Below are positions 1 through 64,000 of a stretch of DNA of 64,000 nucleotides, one piece after another. The notes beneath the pieces were generated by a model. That model did not search any database. It was not told the DNA's origin and saw only the letters and a program-made list of their open reading frames with translations. Source of the DNA: an uncultured Clostridia bacterium (GTDB lineage: Bacteria > Bacillota > Clostridia > TANB77 > UBA1234); assembly GCA_934169745.1 (NCBI GenBank), contig CAKPOE010000003.1, positions 16,087 to 80,086 of the forward strand, read 5' to 3'. Each line of letters opens with the position of its first letter. Position 1 is the first letter of the stretch. The position numbers and the translations under genes were made by a program.

Positions 1-182
1 TGTATCATGTGTAGCAATCGGTACAGGTAAAGCATTAGATGATGTTGAGATGCTTGAAAAACTTGACGCTCAAAGAAAAATTAAATATTAAAATGTTTAT
101 AATATAATCCTCTTTATATATTATATCTGTGAAAAGCCCACATACTTTAGTATGTGGGCTTTTCATTTGGTTCTTGAATTTA

Positions 183-1577
183 TTATAAAACTAAATCTTT
201 TCCAATTTTGTATACATCTCCAGCTCCAACTGTAAGCACTAAATCATTTTCTTTTACATTTTCTTTTAGATAGTCTTTTATTTTGTCAAAGCTGCCTAAA
301 TATGTGCAGTTGTTTGAAATTTCATTTATGGCTAAGGCTAACTTTTGAGAAGAAACAACACCAGTATCAATTTCCCTGGCTGCATATATATCTGCTAGTA
401 TAACTTCATCTGTCTCCTTAAAAGCATTTGAAAACTCATTGAAAAGAGTAGAGGTTCTGGAATATGTGTGAGGCTGAAAAATTACCCATAATTTATTATG
501 TGGCAAATTTTTAGCGGCTTCTATCGTAGCTTTTATTTCTGTTGGGTGATGTGCGTAATCATCATATACTTGAGCATTGTTGAAAGTTCCTGTATATTCA
601 AAACGTCTATGAGCGCCCGTAAAGTCTGCAAGAGCTTTTTGTATAATAAAAGGTTCAATGTTATAAAGCGAAGCTGTTGCTACAGCCGCTAGTGCGTTAT
701 AAACATTGTGCATGCCAAATACGCTTAAAGTAATGTCAATTGATAGAGAATCACTTGTAGCAGTAAAAGAATAATGTCCATTTGCATTTAAGTGAATATT
801 TTTCGCGGTCCAATTTGCTCTTTCGTTTTTGATACCAAATGTTATAACTTTTGATTTCATTTTTTCAATAATCTCATTACAATTTTGATTGTCTGCATTT
901 ATAATAATTTTGCCATCTTCAGGCACAAGTTCTGCGAATTTATAGAAAGCAGATTTTATATGATTTATGTCTCTATAATAGTCTAAATGGTCTTCCTCAA
1001 TGTTTAATATAATAGCAGTCTTAGGTGAAAACTTTAAGAAACTTTCTACATATTCACATGCTTCTACGATAAAGTATGGAGAATTACCAATCCTGTAATT
1101 AGTGCCATTAAGTTGTTTTAAGTCTGCACCAACTTGGATAGTTGGATCTTTTAAGGCTTCCATAAATATAAGTGAAATCATAGATGTAGTTGTACTTTTG
1201 CCATGAGTACCTGAAATAGCAATTGTTTCACTATATAATTTTGTTAATTCTCCAAGAAATTCAGATCTTTCAATGGTTGGAATGTTTAATTCTCTTGCTT
1301 TTGAAAGTTCAGGATTATCCGGTTTTATTGCAGCAGTATAAACGACAATACCAGCCCCAATAACATTTTCTGCACATTGACCATTGTACACTTTTATATT
1401 ATTTTTTTCTAATCTTTCAGTAATCTCTGATAAGTGAGAATCTGAACCAGTAACAGTATATCCCATGCTTAATAGTATCTCAGCAATACCGCTCATACTT
1501 ATGCCACCAATGCCAATCATATGTACGGGTTTAGCTTTATCCATTTCTTTTAGAAACATATATTTCCCTCCATTCAT
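183..1577 (-). CDS. murC: UDP-N-acetylmuramate--L-alanine ligase
   Basis: 464 aa. N-terminal GIGGISMSGIAEIL nucleotide-binding motif, GTHGKSTTTSM P-loop, Mur ligase middle and C-terminal domains recognisable throughout. Confidence 0.9.
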   Translation of the reverse strand: MNGGKYMFLKEMDKAKPVHMIGIGGISMSGIAEILLSMGYTVTGSDSHLSEITERLEKNNIKVYNGQCAENVIGAGIVVYTAAIKPDNPELSKARELNIPTIERSEFLGELTKLYSETIAISGTHGKSTTTSMISLIFMEALKDPTIQVGADLKQLNGTNYRIGNSPYFIVEACEYVESFLKFSPKTAIILNIEEDHLDYYRDINHIKSAFYKFAELVPEDGKIIINADNQNCNEIIEKMKSKVITFGIKNERANWTAKNIHLNANGHYSFTATSDSLSIDITLSVFGMHNVYNALAAVATASLYNIEPFIIQKALADFTGAHRRFEYTGTFNNAQVYDDYAHHPTEIKATIEAAKNLPHNKLWVIFQPHTYSRTSTLFNEFSNAFKETDEVILADIYAAREIDTGVVSSQKLALAINEISNNCTYLGSFDKIKDYLKENVKENDLVLTVGAGDVYKIGKDLVL

Positions 1578-1752
1578 AGCTAATTATACCCAAATAGATA
1601 AACTTTTACAATAGTATATGAAATTTTATAAATTTTGTGATTTTTTGAAAAATAGGCAGGAATAACCAAAAGTTTGTCGTAATATAATATTAGTTGGTGT
1701 ATTTGGGTTCACATTTACACTGACGCACATATATGAAAGGCGGTGCATTTTA

Positions 1753-2034
1753 ATGCAAATAACAGACGTAAGATTAAGAAAAGTAAATTCTGAGAACAGA
1801 ATGAAAGCAGTTGCTTCAGTAACATTTGATGATGCTTTTGTAGTACATGACATCAAGGTTATTGAAAGTGCAGATGAAACATTTATCGCTATGCCTAGCA
1901 GAAGAACTCCAAAGGGAGAGTTCAAAGATATAGCACATCCAATCAACTCTGAGACAAGAGAAATGATTCAAAAAGCTATATTAGAAGCTTATGCAAATGC
2001 TGAGGAACCAACAGCTGGAGCAGTTGAAGAATAA
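1753..2034 (+). CDS. spoVG: Septation protein SpoVG
   Basis: 93 aa. [11 protein letters not shown]...[20 protein letters not shown]...[21 protein letters not shown] is the typical SpoVG sequence. Confidence 0.9.
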
Positions 2035-2036
2035 TA

Positions 2037-2072
2037 CAAAAAGAAGCCATGAAAATGGCTTCTTTTTTTGTG
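2037..2072 (+). terminator. Rho-independent terminator after spoVG
   Basis: GC-containing hairpin aagaagccatg...catggcttctt followed by a T-run (ttttttt). Confidence 0.6.
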
Positions 2073-2097
2073 TGAGAATTGAAGGACGAATACAAAT

Positions 2098-2165
2098 GAA
2101 CAATTTTCCGGCAGCCACTTTTTCGTTCATTTTTGAACGAAAAAGTGGCTGCCGGAAAATTGTTC
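2098..2165. repeat. 68-bp perfect palindrome (32-bp arms, 4-nt loop)
   Basis: gaacaattttccggcagccactttttcgttca / tttt / tgaacgaaaaagtggctgccggaaaattgttc. The arms are exact reverse complements. A T-run follows a few nt downstream. Confidence 0.75.
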
Positions 2166-2267
2166 ATTCAGTATTTTTTTTTGTGCAAAACCTTGATAAA
2201 AGTACTTGTCGAATTTAATTAGTTTGTGATATTATATATGTGATTACTAAGGAGAAGGAGATAAAAA

Positions 2268-4403
2268 GTGAAAAAAGTTATATTTGTGTTAGTTTTTGTA
2301 CTTTCCTTATATTCCGCTACCTTTGCAAGCAATATGAACTTGGAATATGATGGTGAAAAGCATATATATAATGGACCTGATGTTAAATTAATATTAAATG
2401 GAGAAACTTTTGTGCCAAGTCAAGGGCAAATGCCACCAGTTATTATAGAAGACAGAACTTTGGTGCCTGTTAGAGAAGTTTTTGAAAAGCTTGGTGGAAA
2501 TGTTTTGTGGGACGGAGAAGAGCGTAGTGTGGAAGTTACATTTGGTGCCAAAGTGATAAAGCTTTGGCTTGATAGCACAAGTGCAATTGTTGACGGAGAG
2601 CAAAAGACTTTAGATGTTCCGGGAAAATTAATAAATGAAAAAACGATGGTTCCAGTACGTTTCATTTCGGAAAATGCAGGTCTTGATGTGGGATGGGATG
2701 GAGCGACTTCGACAGTTACTATAACTAAAAAAAATGAGCGTGATTTTGTAAATATAAATTCTGTGGAGTATAAAGAAATAAATGGTGTAAAGGTTATCTG
2801 CGTTTCTTTAGATAAGAAAGCCAAGTACAACTTTTTTTCGCTTTCTGAACCAGATAGAATAATATTAGATATAGAAAATAGTGAATTTAAAATCAATCGC
2901 GACCCATTAACTTTTAAAGACAATGAGTTGTTTTCACAGGTACGTTTTGGCGTTCAGGAAAACAATGTGAATAGGCTAGTAATAGATATGAATAAAGTAT
3001 CAAAATATACGGTAAAAGAAAATGAAGATGGTCAAGAAATATATATAGCATTTTCGGAAGCTTTTGATATCACACCATCGAAACCGGATGAGCCATCAAA
3101 TCCTACTCCTAATGAGCCGACAGATGTAAAACCGGATGATAATAATACAAATGAATCAGAACCAAATGATGGACCAGAAGAGCCACCTATAAGTGATGAT
3201 GATAAGAAAGATGTAGAAATAATCTCAAGTATCACTGCAGTGAAATATAGTACGGCTTCTGAAAAATTGAGGATTATTCTTGATGGAAAGTTTGAATATG
3301 AACTTACAACACTTGAAAATCCGAAGAGAATAGTGTTAGATTTTACAAATGCTGATTTGAAGGTTGATGGACCTACAACAATAAACTTAAAGAACAAACC
3401 AATTTCAACAATAGAATCTGAGAGCAACGAAAATGGTACTGCAAGAGTCATTCTAAATATTTCCGAAAATGCTACATACGAAATTTCAAAGAAAACATCA
3501 GAACTTCAAGTGAAAGTTGAAGAGCCTGCATATAGGAATGTTGAATATACAAATGTAGACGAATACGCAGAGATAGTTTTAAGAAATGTGGAGTTAGCTA
3601 AACTTACGAGAACACAGAGTAAGAATACCAAGAAATATACGATTAAGTATTCTAGTTCGGCTTTTGATTGTGGAACAGGTACTCTTGATATTAACGATGA
3701 GTTTGTTAAAAAAATCGCTATTACAAAAACAAAAATAACAGTAACCGATAAAGGAAATATGCGTTATTCTGCTAAACAAGTAGAAGATGACGTAATTATT
3801 AAAATTGAGAAAGTTGATACGTCAGGTATGAAAACGATTCTTTTAGATGCTGGTCATGGTGGAGATGACCCTGGTTCTAAGAATGGTACTAATTATGAGA
3901 GAACGTATAATTTAAAAATATTATTAAAACTGAAGGAAATACTTGAAGATGAAGGATATACAGTATATACTACAAGAGAAAGTGATAAGACTTTAACAGT
4001 TGATGATAGAGTTTCATTGGCTACTGAGGATTATCCGGAAGCAGCATTATATATTTCTATACATCATAATTCGGTTGATGACAAAAAAGCTTCTGGTACG
4101 TTAGTAATGTATTGTGACAGAGATACCTCTGATTATGGGATTACGAACAAAGAGTTTGCAGGATATGTACTAGAAGAATTGGTTGACAATTTAGGTACAA
4201 TAAACAGAGGATTTATAAAAGTGTCGCAAGATAATACTACTAAAAGAGTATTGACAGAAGTTCCAATGCCATCAATAATATGCGAAGTGGCATTCATGTC
4301 AAATGATGAAGAGTTTGCCAGAATAAAAACTGATGAATTTCAAAGTAGAGCAGCAGAGGCGATATTTAATGGAATAGAAAAAGCATTAAGGAAAATGGAT
4401 TAG
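2268..4403 (+). CDS. N-acetylmuramoyl-L-alanine amidase (Amidase_3/CwlD-type) with N-terminal copper-amine-oxidase-like stalk repeats and AMIN domains
   Basis: 711 aa. Signal peptide; Cu-amine-oxidase-N-like repeat region; C-terminal LLDAGHGGDDPGS...YISIHHNS amidase_3 core. Confidence 0.8.
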   Translation: MKKVIFVLVFVLSLYSATFASNMNLEYDGEKHIYNGPDVKLILNGETFVPSQGQMPPVIIEDRTLVPVREVFEKLGGNVLWDGEERSVEVTFGAKVIKLWLDSTSAIVDGEQKTLDVPGKLINEKTMVPVRFISENAGLDVGWDGATSTVTITKKNERDFVNINSVEYKEINGVKVICVSLDKKAKYNFFSLSEPDRIILDIENSEFKINRDPLTFKDNELFSQVRFGVQENNVNRLVIDMNKVSKYTVKENEDGQEIYIAFSEAFDITPSKPDEPSNPTPNEPTDVKPDDNNTNESEPNDGPEEPPISDDDKKDVEIISSITAVKYSTASEKLRIILDGKFEYELTTLENPKRIVLDFTNADLKVDGPTTINLKNKPISTIESESNENGTARVILNISENATYEISKKTSELQVKVEEPAYRNVEYTNVDEYAEIVLRNVELAKLTRTQSKNTKKYTIKYSSSAFDCGTGTLDINDEFVKKIAITKTKITVTDKGNMRYSAKQVEDDVIIKIEKVDTSGMKTILLDAGHGGDDPGSKNGTNYERTYNLKILLKLKEILEDEGYTVYTTRESDKTLTVDDRVSLATEDYPEAALYISIHHNSVDDKKASGTLVMYCDRDTSDYGITNKEFAGYVLEELVDNLGTINRGFIKVSQDNTTKRVLTEVPMPSIICEVAFMSNDEEFARIKTDEFQSRAAEAIFNGIEKALRKMD

Positions 4404-4416
4404 AAAGGAGAACAAA

Positions 4417-4833
4417 ATGGATAACAACATTTCAAAAGGATTATTTGGGTTGAACCCAAAAGAAGTAGAAACTTACATTGAGGATTTAAAGCAGGGGTAT
4501 GAAGAAGAGTTGGCAAGACAAAATTCTGAATTACAGTCAATGAAAGCAGAAAACATAAAGTTGAATGAAAGATTGAATCAATTTTTGAACGATAAAAGAG
4601 AAATCGAGACTGCCAAGCAGAACATTTCAGCTGTGTTGTTTAAAGCAGAAGAACAAGCAAAACAAATTGTTGAAGATGCAAAGGCAAAAGCTGTTGAAGA
4701 GAAGCAAGATTTAGATGCATTGTTAGAGCAAGAGAAAGAGAAACTAATAGATGCAAAGTTGGAACTTGCAATGCTTAAGGATAAAGCAAAAGAAGTTATG
4801 ATGAAGTTCTCAGACGATATAACAAACTTATAA
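4417..4833 (+). CDS. DivIVA-domain protein (GpsB/DivIVA-like coiled coil)
   Basis: 138 aa. N-terminal FGLNPKEVETYIEDLKQGYEE DivIVA motif followed by a long heptad-rich coiled coil. Confidence 0.6.
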   Translation: MDNNISKGLFGLNPKEVETYIEDLKQGYEEELARQNSELQSMKAENIKLNERLNQFLNDKREIETAKQNISAVLFKAEEQAKQIVEDAKAKAVEEKQDLDALLEQEKEKLIDAKLELAMLKDKAKEVMMKFSDDITNL

Positions 4834-4847
4834 GTAATAATGTGGTA

Positions 4848-4881
4848 AATCACCTAATATATTTCTATTAGGTGATTTATT
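4848..4881 (+). terminator. Terminator hairpin
   Basis: aaatcacctaat...attaggtgattt stem followed by ttttg. Confidence 0.5.
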
Positions 4882-5955
4882 TTGATTAGGATAAAAGTGT
4901 TTTCTTTGCGTGGTCTTATAATAAGGTTCATATTATCAGCTCTTCTTATAGCAGCTGTTTTTTTGGCTATGGTTGGGATGTCATATATATATAGATTAAA
5001 TTCTAAAGAAATTGAAAAAAGAATAATTGACAGTACAATGTTAACACATAGAGATAGCAACAGTAATGCAAATGATGTTAATTTCTTAAAGTCAGAACTA
5101 AGAGTCTTGGGTGTTGTTGACATAGATGATGAAACAGAAAAAAATGAGGAGAGTTTACCTGATAATAACATGGAAGAAGACAGTTCATCTGTCTATAGTT
5201 TTTATGCCCAAAAACTTTCTGATAGTAAATACAAAGTGGGTTCAGTATATATAAATAGTTATTTAAAGCAAGAGATTGATCTGGGTGAATTATCAAAGCC
5301 TCTTAATGTGAGTGTGTCGAAACCATGTAAAGTTCTAATATATCATACACATACATCTGAAAGCTATACACTTGATAAGAAAGAATATACAGATTATTAT
5401 AGAACAGAGAATAACAAATACAATGTTGTTGCGGTTGGTGAAAAATTAGCTGAGAATTTGAAAAAATACGGATTTTCTGTAGTTCAGGATAAGACGCAGC
5501 ACGATTATCCTTCATATAATGGAGCATATAAAGCTTCTCTTGCAACAGTAGAAAAACATTTGAAAAATGAAAAATATGATATAATATTTGATATACATAG
5601 AGATGCATTATCGGGTAATTCAAAATTTAGACCGACAGCACAAATAAATGGGGAAACAGCTGCAAAACTTATGATAGTAGTTGGAACGAATGATGCCGGA
5701 TTAGAACATGATAATTGGATGCAAAATTTAAAGTTTGCAATAGCCATTCAAGAAAAAGCGAACGAGATGTATCCGGGACTTTTTAGAGATATGCATTTAA
5801 GTACCTCGAGATATAATCAACATACAACAGATAAAACTTTGATTATAGAAGTTGGTGCGACCGGAAATACGATGGCAGAAACTGAAATTTCGATGAAATA
5901 TTTTGCAAAGGTTTTAAATGAAGTTGTAGGTGCAGGCGTTGGCGCCTGCCCCTAA
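4882..5955 (+). CDS. spoIIP: Stage II sporulation protein P
   Basis: 357 aa. N-terminal TM; KVLIYHTHTSESYT and IIFDIHRDA motifs characteristic of SpoIIP. Confidence 0.85.
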   Translation: MIRIKVFSLRGLIIRFILSALLIAAVFLAMVGMSYIYRLNSKEIEKRIIDSTMLTHRDSNSNANDVNFLKSELRVLGVVDIDDETEKNEESLPDNNMEEDSSSVYSFYAQKLSDSKYKVGSVYINSYLKQEIDLGELSKPLNVSVSKPCKVLIYHTHTSESYTLDKKEYTDYYRTENNKYNVVAVGEKLAENLKKYGFSVVQDKTQHDYPSYNGAYKASLATVEKHLKNEKYDIIFDIHRDALSGNSKFRPTAQINGETAAKLMIVVGTNDAGLEHDNWMQNLKFAIAIQEKANEMYPGLFRDMHLSTSRYNQHTTDKTLIIEVGATGNTMAETEISMKYFAKVLNEVVGAGVGACP

Positions 5956-5958
5956 TAA

Positions 5959-6324
5959 TTACATTTGTTTTCCAGGAATAAATGAAGCTACTATTCCATA
6001 TATTATTGCTCCGATAATTGCAGATACCCAATTTATTGAATATCCAACAACAAAGAATTGCGTTACATATAAAATTATTGCTGCAACAACAAATCCTGTT
6101 ATTCCTTTACCAAATGGTCCTACGTTAACTCCTAAGACAAGATTTACTAAATAATCTATTACAGTTAGAACAACAGCTGATAGTGCTAATGTCCAAATAG
6201 ATGATATTTGAAATCCTGGAGTGAAAAATGCAGTTATTCCGAGAACTACAGCAGAAGTTACAAATCTGGCTATAATTCCTCCTATAGATAACGATGTGTC
6301 AGATGAGCGAGTATTACTAGGCAT
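5959..6324 (-). CDS. Small 4-TM membrane protein, YvlD/phage-holin-4 superfamily-like
   Basis: 121 aa. Four hydrophobic helices, glycine-rich; resembles the widespread YvlD/DUF360 family. Confidence 0.5.
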   Translation of the reverse strand: MPSNTRSSDTSLSIGGIIARFVTSAVVLGITAFFTPGFQISSIWTLALSAVVLTVIDYLVNLVLGVNVGPFGKGITGFVVAAIILYVTQFFVVGYSINWVSAIIGAIIYGIVASFIPGKQM

Positions 6325-6435
6325 AAAATATTCCTCCTTTTTAATTTATAGTGTTAACAATAAATTTTCAAATATGCAAAATCTTGCATATTTTTTTTAT
6401 TCATTGAAAAAATATGTTTAAAAGGAGAGAAGTAA

Positions 6436-7110
6436 ATGGGAGCTATATTTGTACGTGCATTAATTTTGTATATTATTGTTTTAATCGCCATAAGATTAAT
6501 GGGAAAGCGAGAGATAGGACAATTGCAGCCATTTGAACTTGTGGTGACAATTATGATTGCAGACTTAGCAAGTGTCCCAATGCAAGACATTGGAATTCCA
6601 TTGCTACATGGTATTATTCCGATACTTGCTTTGTTAGTTGGACAATTGATATTATCAATGATAAATATTAAAAGTGGAGTTGCAAGACGTATTATATCTG
6701 GTAAGCCGACAGTTTTGATTTCTAACGGAAAGATTATCGAAAAAAAGCTGAAGGCACAAAAATATACTATGGATGGTCTACTAGAACAGCTTAGAGTTTC
6801 AGGGTATACAAATATTGCGGATGTTGAGTATGCAATCTTGGAAACAAGTGGCGAAATAAGTATCATTCCTAAAACTGAGAGTCTGCCCGCAACAAAAAAA
6901 GATATGAATATAAAAACGGAAAAGGCTGGATACTTCAGACCTGTTGTAATTGACGGTTCATATATTGAAGGAAATATAGAAGATTTAAAAATATCAAAAG
7001 AACGAGTTGATGGTATATTAAAAAATAATAAGTTGAGTTTAGAAGATACCTTTTTATTTCTTAAAGATGAAAATGGGAAAACTTATATTCAGAAAAAGGA
7101 GAATGATTAA
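6436..7110 (+). CDS. DUF421 (YetF/YrbG-like) membrane protein
   Basis: 224 aa. N-terminal LMGKREIGQLQPFELVVTIMIADLA motif typical of DUF421. Confidence 0.7.
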   Translation: MGAIFVRALILYIIVLIAIRLMGKREIGQLQPFELVVTIMIADLASVPMQDIGIPLLHGIIPILALLVGQLILSMINIKSGVARRIISGKPTVLISNGKIIEKKLKAQKYTMDGLLEQLRVSGYTNIADVEYAILETSGEISIIPKTESLPATKKDMNIKTEKAGYFRPVVIDGSYIEGNIEDLKISKERVDGILKNNKLSLEDTFLFLKDENGKTYIQKKEND

Positions 7111-7487
7111 TGCGAGACATAATAATTGTTCTGGTAATAACATTAGCTGTCTTTGGCGGGAGCTTTGCGGTAGATAAGAAGCTAGAAGATAGTGGCAAAG
7201 AATTAATAAATAAACTTGAGATTGTACAGCAAGAGGTTGAAAGCAAAGATATGTATGATATGGCTGGTTTGAAAGCATTCAAAAAAGAATGGGATGCTTC
7301 TAAGGACATGCTAAACAGATTAACAAATCATCAGAGTGTAGATGAGATTGATATTGAACTTAACAAACTTTTTAAAAATTATGAATTAATGGACGAAACA
7401 GAAGCGCTCATGAATATAATTGAAATAAAGACAATGCTAGATGATATGCATAAAGGAGAAAGTTTCACATTAACAAATATATTATAG
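7110..7487 (+). CDS. DUF4363-like small protein (usual partner of DUF421)
   Basis: 125 aa. Start overlaps the DUF421 gene stop. Single N-terminal TM. A DUF421-DUF4363 pair is a common Firmicute arrangement. Confidence 0.5.
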   Translation: MRDIIIVLVITLAVFGGSFAVDKKLEDSGKELINKLEIVQQEVESKDMYDMAGLKAFKKEWDASKDMLNRLTNHQSVDEIDIELNKLFKNYELMDETEALMNIIEIKTMLDDMHKGESFTLTNIL

Positions 7488-7528
7488 TGAATTATTGGAT
7501 GTTATGATATAATTGTTTTGTAAAGGAG

Positions 7529-8389
7529 TTGTATATGAAAAAGAAAACAAGGATTATATTTATAACATTTATATTGTTAGTTTTAGTACTTTTTGTTCAA
7601 TTATATATTGATGCTAATTGGGTAGAAACTTCTTATTATGATGTTTATTCTGATAAGATAGGAAGTGCATTTGATGGAACAAGAATACTTCAGTTATCTG
7701 ATTTGCATAGTAAGGAGTTTGGAAAAGATAGTATAAGACTTATAAATAAAATTAATGAGGTTAATCCAGATATAATATTAATTACCGGCGATATGGTGAA
7801 TGCCTCTGACAAAGATTTTAGTACATTCTTAAACCTAGCACAAAGCATTGCTAGTAGATATGAATGTTATTATATTGTTGGAAATCACGAACTTGATTTG
7901 AGTAATGAAGATTATAATAATATAATGAACTCGTTAAAAAGTTATGGTATTACAATTTTAGATAATGAAAAAGTAGAACTTACGAGAGACGATGAAAAGA
8001 TTAATTTGTATGGTATGTGGTACAATATAAGGTTTTATATGGGTAAAGAAATGTTAACAGCAAACATTATAAAAACAATAATAGGAGAGGATGACGCTGA
8101 AAATTTTGATATATTATTAACGCATAATCCGAGGTATTTTGAGGCATATAATGATTGGGGAGCTGACCTTGTTCTATCTGGACATGTACATGGCGGAATG
8201 GTTAGATTGCCATTTGTTGGTCCCGTTTTTGCGCCAGAAAGAACATTGTTTCCTAAATATAGTGAGGGAGAATATAAAAATGGCAACTCATCAATGATTG
8301 TAAGTAGAGGGCTTGGCCGAGGAACAAACGGTTTTAGACTCTTTAATAGGCCGGAGGTCGGAATAATTGTGTTGCATAGTGAAAGTTAA
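7529..8389 (+). CDS. Metallophosphoesterase (calcineurin-like, YkuE-type)
   Basis: 286 aa. N-terminal TM; GDMV...GNHE...GHVHGG phosphoesterase motifs. Confidence 0.75.
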   Translation: MYMKKKTRIIFITFILLVLVLFVQLYIDANWVETSYYDVYSDKIGSAFDGTRILQLSDLHSKEFGKDSIRLINKINEVNPDIILITGDMVNASDKDFSTFLNLAQSIASRYECYYIVGNHELDLSNEDYNNIMNSLKSYGITILDNEKVELTRDDEKINLYGMWYNIRFYMGKEMLTANIIKTIIGEDDAENFDILLTHNPRYFEAYNDWGADLVLSGHVHGGMVRLPFVGPVFAPERTLFPKYSEGEYKNGNSSMIVSRGLGRGTNGFRLFNRPEVGIIVLHSES

Positions 8390-8394
8390 GTCAA

Positions 8395-8427
8395 AGAAGC
8401 TCGCACAAATTGTGCGAGCTTCTTTAG
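8395..8427. terminator. Bidirectional terminator between convergent genes
   Basis: aagaagctcgcacaaattgtgcgagcttcttt is a near-perfect hairpin, T-rich on both sides. Confidence 0.6.
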
Positions 8428-8429
8428 CG

Positions 8430-9011
8430 TTAATCATTCTTAAACAACTTGAAAAACCAGGACTTATTGTCGTCATCACCATCATCAATGTCATCATCGT
8501 CATAAGTATCGGCATTATCATCATCGTATTCATATTCTTCGGCAGCGATGAGTTCCTCCGGCGAAAGCTTCGTGCGACTTTCATCGATTTTGAAGACGTG
8601 GACAGGAAACGTCACGACATTTGAGTATTGCTTTTCAATAGTGTATCCCTGCTCTTCGAAGTATTTACGGTTAGCATCGGTGATGTAGGAAGGATAGGTA
8701 AACACTGGATCGCAATCATCATCGTGAAGAACATCATTGAGACATTCTTCAATTTCAATCCGTTGAGCATTGGAATTGATAAAGGCATATGCCATATAAA
8801 TACCATCGTCATCAACAACTACCGTAAGGAGAGGGTTATTCTCTTGAAGTTTTTGCATAACTTCAGGGAAGATATATCCATCATGGATGTAAACGGGGTG
8901 AACATCCTTACCAGTAGCGCGGAGAAGCGCAGTTGTCATTTTGTTTAAGCGCTCCTGGATGAAGTCGTACTGTTTCCTGAGAAGTCGGATTTTAATGTCT
9001 TTTGCCAACAT
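8430..9011 (-). CDS. Hypothetical protein with poly-acidic (D/E-rich) C-terminal tail; elevated GC
   Basis: 193 aa. Good RBS (aaggagg). C-terminal DDDNADTYDDDDIDDGDDD. GC about 42% against about 28% background. Confidence 0.5.
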   Translation of the reverse strand: MLAKDIKIRLLRKQYDFIQERLNKMTTALLRATGKDVHPVYIHDGYIFPEVMQKLQENNPLLTVVVDDDGIYMAYAFINSNAQRIEIEECLNDVLHDDDCDPVFTYPSYITDANRKYFEEQGYTIEKQYSNVVTFPVHVFKIDESRTKLSPEELIAAEEYEYDDDNADTYDDDDIDDGDDDNKSWFFKLFKND

Positions 9012-9204
9012 GGTTTTTCCTCCTTAATTGTGGTAGAGTTAGAAAACATTAGTTACAGCTTTGGATTATATTATAAATTTGAACTTTTGTAAATGGGTTA
9101 TGTAAAATTTGCAAATTTTCTAGGGTTTACAAATCGACTTTTTTTGTGTAAAATGTATATACGCCGATAAAAAGCTTGAAAAAAGTCGAGTTTAGGAGGA
9201 AAAG

Positions 9205-10470
9205 ATGAAAAAGGTTGCTTTTTATACATTGGGTTGTAAAGTTAATCAGTATGAAACGAACAAGATGATGGATTTATTTATAAATAGCGGATATGAGATT
9301 GTTGATTTTGATAGCATTGCAGATGTGTATGTCGTAAATACATGTACAGTTACAAATATGAGCGATAGAAAATCAAGGCAAATAATTCACAAAACAAAGG
9401 AGACTAATCCTAATAGTATATTGTGTGTTGTTGGTTGCTATGCCCAGGTTTCCAAAGATGAACTTTTAAAAATGGATGGCATTGATATTATACTAGGTAC
9501 AAACGACAGAAAAGACATTATTGAAAAAGTTAATGATTTTCAAAACGAAAAGATATGTGAAGTAAATGACGTAATGAAAGTTAGAACATATGAAGAATGG
9601 GGCGGAGTCGCTTTTTAGGATAAGGCAAGAGCGGAAAAAAAGATACAAGATGGCTGTGATAGATATTGCACGTACTGCATAATTCCTTATGCTCGTGGTC
9701 CTGTCCGCAGTAGAACAATTGATGATGTTTGCAACGAAATAATCGATTTAGCGAAGACGGGAATTAAAGAAGTTGTATTAACAGGTATACACATTTCTTC
9801 TTATGGAAAAGATATTTCAAAAGAAATACGATTAATAGATTTACTAGAGAAAGTTCAAAATATTGGTGGAATTGAGAGAATAAGATTAGGTTCTCTTGAG
9901 CCTAACATTATTACCAAAGAATTTGTCGCTAGGATTAAGAAAATTACAAAACTATGTAATCACTTTCATTTGTCACTTCAAAGTGGTTGTACAAATACAT
10001 TAAAAAGAATGAATAGAAGATATACAGCAGACGAATTTTATGAGAAAGTAGAATTGTTAAGAAGCAATATACCAGACGTTGCTCTCACAACAGATATTAT
10101 TGTTGGTTTTCCAGGAGAAACAGATGAAGAGTTTGAACAAACATTTGAATTCTTGAAGAAAGTAAACTTTTCTAAAATGCATGTTTTTAAATATTCGCCA
10201 CGAAAAGGAACCCCAGCAGCTAGTTATGAGAATCAAGTGGATGGAAACATAAAAGAAGAAAGAAGTAAAATACTTATTAATTTGTCAGATGAAAACGAGA
10301 AAGTTTTTGCGGAAAAATATATTGGTAAGGAAATTGATGTACTATTCGAAAACGAGAAAGAAGGACATACTACTAATTACATAAAGTGTGTTTCTGAAAA
10401 AGATGAGACTCCAAATGAAATAAAAAAAGTTATACCTAAAAAATTTGAAAATGGATATTTACTAGTTTAG
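9205..10470 (+). pseudogene. mtaB: tRNA methylthiotransferase MtaB (MiaB/RimO family radical SAM), interrupted by one in-frame TAG at 9616-9618
   Basis: The MTTase N-domain ORF 9205-9618 and the radical-SAM/TRAM part (CDRYCTYC cysteine triad, HFHLSLQSGC) are in the same frame. They are separated only by the TAG. There are no other stops from 9619 to 10470. Confidence 0.7.
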
Positions 10471-10482
10471 GAGGACAGAAGT

Positions 10483-12051
10483 TTGAAACGAATAATATTT
10501 ATTCTTATAGTGATTGGATTTGGTCTTGGACTATATTTAGGTGTTCGTTCTACATTATATGTAGAAGATGATGAAGTTGTTGAGCCAGCTTTGCTTGAAG
10601 AATCATTCCAAAACGAGTTAAATTTGCCGCTTATAGAAGTGGATACTCTTAACCCTATTTTGACTAGCAATAAACAAGTTTCTGATACATTAAAGTTAGT
10701 GTACGAACCATTGATTGATATTGATAGTTCAAATAAATTATCACCAGCATTGGCTACTGACTGGATGGAAAAAGATGAATTGACATGGATTGTAACATTA
10801 AGAGATAATGTTAGCTGGCATTCTGAAAAGGAATTTTCGGCAAATGATGTTATATTTACGATTAATTCTTTAAAAAGAAATGATAAGGCACCCTATTATA
10901 ATAATGTTAGAAATATTGTTAATGTTGAAAGGCTCGAAGATAATGCTGTGTCAATAACATTGCAAGAGAAAGATAATTTATTGCCTTATAAGCTTGTCTT
11001 TCCAATAGTGCCAGAATATTATTTTAAAGATAGTCTCGAAAATGAGGAAAAAGCGAATAGACCGGTTGGTACGGGAGCATATAAATATCTTGAAACATCT
11101 GATGATGGCGCTAGGATGACATTAAAAAGAAACAATTCGTGGTGGAATAATAAAGCGGGACAATTAAATACGATTTATTTGTATGAATATAAAACGTATG
11201 GCGAAGCTATAAAAGCATTTAAGTCTAGTGAAATTGATGTTATCAATACGTCTATGACTTTTTGGAATAAAAAATTTGGAACGATAGGAATAAATAATTA
11301 TCAATATGAAAATTCACAGTTTGAAACACTTATTCCAAACTGTCAAAGAACTGCACTATCAGAACCTTCGGTTAGACGAGCGATTCTACATGCTATTAAT
11401 AGAGAAAACATAATATCTGACGTATATAATGGTATGGCGAGTAAACAGGATATAATGATACACAATTATTCCTGGATTTATGATAAGGAATTTACAGCGG
11501 ATTATAATGCTGATAAAGCAAAACAATTGCTTGGCAATGCGCTTTGGAAGCAAGAAGATAATGTGTGGAAAAAGACTATTAATGGAAAAGTTGTTACACT
11601 TAAATTTTCTCTTATGGTAAATAAAGAAGATGATGAAAAAATAAAAGTTGCAGAAAAAATAAAGGAAGATTTGGAGAATATAGGAATTAAAATTACCATA
11701 AGCAAGGTTGATGCACAAACATATCAATCTAATATCAGTTTGGGAAAGTTCGACTTAGCTATAGGTACGATAGAAACTAATAATGAATTTGATATTATTG
11801 ATTTGTTGGGAAATAATGACTACGCGAATTACTCAGGAACTGCGTTAAGTGAAAACTTGAATCAATTATATTTATCTAATATCTATTTAGAAACTGCGTT
11901 TAATGATTTACAAAAAAACTATAAGATGGAAGTGCCATATATTGGACTTTATTATAAAACAAATATGTTGTTAACTAATAAATCTGTAAAAGGCAGCATA
12001 ACACCTACTTGGTGGAATCCGTATTATAATATTTACAATTGGAATAAATAA
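10483..12051 (+). CDS. Extracellular solute-binding protein family 5 (peptide/nickel-type ABC substrate-binding protein), N-terminally anchored, orphan
   Basis: 522 aa. TTG start with GGAGG RBS. N-terminal TM. LVYEPLIDID...LATDWME...DNVSWHS resembles SBP_bac_5. Confidence 0.65.
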   Translation: MKRIIFILIVIGFGLGLYLGVRSTLYVEDDEVVEPALLEESFQNELNLPLIEVDTLNPILTSNKQVSDTLKLVYEPLIDIDSSNKLSPALATDWMEKDELTWIVTLRDNVSWHSEKEFSANDVIFTINSLKRNDKAPYYNNVRNIVNVERLEDNAVSITLQEKDNLLPYKLVFPIVPEYYFKDSLENEEKANRPVGTGAYKYLETSDDGARMTLKRNNSWWNNKAGQLNTIYLYEYKTYGEAIKAFKSSEIDVINTSMTFWNKKFGTIGINNYQYENSQFETLIPNCQRTALSEPSVRRAILHAINRENIISDVYNGMASKQDIMIHNYSWIYDKEFTADYNADKAKQLLGNALWKQEDNVWKKTINGKVVTLKFSLMVNKEDDEKIKVAEKIKEDLENIGIKITISKVDAQTYQSNISLGKFDLAIGTIETNNEFDIIDLLGNNDYANYSGTALSENLNQLYLSNIYLETAFNDLQKNYKMEVPYIGLYYKTNMLLTNKSVKGSITPTWWNPYYNIYNWNK

Positions 12052-12067
12052 AAATTTAAAAATATAC

Positions 12068-12096
12068 TTGACATTTCAGAACGGTTGTTCTATTAT
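12068..12096 (+). promoter_or_regulatory. recA sigma-A promoter (TTGACA-17-TATTAT) with Cheo/LexA box GAACggttGTTC in the spacer (12079-12090)
   Basis: Read directly: TTGACA 12068-12073; GAAC-N4-GTTC 12079-12090; TATTAT 12091-12096. Confidence 0.75.
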
Positions 12097-12135
12097 TTAC
12101 TTGTAGCAAGAAAAGATTTTTTTAGGAGGTTTTTT

Positions 12136-13194
12136 ATGAGCGATAATAGTGAAAAGAAGAAGGCTTTGGAAGTTGCCTTGAGCCAAATCGAAAAGCAATT
12201 TGGTAAAGGTTCGGTTATGAAGTTAGGAGAGAATGCACATCTTAATATAGAAGCTATTCCAACTGGTGCATTAAGTTTGGATATCGCATTAGGAATTGGC
12301 GGAGTTCCTAGAGGAAGAATTGTAGAAGTATTTGGACCAGAATCTTCTGGAAAAACAACTGTTGCGTTACATATGATTGCAGAAGCACAAAAGCAAGGCG
12401 GGGAAGCTGCTTTTATTGATGCAGAGCATGCATTGGATCCAGTATATGCTAAAAAGTTAGGTGTTGATATTGATAATCTAATTGTTTCTCAACCAGACAC
12501 AGGAGAGCAAGCATTAGAAATAGCAGAAGCTTTGATAAGAAGTGGCGCGATTGATATTTTAGTATTGGACTCAGTTGCAGCTTTGGTTCCTAAGGCTGAA
12601 ATTGATGGAGATATGGGAGACGCGCATGTAGGATTACAAGCAAGACTTATGTCTCAAGCGTTAAGAAAACTAACGGGCGTATTAAATAAGTCTAATACAG
12701 TTGCAATATTTATAAATCAGCTTCGTGAAAAAGTTGGTATTATGTTTGGAAATCCAGAAGTAACTCCGGGAGGAAGGGCTTTGAAGTTTTATGCTTCTGT
12801 AAGACTTGATGTTAGAAAAACAGAGACATTAAAAAATAATGGTGAAGTTGTTGGAAATCACGTAAAAGTTAAAGTAGTAAAGAATAAGGTTGCTCCTCCA
12901 TTTAGAGAAGCTGAATTTGATATAATGTATGGAGAAGGAATTTCAAAAGAAGGAAATATTCTTGACATAGCTGTTAATTTAGATATTGTTGAAAAAGCTG
13001 GTGCTTGGTTTAGTTATAATGGAACGAGAATAGGTCAAGGTAGAGAAAATGCAAAACAATATTTAAAAGATAATCCTGAAATTTGTGCAGAGATTGAAAA
13101 GAAAGTTAGAGATAACTATGCAACTGCATTTGATAGAAGCCTTACAGAAGAACTTGAAAAAGTTGACGATGACGATATGGAAGATGATGAATAA
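12136..13194 (+). CDS. recA: Recombinase RecA
   Basis: Start placed at MSDNSEKKK after the GGAGG RBS, not the upstream ATG at 12085. Walker [10 protein letters not shown] and the full RecA core are present. Confidence 0.95.
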
Positions 13195-13203
13195 AAATAC
13201 AAT

Positions 13204-13234
13204 TAGCCCAAGGAGAGATAATATCCTTGGGCTA
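13204..13234 (+). promoter_or_regulatory. recA-recX intergenic hairpin (attenuator-like, no U-tract)
   Basis: tagcccaagga / gagataata / tccttgggcta is an 11-bp perfect stem, immediately upstream of the recX RBS. Confidence 0.5.
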
Positions 13235-13254
13235 AAAAGTATTGTGGAGGGCAT

Positions 13255-13695
13255 ATGATTGTAGATAGTAAACTAATGAGATATGTTTTGTTTAAAAAAC
13301 GAACCGAAAAAGAGGTACGTCAAAAATGCAAAATGTTAGGCTACAGTGAAGACTATACAGATGAGATCATAGAATATCTGAAAGAGGCCGAATACATAAA
13401 CGACAAGGTGTATGTACAAAAGTATATACAAAATGTTTTGAAATTGAAAACTTGTTCAATCTTTGAAATAAAAATGGATTTACTTCGAAGAGGCATCGAT
13501 GAAGATGAAATCGAAAAATATATTGATGATGAGTTATATGAATTTGAAGAAAAATGTGCAATAGCACTTGCACGCAAGAAATATAAGGCAACAGGTGAGA
13601 TTGATAAGGTTAAACGATATTTAATGAGTAAAGGATATAGCCATTCCAATGTATCAAAAGCAATTGACAACTTGGGTAACATGAGCGATAATTAA
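13255..13695 (+). CDS. recX: Regulatory protein RecX
   Basis: 146 aa immediately downstream of recA. Three-helix repeat pattern typical of RecX. Confidence 0.8.
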   Translation: MIVDSKLMRYVLFKKRTEKEVRQKCKMLGYSEDYTDEIIEYLKEAEYINDKVYVQKYIQNVLKLKTCSIFEIKMDLLRRGIDEDEIEKYIDDELYEFEEKCAIALARKKYKATGEIDKVKRYLMSKGYSHSNVSKAIDNLGNMSDN

Positions 13696-13735
13696 GATTG
13701 TAAAATACTAAAGCTAAAAATAAGGAGGAATTGTA

Positions 13736-14554
13736 ATGCAAGACTTATTATTAAGAGCAATGGAATCTGCAAATTATATCAGAAGTAAAATTTCAAATGT
13801 GCCAGACGTAGCGATAATATTGGGTTCTGGCTTGGGCAGTTTGACAGATCAAATAAGGAGTACAATTGAAATTCCTTATAGTGAAATTCCCAATTTTAAA
13901 ACTTCAAGTGTTGTTGGACATGAAAACAAATTAGTATATGGAACTATATACGGTAAAAAAGTTATTGCAATGAAAGGAAGATACCATTATTATGAGGGAT
14001 ATTCTATGCAAGAAGTTGCATTCCCTGTAAAAGTATTTGCATTATTAGGAATCTCAAATTTAATTGTTTCAAATGCAGCAGGAGGAATAAACAAAAAATA
14101 TAAAGCAGGAGATTTAATGCTAATCAGAGACCATATAAAGTTGTGCGGAGACTCACCTTTAAGAGGACCAAACGTTGATGATTTTGGGGCAAGATTTCCA
14201 GATATGAGTGAGGCATATCCTAATGATTTCCGTGAGCTAGCTAAAAGCGTTGCAAAAAAACTAAAGATGGAAGTACAAGAAGGTGTGTATGCTTTTATGC
14301 CAGGTCCGCAATATGAAACCCCGGCAGAAATAAAGATGCTTTCTATGTTGGGTGCCGATGCTGTTGGTATGTCTACAGTGCCTGAAGTTATAAGTGCTGT
14401 TCACTCAGGTATGAATGTACTTGGAATTTCTTGTATTACTAATGAAGCAGCAACTTCTGGAAAAGTTCTTTCACATAATGAAGTTATAGAGGCTGCAGCT
14501 GGTAGAGAAGAGGATTTTGTGAACTTTGTTGTAGAAATTATAAACGAGATATAA
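13736..14554 (+). CDS. punA: Purine nucleoside phosphorylase (PNP family 2, PupG/PunA-type)
   Basis: 272 aa. Strongly resembles B. subtilis PupG: ILGSGLG, VGHENKLVYG, GPQYETPAE and VGMSTVPEVI motifs. Confidence 0.85.
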   Translation: MQDLLLRAMESANYIRSKISNVPDVAIILGSGLGSLTDQIRSTIEIPYSEIPNFKTSSVVGHENKLVYGTIYGKKVIAMKGRYHYYEGYSMQEVAFPVKVFALLGISNLIVSNAAGGINKKYKAGDLMLIRDHIKLCGDSPLRGPNVDDFGARFPDMSEAYPNDFRELAKSVAKKLKMEVQEGVYAFMPGPQYETPAEIKMLSMLGADAVGMSTVPEVISAVHSGMNVLGISCITNEAATSGKVLSHNEVIEAAAGREEDFVNFVVEIINEI

Positions 14555-14570
14555 AGCGAGGAAAGTTTTT

Positions 14571-15302
14571 ATGGATCAATACACAATACGAATGGAGAAT
14601 TTTGAAGGTCCTTTAGACTTGCTATGTCAATTGATTGACAAAAACAAGATGGACATATTCGATATAAAAATTGCCGAAATTACGGATCAATATTTAGAAT
14701 ACTTAAAAGAAATGCAGAAAATGAACTTGGACGTTACAAGCGAATTTATTGTTATGGCAGCAAGGCTTATATATTTAAAATCAAAGTCGTTACTTCCATC
14801 ACTTGCACCAAAGGAGGAAGAAGAGGATGAGTTTGATTTAGTAAAATTGTTATTAGAATATAAACAATACAAAGAGTGTACTACGACACTTAAAGAAAGA
14901 ATTGAAACATATGGAAAAAGATATTACAAGTTGCCTGAAAAAATTGAGTTGCCGAAAAATAAGCTTGAGAAAGAATATAGTCCAGACTTGATTCCAGAGC
15001 TGTATAATGAATTCATCACAAGAGAGAGACAAAAAAAGAACTTGCAGGCGGAAAATATCAATAGATTAGCTGTAAGTGAAAAGGTAACAATAAAAAGTAA
15101 GATAAAAGAAATATTGAAAGAATTATGGAAAAAACCTTCATTCATATTTAACAAGTTGTTTAGTCCTAAAAAGAGGTCAAAAGTTGAAATCGTGACAGCA
15201 TTCTTGAGCTTGCTTGAGTTATCGAAGATGAGTAGAATACAAGTTTCGCAAGACAAGCTATTTGGTGATATAAATGTAGTAAAATTAAAAAAGCAAAGAT
15301 AA
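14571..15302 (+). CDS. scpA: Segregation and condensation protein A
   Basis: 243 aa. FEGPLDLLCQLIDKNKMDIFDIKIAEITDQYLEYL is the ScpA N-terminus. Confidence 0.85.
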   Translation: MDQYTIRMENFEGPLDLLCQLIDKNKMDIFDIKIAEITDQYLEYLKEMQKMNLDVTSEFIVMAARLIYLKSKSLLPSLAPKEEEEDEFDLVKLLLEYKQYKECTTTLKERIETYGKRYYKLPEKIELPKNKLEKEYSPDLIPELYNEFITRERQKKNLQAENINRLAVSEKVTIKSKIKEILKELWKKPSFIFNKLFSPKKRSKVEIVTAFLSLLELSKMSRIQVSQDKLFGDINVVKLKKQR

Positions 15303-15907
15303 TGAATAATCATAGTGATATTTGGAAAAATATTACTATGATTATTTTTTTGGTTATTTTTATTATTTTAATAATTTTTGTTTTTTCAAAGATTAAGTTA
15401 GAAATTTACTTTTCATTTTCTAACTTTGATTATATGTATAGTATTGGATTAATATATTTTGTAAAAATAAAGACTTTATATAAAAGTGATATTGAAAAAT
15501 ATGTGATACATCAAAAAAGAAAAAAGAAGATAAATAATTCGAAAAAGAAAAAGAGCAAACTACAGATTAATGAGATGAAAACAATTCTGAAATATGTTGA
15601 TTTTGAAAAGCTTATTGTAGAATTTAATAGTGGATTTATTAGTCTTTTACCAACAGTTTTTAGCATTCCAGTAATTTCAACGATATTATCTAGTATTTAT
15701 ACTATTCTGAATATTAAGTATGACGAAAATCATGTGTTTTGCGTTAAACCAGTGTACGATAAACTGAATATATCTGGCAAAATTCACTGTATAGTATCAA
15801 TGAAAATAGCACATATTATTTATGTATTACTTATATTAGCTTTTGAAAGGAGAAAGAAAAATGGAAAATCATCCAATAGAGGGGTTAATGAATACTGCTA
15901 TGAATAA
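15302..15907 (+). CDS. DUF2953/YtfI-like membrane protein (partner of YtfJ)
   Basis: 201 aa. N-terminal TM. Lies immediately upstream of and overlapping ytfJ, as in the ytfI-ytfJ arrangement. Confidence 0.45.
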   Translation: MNNHSDIWKNITMIIFLVIFIILIIFVFSKIKLEIYFSFSNFDYMYSIGLIYFVKIKTLYKSDIEKYVIHQKRKKKINNSKKKKSKLQINEMKTILKYVDFEKLIVEFNSGFISLLPTVFSIPVISTILSSIYTILNIKYDENHVFCVKPVYDKLNISGKIHCIVSMKIAHIIYVLLILAFERRKKNGKSSNRGVNEYCYE

Positions 15908-16355
15908 CCTAAAGGATATGATTGATGTTAACACTGTGGTTGGCGAGGCAATTGACTGCGGAAATGGAACAACAATAATTCCAGTATCAAAAGTTTGCTT
16001 TGGTTTTGCGGCAGGTGGAAGTGAATTTAAAGGAGAAACTATTGATCAATATTCGAAAGAAGGAATTGATGAAGATATAACATACAGATTACCGTTTGGT
16101 GGTGGAAGTGGAGCAGGAGTGAATATCATGCCTATGGGATTTCTAGTAGCTTCAGAATCAGGAGTGAAAATGTTACCCGTAGATCATTGTTCATCAATAG
16201 ATAAATTATTGGATTATGTGCCAGATGTTTTGAATAAAATAACTGAATTGTGGAATACGGAAAAAGTGTATAAATATGAATTTTACGAAGATGATGACGA
16301 GAATGAAGAATGTAATTGCGGATGTCAGGATGAGATGGAAAATAATGAGCAGTAA
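15861..16355 (+). CDS. ytfJ: Sporulation protein YtfJ (GerW family)
   Basis: Start at MENHPIEGL after the AGGAG RBS. NLKDMIDVNTVVGEAIDCGNGTTIIPVSKVCFGFAAGG is the GerW/YtfJ signature. Confidence 0.8.
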   Translation: MENHPIEGLMNTAMNNLKDMIDVNTVVGEAIDCGNGTTIIPVSKVCFGFAAGGSEFKGETIDQYSKEGIDEDITYRLPFGGGSGAGVNIMPMGFLVASESGVKMLPVDHCSSIDKLLDYVPDVLNKITELWNTEKVYKYEFYEDDDENEECNCGCQDEMENNEQ

Positions 16356-16379
16356 AAGACAAGAAGTTTTCAAGTATAT

Positions 16380-16413
16380 GAACGGATTTTGGGTGGCCAC
16401 CTGAAATCCGTTC
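16380..16413 (+). terminator. Terminator after ytfJ
   Basis: aacggatttt...aaatccgtt hairpin. Confidence 0.5.
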
Positions 16414-16524
16414 GTTGGTAATGGACGCTAATGCAAGCCTGTAGAAGAAATAGCTCTTGAATTGCAGGGCATTGTATGATATTATTTTTGTGTGATTAAT
16501 ATTGTATGATGAAAGGCGTTTGTA

Positions 16525-18045
16525 ATGAAGAAGAATATTTTTAAAACATTTAGTTTGATTTTTATTATAACTGTTATTTCTAAGTTTTTAGGCCTTTTTA
16601 GGGATATTGTTTTTGCTAAATATTATGGTACTGGATATGTTGCTAATGCTTTTTTTGCCGCAATTAGAATTCCTACGCAACTTGTAGACATAATATTGAG
16701 CTCGGCAATTGTATCAACTTTTGTGCCAATATTTAATCAAGTGCTACAAAAGGATGGAAAGGATAAAGCGAATAAGTTCGCAAACAATTTTGTTAATATT
16801 GTTGCTCTAATTTCTACAGCTATTGCTATTATCGGAATAATCTTTGCACCACAAATTGTTAAGGCTTTAGCTGGGGGCTTTGATACACAAACATTTAATC
16901 TCACTGTTGAACTGATTAAGATTACTTTTCCAATGATTATTTTTACTGCTATTGCTTATTCTTTGGTTGGATTTTTACAATCGTATGGCCAGTTTAATAT
17001 CCCGGCCATGATTAGTGCAGTTTCAAACCTTGTGATTATCATTTTTTTACTCTTATTTAGAGAAAAGTTTGGTATACACGGTGTAGCGGGTTGTATGTTA
17101 TTTGCATGGCTTTTGCAAGTACTTATACAAGTTCCATTTGCTAAAAAATACGGTTATCCGTTTGGACTACATATAGATTTTAAGGACGAAAATATAAAGA
17201 GAGTTTTTTTACTTTCAATTCCGATTTTAATTAGCACGGCTGTGCTACCAATTAACAACCTAGTATCTACTAGGCTTGCTTCTGGAATGGGTGATAATGC
17301 AGTATCTGCAATGGAATATGCATATAAACTTTATGTAGTAATTTCAGGTGTATTTACATATGCCATTGGAAATATTATATTTCCAGAAATGTCTAGAGCT
17401 AGTGCAGATGACAATAAAGAAGAATATAAAGAGATTATTAATAAAGCGATGAGGATGATGATATACATATTGATTCCATTGACAATAGGCATAACTATTT
17501 TCAGCAAAGATATCATATCTGTTATTTATGAGAGGGGCGAATTTACAGCAGAATCAACTTTGGTTACATCATCGATTTTAACTTTCTTTAGTGTTGGTAT
17601 AATTGGCTCTGGAATAGTTGAAGTTATGAACAAGGCATTTTACGCAAAGCAAGATACAAAATCTCCACTTATTGCAGGTATAATAATGATTATAATAAAC
17701 GTTATATTGTGTGTGACGTTAAGTAAGTTTTTGGATGTTAAAGGGCTTGCGCTTGCAACATCAATAACGGCTATTGTTAATGCAATAACACTTATGTATA
17801 TGGCAAATAGAAACGTAAAAATTATTACAAAAGAATTGGGAACATTCATAGCTAAAGTTGTAATAAGCGCTTTAGTAATGGGAGTGGTTGTTTATCTTTT
17901 AAACAAGTATCTTCAGGCGTCATCTTTAATTAATATTTTTAGAATGATTATTGGAGCTGCTATGGGTGTTGTAACATATTATTTGATGACTTATTTATTA
18001 AAAGCTAATGAGATAAAATTATTTAAGAAAACGGACATAGTTTAG
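16525..18045 (+). CDS. murJ: Lipid II flippase MurJ (MviN family)
   Basis: 506 aa polytopic. FLGLFRDIVFAKYYGTG...ANAFFAAIRIP N-terminal MurJ motifs. Confidence 0.85.
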   Translation: MKKNIFKTFSLIFIITVISKFLGLFRDIVFAKYYGTGYVANAFFAAIRIPTQLVDIILSSAIVSTFVPIFNQVLQKDGKDKANKFANNFVNIVALISTAIAIIGIIFAPQIVKALAGGFDTQTFNLTVELIKITFPMIIFTAIAYSLVGFLQSYGQFNIPAMISAVSNLVIIIFLLLFREKFGIHGVAGCMLFAWLLQVLIQVPFAKKYGYPFGLHIDFKDENIKRVFLLSIPILISTAVLPINNLVSTRLASGMGDNAVSAMEYAYKLYVVISGVFTYAIGNIIFPEMSRASADDNKEEYKEIINKAMRMMIYILIPLTIGITIFSKDIISVIYERGEFTAESTLVTSSILTFFSVGIIGSGIVEVMNKAFYAKQDTKSPLIAGIIMIIINVILCVTLSKFLDVKGLALATSITAIVNAITLMYMANRNVKIITKELGTFIAKVVISALVMGVVVYLLNKYLQASSLINIFRMIIGAAMGVVTYYLMTYLLKANEIKLFKKTDIV

Positions 18046-18056
18046 GAGGAAGAACT

Positions 18057-19454
18057 TTGATAGATATATGGAAAAACAGCTTAACTTATAAAATAGTTAT
18101 GGCGATAAATGAATGGTTTGGAAGATTGTTTTCTGATAGTGCATTAGTTAATTTCTTTATAAAAGAGAAAGACACTACTATGCAAGAAAATTCTATTGTA
18201 GTTAAATTTATAAATGTAATTATTAAATTTTTTAGAAAAATATTTCATGCAATTAAAATAGATAAGTTGTTTGAAAAAAGTATTTTTGCAAACCCTAAAA
18301 TTTGGATTACATTTGTTGTTGCTTTAACACCATTTTTACCTACAATGCTAGTACTTTTAATGGTATTAGCTTCAATGGCTTCATTGTTTCTTAAAGCAAC
18401 GATTGATGAAAATTTTAAGCTTCGATATTTTAAAACAAATACATGGTTACTAGCGTATATTTTTGTTATTGCTTTTTGTGCACTAACTTCTGTTTCAAGA
18501 GAAGAAAGTTTAAAAATAGGAATGCTTACAATAGCTTTTACTCTTTTCTATTTTGTATGGATTAATACTGTAACAACTAAAAAGCAAATGAAATTTTACG
18601 TGTCTGTATTTGTGGTAGCAGGAACTCTTTCAGCTTTATATGGATTATACCAATACTTTTTCGGTGATATATATTCGCAAGAATGGCTTGATGGAAATAT
18701 GTTTGAAGAAATTAAAATGAGAGTTTATTCAACATTTTCAAATCCGAATGTTTTTGGAGAGTATTTACTTCTAGTGATTCCGTTTTCAATAATGTTGTTT
18801 TTTAACTCTAAAGGATTACTTAAAAAGCTTTTTTGGCTTGGTAATGTTGGAATTTTAATGCTTGCCTTGGTTTTAACTTTTTCAAGAGGTTGCTGGCTTG
18901 GAATAATTTTTTCACTATTTGTTTTAGCAATTTTAATTGATAAAAGGCTTATTTGGCTTGGCGTTCTTGGATTAATTGCAGCACCATTTGTATTACCGGA
19001 GTCAATTCTTTCTAGATTTGCAAGTATAGGAAACATGGCAGATTCATCAACTTCATATAGAGTATATATTTGGATAGGTACGATTGCCATGCTTAAAGAT
19101 TACTTTTTATCAGGAATTGGATTAGGTACAAGTAGTTTCAATTTGGTATATCCTTTATATGCATATAATGATATTGTAGCTCCACATTCACATAGTTTGT
19201 ATCTACAACTACTAGTTGAGTATGGTTTCGTTGGATTTATTGTCTTTGCGGGAATTATTTATAATTTTTATAAAGAGACAATTATTTCATACATCAAAGA
19301 AAAGAACTGGATAATAGCCGCTTCCATTGCTGCTATTACGGGTTTTTTAATTCAAAGTGCTACTGACTATACATTTTACAACTACAGAGTAATACTAGTA
19401 TTTTGGATGGTACTTGCTTTTGGAATTTCAATGACTAAGCGAGAGGAGGAATAG
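18057..19454 (+). CDS. O-antigen ligase-like (Wzy_C) polytopic membrane protein
   Basis: 465 aa. TTG start with AGGAGG RBS. FSRGCWLGIIFSL region typical of the Wzy_C/O-antigen ligase domain. Confidence 0.65.
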   Translation: MIDIWKNSLTYKIVMAINEWFGRLFSDSALVNFFIKEKDTTMQENSIVVKFINVIIKFFRKIFHAIKIDKLFEKSIFANPKIWITFVVALTPFLPTMLVLLMVLASMASLFLKATIDENFKLRYFKTNTWLLAYIFVIAFCALTSVSREESLKIGMLTIAFTLFYFVWINTVTTKKQMKFYVSVFVVAGTLSALYGLYQYFFGDIYSQEWLDGNMFEEIKMRVYSTFSNPNVFGEYLLLVIPFSIMLFFNSKGLLKKLFWLGNVGILMLALVLTFSRGCWLGIIFSLFVLAILIDKRLIWLGVLGLIAAPFVLPESILSRFASIGNMADSSTSYRVYIWIGTIAMLKDYFLSGIGLGTSSFNLVYPLYAYNDIVAPHSHSLYLQLLVEYGFVGFIVFAGIIYNFYKETIISYIKEKNWIIAASIAAITGFLIQSATDYTFYNYRVILVFWMVLAFGISMTKREEE

Positions 19455-19456
19455 TT

Positions 19457-21040
19457 TTGAAAGTTGTAAATATTATTTCGGATTTGAACATTGGTGGTGC
19501 AGGTAAGTGCCTTATCAATTTTTGCCGTAATTATGATACGAAAAAATTTGATATTGTTGTCGTTGTACCAGAAGGAAGTGAACTAATAAGCGAATTAAAA
19601 TCTACACCGGTTAAGATTATTCAAATTGATGGATTGAAAAATAAATCATTAGATTTTAAAGCTTTCTTCAAACTAATTAAAATATTGAGAGCAGAGAAAC
19701 CAGATGTTGTACATACACATGCTAGCAGTATTGCAAGATTAGCTGCTAGATTTGTAAAAGGAACCAAAATAGTATACACAAGGCACTCGGTATTTCCTGT
19801 TAGCGAAAAAATTAAACACGGTATTGGAAGATGGTTATATAAAACGTCAAACGAATTATTAACAGATAGAATTATTGCAGTTGCTGAGGCTGCTAAAGAA
19901 AATTTGACAGATGGTGGAATTGATGAAAGCATAATTGATGTTATTTTAAATGGAGTAGAAAAAATACCAGAGACAACAGAGGAAGAAAGAAGCAAGCTAA
20001 AAAATAAATATGGAATAAAAGCAGATGAGAAAGTTATTGGAATACTTGCCAGACTTGAAGAAGTAAAAGGACATGAGTACTTTATAGATAGTGCAAAGAT
20101 TATTCTAGACGCAGGAATTAAAGCTAAATTCTTAATATTAGGTACTGGTTCAGAAGAAGAAAAATTAAAACAAAAAGTAAAGTCTATGGGGCTGGAAGAT
20201 AAAATAATTTTTACTGGTTTTATAAAGAATGTAAAAGATTTTGTTAATATATTTGACGTGCAAGTTAATTGTTCATATGGTACAGAAGCGACAAGTTTGG
20301 CTTTACTTGAAGGAATGAGTATAGGTGTTCCGGCGGTTGTAACTAATTATGGCGGTAATCCGGGAGTAATTAAAGATGGTGAGAATGGTTTTCTTGTGCC
20401 AATTAAGTCTCCTCAAGAAACTGCAGATGCAATCATAAAAATATTAACCGATGATAAATTAAGAGAAAAATTAAAAGAAAAGTCTATTGAAATTTTTAAT
20501 GAGAAATTTACTGTTGAAGTTTATACAAAGAATATAGAAGAGGAGTACGAAAAAGTGGAAAACGAACATAAAATAAGAAGATTTAATTTACTTGATATTG
20601 TTATTATAATATTAGTTCTGATTGCAGGGATTGTCGGGTACAAATTCTTAAACAAAGGTGAGAGCACAAGTGTAAATACCAAAAAAATAATCTATCAAGT
20701 TAGAACACAAGAGAGTGAGCCTGCGGTATATGATAAGATTACGTTAGATACAAACATTTATGATAGTGTTAAGAATTATTACATGGGAAAAGTAGTAAGC
20801 AAAGAAAGTATTCCATCAACACGTGATGTGCTTGATGAAAAAAATGAAAAATATGTTGTCGCAGAAGTTAATGATAAAATTGATATTATAATTACAATAG
20901 AAGCAGATGCTACAATGACTGACAAAGATATTATTGTAGGTGGCGGTTATCCTATAAAAGTTGGAAATAGCGCATATGTTAAAGGAAAAGGGTATGCTGG
21001 AATCGGTTATGTTATTTCAATCGAAAGGCTAGGTGAGTAA
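19457..21040 (+). CDS. Glycosyltransferase family 4 fused to a C-terminal TM + DUF4330-like domain
   Basis: 527 aa. N-terminal 370 aa is a GT-B glycosyltransferase (GT1/GT4 EX7E-like region). C-terminal about 150 aa has a TM plus a domain paralogous to the next ORF. Confidence 0.65.
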   Translation: MKVVNIISDLNIGGAGKCLINFCRNYDTKKFDIVVVVPEGSELISELKSTPVKIIQIDGLKNKSLDFKAFFKLIKILRAEKPDVVHTHASSIARLAARFVKGTKIVYTRHSVFPVSEKIKHGIGRWLYKTSNELLTDRIIAVAEAAKENLTDGGIDESIIDVILNGVEKIPETTEEERSKLKNKYGIKADEKVIGILARLEEVKGHEYFIDSAKIILDAGIKAKFLILGTGSEEEKLKQKVKSMGLEDKIIFTGFIKNVKDFVNIFDVQVNCSYGTEATSLALLEGMSIGVPAVVTNYGGNPGVIKDGENGFLVPIKSPQETADAIIKILTDDKLREKLKEKSIEIFNEKFTVEVYTKNIEEEYEKVENEHKIRRFNLLDIVIIILVLIAGIVGYKFLNKGESTSVNTKKIIYQVRTQESEPAVYDKITLDTNIYDSVKNYYMGKVVSKESIPSTRDVLDEKNEKYVVAEVNDKIDIIITIEADATMTDKDIIVGGGYPIKVGNSAYVKGKGYAGIGYVISIERLGE

Positions 21041-21506
21041 TATGAAAAAAATAAATATTATTGATATAGCAGTAGTTGTACTTATACTCGCTTTAGTTGT
21101 ATTTTCTTACTTGAAGTTTGGGGTATATGAACATACAAAAACAGATGCTGAGATGAATAAGATACAATTTAGCATTAAAATTTCAGAAGTAAGAGGTTAT
21201 ACAGGTGAGGCTTTTAAGGTTGGTGATACACTTTATGATTCTCAAACAAAATTAGCAATAGGAACAATCACAAATGTTGAAACTACCACATCGAAAATAA
21301 ACAGTGAAACAACTGATGGTAGAATTATTTATGTTGAAAATCCAGAGAGATACGATGTAATGATTACTGTTGAAACGGGAGGTATTGAAAATGATAAAGC
21401 ATATTTTGCTGATAAGAGTGTTGAACTAAAAGTTGGTAGTGAAAAAACAGTTGAGACAAGATATGTAAAAACTACAGGAAGAATAATCAGTATTGAATCA
21501 ATTTAA
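21033..21506 (+). CDS. DUF4330-like protein (paralog of the C-terminus of the preceding GT)
   Basis: 157 aa. N-terminal TM. Domain similar in outline to residues 375-527 of the upstream protein. Confidence 0.55.
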   Translation: MSNMKKINIIDIAVVVLILALVVFSYLKFGVYEHTKTDAEMNKIQFSIKISEVRGYTGEAFKVGDTLYDSQTKLAIGTITNVETTTSKINSETTDGRIIYVENPERYDVMITVETGGIENDKAYFADKSVELKVGSEKTVETRYVKTTGRIISIESI

Positions 21507-21516
21507 TGACAAGAAA

Positions 21517-21550
21517 AAAGAAACTCCACACGATGTTGTGGAGTTTTCCT
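21517..21550. terminator. Bidirectional terminator
   Basis: aaactccacacgatgttgtggagttt hairpin flanked by A-run and T-run. Confidence 0.6.
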
Positions 21551-21567
21551 TATTGCGTTAATTAAAT

Positions 21568-21975
21568 TTATTTTTTTTGAATTAAAGCTGCTAATGCAAT
21601 TACAACTACTACAATTACAATTGCAATTATTGCTCCAACAATTGTTGAATTTGATTTTGATGTTGTATCTGGTGTTGTAGTGTCTGGAGCTGTTGTATCT
21701 GGATTAGTAGTATCTGGCTCCGTTGTGTCTGGAGCTGTTGTATCTGGGTTAGTAGTATCTGGTTCTGTTGAATCAGGTGTTGTTTCACTACCATCTGTTG
21801 GAGTTCCAACATTCTCTTCGTTTCCTGTTCCTTCAGGTACTGTTGTTTCTTCTAGGTTTGTAGTAGTTACATCTACCTCAGGATTGTTTGTTAATATTGG
21901 TTCTTCTGTTGCAAAAGCAAAAGAAAGGGTCAATATCATTACTAATACTGTTAAAAAAGCTAATCTTTTCATCAT
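21568..21975 (-). CDS. Small secreted, C-terminally membrane-anchored Thr/Pro/Asp-rich repeat protein (PDTTx pentapeptide repeats)
   Basis: 135 aa. Signal peptide; 8 x PD(T/S)Tx repeats; C-terminal hydrophobic helix + KK. Confidence 0.7.
   Translation of the reverse strand: MMKRLAFLTVLVMILTLSFAFATEEPILTNNPEVDVTTTNLEETTVPEGTGNEENVGTPTDGSETTPDSTEPDTTNPDTTAPDTTEPDTTNPDTTAPDTTTPDTTSKSNSTIVGAIIAIVIVVVVIALAALIQKK
21668..21787. repeat. 8 x 15-bp tandem repeat (45-bp higher-order period) inside the PDTT-repeat gene
   Basis: tctggNNNNgttgtN units read directly. Units 2-4 are nearly identical to units 5-7. Confidence 0.8.
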
Positions 21976-22110
21976 ATTTTCCTCCTGTAAATAAAAATTG
22001 TTGCTGTATATTGATTTAGCCAGCAGACATATTATATAATACTAGTACTAGGTTGTCCAGTATGGGCACAAAAAAATCATTTAAAATTCAATAATGAGAG
22101 GGTTACATAA

Positions 22111-22734
22111 ATGAGATTGAAAAAAGTAAAGAATGCAGATATAGATGTTAAAAATTCAACATATACTGTTAATGAACCGCTTCTTCTAAAAGGAACGTGG
22201 AATGAAGAATTTAAAAATAATAATGATATTCATATTGAAATTGGTTGTGGTAGAGGACAATTCATAATACAAAAAGCTATTCAGAATCCAAATGTTAATT
22301 TCGTTGGTATTGAGGTTCAAGATAGCGCTTTAGTTAAAGCTGTAAAAAAATTAGACGATATGGAACCGCTTCCGAATTTACGTTTAATAAGAATTGACGC
22401 ATTAAAGCTTGGCGATGTATTTGAACATGAAGTTTCTTGTATATACTTGAACTTTTCAGATCCTTGGCCTAAGAAGAGACACACAAAAAGGAGACTTACA
22501 AGCCCAATTTTTTTAAAAGTATATGATTCACTTTTTAAAGATGGTATGAATATTATACAAAAGACTGATAATGTTGACTTGTTTGATTACTCGTTGGAAT
22601 CACTTTCGGAATATGGATACACTTTAAATAATGTTTCCAGAGATTATAATGATGAAAACAATATAGAAACAGAGTATGAAGAAAAGTTTAGAAAACAAGG
22701 CATAAAGATAAATTATCTTGAAGCTATAAAATAG
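22111..22734 (+). CDS. trmB: tRNA (guanine46-N7)-methyltransferase
   Basis: 207 aa. HIEIGCGRGQF SAM motif and DPWPKKRH motif. Confidence 0.85.
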   Translation: MRLKKVKNADIDVKNSTYTVNEPLLLKGTWNEEFKNNNDIHIEIGCGRGQFIIQKAIQNPNVNFVGIEVQDSALVKAVKKLDDMEPLPNLRLIRIDALKLGDVFEHEVSCIYLNFSDPWPKKRHTKRRLTSPIFLKVYDSLFKDGMNIIQKTDNVDLFDYSLESLSEYGYTLNNVSRDYNDENNIETEYEEKFRKQGIKINYLEAIK

Positions 22735-22906
22735 ATTGAAAGGAGTGATGCCAAAAAAGATAAGAAAGGTCGCCTAGACAACTGTACGGCGGAAATACTA
22801 GGAGTTTTAAAAACGCACATAATTGTCTGTTAATATATTTTATAATGCGAAAATCTTTGAGTTTCAAAGGTTTATTTGTGTTACGTTTGAAAGGGGATAT
22901 ATTCAT

Positions 22907-24139
22907 ATGAAAATATTAAAAAATTATGGGCAAACTATACTTTTAATTTTAGCCGTTATATTAGGAGGAGTCTTGGGAGCATCTTTTCCTGAGCAAGTGT
23001 TGGTCGTAAAGCCAATCGGAACATTGTTTATAAATTTGATTTTTATGATAATCGTTCCACTTATCTTTTTTAGCATTAGCAGTTCCATTGCTAAGATGAA
23101 GCCAAAAAGACTTAGCAAAATTATGAAATCAGCACTTCTTGTTTTCGTAATTACATCTATTGTTTGCGTTGCGATAGGATTATTTGGAACATACATATAT
23201 AAGCCACTTGATGGTGTTGATATATCAAATATACAATCGGAAATAGATTTGGAAGAAGAGACAGAATTAACAAAAACAAATACATTAGAACAGTTTGTTA
23301 ATTCACTTACAGTTTCTGATTTTAACTTACTATTATCTAAAAACAGTATTTTACCATTAATCGTTTTTTCAATTTTATTCGGATTATCAGCAGCTTTAAC
23401 AAGTGAAAAATCTCAAGCAATGATTAATTTCTTACAGGCTGGAAACGAAGTGGTAATGAAGATGATTACAATTATTATGTATTTTGCTCCAATAGGCTTA
23501 GGTTGCTATTTTGCAGCAACAATAAGCGAACTAGGAACAAGCCTAATTACAGGATATATACGAGCATTTGTTGGATATACAATATTATCTGTGTTATATT
23601 ACATTTTGGCGTATACATTACAAGCTTTTATAGCTGGCGGTAAGAAAGGTGTCAAAGATTATTGGAAACACATTGCTGCTCCGTCACTTACAGCACTTGG
23701 AACTTGCTCTAGTGGTGTGGCAATTCCATCTAACATAATCGCAGCAAAAAAGATGGGAGTACCAAAAGATATCGCAGAAACAGTAATTCCATTGGGAACA
23801 AATATCCACAAAGAAGGGTCTTTAATAGGGTCAGTCTTAAAAATAGTATTTCTTTTCTGTTTATTTGGCAGAGAGATTTCTACGCTTCCAGTTATACTTT
23901 CAATACTTGGAGGTTCTATTTTAGTCGGATTCTTGGTTAGTGCAGTTCCGACTGGTGGAGGCGTAATTTCTGAGATGCTTATACTAACACTATTTGGATT
24001 TCCAGCAAGCAGCATTGGAATACTTGCTATCATTGCTACAATAATAGATGCGCCAGCTACAGTTTTAAATGTTGTAGGTAACACCAGTTGTGCAATGCTT
24101 ACGTCAAGATTAGTTGAGGGCAAAGACTGGAATAATTAA
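22907..24139 (+). CDS. Dicarboxylate/amino acid:cation symporter (DAACS/SDF family) transporter
   Basis: Start placed at MKILKNYGQ after the RBS. 8+ TM; hairpin-loop regions typical of the GltP/SstT family. Confidence 0.7.
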   Translation: MKILKNYGQTILLILAVILGGVLGASFPEQVLVVKPIGTLFINLIFMIIVPLIFFSISSSIAKMKPKRLSKIMKSALLVFVITSIVCVAIGLFGTYIYKPLDGVDISNIQSEIDLEEETELTKTNTLEQFVNSLTVSDFNLLLSKNSILPLIVFSILFGLSAALTSEKSQAMINFLQAGNEVVMKMITIIMYFAPIGLGCYFAATISELGTSLITGYIRAFVGYTILSVLYYILAYTLQAFIAGGKKGVKDYWKHIAAPSLTALGTCSSGVAIPSNIIAAKKMGVPKDIAETVIPLGTNIHKEGSLIGSVLKIVFLFCLFGREISTLPVILSILGGSILVGFLVSAVPTGGGVISEMLILTLFGFPASSIGILAIIATIIDAPATVLNVVGNTSCAMLTSRLVEGKDWNN

Positions 24140-24159
24140 TTTTGAAAAGAGGGTAAAAA

Positions 24160-24987
24160 ATGAAATTGCTACTCAGCGTATTGATGTTTTTTCAATCTAT
24201 TTTTGCATTGCAAGAAAAGGTTGTTGAGATAGATAAAATATTGAATGAGGTTGATGTCCCAATTGTTATGTATCATCACATAGAAGAAAATGAGGATATT
24301 CTTAATGATTTTATGGTTACGCCCAAGAAACTTGAAAATGATATTAAGAAAATCAAAGATATGGGATATGTGCCAGTATCATACATAGAATTATATGATT
24401 TTGTAAACAATGGAGGCACTTTGCCAGATAAACCGATTTTAATAACTTTTGATGATGGATATGAAAGCAACTATACATATTTGTATCCAATATTAAAAAG
24501 ATATGATATGAAAGCCACTATTTCTGTTATCGGAAAAATGGTTGGAAAAGACACATGTGATGGCATTCCAACATATAAGCATTTTACTTATGACGAGGCA
24601 AAAGAGATGTATAATTCAGGACTTGTAGAAATTCAAACGCATACGTATAGCTTACATGATATAAACAATCGAGTTGGTATAAAAATTAAAGATGGAGAGA
24701 ATGAAGAAACATATAAAGAACTAGTAGCAAATGATATTACAAAATCTGTTGCAGAACTAACAAATGAGGTTGGAAGTGAAAAGTTAGTTTTCACGTATCC
24801 CTACGGCGCATATAATGATTTGACAGAAAGTATACTTAAAGATTTAGGCTTTGAAATAACTGTAACAACAGATAGTGGTATAAATCACATAAAGCTAGGA
24901 GAAAAAGATACGTTATTGAAACTAAAGCGATATAACATAACAAACAATACGGAATTAGAAAAGATTTTAGGAGAAATTCATGAATAA
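24160..24987 (+). CDS. Polysaccharide deacetylase (NodB homology) family protein
   Basis: 275 aa. ITFDDGYESNYTYLYPILKRY NodB motif 1. Confidence 0.8.
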   Translation: MKLLLSVLMFFQSIFALQEKVVEIDKILNEVDVPIVMYHHIEENEDILNDFMVTPKKLENDIKKIKDMGYVPVSYIELYDFVNNGGTLPDKPILITFDDGYESNYTYLYPILKRYDMKATISVIGKMVGKDTCDGIPTYKHFTYDEAKEMYNSGLVEIQTHTYSLHDINNRVGIKIKDGENEETYKELVANDITKSVAELTNEVGSEKLVFTYPYGAYNDLTESILKDLGFEITVTTDSGINHIKLGEKDTLLKLKRYNITNNTELEKILGEIHE

Positions 24988-25030
24988 ATGCACAGTGTTT
25001 GCAATAAACTTATTTGATTTATAAAACTAT

Positions 25031-25059
25031 TTGACATCACGGATAACATAATGTATAAT
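25031..25059 (+). promoter_or_regulatory. rnpB sigma-A promoter TTGACA-17-TATAAT (extended TG)
   Basis: TTGACA 25031-25036; TATAAT 25054-25059. Confidence 0.7.
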
Positions 25060-25066
25060 TAAATAC

Positions 25067-25429
25067 GGAGTGAGTCAGATAATCGCGGATACCACAAAGG
25101 TATATGAGGAAAGTCCGGGCTCCACAGGGCAGGGTGCCAGTTAACGACTGGTGGAGGTAACTCTAAGGAAAGTGCAACAGAAATAAACCGCCACAACTTT
25201 GTTGTGAGAATGAGTTTTGTGCTCGTTCGTGTAAGGATGGAAAGGCAGGGTAAGAGCCTACCAGCAATATGGAGACATATTGGCTATGCAAACCCCACTC
25301 GGAGCAACGCTATGGGAGAAGTTTAGATGGCCCGTCATTACTTCTTAAAGAAGCGGCTTGAGATATATAGCAATATATATCCTAGATAAATGATTATCAA
25401 ATACAGAACCCGGCTTATAGATTTACTCT
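25067..25429 (+). ncRNA. rnpB: RNase P RNA (bacterial type B)
   Basis: Universal GGAAAGTCCGGGCTCC motif. ACAGAACCCGGCTTA near the 3' end. 5'/3' ends can pair as P1. About 360 nt, typical for Firmicutes. Confidence 0.85.
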
Positions 25430-25436
25430 ATATATG

Positions 25437-25476
25437 AAACCACCCAGTTTGAATAGCTGGGTGGTTTGTGTTTTTA
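25437..25476 (+). terminator. rnpB terminator
   Basis: aaccacccag...ctgggtggtt hairpin followed by tgtgttttt. Confidence 0.7.
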
Positions 25477-25491
25477 TATTGAGCGTCCATA

Positions 25492-26364
25492 TTAATGCAA
25501 AGTGTGTATAAGTTTTTTCATATCATTTGGAAGCGGTGCGATTATTTCTATTTGCTTTTTTGTAATCGGATGTATAAAAAACAATCTATATGCATGCAAG
25601 GCTTGACGAGAAATCATTTCTGATTCGTTTCCATATAAAGTGTCACCTAAAATTGGATTTCCTTTATAAGATAAATGTACGCGAATTTGATGTGTTCTGC
25701 CAGTTTCTATATTTATCTTTAGCACTGAGTAATCATCAAACTTTGCCACAGTCTCATAGTGAGTTATTGCACGTTGGCCTCTTTCTGATACAATTCGTTC
25801 CATGATAGAGCCTTCTTTTCTGGCGATCGGAGCATCTATGGTTCCCGCTTCTGGAGTTATATTTCCATTAATTATAGCGATGTATTCTTTGTAAGGCTTA
25901 ACGCTTAAGAAAGCCTCCTGTACATATTCATTCTTCGCAAATAATACTATTCCTGAGGTGTCTCTATCAAGTCTGTTAATAGGTCGTATCTTTTTATCAT
26001 TGTTTAAATAATATTTAACGCCATTTGCTAATGTATTATCTGGATGATAACTAGATGGATGAACTACCATGCCAGCAGGTTTATTTACAGCAAGAATATA
26101 TTCATCTTCATAGAGTATATCTAAATCCATTTTTTGCATAAGGATTTCATCTGTTTCTTTAAAATCAATTAAAGCCTCCACACAATCACCAGTTTGAACT
26201 TCGTAAGAAGTATACACTGTTTTTTTATTAACTAGTATGCAATTATTATTTTTCAATTTTATAAGAAGTCTTGCAGAAACGTTTAGTTTGTCTCTGAGAA
26301 TTGTAGAAACTCTTTTTCCAGCTTCGTCGTCGTTTACTGTATATTTAAGTACTATTTTAATCAC
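25492..26364 (-). CDS. RluA-family pseudouridine synthase (RluD/YlyB-like, S4 + PseudoU_synth_2)
   Basis: 290 aa. HQIRVHL catalytic motif context and N-terminal S4-like domain. Confidence 0.85.
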   Translation of the reverse strand: MIKIVLKYTVNDDEAGKRVSTILRDKLNVSARLLIKLKNNNCILVNKKTVYTSYEVQTGDCVEALIDFKETDEILMQKMDLDILYEDEYILAVNKPAGMVVHPSSYHPDNTLANGVKYYLNNDKKIRPINRLDRDTSGIVLFAKNEYVQEAFLSVKPYKEYIAIINGNITPEAGTIDAPIARKEGSIMERIVSERGQRAITHYETVAKFDDYSVLKINIETGRTHQIRVHLSYKGNPILGDTLYGNESEMISRQALHAYRLFFIHPITKKQIEIIAPLPNDMKKLIHTLH

Positions 26365-26433
26365 CTCTTGCGGTATTATATCATATTATACAATAGATAA
26401 GGAATATTTATTTTGTATATGAGGAGGATTTTT

Positions 26434-26751
26434 ATGGGAAGATGTTGCCGTGTAAACAATAGGAATAATGTTTTATCTGCAAATGATATAAATAATACTC
26501 TACCAGTAGTTAATTCGTGCAATTGCAATAACACTAGTTGCAATCGAGAAGAAAGTTTGCTTGATAACTTGTGTAATTTTCTTGGATGTAACTGTAACTG
26601 TCAATTCGATACATCAAATTCAAGAAACTTGGAAGAAGTAAATGGTATATTGGAAGATGTAGGATGTGATTATATAACTCTTAGGTCTACTAATACTGGA
26701 CGTAGGACAATTTGCAATACAGATACATTACAATTTGTTAATATACTCTAA
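26434..26751 (+). CDS. Small cysteine-rich protein (CNCN/CxC motifs); possibly a spore-coat-type structural protein
   Basis: ATG at 26434 with AGGAGG RBS (the upstream TTG at 26413 is not used). 105 aa with 14 Cys and many Asn. Function is inferred only. Confidence 0.45.
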   Translation: MGRCCRVNNRNNVLSANDINNTLPVVNSCNCNNTSCNREESLLDNLCNFLGCNCNCQFDTSNSRNLEEVNGILEDVGCDYITLRSTNTGRRTICNTDTLQFVNIL

Positions 26752-26827
26752 TTTTCATTGAAAATACTTTTTGATAGATATATAATAATTGATGAATTTT
26801 TAAATACTGAAAAGGAGAGTGTAATAT

Positions 26828-27817
26828 ATGAATTTTATAGATTCAATGAAAGAAAAAGCAAGTAAGAACCTAAAAACAATTGTACTTCCGGAAAGCAATG
26901 ATATTAGGGTATTGGAAGCCGCAAGAAAAGTAACCGACCAAGGTTTTGCAAAAGTTATATTATTAGGGAATAAAGACGAATTGCAAGAAATTGCTGGTGA
27001 AATGAGTATAGCTGATATCACAGTAATAAATCCTTTAGAAAGTGATAAAAAAGAAAAATATATAAATGACTTTTATGAACTTAGAAAAGCTAAAGGAATG
27101 ACTATTGAAAAGGCTGAAGAAACTTTGAAAAACAACATATATTTTGGCACAATGATGATAAAAGAAGGAGATGCAGATGGTTTAGTAGCAGGAAGCATAT
27201 GTTCAACCGCTGATACATTAAGACCATCTCTTCAAATTCTAAAGACAGCACCAGGAGTTAAACTTGTTTCTTCATTCTTTATAATGCAAGTGCCAAATAG
27301 TGAATATGGACAAGATGGTATGTTCTTATTCTCAGATTGTGGTTTAAATACCAATCCAAATGCCGATGAACTTTCTGAAATAGCTATTTCTTCTGCTAAT
27401 ACATGGAAACAATTAGTTGGTACAGAACCTAAAGTAGCAATGCTTTCATATTCAACTTTTGGTAGCGCACCAATTACAGAACTAACAGAAAAAGTTATCA
27501 ATGCAACTAAACTAGTAAAAGAGAAAGAACCTAATTTGTTAGTTGATGGAGAAATGCAAGCAGATGCATCAATTGTTCCTAGCGTGGGGGCTAAGAAAGC
27601 ACCAGGAAGTGCAGTTGCAGGCAATGCTAATGTTCTTATATTCCCTGATTTAAATGCCGGAAATATAGGGTATAAATTGGTAGAAAGATTGGCTAAAGCA
27701 GAGGCTTATGGACCTGTTACACAGGGTATTGCTAAACCAGTGAATGATCTTTCAAGAGGATGTAAAGCAGATGATATAGTTGGCGTTGTTGCAATAACAG
27801 CAGTACAAGCTCAATAG
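26828..27817 (+). CDS. pta: Phosphate acetyltransferase
   Basis: 329 aa. Full-length match to the Pta fold, including the SVxxDLxxG region near the C-terminus. Confidence 0.9.
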   Translation: MNFIDSMKEKASKNLKTIVLPESNDIRVLEAARKVTDQGFAKVILLGNKDELQEIAGEMSIADITVINPLESDKKEKYINDFYELRKAKGMTIEKAEETLKNNIYFGTMMIKEGDADGLVAGSICSTADTLRPSLQILKTAPGVKLVSSFFIMQVPNSEYGQDGMFLFSDCGLNTNPNADELSEIAISSANTWKQLVGTEPKVAMLSYSTFGSAPITELTEKVINATKLVKEKEPNLLVDGEMQADASIVPSVGAKKAPGSAVAGNANVLIFPDLNAGNIGYKLVERLAKAEAYGPVTQGIAKPVNDLSRGCKADDIVGVVAITAVQAQ

Positions 27818-27888
27818 TATTTTTTTGTTGAATTTCGTAGTATTTTGTGATAGAATTAGCACTAGATTAAATTTTGGGAGGAATTAGA

Positions 27889-29100
27889 ATGAAGGTTTTA
27901 GTTGTTAACTGTGGTAGTTCATCTCTTAAATATCAATTAATTGATATGGAGAATGAAAAAGTTCTATGCAAAGGAAAATGTGATGTTATCGGCGGAAGTA
28001 TGGATGCCATAACGCCACCATTTATTGAATACAAAGGTAGAAGCGGTAAGAAGGTAAAAGAAGTTATGCCTCTTCCAGATCATGTTGCTGCATTTAGAGC
28101 AGTTGTAAAATATATGCTAGATAGCGAGGAAGGCGTTATTTCAGACTTAAAAGAGATTTCTGCAATAGGACATAGAGTGGTTAATGCGGGACCTTTCTTC
28201 AAAAAGAGTACACTAGTTACAGATGAAGTTATAAAATTATTTAAGGAAAAATCTATGCCATATGCACCACTTCATAACGGACCAGCACTTCAAGGTATAA
28301 ATGCTTGCTTTGAAACAATGCCCGGTATTCCTCAAGTATTAGTATTTGACACAACATTCCATCAAACAATGCCTGAAAGAGCATTTATGTATGGTGTGCC
28401 ATATGACTGGTATACAGAAAACGGAGTTAGAAGATACGGTGCACATGGAATGTCACATCAATATGTAACTGAAGAAGCAGCTAAATTATTAGGAAAAGAT
28501 ATTTCTGAAGTAAATATGATTTCTTGCCACTTAGGAAATGGCTCTAGTATAACAGCCATCAAAAATGGTAAATGTGTGGATACATCAATGGGATTTACGC
28601 CTCTTGAGGGGTTAGTAATGGGTACTAGAAGCGGAGATATAGACCCAGCTGTACTTGAGTTTATGATGGACAGAACAGGAATGGATATTCATGAAATGTT
28701 AAATACATTAAATAAAAAGTCTGGCTTGCTTGCACTTTCTGGAAAAACAGGAGATGTTAGAGACTTGAGAATTTTGAGAGATGGCGGAGACGAAAGAGCT
28801 AAGATGGCACTTGATGTATTAACATATCGTATTAGAAAATACATTGGAGCATATATGGCTGTTCTTGGTCACGTTGATTGCATTACTTTTGAAGGTGGAA
28901 TAGGGGAGCATAACCCTGATATAGTAAAACAATCTATTGAGGGCCTTGAGGAATTTGGTATTATTTATGATGATTCTCATATTGATGATGAACAATACGA
29001 AGGAATTGTAAGTACACCAGAATCTAAGGTTAAGATGTTTGTTATAGCAACAAACGAAGAAATTGTAATAGCAAAAGAAACATTGAATTTAGTTAAATAA
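27889..29100 (+). CDS. ackA: Acetate kinase
   Basis: Start at MKVLVVNCGSSSLKYQL after the GGAGG RBS. Classic acetokinase signature. Confidence 0.9.
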   Translation: MKVLVVNCGSSSLKYQLIDMENEKVLCKGKCDVIGGSMDAITPPFIEYKGRSGKKVKEVMPLPDHVAAFRAVVKYMLDSEEGVISDLKEISAIGHRVVNAGPFFKKSTLVTDEVIKLFKEKSMPYAPLHNGPALQGINACFETMPGIPQVLVFDTTFHQTMPERAFMYGVPYDWYTENGVRRYGAHGMSHQYVTEEAAKLLGKDISEVNMISCHLGNGSSITAIKNGKCVDTSMGFTPLEGLVMGTRSGDIDPAVLEFMMDRTGMDIHEMLNTLNKKSGLLALSGKTGDVRDLRILRDGGDERAKMALDVLTYRIRKYIGAYMAVLGHVDCITFEGGIGEHNPDIVKQSIEGLEEFGIIYDDSHIDDEQYEGIVSTPESKVKMFVIATNEEIVIAKETLNLVK

Positions 29101-29125
29101 GAAAATTTTTGATTTTCATACATAT

Positions 29126-29160
29126 TGAAAGGCAGCCTTAATTGGCTGCCTTTTCTTAGT
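29126..29160. terminator. Terminator after ackA, shared with a convergent gene
   Basis: aaaggcagcc ttaatt ggctgccttt hairpin + T-run. Confidence 0.7.
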
Positions 29161-29635
29161 AGTTGCGGTATTCAATGCAACTGTAGTCTTTTGGAGGTGT
29201 CTGCTTTCGTGGTCTCTTAAAGAAGAGATATACTCTCGCAATTGTATTTGACAAGAGTAAGTCAGCAAGCAACAAAGCGGTATATACCACCCAGCGCGAA
29301 CCACCCTCACGGAGAAACATTCCCCAATAGGTAAAACGTGCACAAGTTCCGTCCCATCCACAAATCGTAAATCCACGTTCAAACTTATCGGTAATCCAAT
29401 AACCAAAAGGTAATTTGAAATCCGGATTGTTAACGATTTGCTGAGCATAGCCTTTGAAGTTATCCGAGCAGAAGGGGACAGCAAATCCCTCAAGAAAAAT
29501 CACTGCTAGTGTGAAAAAAATGAACAAACAAGCTGTGATCTTCCATTCCTTTACGCGCAATTCTTTCTGCTTTTTCTGCTTTCTTTTCCGCGACCTTCTG
29601 TGCATCTTTCGTGCCTCCTTATAAGTAGTATTCAT
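29156..29635 (-). CDS. Hypothetical membrane protein with a highly basic N-terminus; elevated GC
   Basis: 159 aa. RBS ggagg. KRKQKKQK stretch, then TM, then a Cys/Trp-rich domain (ICGWDGTCARFTYWGMF). GC about 42%. Confidence 0.45.
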   Translation of the reverse strand: MNTTYKEARKMHRRSRKRKQKKQKELRVKEWKITACLFIFFTLAVIFLEGFAVPFCSDNFKGYAQQIVNNPDFKLPFGYWITDKFERGFTICGWDGTCARFTYWGMFLREGGSRWVVYTALLLADLLLSNTIARVYLFFKRPRKQTPPKDYSCIEYRNY

Positions 29636-29724
29636 AGTACGTCTAATATATTAACATAATTTTAAGAAAATGTCAACGCGGCTTTGTATGCGAACACATT
29701 TTTGTATATTTTTTTGCAAAAGTA

Positions 29725-29753
29725 TTGACAAAGAATAAATGTTCGTATATTAT
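29725..29753 (+). promoter_or_regulatory. Promoter TTGACA-17-TATTAT with LexA/Cheo-like box GAATaaatGTTC (29733-29744) in the spacer
   Basis: Read directly. Architecture parallels the recA promoter in this window. One mismatch to GAAC-N4-GTTC. Confidence 0.5.
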
Positions 29754-29794
29754 AATTAATGTAATAAGAACAATTGTTTTGTGGAGGTATTTAT

Positions 29795-30067
29795 ATGAGA
29801 ATCAAAAATATGAAAAGATTTATTATTTCAATGACAATTATTTTAACATTTATTATTTTCTTATGTAGTGTTATAACTAATAAGGTTTTTTCACATGAGG
29901 AACCAAGCTATAAAACGATTACTGTTTCTAGTGGTGACACATTATGGGCAATTGCAAGTGAATTAGAGGGAAATATAAATGAAAACATTTATAATATAAA
30001 GAAATTAAATAATTTAGAAAAATCGAACTTATATGTTGGTCAGGAGTTATTAATTCCTATGATGTAG
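29795..30067 (+). CDS. Small TM + LysM-domain protein (YneA-like candidate SOS cell-division inhibitor)
   Basis: Start at MRIKNMKRF after the GGAGG RBS. 90 aa: N-terminal TM helix then a LysM motif (TVSSGDTLWAIASEL...YVGQELLIP). Confidence 0.65.
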   Translation: MRIKNMKRFIISMTIILTFIIFLCSVITNKVFSHEEPSYKTITVSSGDTLWAIASELEGNINENIYNIKKLNNLEKSNLYVGQELLIPMM

Positions 30068-30094
30068 CAAAATAGGGGACGCCAAAGCACCCCC

Positions 30095-31099
30095 TTAATT
30101 TTTATAATTGGCTAATGGATTATTTTCAATTGCTTGTCTTATTTGATAATTGTCTACATGCGTATATATTTCTGTTGTACCAATACTCTCGTGTCCCAAT
30201 ATTTCTTGCAAAGCTCTTACATCAACACCATTTTGATACATTAGCGTTGCAGCTGTATGACGAAGTTTATGAGTTGAATATGAACCTAATCCACATTCTT
30301 TTAAGTATCCTTTTATTATTGTTTGTACCATACGATTACTTATTCTTTTATTTCTTTCACTTAAAAACAAAGCATTTTTATCTGGTCCTGAAGATAATGT
30401 TGGTCGTACTTGCATATATTCACCAATTGCTCTTAAACAAGCTTTGTTTAAATATATCGTACGTTCTTTGTTTCCTTTTCCAATCACAGTTAGAAGACAT
30501 TCATCGAACTTGATATGATTTATATTTATGCCTACTAATTCCGATAAACGCATACCACAATTCAAGAATAGAGTTGTCATTGCATAATCTCGTGCAGCAA
30601 GGATTTGCTTTTTGTCGCTGATTTCTCCATCCTTCTTTTTATATTTATCGCCATTTTTGGTAACATCGAGTAATTTCTCACTTTCATTTAATGAAAGGTA
30701 TTTTGGCAATCGTTTTCCAATTTTTGGATTTTCAAGTTCCTTAGCCGGATCATCATCAATAATTTTTGCTTTTGAGTGTAAGTATTTAAAAAAGCCTTTT
30801 ATACTTGCTGACTTCCTTGCACGAGAAGTGGCCATATTATTACATTCATCCTTTAGAAAAGTCATATATGCATAAATATCGTTTAGCGTAATTTTATTAA
30901 GAAATTTCGCATCTATATCTTCAATTGAGTCAATATCATCAATTGTTAAGTTTTTATTTTTAAGTTTCAAAAGTTTCATATACTTTAAAAACCTAACCAA
31001 ATCATAGCGATATTCATTTATAGAATTTTTTGATTTATTCATATTTGCATTGTAGTTTAAATAATCAATCAAAACTTGTGGTAAGGCTTCATTTGTCAT
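30095..31099 (-). CDS. Tyrosine site-specific recombinase, XerC/XerD family
   Basis: 334 aa. Catalytic R..HxxR..Y context: LRHTAATLMYQNGVDVRALQEILGHESIGTTEIYTHV. Confidence 0.85.
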   Translation of the reverse strand: MTNEALPQVLIDYLNYNANMNKSKNSINEYRYDLVRFLKYMKLLKLKNKNLTIDDIDSIEDIDAKFLNKITLNDIYAYMTFLKDECNNMATSRARKSASIKGFFKYLHSKAKIIDDDPAKELENPKIGKRLPKYLSLNESEKLLDVTKNGDKYKKKDGEISDKKQILAARDYAMTTLFLNCGMRLSELVGININHIKFDECLLTVIGKGNKERTIYLNKACLRAIGEYMQVRPTLSSGPDKNALFLSERNKRISNRMVQTIIKGYLKECGLGSYSTHKLRHTAATLMYQNGVDVRALQEILGHESIGTTEIYTHVDNYQIRQAIENNPLANYKN

Positions 31100-31410
31100 A
31101 TAAATACCTCCTATACACTAATATAATAACATTGCACAAAACGAAAGTAAAGGTTGACTGTCAAAAATAGCGCTTTATGGCTCTTGTTTAATATTTCTTA
31201 TTATGGTAAAATGATGATGTTTAGGAGAGTGATAAAAATGATGCACACATTATGCAAATATGCAGATGAAACAAAAACAATGCGAATATAGTGTTTATTT
31301 TTGCTCTAATGAAAATGAAGTCTGGAAAAAAGGAGGCGTTTTTTGCTAAATCGTAGTACATTGGATCTCGTAGTAATTTTATAAAATTTATAATTACTAG
31401 GAGGTAAAAA

Positions 31411-32127
31411 ATGAATTATTTAAGAACAAAAAAATATGACAATAAATTAGTCAATGATAAGATAATGGGACCCAACCCATTAAAGTTAGAAGAAGAACTT
31501 ATGCAAAACAATATGACACCTGAAGGCTCAATCGTAATGGACCTAGGTAGTGGGCAAGGCATAACATCCGTTTTCCTTGCAAAGGAGTATGGCTTTAAGG
31601 TTTACGCCGCTGATTTATGGAGCGATCCAGAAGAGAACAGAAAATTCTTTAAACAAATGGGATTAACTGAAAATGAAATTATCCCTGTTAAGGCAGATGC
31701 TACAAATTTGCAATTTGAAAAAGAATTTTTTGACGCAGTTGTTAGTACAGACTCTTATAACTATTTTGGAAGAGATGAGAAGTATTTAGATGAAAAATTA
31801 TTACCATTTGTAAAAAAAGGTGGTTATGTTTATATTGTAATTCCAGGAATGGTAAAGGATTGCCATGATAATCTTCCAAAAGAGTTACTACTTTCTTGGA
31901 CACCAGAGCAATTGGAGTATATGCATGATATTGAATACTGGAGAAATATAGTATCAAAGTCAAAAATGTCGGAGATTATTTCAATAACAGAAACAGAAGG
32001 AAATGAAGAATGTTGGAATGATTGGCTTAAATGTGATAATGAATATGCAATAAATGATAGAAAAGCAATGGAAGCCGGTGGTGGCAAATACTTGAATTTT
32101 ATTGCCATAATTTTAAGAAAGAAGTAA
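31411..32127 (+). CDS. Class I SAM-dependent methyltransferase
   Basis: 238 aa. VMDLGSGQG motif I, ADLW acidic loop, DAVVSTD motif. Confidence 0.7.
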   Translation: MNYLRTKKYDNKLVNDKIMGPNPLKLEEELMQNNMTPEGSIVMDLGSGQGITSVFLAKEYGFKVYAADLWSDPEENRKFFKQMGLTENEIIPVKADATNLQFEKEFFDAVVSTDSYNYFGRDEKYLDEKLLPFVKKGGYVYIVIPGMVKDCHDNLPKELLLSWTPEQLEYMHDIEYWRNIVSKSKMSEIISITETEGNEECWNDWLKCDNEYAINDRKAMEAGGGKYLNFIAIILRKK

Positions 32128-32130
32128 TTG

Positions 32131-32165
32131 TAAGGCTGGCACTTTTGGTGCCAGCTTTTATTTTA
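32131..32165 (+). terminator. Terminator
   Basis: aggctggcac tttt ggtgccagct + ttttatttt. Confidence 0.7.
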
Positions 32166-32268
32166 TAACGGGATGTAAATTTGTTTCATATAAAAAATAT
32201 AAATGTAACTTAGATGTAACTTTGCCTAATGTATAATCTATTCGTAAATTGAGAAAGGAGTTTTTATT

Positions 32269-32940
32269 ATGGAAATATTAAAAGTTGAAAATTTAACTAA
32301 AATTTATGGAAAAGACATGGCTAAGGTTACAGCACTGGATAATGTGTCGTTTTCGGTTCAAAAAGGCGAGTTCGTTGCAATAGTTGGTGCATCTGGCTCA
32401 GGAAAATCGACATTATTACATATAATAGGAGGAGTAGACAGACCAACAAGTGGAAAAGTCTTTATTGATGGCAAAGACATATTCCAGTTTGATGATGACA
32501 AACTTGCAATATTTAGAAGAAGGCAAGTTGGATTAATATATCAGTTTTACAACTTGATTCCCATATTAAATGTGGAAGAAAACATTACTTTACCACTTGC
32601 TTTGGATAATAGGAAAATAGATAAACAAAAACTAGACGAAACAATAAAATTATTGGGATTAGAAAACAGAAAAAATCATTTACCAAATGAGTTATCTGGC
32701 GGTCAGCAGCAAAGAACAAGTATTGGTAGAGCGTTAATAACACGTCCTACAATTATATTAGCAGATGAGCCTACTGGAAATTTGGATTCGAAATCTAGTG
32801 ATGAAATAGTTGCTTTATTGAAAAAATCTAATAAAGATTTCAAGCAAACTATAATTATGATAACTCATAATATGGAAATAGCAAAATGTGCAGATAGAAT
32901 AATAAAGATAGAAGATGGAAAGATCGTTAAGGAGGTGTAA
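32269..32940 (+). CDS. ABC transporter ATP-binding protein (MacB/FtsE-type)
   Basis: 223 aa. Walker A GASGSGKST, LSGGQQQR signature, Walker B ILADEPTGNLD. Confidence 0.9.
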   Translation: MEILKVENLTKIYGKDMAKVTALDNVSFSVQKGEFVAIVGASGSGKSTLLHIIGGVDRPTSGKVFIDGKDIFQFDDDKLAIFRRRQVGLIYQFYNLIPILNVEENITLPLALDNRKIDKQKLDETIKLLGLENRKNHLPNELSGGQQQRTSIGRALITRPTIILADEPTGNLDSKSSDEIVALLKKSNKDFKQTIIMITHNMEIAKCADRIIKIEDGKIVKEV

Positions 32941-35595
32941 ATGATGGACTTGCTTAATTCCTTAACAATTAAAAATCTTAAGTTAAATAAAAAAAGGACA
33001 TTTGTTACTATAATTGGAATAATGTTGTCAGTTGCATTAATTACTGCTGTTGCGACAATGTATTCAAGTTGTATACAATCTTTAATAAATTTTGAAACAT
33101 ATCAGAAAGGAAATTTTCATGTAGCATTTTTTGATGTTCCAGTAAATGAAGTTGAAACGATTAGAAATAACCGTGGTGTAGAAGAACTTTATTTAACAAG
33201 CAATGTCGGATACTCAAAACTTGAAGATTCTAAAAATGAATATAAGCCTTATATATATGTAAGAGGCTTTACTAAACAAGCAATAAAAGAGTTATCTCTG
33301 AAGCTAGTAGAGGGTCGACTTCCAGAAAATGAAAATGAAATAGTTATTCCAACACATTTGAGAACAAACGGAAGAGTAGTATTAAATGTGGGAGAAACTA
33401 TAACTTTAAATGTGGGCACTAGAATGAGTGATGGTTATGAATTAACACAAGATAACAAGTTTTCTAAAGATGCAAACGAAGAAATAGTGAACACTACAGC
33501 TAAAACATATAAAATTGTAGGAATAATAGAAAGGCCTGCGAGCAATATAGAAAGTTATTCTGCTCCCGGATACACGTTTATTACATACATGGATGAGAAC
33601 AATATGAAAGATAAAGTAAACGTATATGCTAGATATACTAAAGATGGCTCAAAAAATTATGAAAAAGTAACTGCAAACATTTTAGGAATAAATGAAGATT
33701 TGTATGAAAGATACTTGAATGGAGAATTATCTAAAAAATATTTAGAGGGAGATAAGTTAGCAGACGAACAATTGTCAGAAATTGTAAAGCAATTGGCAAA
33801 TGCTAAATATACAGGAACTGTTAATCAATACTTGATTTTATTAGAGAATAACCCCCTTAACGAGCGAGGGTTAGGCAATTTAGGTATGATTGTTATAATA
33901 GCTTGTGCTATAATAGTTGTGACATCTGTATTTTGTATAAGAAATAGTTTTGATATTTCTATTACCGAAAAAATAAAACAATATGGAATGCTTAGAAGCG
34001 TTGGTGCAACTAAAAAACAGATAAGAAGAAATGTGTTTTTTGAAGCAACAATATTAGGACTTATAGGAATCCCTCTAGGATTAATTTTAGGTGCTTTTGC
34101 CTCATATCTTCTAGTTATTGTAAGTAATTTCTTCTTAGTGGATATGCTAACCCAAGGATTAAAATTAGTATTATCATACTCATGGGTTGCTATGCTAGTA
34201 GCTGTTCTTCTAGGATTCGTTACAATTTATCTTTCGGCATTAAAGAGTGCATATAAAGCTTCTAAAGTGTCGCCAATAGATTCTATAAGAAATAGTAGTG
34301 ATATAAAGATTAAAGCTAAAAAGATTAAAAGTCCAAAATTGATTGGAAAAATTTTTGGTGTTGGTGGTGATATTTCATATAAAAATTTAAAAAGAAACAA
34401 AAAGAAATATAAAACAACTGTAATATCTATTGTGGTTTCTGTTTCTATATTTATCGCACTTTCATATTTTATGAATGCAACATTTTCAGAAGTTAGTAGA
34501 ATGATAGGTGCAAATGATTATAATATTTTTCTTCAATATAATGTAACAAGAGATGAACAATATGGCTATATAGAAAAAATAACAAAGCTTGATAGTATAA
34601 AAGATTATTCTGTATGTAGAAACATAATGTTGTATTTAGAAGAACCAAAATTTAGTGAAGAATATCTATCATTATATGATACTGATGATATTGAATCGCT
34701 ACCAGCTAATGAAAAAGCATATAGCGTAGTTGCTATCGGAAAAGAACAATATGCTAAATATTTAAAAGAATTAAACTTAAATTATGAAGATTTTAAAAAT
34801 AAAGGTATTATTGTAGATTCAAATGAAGTACAATATTTAGACGATAACGGAAAAGCGATTACAAAATATATAAGAAAATATATGGATGACAAGAATGATA
34901 TTATATCTGGAAAGTATGACAATGATAAAGACGTAAGGCTTGACTTGAGTATAAATATAGGCTTAGTAACAAATCAATTTCCTTTTGGACTAACAAGAGA
35001 TATTCCATACATAGTTGTATCAGATGAGTTTTATAACAAACTAAATATTATGCCTGACAAAGTTTTTGTATATATGGATTCTTTCACTCCAGATAAACTA
35101 CAAGATGAAATTGAAGAAATTTTACTAAATGAAAGCTATAGCATCAGTAATATAAAAGAAAATGTTAAAATGATGAGACAATTATATATATTAGTAGGAA
35201 TTTTTCTATATGGATTTATTTTAGTTATATCATTGATAGGAATTACCAATATATTTAATACTATAACAACAAGCATGAATTTAAGAAGACAAGAATTTGC
35301 AATGCTTAAATCGATAGGAATGACCTCAAAAGAATTTAACAAAATGATTAGGCTAGAAAGTATATTTATGGGAGCAAAGTCATTGTTCTTCGGTGTTTTA
35401 ATAGGCATTGGAATTTCATATTTAGAATATAAAGTTTTAGCAGAAACACAAGGCCTACCATTTGATATACCAATGCTATCAATAATAATTTCAATAATTG
35501 TTGTATACCTATTGATTACAATACTTATGAAGTACTCTATGAAAAAGATAAGCAAGCAAAACACTATAGAAACTATAAGAAACGAAAACATTTAA
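32941..35595 (+). CDS. ABC transporter permease with two FtsX-like domains (MacB/BceB-like)
   Basis: 884 aa. Two 4-TM FtsX modules, each preceded by a large extracytoplasmic domain. Translationally coupled to the ATPase. Confidence 0.8.
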   Translation: MMDLLNSLTIKNLKLNKKRTFVTIIGIMLSVALITAVATMYSSCIQSLINFETYQKGNFHVAFFDVPVNEVETIRNNRGVEELYLTSNVGYSKLEDSKNEYKPYIYVRGFTKQAIKELSLKLVEGRLPENENEIVIPTHLRTNGRVVLNVGETITLNVGTRMSDGYELTQDNKFSKDANEEIVNTTAKTYKIVGIIERPASNIESYSAPGYTFITYMDENNMKDKVNVYARYTKDGSKNYEKVTANILGINEDLYERYLNGELSKKYLEGDKLADEQLSEIVKQLANAKYTGTVNQYLILLENNPLNERGLGNLGMIVIIACAIIVVTSVFCIRNSFDISITEKIKQYGMLRSVGATKKQIRRNVFFEATILGLIGIPLGLILGAFASYLLVIVSNFFLVDMLTQGLKLVLSYSWVAMLVAVLLGFVTIYLSALKSAYKASKVSPIDSIRNSSDIKIKAKKIKSPKLIGKIFGVGGDISYKNLKRNKKKYKTTVISIVVSVSIFIALSYFMNATFSEVSRMIGANDYNIFLQYNVTRDEQYGYIEKITKLDSIKDYSVCRNIMLYLEEPKFSEEYLSLYDTDDIESLPANEKAYSVVAIGKEQYAKYLKELNLNYEDFKNKGIIVDSNEVQYLDDNGKAITKYIRKYMDDKNDIISGKYDNDKDVRLDLSINIGLVTNQFPFGLTRDIPYIVVSDEFYNKLNIMPDKVFVYMDSFTPDKLQDEIEEILLNESYSISNIKENVKMMRQLYILVGIFLYGFILVISLIGITNIFNTITTSMNLRRQEFAMLKSIGMTSKEFNKMIRLESIFMGAKSLFFGVLIGIGISYLEYKVLAETQGLPFDIPMLSIIISIIVVYLLITILMKYSMKKISKQNTIETIRNENI

Positions 35596-35621
35596 GCAAT
35601 ATTTTTGAAGGGAATAATAGT

Positions 35622-36281
35622 ATGAATATTTTATTAGTTGAAGATAACATCACAATTGTTAAAGGCTTAACGTATTCTTTCGAAAAAAACAATTATAATT
35701 TAATATCTAAAAATACAGTAAATGATGCAAAGAACTATTTAAATAATAATTCTAATGTAGATTTGATTATATTAGATATAACTCTTCCTGATGGAGATGG
35801 TATAAAACTATTTGAAAATTTAATAAAAAACTTAAATATACCAACTATATTTTTGACAGCAAAAGATGATGAAGAAACTATCGTTAAAGGATTAACTATT
35901 GGTGCTGAAGACTATATTACCAAACCATTCAGCACCAAAGAATTGCTGGTTAGGATCAATAAAATAATGCTACGTTCAAAAAAACAAAGTATTGTTGTAG
36001 TCAAGGATATAAAATTTGATATGGACAAAATGATTGTCTACAAAAACAATGAAAAAATTAACCTTACTTCTTTGGAATTAAGTCTATTAAATTTGCTATT
36101 TGTAAATTTAAATAAGGTTGTTACAAGAAATACAATATTTGATACAATATGGGAAGTAACGGGAAATGATGTGGATGACCACACAATAACAGTATACTTC
36201 AAAAGGATCAGAGAAAAATTAGGAACAGATATTATAACTACAGTAAAAGGAATAGGATATAGAATAGATAATGAAAAATAA
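35622..36281 (+). CDS. Response regulator, OmpR/winged-helix family
   Basis: 219 aa. Receiver domain (LILDITLPDGDG, TAKDD) plus a C-terminal trans_reg_C. Confidence 0.85.
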   Translation: MNILLVEDNITIVKGLTYSFEKNNYNLISKNTVNDAKNYLNNNSNVDLIILDITLPDGDGIKLFENLIKNLNIPTIFLTAKDDEETIVKGLTIGAEDYITKPFSTKELLVRINKIMLRSKKQSIVVVKDIKFDMDKMIVYKNNEKINLTSLELSLLNLLFVNLNKVVTRNTIFDTIWEVTGNDVDDHTITVYFKRIREKLGTDIITTVKGIGYRIDNEK

Positions 36282-37488
36282 AGTTAAATTAAAGAGGTTT
36301 TTAATTAAGACAATATGGCTTTCGTTGTGTCTGATAGTTTTGTTCCTAGCTATCAACATATATGAGCAATACACTTACAAAAAAAATTATAACAGAAAAA
36401 TCGCACAGATAATATCACAAGTTAAAGAAGAATATCCAGATATAAACGACAATAAGCTAATGGATATAATTAATAACACTTGCACTAATGTATCATTGTT
36501 TAAGAAATATAGCATTGATTTAGAGAAGGATTCTTTAATATTAGAAAATGATAAAGAATATAAAAAATCATTACTAGTAAATACACTTTTCCTAATTGTA
36601 GCAATAGCAATATTAGTAACAGCGTTCTTAATTTTTAATAAAAATAAAGATGATGAGATAAATGAAATAACAAAATATATTGAAGAAATAAACAAGAAAA
36701 ATTATAAATTAAACATTGATGAAATGTCTGAGGATGAACTTTCAATATTAAAAAGCGAAATATATAAAACTACAATAACGTTAAAAGAAGCAGCAGAAAA
36801 CTCAAATAAGGAGAAATTACAATTAAAAGAAGCACTATCAGATATATCACATCAATTAAAAACTCCTTTAACATCAATTTTAATAATTTTAGACAATTTA
36901 ATTGATGATCCAAATATGGAGAATGATGTTCGAGAAGATTTTATAAGAGATATAAAAATGGAAATGACTAATATTTCATTCTTTGTTCAATCAATTTTAA
37001 AGCTATCAAAGCTAGATACAAATACTGTCGATTTTATTGAGGAAAAGGTGTATATAAAAGATATTATAGATGAAGTGTCAAAAAAGCTATCTATCCTATG
37101 CGATTTAAGAAACATAGAAATTGTAACGCTTATTAAAGAAGATGTACAAATAAATTGTGATTTTAAATGGCAAGTCGAGGCATTTTTAAATATAGTAAAG
37201 AATTGTATAGAGCATTCAAAAAATGATAGCAATATTTTTATTGAGGTAGATGAGAATAATGCATATTCCCAGGTTACAATAGAAGATAATGGAGGAGGCA
37301 TTGATGATGAGGATCTTCCACATATCTTTGAAAAATTTTATAAGGGGAAGAACTCTGATAACGAAAGTTCTGGCATAGGTTTATCATTATCGAAATCAAT
37401 AATAGAAAAAAGCCATGGTTATATAGATGTAGAATCAAAAGTAGGAAAAGGAACCAAGTTCATAATAAAGTATTTTAAATATAATTGA
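36271..37488 (+). CDS. Sensor histidine kinase
   Basis: 405 aa. Two TM; HisKA H-box LSDISHQLKTPLTSI; HATPase_c with DNGGGI and GIGLSLS. Confidence 0.85.
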   Translation: MKNKVKLKRFLIKTIWLSLCLIVLFLAINIYEQYTYKKNYNRKIAQIISQVKEEYPDINDNKLMDIINNTCTNVSLFKKYSIDLEKDSLILENDKEYKKSLLVNTLFLIVAIAILVTAFLIFNKNKDDEINEITKYIEEINKKNYKLNIDEMSEDELSILKSEIYKTTITLKEAAENSNKEKLQLKEALSDISHQLKTPLTSILIILDNLIDDPNMENDVREDFIRDIKMEMTNISFFVQSILKLSKLDTNTVDFIEEKVYIKDIIDEVSKKLSILCDLRNIEIVTLIKEDVQINCDFKWQVEAFLNIVKNCIEHSKNDSNIFIEVDENNAYSQVTIEDNGGGIDDEDLPHIFEKFYKGKNSDNESSGIGLSLSKSIIEKSHGYIDVESKVGKGTKFIIKYFKYN

Positions 37489-38458
37489 ATGGAAACTTAC
37501 AATTTATATAAGATTGGGGGTATAATATAGCCAAACAAAGGGCGGTTCACGGCTATTGTGGGCTGCCGAACGAAAACAATGAAAAATGTCAATATTAAAT
37601 CTAAGTAGGGAATAGGGAAATAGGCTATTTTTAGAAAAGTGTAAAAACAAAATTTTAAATTATAAAATAAAAAATTCTTAAAAACAAGAAAGGAAATTTA
37701 AATATTTAAAAATTTTGTTTAGAGTTAAAATTTTACATACGAACATTTGTTAGAATGCTCAAAAATGATTTTATATTATAATTTAATAATTTTTTATAAA
37801 TACTATATAATTTTAGATTACAAATCCATAATATAATTTTATAGTTGTGACACACTAAAATCGATTTTAAGGCATTTTTATATTCAATCAAGCAAATTAT
37901 ATAACTATGATTATATATGTTAATTTATAAATCTAGTGTTTATTATATAATTTTAGCAGAAATACTGATTCTTAATCATTTACAATAAATGCTTAATAAT
38001 TGTTCAAAAAACGACGCACGAGGATGCCCTAGAATCGATTTATAGAAATTGGGTAATGAAGTTATATTGACGAAATAAAAACTAATTGTCGTGAACCGAG
38101 GATTTTTAAAGAAATGGAGAGATATTTAAATAAAACTTCTAAATATGATTAAAATTAATTAAATATTACTAAATATAATAAAATTAGTGTAAATGAATTT
38201 CTAATATAGAGAAATATTAAAATTATATGTAACGTGTGACAAAAAAATAATAACAATAATTTAAAAATTGATAAAAAAAGAAAAGAAATAGCAACACTTT
38301 AAGGTCAATAATGCAAAATCTTGCAAATGTACCATTTTACGCGTTTTATTGCATACATTATTGTACAAAACTATTATTTTGTGCAATAAATATTTGCCTA
38401 ATATTTTGAAAAATGTTACGTTATTTATAATATTCTCCTCTATAATGATATATAAAAA

Positions 38459-38496
38459 AATCTATTGTATATTTATTTTTTACAATAGATTTTCTA
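38459..38496 (-). terminator. Terminator for the minus-strand gene 38505-38876
   Basis: aaatctattgta...tacaatagattt is a 12-bp perfect stem. On the minus strand it is followed by tttttttat. Confidence 0.65.
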
Positions 38497-38504
38497 TAGA
38501 ATCT

Positions 38505-38876
38505 TTATTTCTTTTTATCCGACTTTCCTGAACCGCCTTGCATTATTAAGTCTAAAACTAATAATGCAATAAATGCCACAACAATTGCGACAACCCATTT
38601 CGTCACTGGCGAACCAGCTTCTTTGATTTCCACTCCAGTGTTATTTTCTTGGTTATTTGCTACGTCTTCAAATTTTCCTGTAACATTTTCTGTAGTTCCT
38701 TTTATTCCATCAATTACATCTGATTTTATATTTATATCACTTTCTATGTAACTATTAACTATATTAGGTTGCCAGCTTATTTTGTTATATAGAACTAAAG
38801 CGATAATCGCAACACCAATCGCAATAAATATATTTTTCCATTTTTTCACAAGTAAATTTTTCATGTTATCCTCCAC
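38505..38876 (-). CDS. Small membrane protein with two TM helices
   Basis: 123 aa. RBS present. N-terminal and C-terminal hydrophobic helices. Monocistronic. Confidence 0.45.
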   Translation of the reverse strand: MEDNMKNLLVKKWKNIFIAIGVAIIALVLYNKISWQPNIVNSYIESDINIKSDVIDGIKGTTENVTGKFEDVANNQENNTGVEIKEAGSPVTKWVVAIVVAFIALLVLDLIMQGGSGKSDKKK

Positions 38877-39006
38877 TCTCTTGTTTTCACATAATATATT
38901 ATAATTCAGATTACATAATTTAACAAGTCTTTTTTTTATTTTTTTGATAATAATAATTATAGAACTTTATTATTTTTAAGAATTTTTATGTATTGGAGTG
39001 ATACGC

Positions 39007-48765: not shown

Positions 48766-50010
48766 TTAATTAGCTTTTTCGCTCGTTTTTTGTGTGTTGT
48801 TCATCAAAGCTTTTAAATATGCTACACGTTCATCTTTTTGTGTTTGAATTTCTTCTGTCAAAGCCGCTTTTACTTTTTCTGCATTTCCGTTTTCTTCAGT
48901 AATTGTTGTATCTGCCATATTTATTCTTTGAGCTAGAATTGCTTCTGTATCAAAGTTTGCTTTTACTTCTTCTAAGATGTTTGGATTAGCTTTGATAATA
49001 TTTAGAACATTTTCTTTTACAGGATAAGTTCTCGCAATCTGCTTATCGTTCACAACAATTTTATGTTTATACATATTTAATACAGTTTCATTCTTTTCGT
49101 TTACTGCTTTTTCAATGTCTTCAACTTCATCTTTTGATAAATCAACTAATCTAACTATATCATCAAAAGATAAATCAGCTCTTGTAACTTTTATTCCATC
49201 TTTTAATGTTGTAAGTTCATCTTCAGTTGCTTCTGGGTTTGTTTGTAAATATGCGTCCCTTGCTTCGTTAAATCTTGTCTCGGTTAAATTTGCAATCAAA
49301 CTTGAAACGGCATTATTATATTTTGCAACGTAATCAACTTCTCTATACTCAAATAATTGATTTGCAGGATCAACATATTTGTTAGCATATAATTTTGTTC
49401 CATCTAATATGTATGCTTCAATAATTGCACTACCAACTGTCAAGATTTCATCTTCTGTTAATCTTATAAATATTGTATTATTTGAATATGCTTCTACCTT
49501 CTTACCAATCAACACACTGTAATCCTCTCCTGATGGAAATCTTACACGTACGTCTATGTAATCGTTCTCAACCAAATCACTTGGCAAAGTAATCATATTA
49601 AATTCTTGAAGTCTTAAATCGATTGTTGGTTCTTTGTCTTCTTCATAGAACATAGCTTCCGAAAGAATCGTATTCTTTCTAGCATTTATCTTTAATCTTC
49701 TACCAACCAAATCCTTCAAGCCTTTTACTTTTTTGGCTGGATCAGCTTTTTCTTCATATGAATCAAGCGGAGCACTAACACTCTTTACTCCGGCTAACTC
49801 TACATCATCAGCTGTTATTACAGAATTTGCAACTCTATCTTCTTTTAGAACATATCTGTTTACTACTTCGCTTTGCTTTTTTAAGTCTTCAATCTCGCCT
49901 CTGTAATTCTTTACAAGAATAAAACCTAGTACACCTAAAACAACAATTGGAATTAAACAAGAAATTACAGCTGTAAGCACAACCTTTCTCTTCATTGGTC
50001 CTACTAACAT
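48766..50010 (-). CDS. CpaB/RcpC-like Flp-pilus assembly protein (N-terminal TM + SAF-like domain)
   Basis: Start placed at M12 (MLVGPMKRK), which has an AGGAGAGG RBS. TM followed by the SAF-like stretch VANSVITADDVELAGV. Confidence 0.5.
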   Translation of the reverse strand: MLVGPMKRKVVLTAVISCLIPIVVLGVLGFILVKNYRGEIEDLKKQSEVVNRYVLKEDRVANSVITADDVELAGVKSVSAPLDSYEEKADPAKKVKGLKDLVGRRLKINARKNTILSEAMFYEEDKEPTIDLRLQEFNMITLPSDLVENDYIDVRVRFPSGEDYSVLIGKKVEAYSNNTIFIRLTEDEILTVGSAIIEAYILDGTKLYANKYVDPANQLFEYREVDYVAKYNNAVSSLIANLTETRFNEARDAYLQTNPEATEDELTTLKDGIKVTRADLSFDDIVRLVDLSKDEVEDIEKAVNEKNETVLNMYKHKIVVNDKQIARTYPVKENVLNIIKANPNILEEVKANFDTEAILAQRINMADTTITEENGNAEKVKAALTEEIQTQKDERVAYLKALMNNTQKTSEKAN

Positions 50011-50054
50011 AATATCATCCTCTCCTCTTCTTTGCATACTCATTCCTATAAATT

Positions 50055-50083
50055 ATAATAACATATGCCACCCCTCTCTTCAA
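50055..50083 (-). promoter_or_regulatory. Candidate sigma-A promoter of the Tad-like operon (TTGAAG-17-TATTAT on the minus strand)
   Basis: Reverse complement of 50078-50083 is TTGAAG; of 50055-50060 is TATTAT; spacer 17. Confidence 0.4.
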
Positions 50084-50108
50084 CAAAAGAAGACACATTT
50101 AATCAAAA

Positions 50109-50137
50109 TGTAACATCTTTGTAACAAAAATGTAACA
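50109..50137. promoter_or_regulatory. Three direct TGTAACA repeats at 11-bp spacing upstream of the Tad-like operon promoter
   Basis: TGTAACA at 50109, 50120 and 50131, phased at one helical turn. Confidence 0.4.
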
Positions 50138-50142
50138 AAAAG

Positions 50143-50175
50143 AAAACGCTGTAAGCTCAATACTTACAACGTTTT
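50143..50175 (-). terminator. Hairpin/terminator after the A2M-like gene
   Basis: aaaacgctgtaag / ctcaata / cttacaacgtttt is a 12/13-bp stem followed by a T-rich run on the minus strand. Confidence 0.5.
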
Positions 50176-50199
50176 CTTCTATAGGAAAAAATATGATAA

Positions 50200-53100
50200 T
50201 TACATAATATTTGGCATTAAATAATCAATTATTTTGTCATCCATATCTTTTAATATTACTCCATCAGAAATATACTCTCCTTCACTTGTTACAATTGCTT
50301 CATACTCTACATATTGATTTGTAGTTCCTGAGGTATATACATAAAAGTACAATTTCTGTCCATCCTTTCTATATGGAGTTTTTACGACATTTTCATCATA
50401 CGCATATTTATCTCCTTCAGTAAGTTTCATAGAGTTTGGCAATACATCTTCAATAACATAAGCCACATCATCAGTCGATAGTTTACTATAGTCTATATTT
50501 ATTTTTACTGTTACTATATCACCAATATTAGCAGTACTAATATCTTTTCCATTGATTGTATAAGTTTTTCTTAATATTCCTTTTGAATTTTTTTCGTCCG
50601 GTTTAATTATTTCTGTTCTTCTATACTTAGTACCAATATTGTCAGTTGCTGATTTCACGTAAACCTCGTCTTTGTACGTTACACTATAAGGAATAACTTC
50701 AATACCATTTACGCTTATTTCTTTTTCTTCGCCATTTACATTCAAAATCACTTTTCCATTCTCAACAGAATTTTGTATCTCGTTTTGAATTCTAAATAGT
50801 TTTACAAAATTAGAATATTCCGTCCCTCTATTAAGAGATTTGTATTTTTCATATATACTCGTTCTATTTGTGTTATTAAGCTTAAAGCTTAGCATTGATG
50901 TGTATTCAATCATTTCACTTGTGTAACTCAATGATGTTGTATCATACATGTCACAAATTCTAGTTGCGCTTTCATACTCTCCTATATCAGCATAAGAAAG
51001 AGCAAGTATTAAGAATTCATACTTATCCTCTTCAAATTTAAGATTTTTTTCTATTTCTCTTAAATCCTTTAATACCGGTTCTTTAAGTGCTGCTAATCCC
51101 CAATATGCATATAACTTCTCTCTCATATCTAAATTTTCATTTGATATAACATCTTCAAAATATTTTGCTAAATTTGCGTCTCCTTTAAAATATCCTGTTG
51201 AAGCAAGTTTTGCAGATAATAGTACATCTGAACTTGAAACGCCCAACAACGATAGTCCATGAATTGTATCAAACTCTTCACTTTTAGCAGTAGTTTTTTC
51301 ATTAGACAATTTTCTTAATATATTATCTGCCAAATAAGAAATAACCTTTTGGTCGTTTCTCACTTTTGGCATATATGTTAAATAAAACAAATCATCTAAT
51401 ATGTTGCTAATATCTTTATTTGAAAAATACAATGTTGCAACACCTTTATCAACACTTATTTTTTCGTTTGCTTTCAATTCAAAATTAGTTGATATAACCG
51501 CTTCTTGAAAAGTATCAACAACTTGAATGTTCTTCTTTATTGCATCAGTTCTTCCATTACTTTCTGCTTTTATAACTATTTCATACGTTCCACTATTTAA
51601 TTTTCCTAATGATACGTTAGCATATTTTCCAACATTAGATTCTACATTTAATACATTTTTTTGTCCGTTAGGAGATGTTATCTCTATTGTATACTTGATC
51701 TCATCATTTACTTTTGTTGCATTACCGTTACATCTAATATTTATTGATGGCGTTTCTCCTGTTAGATATTTGTCATTTGAAATAGCTGTTACAAAGAATG
51801 GCAAAGTTACTTTTAAATCTTTATCTAATTGCACTGCTTTATAATCCTTTATAGTAGCTTGTGCACTGACGTTCCAAGTTGTAACATTGTCAGGTAGTTT
51901 TAATTCTATTTCTGCTTCTCCATTATCATTTGTATATACAGTTTCGAAGAAAGCAGTAGTAGCAAATTTTGAACGGATTTCGCCATCTCCTCCTCCGCCA
52001 CCACCAGCGAACGTTTCAGCAATTACTGTGTGCGTTAGATTTTTTATATTGTCGTTAAAGTAATAACTATTGTAAAGAGCATTTAATATGTTTGTATCAT
52101 TTGCATTGGCTGCCAAATATTCTTTATTTACAGCGCTTAAGTTCACAACTGCTTTTATTGGTTTGCCATCACTCTTTGTAGTTACTTTTATTTTTATTAT
52201 ATCCCCCGGCTTATATTCTGCTTTATCAAATTTTATATCAACATCCATTTTTAATTCTTCTTTAGAAAGAGAATATTCATTTTCAAAAGAATAATAATAG
52301 TCTCCGATTTCTCTTATTGCAACTCCGTCAAACACATATCCTTTTATAACAAGATTTGCTCCATATTTCTTGTCGAACCTCAATCTATAATTAGTATCTT
52401 TTGTTGTAATAACATCTATACCATTTGATGATTTCACTAAATATAGAATATATGGTGTACCAGTTAGTTCACCATTAATTTTTTGAAGTTCCAATGTAAT
52501 GTCATCATTTACTTTATACTTGTCTCTAAATGTATAATCATTATCATTAATAATATAATTTCCCATAAATACTTCTGATGTGCTCTTCGCTTCTTCATCC
52601 AAGTAAGCACCATACGAGTATTGCATACTTATAAATTTGTTGTCTTTTTCAGAACTCATGAATGCTCTATATTCCAAATATCCCTCAGAGTTATCCTTGT
52701 ATGGACTTATGTATGCACACATAGCTTTTCCGTTTGTCGTTGTATATTCAATTTTATCATTTCCATCAAAAACACGGTTTACTTTATAATTATATTTCGT
52801 TGTTTTTGTATTCTCATCATAATAAGAAGAAACAACTTCTTTTTCATATTTATATTTTTCTATTTCTATATAACCGCTTCTATTGGTTGGTACTCCTTGC
52901 TTTACATCATTCATATCAGAAAAGTCATAAAGGAACGTGTCTATATCAAATAGTACAGTGTTATCTTGTTTGCTATATTTATACACAACATTAAAACTTT
53001 CTTCATTAGGATAAACCGTGAAATACTTTATAATACTGTCTTGATCTTCTATTCCTTTAGCCTTTATTGCAATTTGCCCATAGAATGGTCTGTTATATGG

Positions 53101-54930
53101 ATGTAAATAATTTGTATTAATCTCAAATGTACACTTGCCATTCTCATCAAGTGTTATATTTCTCTCAACATTTTCATTATTTAGTATGTAAACAAATTTA
53201 GTACTTGTTAAAGGGCTTCCATCAAACAGTTTTGCTGTGACGGTACAAGTTATATTTTCGCTACTCTTCACCGATGTCTTATCCAACTCTACATTTACAT
53301 CATATGAATTCGTATCATAATCTTTTATTTCAAAAGAATCTCTAGCCTGACATTTTCCATTTACATACACGCATACATCATAATAGCCACTAGTATAATT
53401 TTCTACATTAAATGTAGTTTCAAAAGTTTTAAATTCATCTAAAGAAACATTTTTTTCTTCAATCACCGTATCAGACCATAAAGGTGTTACTTTTAATATT
53501 ACTTCTTTAAATTCTCTTCCTTTTCTGTCTTTTACAAATCCCCACAAGTGAATTTCTTCATCTGGTTTAAATGTCTTTCTATCTAATCTTGTATAAACAT
53601 TTATATACTCATCCGTATTTGATTTATTATCTTCGTTATGTATAACACTATATAACGTTTCTCTACCGTCTATATAAATCTCTTCTGTCAAATATCGGGT
53701 AGACTTTATATCTATATCATTTATATACAAATACCCTTCAGCATTTGTAACACCAACTTCTTTTCCATCGATTTTAATTTTAGCATTTCCTAGTGGCGCG
53801 CTATTTGCTAAGTCATTGACCCATACTAGCAAATCATTATCCACATACTCGGTTAATGCTGTGATGTTATTTATTTGAAGCGGTATATAATATTCAGTGC
53901 CATTTATTCTTACTACCAGCATATAATAACCAAGAGCTAATTTTGTTTTTATTGGTAATATGTAATTCCAAGATGAATCTATAATTTCTTCTTTAGATAT
54001 AGTTTCTTCAGAAATCTTTGCTAGTGATGTTAAATCTACTTTTTTCAAGATAGACTTATTTCCAAATTCCTTCTTTGCTTTTAAATCTTCTAAGAATTGT
54101 TTGCCACTTTCGTATTGATAAATTGACACATTATACTTATCAACTTCATTTGTATATAGTTTCAAATATATAGGCTTATTTTCAGAATACCCATATTCTG
54201 TATCAACAAAGTCAATATATTCATTTTTTTCTATATCGTCAGCAGAAACGTACGTTCTCAAAGCGTATTCTTTCTCAGATAATTTCTCTGTATTTTCTTT
54301 GTTTCCAAATCCAGCCCTAATATTTACAACATATGTTGTTGCATATTCTAGCCCATCATTGGGAGTAAATCTTATTTTTCTATTATCATATTCAAATTTT
54401 CCTTCAACTTTAGGTGTAATTTCAAAATAGTTTTCTATATCATCATTAGGCGTATAAGTAAATTGAATTTCTATAACTGTATGTGGAGAAACGTAGTTGG
54501 TGTTCATTTCATTTTTTTCGGCTGGATAAAAGTTTGAAACATCAAATACTTTCTGTGTTTGGAAAGACCATTTATATGGTGCCTTATCTGTTTTGTATTC
54601 AATATTATAAATTGTATTAGGTGCCAATTCTTCTTTTAGTGTTAAAGTATAATAATTATTTCTCACTTCTTTAATTTCATATTCTACACTGGGAGTTATA
54701 GAAAACGATGTCTCAACAAGTTCTTTACTTGTACTTTCGTTTGCTTCTAAATTAAATGATGTGTTAAGTGCAACCAAGTCGTTTTTCTCATTGGAAGCGG
54801 TAACTTTAAATTCCGGGTAATTCATCACTTTTTTAACATCGCCTTGATCATCTCGTATATTCATAGATATTACGAAAAATGATATAACAGCAATGATAAA
54901 AATGCTAATAATAAGTACTTTTTTGTTCAT
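50200..54930 (-). CDS. Giant N-terminally membrane-anchored alpha-2-macroglobulin-family protein (MG-domain array; no CxEQ thioester seen)
   Basis: 1576 aa. RSKFATTAFFETVYTNDNGEAEIELKLPDNVTTWNV matches the A2M RxxFxETxxW...PDxxTTW signature. Long array of beta-sandwich-like repeats and a C-terminal helical TED-like region. Confidence 0.6.
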   Translation of the reverse strand: MNKKVLIISIFIIAVISFFVISMNIRDDQGDVKKVMNYPEFKVTASNEKNDLVALNTSFNLEANESTSKELVETSFSITPSVEYEIKEVRNNYYTLTLKEELAPNTIYNIEYKTDKAPYKWSFQTQKVFDVSNFYPAEKNEMNTNYVSPHTVIEIQFTYTPNDDIENYFEITPKVEGKFEYDNRKIRFTPNDGLEYATTYVVNIRAGFGNKENTEKLSEKEYALRTYVSADDIEKNEYIDFVDTEYGYSENKPIYLKLYTNEVDKYNVSIYQYESGKQFLEDLKAKKEFGNKSILKKVDLTSLAKISEETISKEEIIDSSWNYILPIKTKLALGYYMLVVRINGTEYYIPLQINNITALTEYVDNDLLVWVNDLANSAPLGNAKIKIDGKEVGVTNAEGYLYINDIDIKSTRYLTEEIYIDGRETLYSVIHNEDNKSNTDEYINVYTRLDRKTFKPDEEIHLWGFVKDRKGREFKEVILKVTPLWSDTVIEEKNVSLDEFKTFETTFNVENYTSGYYDVCVYVNGKCQARDSFEIKDYDTNSYDVNVELDKTSVKSSENITCTVTAKLFDGSPLTSTKFVYILNNENVERNITLDENGKCTFEINTNYLHPYNRPFYGQIAIKAKGIEDQDSIIKYFTVYPNEESFNVVYKYSKQDNTVLFDIDTFLYDFSDMNDVKQGVPTNRSGYIEIEKYKYEKEVVSSYYDENTKTTKYNYKVNRVFDGNDKIEYTTTNGKAMCAYISPYKDNSEGYLEYRAFMSSEKDNKFISMQYSYGAYLDEEAKSTSEVFMGNYIINDNDYTFRDKYKVNDDITLELQKINGELTGTPYILYLVKSSNGIDVITTKDTNYRLRFDKKYGANLVIKGYVFDGVAIREIGDYYYSFENEYSLSKEELKMDVDIKFDKAEYKPGDIIKIKVTTKSDGKPIKAVVNLSAVNKEYLAANANDTNILNALYNSYYFNDNIKNLTHTVIAETFAGGGGGGDGEIRSKFATTAFFETVYTNDNGEAEIELKLPDNVTTWNVSAQATIKDYKAVQLDKDLKVTLPFFVTAISNDKYLTGETPSINIRCNGNATKVNDEIKYTIEITSPNGQKNVLNVESNVGKYANVSLGKLNSGTYEIVIKAESNGRTDAIKKNIQVVDTFQEAVISTNFELKANEKISVDKGVATLYFSNKDISNILDDLFYLTYMPKVRNDQKVISYLADNILRKLSNEKTTAKSEEFDTIHGLSLLGVSSSDVLLSAKLASTGYFKGDANLAKYFEDVISNENLDMREKLYAYWGLAALKEPVLKDLREIEKNLKFEEDKYEFLILALSYADIGEYESATRICDMYDTTSLSYTSEMIEYTSMLSFKLNNTNRTSIYEKYKSLNRGTEYSNFVKLFRIQNEIQNSVENGKVILNVNGEEKEISVNGIEVIPYSVTYKDEVYVKSATDNIGTKYRRTEIIKPDEKNSKGILRKTYTINGKDISTANIGDIVTVKINIDYSKLSTDDVAYVIEDVLPNSMKLTEGDKYAYDENVVKTPYRKDGQKLYFYVYTSGTTNQYVEYEAIVTSEGEYISDGVILKDMDDKIIDYLMPNIM

Positions 54931-55004
54931 TTTAAAAACCTCCTTCGAGAATTAAGTATATCATAAAAAAGCATTTATATAAATAATTAAATTAAAAACA
55001 GAAA

Positions 55005-55043
55005 AACGTGAATCAGAAAAAATATTTTCCGGTTCACGTTTTT
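55005..55043 (-). terminator. Terminator of the OB-fold gene
   Basis: aaaacgtgaa...ttcacgtttt is a 10-bp stem followed by a T-run on the minus strand. Confidence 0.55.
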
Positions 55044-55090
55044 TAGAGCTAATTTTGAATTACTTTTTCGGCAATCTCCTATTGTTTAGC

Positions 55091-55699
55091 TTAACTGGTA
55101 AAGCATACACTCCTTGCAGACACTTCGTAGACAGTTTCTTGTGTTGCTCTTCCGTCATAGTGCTTCTTCATAAACTGCCGTTCTTGAAGCCTTCCAATAA
55201 TCACCACATTCCCATAGGGAATCTTATCGTGAATATTTTTCACGAAGTAAGCATTGGGTCCCCATGCAATTGTAGGAATGAATTCATCCTTCCAGCTACA
55301 TGTCATAACCTGGAAGTCGAGCAGTTCTCTCAAAGAAAGTGGTGTAACACGAATTTGACCTACCTTGCGAATCTTGCCGATTAAAGAAACGATGTTTATG
55401 TCATCGCAATCTTCATCCACAATTTCTACTTGGCGTGCAAAAACACGCACAGTCCACCGGGCTACTGCCTTTCTTATGTTTTCATGCATATACAAGTTAC
55501 CAGTTACCTTAATCTTTATGCCAGCTCGTACATACGGAATATCCAAGTTCTGTACGGATACCTTCAGCAAATCGCTCTTGCCAAATGTTGCCCGCTTCAC
55601 GCGAAGTTCAATAAGCGAGTCTCCTTCTTGCCCAGGATGCAGTACAATCAACTTCTCAACGGTTCCAACGAGTTGTACATAGTTTGGCCCTTCGTACAT
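55091..55699 (-). CDS. Tandem double OB-fold (SSB-like) protein; elevated GC
   Basis: 202 aa. Two consecutive about 95-aa segments each follow the SSB-like pattern (VxLVGxV...G-rich loops...VxV). Its own TTGACA-17-TATTAT promoter lies at about 55735-55765 on the minus strand. GC about 43%. Confidence 0.4.
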   Translation of the reverse strand: MYEGPNYVQLVGTVEKLIVLHPGQEGDSLIELRVKRATFGKSDLLKVSVQNLDIPYVRAGIKIKVTGNLYMHENIRKAVARWTVRVFARQVEIVDEDCDDINIVSLIGKIRKVGQIRVTPLSLRELLDFQVMTCSWKDEFIPTIAWGPNAYFVKNIHDKIPYGNVVIIGRLQERQFMKKHYDGRATQETVYEVSARSVCFTS

Positions 55700-55782
55700 A
55701 TCGAATAGCCTCCTTTTGTTTACTTTGTATCCGACAATATAATATCACACTTGCTAAATTATGTCAACAATATTAAGAACTT

Positions 55783-57006
55783 TTATCGACGTCCCAGCGT
55801 AAACCACAAATCTACTATTTCATTATTAAAATCTATTACATTTTTTCTATCAATTTTCTCGTTTGTCATTAAGCTAACTCTAGCTATTTCTTCATCATTT
55901 AATTTATAGACTATTTCACCCACTTTATCATTGTATTCTAATGGAGCAGAGATTTTTTCTTGCATTATAGTCTCTGTTAAAATCTCATTTCCGCTTCCTT
56001 TTCCAACCAAAGCATATTTATCTTCTCCAATTATTATTTCGGCCTCTTTTTTCTTAGCTTTTTCAATTGGTATCTTCGTTAGTATGTCTCCACGCTTGCA
56101 AAGTTGCTTAGAGGAATAATTTGCAAAGCCATAATCAAGTAAGGTTTTTGCATCATCAAATCTTTTTTGCGAATTTTCTCCTTTCATTACAACCGCAATT
56201 AATTTTAAATCATTTCTTGTTGCTGTTGCTGATAAATTAAAACCTGCAAGTGAAGTAGAACCCGTTTTCAAGCCTGTACAGCCAGAATAAAATCTAACCA
56301 ATTTATTTGTATTTACAAGTTGAGATTTACCATCCCTAAGTGTATCCATCCAAATTTTTGTATATTCATGAATTTTTGGATGTTTTTTGCTAAGTTCTCT
56401 ACTTAATATTGCAATATCATAGGCAGATGTTAAATGCCCCTCTTCATCTATTCCGTGTGAATTTTTGTATGTAGTATCATTCATTCCTAATTCTTTTGCT
56501 CTCGCATTCATTTTTTCAACAAAAGCTTCTTCACTGCCTGATAAAAATTCTGCCATCGCAACAGTACAGTCATTTGCGCTAACAACGCATATAGCTTTTA
56601 ACATTTCATGTACCGTAAGTTCTTCTGTCTGGTCAAGCCAAATTTGAGAACCACCCATCGAATTTGCTTTTGCACTACATGGAACTTTGTCGTTTAAAGT
56701 TATCTTTCCTTCATCTAATGCTTCCATAATTAATAATAAAGTCATTACTTTAGTTACACTTGCCGGCCTAAGTTTTGTATGTTCATTCTTCGTGTACAGT
56801 ATAGTTCCAGTGTCTTCTTCTATAAGTATTGCCGATTCAACGCTCAAATTTAAATTCGCTTTATTTTCTATTTTTGCAAAAGTCGGAGTAGCTTCACTCC
56901 AAACTGGAAAATCTTCCGAATAAGCATAAATAACTGTTGCAGACAAGTTAGATAATATGCATATAATTAGTACGCTAATTATACCCTTTTTCATAATATA
57001 AAACAC
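55783..57006 (-). CDS. D-alanyl-D-alanine carboxypeptidase (serine-type, PBP5/DacF-like)
   Basis: 407 aa. Signal peptide; SVTKVMT active-site motif; SAND-like and KTG motifs. Confidence 0.85.
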   Translation of the reverse strand: MFYIMKKGIISVLIICILSNLSATVIYAYSEDFPVWSEATPTFAKIENKANLNLSVESAILIEEDTGTILYTKNEHTKLRPASVTKVMTLLLIMEALDEGKITLNDKVPCSAKANSMGGSQIWLDQTEELTVHEMLKAICVVSANDCTVAMAEFLSGSEEAFVEKMNARAKELGMNDTTYKNSHGIDEEGHLTSAYDIAILSRELSKKHPKIHEYTKIWMDTLRDGKSQLVNTNKLVRFYSGCTGLKTGSTSLAGFNLSATATRNDLKLIAVVMKGENSQKRFDDAKTLLDYGFANYSSKQLCKRGDILTKIPIEKAKKKEAEIIIGEDKYALVGKGSGNEILTETIMQEKISAPLEYNDKVGEIVYKLNDEEIARVSLMTNEKIDRKNVIDFNNEIVDLWFTLGRR

Positions 57007-57069
57007 CTCCTAGTAATTTATATTTACCGTGGAGGTGTTTTATGATTTTATATGTTATTATTCAAATAA

Positions 57070-58356
57070 CTATGGTGTAAGTCTATTTGGTCCTCTGAAT
57101 AAGAATTCAACTTCCTTAATTGTTTGATCTGTTAAAAGCATCGTTAATCTATCTACTCCTAAACCAAATCCGCCATGTGGAGGGCAACCATATTTAAAGA
57201 ACTCAAGATAGAATTTAACATCATCTTGTAATCCTTTCTCTTCTGCTTGTGCTTTCAAAATTTCATATCTATGTTCTCTTTGTGCACCAGTAGTAATTTC
57301 TACTCCATTCCAAATTAAATCATATCCCTGAGGAATGTCGTTCTTTCTCATATGATAGAAAGCTCTCTTATCCTTTGGATAATCTGTAACAAATAAAAAT
57401 TCGTGTCCATAAGTATCCATAGAATATTGCTTGCATAATCTTTCTGCTTCTGTTGTTAAGTCATTCATCTCACTTGCAGGAACTTCAAAACCATATTTCT
57501 CTTTTAAAGCTACATACAAATCAGCAAGTTTAATTCTTGGAAATGGAAGTGTTGGAACTACAACTTCTTTTCCAAATGTCTCTTTTATTCTTTCACCATA
57601 TTTCTCTTTTAATTTTCCTAATGCATACGTTAGCATTTCTTCTTCAAATTTCATAACGTCTTCATAAGATTCAATATAGCTCATTTCTATATCAAAACCT
57701 GTGAATTCTGTTGCATGTTTATTTGTGTAAGATTTTTCAGCTCTAAACACAGGTCCAACTTCAAATATTCCTTCAAATCCACTGGCCATAGCCATTTGCT
57801 TATAGAATTGAGGGCTTTGTGCCAAATATGCCTTTCCTTCGAAATACTGTACTTCGAATACATCTGAACCGCTCTCACTAGCAGCACCAATAAGCTTTGG
57901 TGTATGTATTTCTATAAAGTTACGTGATAGCGCAAATTCTCTAAACGAATTTACCATTTCTGTTTGCATTTGGAACATTAATTGATTTTTTTCTGTTCTC
58001 AAATCAATCCATCTATAATCAAGTCTTGTATCTATATTTGCATCTGGTCCTAAAGGAAGTGCTTCTGCTCTTGATTCTACTGTTAATCTTTCAGGAAGCA
58101 TTTCTATTCCGCCCATTTTTACAAAGTCATTTGCAAGAACAGGTCCTTCTGCAGTAATAACTGAGTGTGGAAGTAAGCCAGCAATTGCCTCTGCAATTTC
58201 AGGATGTTTTTCTTTTTCAATTGTTACTTGTAGTTTTCCAGTAATGTCTCTAATTACTATAAATGCCATTGTTTTCTTGTCTCTAATGTTCTCAATAAAG
58301 CCTTGAACTTTATTTTCTTCTCCAACCTTGACATCTTTAACGTAAGTTCTTTTCAT
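57070..58356 (-). CDS. Class IIb aminoacyl-tRNA synthetase: archaeal-type aspartate--tRNA ligase or asparagine--tRNA ligase
   Basis: 428 aa. N-terminal OB anticodon-binding domain. Class II motifs including GGFGLGVDRLTMLL at the C-terminus. AsnRS versus AspRS cannot be resolved by eye. Confidence 0.65.
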   Translation of the reverse strand: MKRTYVKDVKVGEENKVQGFIENIRDKKTMAFIVIRDITGKLQVTIEKEKHPEIAEAIAGLLPHSVITAEGPVLANDFVKMGGIEMLPERLTVESRAEALPLGPDANIDTRLDYRWIDLRTEKNQLMFQMQTEMVNSFREFALSRNFIEIHTPKLIGAASESGSDVFEVQYFEGKAYLAQSPQFYKQMAMASGFEGIFEVGPVFRAEKSYTNKHATEFTGFDIEMSYIESYEDVMKFEEEMLTYALGKLKEKYGERIKETFGKEVVVPTLPFPRIKLADLYVALKEKYGFEVPASEMNDLTTEAERLCKQYSMDTYGHEFLFVTDYPKDKRAFYHMRKNDIPQGYDLIWNGVEITTGAQREHRYEILKAQAEEKGLQDDVKFYLEFFKYGCPPHGGFGLGVDRLTMLLTDQTIKEVEFLFRGPNRLTP

Positions 58357-58479
58357 AAAATTTCCTCCCTTTATTTGCTAAAAAATTCTTTTATATCATT
58401 AAACATTGTTTTGATAACATTCACTATACTATCTAAGATATCTTTAAATAAACCACTCTCATTATAAAGTTCCTTAATC

Positions 58480-64000: not shown

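Follow-up and report, generated by a model that had tools for sequence, protein, structure and literature searches.

The gene at positions 29795-30067 (+) of the window, that is, of the whole 64,000-nucleotide stretch of DNA analyzed here, is probably an SOS checkpoint gene of the YneA family, from an uncultured Clostridia bacterium of the human gut with low GC content, and its product appears to be a LexA-repressed division inhibitor. By analogy, we infer damage induction, LexA binding and division arrest for this gene. An earlier note on this DNA had proposed an SOS-controlled YneA-like inhibitor unlinked to lexA, and every part of that proposal which can be tested in silico turned out favorably. 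The elements of the promoter and of the gene are the following.

29692-29703 (+), distal LexA (Cheo-type) box GAACACATTTTT, 21 nt upstream of the -35 hexamer; the 16-mer GCGAACACATTTTTGT at 29690-29705 scores 12.2 bits, rank 4
29725-29730 (+), -35 hexamer TTGACA, invariant in 9/9 orthologous promoters
29733-29744 (+), middle LexA box GAATAAATGTTC, in the promoter spacer; 11.5 bits, rank 6
29748-29753 (+), -10 hexamer TATTAT; the orthologs keep TATAnTAT
29768-29779 (+), proximal LexA box GAACAATTGTTT; 14.2 bits, rank 2 in the window
29784-29788 (+), ribosome-binding site GGAGG, 6 nt before the ATG
29795-30067 (+), yneA-family gene; ATG at 29795, stop at 30067, 90 aa
30074-30095 (no strand assigned), GC-rich hairpin AGGGGACGCCAAAGCACCCCCT, between the convergent yneA-like and recombinase genes

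The two hexamers are separated by a spacer of 17 nt, aagaataaatgttcgta, and match the consensus at 11 of 12 positions, as in a near-consensus promoter of the sigma-A type. The earlier note had described this promoter as TTGACA-17-TATTAT with a one-mismatch box in the spacer, and both coordinates and letters check out. A GGAGG-type purine-rich site is found in the aligned orthologs at a distance from the ATG similar to that in the window gene, and MRIK is the N-terminus of all orthologs. An alternative start at TTG 29774, which would give a protein of 97 aa, was ruled out, since the ribosome-binding site precedes ATG 29795 and the orthologs begin at the same four residues. The hairpin behind the gene was called on the minus strand by the terminator scan, and on the plus strand its stem is followed by TTAATTTTTATAA. 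It is likely a two-way terminator, in which case the yneA-like gene would be monocistronic.

The product is predicted to be a bitopic membrane protein of 90 amino acid residues with an extracellular LysM domain. It begins with the basic sequence MRIKNMKR, in which residues 1-8 include four Lys or Arg and no Asp or Glu. Residues 9-27 are hydrophobic (mean Kyte-Doolittle value 2.79) and form the single predicted transmembrane helix; together with the basic, acid-free N-terminus this points to an N-in/C-out topology. The LysM domain was found at residues 42-88 (Pfam, E 1.5e-11). The description in the earlier note, a product of about 90 aa with one TM helix and a LysM domain, agrees with the length, the Pfam match and the hydrophobic segment given here. 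The AlphaFold2 model, calculated with 25 homologs (mean pLDDT 79), consists of a helix at residues 6-32 followed by the beta-alpha-alpha-beta fold of LysM domains. The chain ends at the LysM domain, with no C-terminal tail, and a catalytic domain is absent according to Pfam and NCBIfam.

The LysM motif of the protein is G47-D48-T49-L50-W51, in which Gly, Thr, Leu and Trp are invariant among the homologs, while position 48 is occupied by Asp or Glu. The Gly-Asp-Thr part of this motif (G47-D48-T49), with its invariant Gly and Thr, is a feature shared with YneA of B. subtilis. In that protein, the residues of the TM helix which dock on TM7 of FtsW are K5, E6, F10, V11 and F14, and the residues which bind peptidoglycan are D46, T47 and I81 (PMC13396833). 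The peptidoglycan-binding residues of the LysM domain were matched to the B. subtilis numbering by way of the LysM motif rather than by direct alignment.

A linker, KVFSHEE (residues 30-36, DNA approximately 29882-29902), lies between the TM helix and the LysM domain. It is nearly invariant in the clade of the window gene and is missing in the lexA-linked homologs. The residues VFS followed by His fit a signal-peptidase-like -3/-1 pattern; cleavage at this position, if it takes place, might release the LysM domain or inactivate the protein.

The top hit of the protein is the NCBIfam equivalog NF010723, 'cell division suppressor protein YneA', with 64.3 bits against a cutoff of 60, which is a narrow margin. 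The match covers residues 11-89 of the window protein and positions 4-86 of the 87 in the profile. The next LysM family in NCBIfam reaches 29 bits, and the YneA model leads the other LysM families by more than 35 bits. The same model is the best match of all 20 members of the clade, for which it is the most widely matched family, and of all 18 lexA-linked homologs. Listeria monocytogenes YneA (P0043, named as such by NCBI) was aligned by BLASTP over window residues 8-89, including the TM helix, with 29% identity and an E-value of 6e-12. In hhalign comparisons, the profile of the clade matched Listeria YneA at 96.9%, and it matched the profile of the lexA-linked homologs at 99.9% (E 2e-31) over residues 2-90. 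In addition, a juxtamembrane motif of the type (I/L)KNxKRF is common to the window protein and the lexA-linked clostridial homologs.

The score above the NF010723 cutoff and the full-length alignment with Listeria YneA show that the likeness to YneA is one of homology and not of design alone. The earlier note had spoken of the same design as YneA, a statement which these comparisons support and carry further. The search gave 41 homologs; those close to the window protein all have about 90 residues. An identical protein is present on human-gut metagenome contigs, one of which is a Hadza contig of 147 kb. The one NCBI-named relative found (P0033) is listed merely as 'LysM peptidoglycan-binding domain-containing protein'.

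The control of the gene by LexA was assessed with a position weight matrix (PWM) for a 16-mer, built from 62 boxes taken solely from the lexA-yneA intergenic regions of 19 other Bacillota; the scan covered the 64 kb of the window. The best site in the window is located in the promoter of recA, which serves as a comparison within the same DNA.

12069-12074 and 12092-12097 (+), recA promoter, TTGACA and TATTAT with a 17-nt spacer
12079-12090 (+), perfect LexA box GAACGGTTGTTC of recA, in the promoter spacer; 16.2 bits, best in the window
12136-13194 (+), recA (Pfam RecA, 1.4e-145); recX is next downstream

According to the earlier note, the promoter of the yneA-like gene has exactly the architecture of the recA promoter. 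The hexamers and the 17-nt spacing are the same, but the box is offset: its distance to the -10 hexamer is 3 nt greater in the yneA-like promoter than in the recA promoter. The perfect box in a recA promoter of the same design suggests that a LexA regulon is active in this organism.

The ranking of the PWM sites is as follows: the recA promoter with 16.2 bits, the proximal box with 14.2, a site at 54244 with 12.5, the distal box with 12.2, a site at 37739 with 12.2 and the middle box with 11.5. Thus, three of the six best sites of the window fall inside 92 nt. The earlier note had proposed a PWM check of its box, and when run on the 64-kb window this check places three of the six best sites in this promoter, with recA at the top. 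The distal and proximal boxes are absent from the earlier note. The distal box, with two mismatches, has an intact left half-site, CGAAC, and a degenerate right half. The proximal box is located between the -10 hexamer and the ribosome-binding site, which places it at about +8 to +19 relative to the inferred start of transcription. The middle box GAATAAATGTTC has one mismatch to GAAC-N4-GTTC; it is the weakest of the three and reaches the 10th percentile of the sites used for training. None of the three boxes is perfect, and all belong to the lower quartile of the training sites (23rd, 13th and 10th percentile). Boxes of 16-21 bits were found in the lexA-linked loci L095 and L096, and boxes of about 17 bits in L010 and L011.

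It is important to compare these numbers with what is expected by chance. Sequences of the form GAAC-N4-GTTC with at most one mismatch occur 17 times in the window against 15.4 expected, which is the chance level. The case for the boxes therefore rests on their clustering and conservation. Among 2000 first-order Markov versions of the window, three such PWM hits within 100 nt were found in none (0/2000) and two hits in nine (9/2000). The three-box cluster is far beyond chance. A PWM background rate over the retrieved loci was set aside, because these loci are enriched in true LexA sites. The box on which the earlier note relied is present and conserved, but taken alone it stands at chance level and, at 11.5 bits, is the weakest of the three.

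The conservation of the boxes, which is the stronger evidence, was followed by phylogenetic footprinting in nine aligned orthologous promoters, whose genes code for proteins 59-72% identical to that of the window. The half-sites AAGAA and GTTCG of the middle box are invariant in 9/9 orthologs, as are AAGAAC and GTT of the proximal box, and in both boxes the N4 varies. The distal sequence GCGAACA..TTTTTG is kept in 6/9 promoters at -101 to -108, including some that do not have the divergent tm149 gene described below. The positions of the boxes in the orthologs are steady, at about -103, -62 and -27 from the ATG, while the DNA further upstream of the boxes is unalignable among the nine promoters. 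The middle box is a perfect GAAC-N4-GTTC in L010 and L011, and the proximal box is perfect in L007-L011. In lexA-linked loci, the lexA-yneA intergenic regions likewise have three boxes as a rule, and the layout there is the same as in the window promoter. The invariance of the half-sites, while the N4 and the flanks diverge, is indicative of purifying selection and not of decay.

The position of lexA is a difference from the typical yneA locus. A tblastn search of the 64-kb window with a LexA query found no lexA at E<=1e-5, as the earlier note had said, while the same query was positive in 42 other loci at E<1e-50. The loci of homologs were collected by a scan of one genome per species, which gave 80 related loci. 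In 42 of the 80, lexA is close to the homolog, mostly divergent and a few hundred bases upstream. For L095 and L096 the linkage to lexA was verified with Pfam, and the homolog there is 44% identical to the window protein. The divergent lexA arrangement, which is typical for yneA without being a trait of the protein family, is not found at the window locus but occurs in more distant homologs. The context common to the window clade consists of pta-ackA, the yneA-like gene and a convergent Xer-like recombinase gene, with no lexA nearby. The two genes that flank the yneA-like gene in the window are listed here.

29156-29605 (-), orphan membrane-protein gene (tm149), 149 aa, divergent from the yneA-like gene
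30095-31099 (-), Xer-like tyrosine recombinase, 334 aa (Pfam Phage_integrase, 7.7e-43), convergent with the yneA-like gene

The recombinase scores 219 and 216 bits with the NCBIfam XerC and XerD equivalogs, below their cutoffs of 335 and 330. A convergent recombinase is also present in the lexA-linked loci L025 (50% identity), L027 (44%) and L096. It lies beside yneA-like genes throughout Clostridia, lexA-adjacent or not, and further examples are L007-L015 and L087-L094. Since the recombinase is common to linked and unlinked loci, the two sets of genes are tied by synteny in addition to sequence. No LexA site was found by the PWM upstream of the Xer-like recombinase, where the best score is 2.2 bits. 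The adjacent gene of the integrase family raised the question of an origin from a mobile element or prophage; this was ruled out, as the recombinase and the pta-ackA context are clade-wide.

The N-terminus of the protein coded by tm149 is very basic, and the protein includes a TM helix; neither Pfam nor NCBIfam gave a match. The gene has its own promoter, TTGACA-17-TAATAT, at 29676-29648. It is found only in the window and its closest relatives, inserted where ackA otherwise abuts. This is also the place which lexA occupies in other Clostridia.

The best reading of these arrangements is that the window clade lost the linkage to lexA and kept the operators and the convergent recombinase. Being separated from lexA, the yneA-like gene must be regulated in trans. 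In B. subtilis, yneA forms an operon with yneB and ynzC, and the resolvase-like yneB is co-transcribed with yneA. A speculative extension, to which we give little weight, is that the yneA-like gene and the Xer-like recombinase constitute a module coupling division arrest to chromosome-dimer or site-specific recombination, and that the imperfect set of three operators might give a different (higher or graded) damage threshold compared with a lexA-linked yneA. The CodV/XerD COG was flagged as SOS-associated in a study of the gut SOS meta-regulon (PMC3998124).

Three other explanations of the gene have to be weighed. The protein could be a LexA-regulated relative of YneA with another role in the envelope, such as wall remodelling, protection or control of autolysins. 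The support for the window protein as a division inhibitor consists of architecture and family match only; the C-terminal tail of Listeria YneA is missing from it, the clade-specific linker KVFSHEE is present, and ChiZ, a LysM-bearing relative, was reported to hydrolyze the cell wall (PMC6851548). However, the homology to YneA is full-length and includes the TM and juxtamembrane segments, the characterized members (from B. subtilis, B. megaterium and L. monocytogenes) are all division inhibitors, and the window protein has no catalytic domain. Another envelope role is therefore rather unlikely. It is still less probable that the boxes are decaying relics of a lexA-yneA intergenic region and that the gene is expressed constitutively or in response to another signal. 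Such an origin would be in keeping with the separation from lexA, with the strength of the boxes, which is below that of L095 and L096 (16-21 bits) and of L010 and L011 (about 17 bits), and with their low percentiles among the training sites (10th to 23rd). However, the imperfect boxes are kept in position, with invariant half-sites, in orthologs which are 59-72% identical, and a constitutive division inhibitor behind a near-consensus promoter would harm the cell.

The third explanation is that the gene codes for an unrelated TM-plus-LysM protein, either SpoIIIM-like or a generic wall anchor, and that the boxes arose by chance in AT-rich DNA. The LysM domain is ubiquitous, SpoIIIM has the same topology, and a single one-mismatch box is at chance level (17 against 15.4). 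Nevertheless, the cluster of three sites did not occur in any of the 2000 simulations and the positions of the boxes are conserved; moreover, the YneA model stands more than 35 bits above other LysM families and the distant homologs adjoin lexA. The sigma-A-like promoter with LexA boxes also speaks against a SpoIIIM-like family. This last explanation can hardly be maintained. The reading as a LexA-repressed YneA-type division inhibitor is therefore preferred.

The mechanism that may be proposed for this inhibitor is modeled on the B. subtilis system. As long as the DNA is undamaged, LexA from a gene elsewhere in the genome would sit on the three boxes and block the binding and escape of RNA polymerase. 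The -35/-10 region would be covered by it, as would the early transcribed region. As each box is of modest strength, the occupancy by LexA is probably cooperative. On DNA damage, filaments of RecA on single-stranded DNA would bring about self-cleavage of LexA, and a monocistronic mRNA of the yneA-like gene would be produced. The protein would then enter the membrane, where FtsW, the septal peptidoglycan synthase, may serve as the docking site of its TM and juxtamembrane segments. The LysM domain would bind peptidoglycan, and septal wall synthesis would stop. Filamentation of the cells would last until the damage has been repaired and LexA is back. In the case of B. subtilis YneA, the docking site of the TM helix is TM7 of FtsW, and for a block of septal synthesis the LysM domain has to bind peptidoglycan (PMC13396833). 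A lexA mutant of C. difficile is filamentous (PMC4689574). In Gram-positive bacteria, small membrane inhibitors beside lexA are the rule (PMC6851548).

A comparison with known systems shows both likenesses and differences. Like YneA of B. subtilis, the window protein is small and bitopic, with an N-terminal TM helix and a LysM domain placed outside the cell, and its promoter has several LexA operators. Unlike B. subtilis yneA, the window gene is not divergent from lexA, appears monocistronic, and codes for 90 aa with no tail. YneA of Listeria has 109 aa, of which about 17 residues lie beyond the LysM domain, whereas the window protein is without such a tail. The Listeria gene adjoins lexA (PMC6851548). 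In C. (Acetivibrio) thermocellum, Clo1313_1450 is a LysM gene of the YneA type; it is divergent from lexA, its LexA sites are conserved, and the same is found in relatives (PMC8457756). The clostridial lexA-linked homologs (L016-L027, L096) can be aligned with the window clade over the full length and have the convergent recombinase in common with it. However, genes of the Clo1313_1450 type share the intergenic region with lexA, while in the window clade the gene is located downstream of pta-ackA instead.

Small damage-induced membrane proteins that block late division are also known as ChiZ in M. tuberculosis, SosA in S. aureus, DivS in C. glutamicum, and SidA and DidA in Caulobacter. SosA, DivS, SidA and DidA have no LysM domain and are not homologous, while ChiZ has a LysM domain and is larger; ChiZ and SosA were set apart by description. 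SpoIIIM (YqfZ) of B. subtilis, also compared by description, has the TM-plus-LysM topology of the window protein. It is a sporulation protein, and YneA accepts neither the TM helix nor the LysM domain of SpoIIIM in place of its own (PMC13396833). SOS induction is not part of the description of SpoIIIM; the window gene, by contrast, has three LexA boxes in its promoter.

Much of this is known already: the NCBI models would name the protein YneA, and LexA-controlled YneA-like genes have been described in Clostridia. The one modest twist is that the gene is stably separated from lexA and yet retains the operator triad and the recombinase neighbor. The analysis gives a functional call for a small gene, according to which the YneA checkpoint would reach uncultured gut Clostridia. 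It also suggests that a division inhibitor can stay under the control of LexA in trans, away from lexA. Since the yneA-like gene is unlinked and nevertheless has LexA boxes, adjacency to lexA is not a necessary criterion in studies of SOS regulons. The conserved three-operator promoter could act as a damage reporter in such organisms. No accepted views are overturned.

Some further features of the window may be added. The LexA-like site AGAAACGTACGTTCTC at 54244-54259 (12.5 bits) is located inside an ORF at 50200-54930 (-), a gene for an alpha-2-macroglobulin-like protein of 1576 aa, and is probably a chance intragenic match. The region 37490-38500 is a very AT-rich stretch of about 1 kb with no ORF of at least 60 aa and no Rfam match. 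The LexA-like site ACGAACATTTGTTAGA at 37739 (12.2 bits, rank 5) is found in this stretch, with no obvious gene behind it. Two adjacent ORFs, at 42774-45128 (-) with 784 aa and at 45170-47101 (-) with 643 aa, have no Pfam match at E<=1e-5. The only Rfam family in the window is the class A RNase P RNA, located at 25067-25433 (+) with a score of 276.9 bits.

Follow-up and report, generated by a model that had tools for sequence, protein, structure and literature searches.

The 64,000-nucleotide stretch analysed here (the window) carries a gene for a large alpha-2-macroglobulin (A2M)-like protein beside a Tad-like, pilus-like operon. This arrangement raises two questions: what such a protein may do at the cell surface, and whether the gene and the operon form a functional module.

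The A2M gene and its expression signals

The gene and the signals assigned to it are as follows.

50200..54930, minus strand: complete ORF of the A2M family, 1576 aa (ORF list, translation, Pfam, Foldseek, dN/dS)
54983..54955, minus strand: putative promoter of the A2M gene, TTTATA-17-TG-TATACT (consensus scan, direct reading)
54944..54939, minus strand: putative ribosome-binding site of the A2M gene, AGGAGG (consensus match)
50138..50180, minus strand: intrinsic-terminator-like hairpin 3′ of the A2M stop codon, 19-bp stem and T run (RNA fold)

The ORF begins with ATG, 8 nt downstream of the AGGAGG sequence; both this ribosome-binding site and the promoter are predictions from consensus matches. 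The upstream gene closes with another hairpin, located immediately 5′ of the promoter-like site at about 55000-55045. The hairpin that follows the A2M gene (ΔG -23.6 kcal/mol, z = -6.77; none of 200 shuffled sequences was equally stable) bears out the terminator proposed in the preliminary description of this locus, and it is found at the same site in all five A2M-containing lineages. The GTTACA operator repeats of the Tad-like operon are absent upstream of the A2M gene. Because of the terminator, the hairpins shared by all five lineages and the lack of upstream operator repeats, the A2M gene is predicted to be a separate transcription unit. It is under purifying selection (dN/dS 0.16, in comparison with a 98%-identical orthologue in locus L001).

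Family assignment and domain organization

The domains of the predicted protein, in order from the N- to the C-terminus, are listed below.

54850..54927, minus strand: N-terminal signal-anchor transmembrane (TM) helix, residues 2-27 (AlphaFold helix, Kyte-Doolittle)
53638..54813, minus strand: four beta domains resembling the bacteria-specific MG0-NIE-MG1 extension, residues 40-431 (AlphaFold, pLDDT 84.1)
52126..53604, minus strand: macroglobulin (MG) array including MG2 and A2M_BRD, residues 443-935 (Pfam, AlphaFold, Foldseek)
51976..52050, minus strand: disordered Gly-rich, bait-equivalent loop THTVIAETFAGGGGGGDGEI, residues 961-985 (model pLDDT <50)
51763..51975, minus strand: A2M (MG7) domain with R986-SKFATTAFF and P1013-DNVTTW, residues 986-1056 (Pfam, alignment to human A2M)
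51418..51753, minus strand: beta domains, labelled MG/CUB-like by position only, joining MG7 to the helical domain, residues 1060-1171 (AlphaFold secondary structure)
50779..51417, minus strand: all-helical TED-like domain, residues 1172-1384, about 213 aa (eleven helices in the AlphaFold model)
50218..50757, minus strand: C-terminal beta domains (second CUB half and MG8/MG10-like), residues 1392-1571 (AlphaFold model)

The protein is a member of the A2M/thioester-containing superfamily, with both the MG array and the MG7 core in place. Three Pfam domains exceeded their curated gathering cut-offs: MG2 (residues 445-525; 33.5 bits, cut-off 32.8), A2M_BRD (residues 802-939; 31.4, cut-off 22.7) and A2M (residues 992-1048; 29.5, cut-off 21; E 6.5e-7). 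A profile built from homologues matched CD109 (1e-23) and ECAM/YfhM (4.5e-22) in the PDB, as well as TEP1 and human A2M. The bacterial A2M identity proposed earlier from two sequence motifs is thus upheld, and both motifs are present in the MG7 domain.

In the AlphaFold models (pLDDT 82.7 and 84.1), a TM helix and an MG-type beta array are followed by a helical domain of TED-like type and by further beta domains at the C-terminus. Foldseek placed ECAM (5a42, 3e-47) and Salmonella A2M (4u48, 4e-46) at the top of its matches, and eukaryotic thioester-containing proteins were matched with E values of 1e-42 to 1e-35. The model is nearer to protease-activated ECAM (TM 0.50-0.51) than to native ECAM (0.33). 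This resemblance could indicate that a spring-loaded native state is lacking, or it could be an artefact of the modelling.

The N-terminus, MNKKVLIISIFIIAVISFFVISMNIRDD, contains neither a lipobox nor an obvious signal-peptidase site, and the model shows a TM helix there. Its hydropathy (Kyte-Doolittle mean 3.16 over 19 residues) and its conservation in homologues agree with the membrane anchoring assumed at the outset. The best PDB match of the N-terminal domains is ECAM MG0-NIE-MG1 (4zjg, E 5e-11), and Pfam gave weak Big_5 and bMG3 matches in this part of the protein. The TED-like domain occupies the right position in the model; it is shorter than canonical TEDs and gave no Pfam TED match. 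The C-terminal beta domains hold a conserved IEDVLPN motif, and in more distant homologues this region is matched by Pfam bMG10.

The thioester site and the bait-equivalent loop

The preliminary description had noted the absence of a thioester motif, and a search of all 1576 residues confirmed that CxEQ does not occur anywhere in the protein. In an alignment with CxEQ-bearing bacterial A2Ms, its position is occupied by R1191-N-D-Q. Among the 148 closest relatives (representatives of 50%-identity clusters), CxEQ was found in none and R-x-[DE]-Q in at least 91. Since CxEQ is replaced by a conserved R-x-D/E-Q, covalent capture through the thioester site is impossible.

Immediately ahead of the RxxF motif, at the position of the bait, the protein carries a Gly-rich loop of about 23 residues, 961 to 983 being disordered in the model. 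Classical baits are hypervariable, whereas this loop is short and, within the clade, varies in its first half but has a conserved G-run. A Gly/Glu-rich loop at the bait-equivalent site is a hallmark of the family among the relatives compared. In 27 of the 131 closest full-length relatives a Hint domain, mostly devoid of the +1 nucleophile, is inserted in the loop; Pfam detected none in the window protein. The presence of this autoprocessing domain in the loop of relatives marks the loop as a site where chain cleavage matters.

A large family in single-membrane bacteria

By sequence comparison, the protein is placed in a large, unstudied A2M branch of single-membrane (monoderm) lineages. The family comprises at least 660 clusters (50% identity) at E<=1e-30. 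Uncharacterised entries of the same branch come from Clostridia, Thermoanaerobacterales, Patescibacteria and Chloroflexota (e.g. Brassicibacter mesophilus, P0015) and are named "alpha-2-macroglobulin family protein" or "hypothetical protein" in databases. The IMG annotation of one homologue, P0016, reads "YfaS (alpha-2-macroglobulin family)". Like the window protein, the same-branch proteins (about 1550-1870 aa) have a hydrophobic N-terminus, R-x-D/E-Q in place of CxEQ and a Gly-rich loop. They are, however, only 24-31% identical to it, about a fifth of them bear the Hint domain that it lacks, and what comes after their genes is often a Memo-family gene rather than a Tad-like operon.

Proposed function

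This gut Clostridia gene thus encodes a membrane-anchored relative of protease traps that has lost the reactive thioester. We consider it somewhat probable that this thioester-less A2M of a monoderm bacterium works at the membrane surface as a non-covalent protease trap or shield that is set off by cleavage, and that the Tad-like operon is an incidental neighbour. The signal-anchor helix would hold some 1550 residues outside the cell, attached to the outer face of the cytoplasmic membrane, and the full bacterial A2M architecture appears to be retained (MG0-NIE-MG1, MG array, bait-region domain, MG7 and CUB/TED-like/MG10-like domains). Most probably, a protease would cut the exposed Gly-rich loop ahead of MG7, and the resulting conformational change would hold or block the protease sterically, as in MagD of Pseudomonas, which has no thioester and traps protease non-covalently after bait cleavage (PMC5764988). 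In a gut anaerobe, such a trap may protect those envelope proteins that lie close to the membrane against proteases of host or microbial origin. This is a reasonable reading, in which loop cleavage and protease trapping are postulated by analogy. Against it stand the short loop with its conserved Gly run, the truncation of the TED-like domain, unrecognised by Pfam, and the resemblance of the model to activated rather than native ECAM.

The loss of the thioester and the same features of the TED-like domain and the loop would also fit a scaffold re-used without protease trapping, as a surface spacer, an adhesin, or a ligand-binding or envelope-organising protein. Many surface proteins have Ig-like domains similar to those at the N-terminus; the protein matches the other extracytoplasmic products of the locus in its rate of evolution (47-64% identity, compared with 86-97% for the ATPase of the Tad-like operon, among the five lineages in which the two units are adjacent); and the Memo-family gene that is the conserved neighbour in distant relatives is not known to be connected with protease inhibition. 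On the other hand, the trap architecture with all its 13 domains is kept under purifying selection together with the RxxF...PDxxTxW core, inspection of the sequence and of its Pfam matches yielded neither a sortase signal nor a known adhesin domain, and MagD still traps protease despite having no thioester. Re-use of this kind is a possibility of minor weight.

A bolder proposal, which we regard as unlikely, is that the family of at least 660 clusters constitutes a third, monoderm class of bacterial A2Ms, in which R-x-D/E-Q replaces CxEQ and the Gly-rich loop undergoes programmed cleavage. Where the loop carries a Hint domain, as it does in roughly one in five of the closest relatives, a Gly-Cys acyl shift of this domain would create a new reactive thioester at the cleavage site, and the protein of this clade may have been recruited to the Tad-like filament. 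If true, covalent chemistry would have arisen anew and independently within the A2M fold through the Hint-made thioester.

Slightly less likely still, the loop may be not a promiscuous bait but a flexible hinge or a programmed maturation site for a dedicated endogenous or Gly-Gly-specific peptidase, the protein being activated once, in a C3/C4-like manner, to give a two-chain surface complex. The conserved G-run, the generality of the Gly/Glu-rich loop, the activated-like model and the Hint domains located exactly at the loop, which imply self-cleavage, are all in line with this. The argument is nevertheless drawn from relatives, and the window protein has neither a Hint domain nor a linked gene for a candidate peptidase.

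Relation to the Tad-like operon

Returning to the non-covalent trap, its incidental relation to the neighbouring operon is suggested by the comparison of related loci. The operon is represented by two features.

39765..50043, minus strand: Tad-like cluster, neighbouring the A2M gene (family searches, gene order)
50055..50137, minus strand: control region of the Tad-like operon, outside the A2M unit (compared across loci)

The gene that opens this 11-gene cluster lies 156 bp downstream of the A2M gene on the same strand. The cluster includes genes for (i) a CpaB-like protein, (ii) two ParA/TadZ-like proteins, (iii) a CpaF-like ATPase, (iv) a 784-aa membrane protein, (v) four pilin-like proteins and (vi) a 391-aa protein. 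The ATPase is a distant CpaF/TadA homologue (PDB CpaF, E 7.6e-8; TIGR03819, E 4.9e-6), and family searches with the remaining genes gave no match; the designation "Tad-like" is accordingly based on the ATPase, the gene order and the pilin-like N-termini. The contigs related to the window are named as Clostridia MAGs, and the juxtaposition reported earlier for a Firmicute is real. The operon has its own operator, three direct GTTACA repeats 11 bp apart (50137..50109), TTTTGATTAAAT, and then a promoter, TTGAAG-17-TG-TATTAT (50083..50055). Loci that have the A2M gene and loci that lack it keep this layout ahead of the CpaB-like gene.

The gene order of the operon is preserved in all 80 species-representative loci. 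An A2M gene was detected in none of these 80 orthologous loci by phmmer, HMM or tblastn searches, 57 of them having at least 5 kb of upstream sequence. In the nearest relatives devoid of the A2M gene (L010 and L011), a PBP5 gene directly adjoins the operon; the A2M gene thus has the look of an insertion, specific to its lineage, between the PBP5-type carboxypeptidase gene and the operon, the direction of the event being deduced from this comparison. ATPase identity to the window is 86.5-97% in loci with the A2M gene and 83-85% in the nearest loci lacking it.

The A2M-Tad adjacency is confined to five lineages of a single shallow clade and is thus accounted for by vertical inheritance. At least three upstream contexts occur in this clade (PBP5 and a small gene; NrdD-NrdG; HD_4-mTERF and other genes), and the junction has come through two or more rearrangements on its upstream side, an observation that would fit, if weakly, with selection for linkage. 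The A2M homologues of up to 37% identity are located in unrelated contexts, never beside Tad-like genes. In one database, more than 7425 clusters of the ATPase family contrast with 42 detectable A2M relatives.

The proposal of a single functional module is consequently not borne out, given the 80 loci without the A2M gene, the abutting PBP5 gene, the operon's own promoter and operator, and the homologues found elsewhere. The view that the two units never co-occur outside the window is too strict as well, since the pair is adjacent in five lineages. It is highly improbable that the protein serves the Tad-like filament machinery as an accessory (protecting the envelope during assembly, or acting as a filament-associated adhesin): its short distance from the operon on the same strand and the persistence of the junction, despite A2M divergence and changing upstream contexts, are outweighed by the distribution of the two genes, the terminator and separate conserved promoter/operator that divide them, and the inheritance of the pair in a single shallow clade. 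The A2M gene probably entered between the PBP5-type gene and the operon in that clade, and the adjacency would be inherited, not functional. A conserved partnership is not supported; the position beside the pilus-like operon appears to be a quirk of one small lineage.

Comparison with known A2M systems

The type I proteins ECAM/YfhM and Sa-A2M (5a42, 4ziq, 4u48, 4zjg) are the best structural matches of both halves of the window protein. They have in common with it the MG0-NIE-MG1 extension, BRD, MG7 motif, helical domain and C-terminal MG domains, a similar size (about 1600 aa) and a tether to the cytoplasmic membrane, although sequence identity is only 12-13%. Type I proteins contain CxEQ, where the window protein has RNDQ, and they are attached through a lipobox Cys instead of a TM signal-anchor. 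Their TED is longer, and a long bait takes the place of the short Gly-rich loop. Type I genes neighbour pbpC (PBP1c), whereas no such gene adjoins the window gene; the nearby PBP, two genes upstream, is an S11 D,D-carboxypeptidase (PBP5 type). A class A PBP gene was observed 1.35 kb downstream of one 37%-identity homologue, a single case. The host of the window protein is monoderm and thus, unlike type I hosts, has no periplasm.

The A2M architecture without a thioester is a trait of type II. Within this type, MagD alone is known to entrap a protease non-covalently once its bait has been cut. As judged from published descriptions, type II MagD/YfaS also resembles the window protein in retaining the position of the bait region and in being held at the cytoplasmic membrane (PMC3735191, PMC5764988). 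MagD, however, is membrane-associated via MagB rather than through its own TM helix, and type II proteins originate from Gram-negatives and are encoded in a six-gene magABCDEF/yfa operon. The window gene, from Firmicutes, has no such partner nearby: its neighbours are the PBP5 gene, an OB-fold gene and the Tad-like cluster, with no family match resembling Mag partners.

The eukaryotic TEPs (CD109, insect TEP1, A2M and C3/C4/C5) have a thioester, a canonical TED and receptor-binding domains, and they lack the MG0/NIE extension. They nevertheless share the superfamily fold with the window protein, and CD109 is, like it, anchored in the membrane.

Identification of the A2M-family gene

The product of the A2M gene had been assigned in the preliminary description to the alpha-2-macroglobulin (A2M) family. 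Both motifs quoted there (R986-SKFATTAFF and P1013-DNVTTW) were confirmed in the 1576-aa protein, and the family identity was upheld by a Pfam domain scan, in which three domains scored above the curated cut-offs:

50200-54930, minus strand: A2M gene, single ORF of 1576 codons, ATG start codon, AGGAGG ribosome-binding site 8 nt upstream
Residues 445-525: MG2
Residues 802-939: A2M_BRD
Residues 992-1048: A2M domain

Weaker Pfam signals were given by Big_5, MG3/MG4 and bMG3. The protein had no Pfam match to TED, thiol-ester or receptor domains, and no match in NCBIfam. A phmmer search of the PDB with the single sequence was marginal (E 0.2) and a profile search was needed for clear matches. A profile built from homologues matched the solved structures of CD109 (1e-23), E. 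coli YfhM/ECAM (4.5e-22), TEP1 (2e-21), Salmonella A2M (2e-17) and human A2M (5e-14), which places the assignment to the A2M family far beyond chance.

Comparison with the 98%-identical orthologue revealed 36 amino-acid changes, scattered along the protein, and a dN/dS ratio of 0.16, which indicates that the gene is functional and under purifying selection. Between lineages, the A2M proteins share 47-64% identity, like other extracytoplasmic products of the locus (44-81% for the CpaB-like protein and 32-93% for the pilin-like proteins; 86-97% for the ATPase).

Predicted structure and the thioester site

Two AlphaFold models were obtained from homologue alignments, for residues 1-460 (pLDDT 84.1) and 430-1576 (pLDDT 82.7, pTM 0.69). 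They predict the following order of elements:

Residues 2-27: TM helix, followed by a disordered linker
C-terminal of the linker: four beta domains, best PDB match the ECAM MG0-NIE-MG1 fragment (4zjg, E 5e-11)
Between these and the loop: run of MG domains
Residues 961-983: disordered loop at the bait position, directly before the RxxF motif
After the loop: MG7, then further beta domains
Residues 1172-1384: all-helical domain
After the helical domain: C-terminal beta domains

No lipobox or signal-peptidase motif was found at the N-terminus, which reads as a putative signal anchor. In a Foldseek search of the PDB, the top ranks were taken by native ECAM (5a42, 3e-47) and Salmonella A2M (4u48, 4e-46), followed by TEP1, CD109 and C3/C4/C5. 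Model m53b727adfeb5 gave TM values of 0.50-0.51 to protease-activated ECAM (4ziq, 4rtd) versus 0.33 to native ECAM or Sa-A2M; this better fit to the activated form could be a modelling artefact, or could reflect a branch without a compact native state.

The lack of a CxEQ thioester motif, noticed previously, was confirmed, and the motif is also absent from all 33 closest database clusters. Alignment with more distant, CxEQ-bearing bacterial A2Ms placed the motif position at R1191-N-D-Q; conservation of R-x-D/E-Q extends across the thioester-less relatives. A hypervariable bait was considered and rejected: other blocks of the protein vary more than the loop does, the greatest variation being found in residues 751-800, the N-terminus and residues 1401-1450.

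The Tad-like cluster and transcription signals

The A2M gene and its neighbours are arranged as follows, in the direction of transcription:

Upstream, 5′ to 3′: housekeeping genes, PBP5-type D,D-carboxypeptidase gene, OB/SSB-like 202-aa gene
55091-55699, minus strand: 202-aa protein between PBP5 and A2M, sub-threshold SSB/OB-fold match (PF00436, E 5.7e-5)
5′ of the A2M gene, minus strand: hairpin ending the preceding gene, then promoter-like TTTATA-17-TG-TATACT
50180-50138, minus strand: hairpin, 19-bp stem and T run, -23.6 kcal/mol, z = -6.8, as stable in 0 of 200 shuffles
50055-50137, minus strand: control region between the A2M terminator and the CpaB-like gene, three direct GTTACA repeats with 11-bp spacing, then TTTTGATTAAAT, then TTGAAG-17-TG-TATTAT
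39765-50043, minus strand: Tad-like cluster, downstream of A2M on the same strand

The Tad-like cluster encodes (i) a 425-aa TM protein (CpaB-like), (ii) two ParA/TadZ-like proteins, (iii) a 643-aa ATPase, (iv) a 784-aa membrane protein, (v) four small proteins with pilin-like hydrophobic N-termini and (vi) a 391-aa protein. The ATPase matches the C. crescentus CpaF structures (E 7.6e-8) and the TadA family TIGR03819 (E 4.9e-6), and its close homologues carry the source names TadA/CpaF. No Pfam or NCBIfam model, even at lax thresholds, was matched by the CpaB-like, TadZ-like, membrane or pilin-like proteins; within the cluster homology is detectable for the ATPase alone, and the label "Tad-like" therefore rests mainly on it. 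The four pilin-like proteins share the N-terminus M-x-N-A-S-K-A-L-I-x-A-G, and a prepilin peptidase was not seen among the products of the cluster. Up to about 38 kb the cumulative GC skew is positive, and beyond that it is negative; where the sign changes (about 38000-40000), gene orientation also switches from plus to minus. A replication origin or terminus would fit this pattern, as would a mere strand switch of gene blocks.

The terminator-like hairpin attributed to the A2M gene was found 3′ of its stop codon (50180-50138), and a hairpin follows the stop codon in all five lineages with an A2M gene beside the Tad-like operon (A2M+ lineages). All five also carry the three-repeat element 5′ of the CpaB-like gene. 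Over the loci examined, the consensus of the control region comprises three direct [AGT]TTACA repeats 11 bp apart, TTT(T/A)GATTA(A/C), a -35 box (TTGAAG/TTGATA) and an extended -10 box. It was seen 5′ of the CpaB-like gene in the relatives' loci L001, L002, L010-L016, L020, L023, L030, L041, L090, L092 and L093, and among A2M-less loci the element can be traced down to an ATPase identity of about 65%. It looks like an operator for some regulator. The Tad operator repeats were also sought upstream of A2M, as a sign of co-regulation; four lineages have none there and L093 has one chance copy. The A2M gene is predicted to be a separate transcription unit.

Synteny of the A2M gene and the Tad-like loci

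Individual contigs carrying A2M homologues were looked up. Five lineages have A2M immediately upstream of this Tad-like cluster: the window with its 98%-identical relative L001, L092 (64% identity), L090 (53%), L093 and L002-4 (both 47%). The upstream context differs: PBP5 and a small gene in the window, L092 and L002, NrdD-NrdG in L090, and HD_4-mTERF with three further genes in L093. The 202-aa OB/SSB-like gene occurs only in the closest relatives, L001 and L092; its place is taken by an HD_4-domain gene or by others in the remaining A2M+ lineages.

The preliminary description had suggested that A2M and the Tad-like genes form a functional module. Alignment of the ATPase yielded 483 relatives in one-genome-per-species contigs, and the 11-gene cluster is very widespread in gut Clostridia. 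The best 80 of these loci (64-86% identity, gut Clostridia MAGs) were taken with 10-kb flanks. The order CpaB-like, TadZ1, TadZ2, ATPase, membrane protein, pilin-like proteins and 391-aa gene is kept in 80/80, as far as the contigs reach, and none of the 80 contains an A2M relative (phmmer, an HMM of 28 homologues, tblastn). Neither A2M remnants (tblastn of A2M-less loci) nor an ORF of >1000 aa upstream of the CpaB-like gene were detected in them, at least 5 kb of upstream sequence being present in 57. In L010 and L011, the two closest species without A2M (ATPase identity 84-85%), PBP5 is the immediate neighbour of the CpaB-like gene. The A2M+ loci have ATPases 86.5-97% identical to that of the window, and A2M presence therefore maps to one shallow clade. 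In a word-indexed database, the ATPase is represented by more than 7425 clusters versus 42 for A2M.

With A2M in none of the 80 Tad-like loci and adjacency in one shallow clade only, synteny does not bear out the proposed module, and the link is most likely incidental. These comparisons are most simply explained if a self-contained A2M gene was inserted once, between PBP5 and the control region of the operon, and was then inherited vertically. That the junction outlasted two or three rearrangements upstream of it is not compelling in statistical terms.

More distant homologues are placed elsewhere. Those at 35-37% identity occur in the orders TruA-A2M-DprA-class A PBP and TruA-A2M-AAA-ATPase-like. 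The first (L091:1285-9757, 37% identity, PBP with transglycosylase and transpeptidase) recalls the Gram-negative A2M-PBP1c pairing, as a single case. A comparable PBP partnership in the window was rejected, as the PBP5 gene lies next to the Tad-like operon in relatives without A2M, and two of the A2M+ lineages lack it upstream. Homologues at 24-28% identity have unrelated contexts, and in four of five the next gene is of the Memo family (PF01875; gap of 3-18 bp in three):

L007:16562-17443, Memo-family gene
L008:14869-15819, Memo-family gene
L094:12847-13740, Memo-family gene
L096:11224-12768, Memo-family gene

These genes are orthologous (39-56% identical to one another). The sources are Brassicibacter, a Thermoanaerobacterales-like MAG, a Clostridiales MAG and a metagenomic contig with a Hint-bearing homologue; the L096 gene encodes a fusion of the Memo domain with a PGA_cap domain. 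A Memo-family gene was also looked for in the window and not found.

The wider family and its Hint-bearing members

An exhaustive HMMER search with residues 430-1576 identified 2846 cluster representatives (clusters at 50% identity) at E ≤ 1e-3, of which 660 reach E ≤ 1e-30. Motifs were surveyed in the 148 best representatives (24-54% identity, mostly 1550-1870 aa). CxEQ is present in none of the 148, R-x-[DE]-Q occurs at the expected place in at least 91 and a hydrophobic N-terminus in 126, and a Gly/Glu-rich loop (GGAExGGEGG-like) precedes the RxxFxD motif in nearly all.

Among 131 full-length representatives, 27 have an additional domain of about 129 aa precisely within the Gly-rich loop that corresponds to the bait (...GG|CFxxGTxILM ... 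YVHN|X-KGGDGxRxDF). Four examples were checked; all match Pfam PT-HINT above the cut-off, as well as Hint, Vint and Hom_end_hint. Hint-bearing proteins include P0234, P0239, P0242, P0252, P0266 and P0017 (L096:6001-11220). The residue following the domain (+1) is Ser in 3 of the 27 and D, Q, A, E, N or K in the others; as the +1 nucleophile is mostly missing, the insertions look like self-cleaving domains, not canonical inteins. From Hint-domain chemistry, we presume them to be bacterial intein-like (BIL) self-cleaving domains. This would imply self-cleavage, possibly with a Gly-Cys thioester, at the bait position of these relatives. A Hint domain is lacking in the window protein, whose GGGGGGDG run is the counterpart of both flanks of the insertion site. 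No mention of Hint or intein-like domains together with macroglobulins was found in the searched literature.

Possible mechanism

In Pseudomonas MagD, which lacks a thioester, the bait is cleaved and the protease is then kept non-covalently (PMC5764988). Sequence and predicted structure show that the window protein has an A2M-fold ectodomain on a membrane anchor, lacks a thioester and exposes a loop at the bait position. By analogy with MagD, we infer that a protease would cut this loop, that the cut would cause a conformational change, and that the changed protein would trap or sterically block proteases at the membrane surface of this gut anaerobe. However, this loop is short and in part conserved, the protein has a truncated helical domain, the AlphaFold model looks "activated", and the candidate partner at family level is a Memo-like protein, which may or may not be relevant. 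Alternatively, the protein may have a non-inhibitory surface role or may undergo programmed single-cut maturation. If the proteins of this family do trap proteases, abundant gut Clostridia and candidate-phyla bacteria would have in them a defence at the cell surface against the digestive proteases of the host or those of competitors, and the Hint-bearing relatives would offer a new activation chemistry.

Comparison with known bacterial A2Ms

Some relatives are already labelled "alpha-2-macroglobulin family protein" or "YfaS" in databases, and membership of the A2M family is therefore not new. Literature searches for a Firmicute A2M, and for A2M plus Hint/intein, gave nothing relevant; the searchable literature seems to contain no description of the monoderm arrangement, the R-x-D/E-Q site, the Gly-rich loop or the Hint-bearing relatives. 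PMC5764988 and the 2026 review PMC12939704 deal with bacterial A2Ms of Gram-negatives alone and recognise two types: Type I, lipoproteins with a thioester and a PBP1c partner, and Type II, which lack the thioester and belong to the mag operon. The window protein fails the defining features of Type I, and the missing thioester is the only feature that it has in common with Type II. It belongs to a large family, and its gene represents a well-conserved third arrangement, found in single-membrane bacteria, with its own TM anchor, R-x-D/E-Q in place of the thioester motif, a Gly-rich loop and different neighbours.
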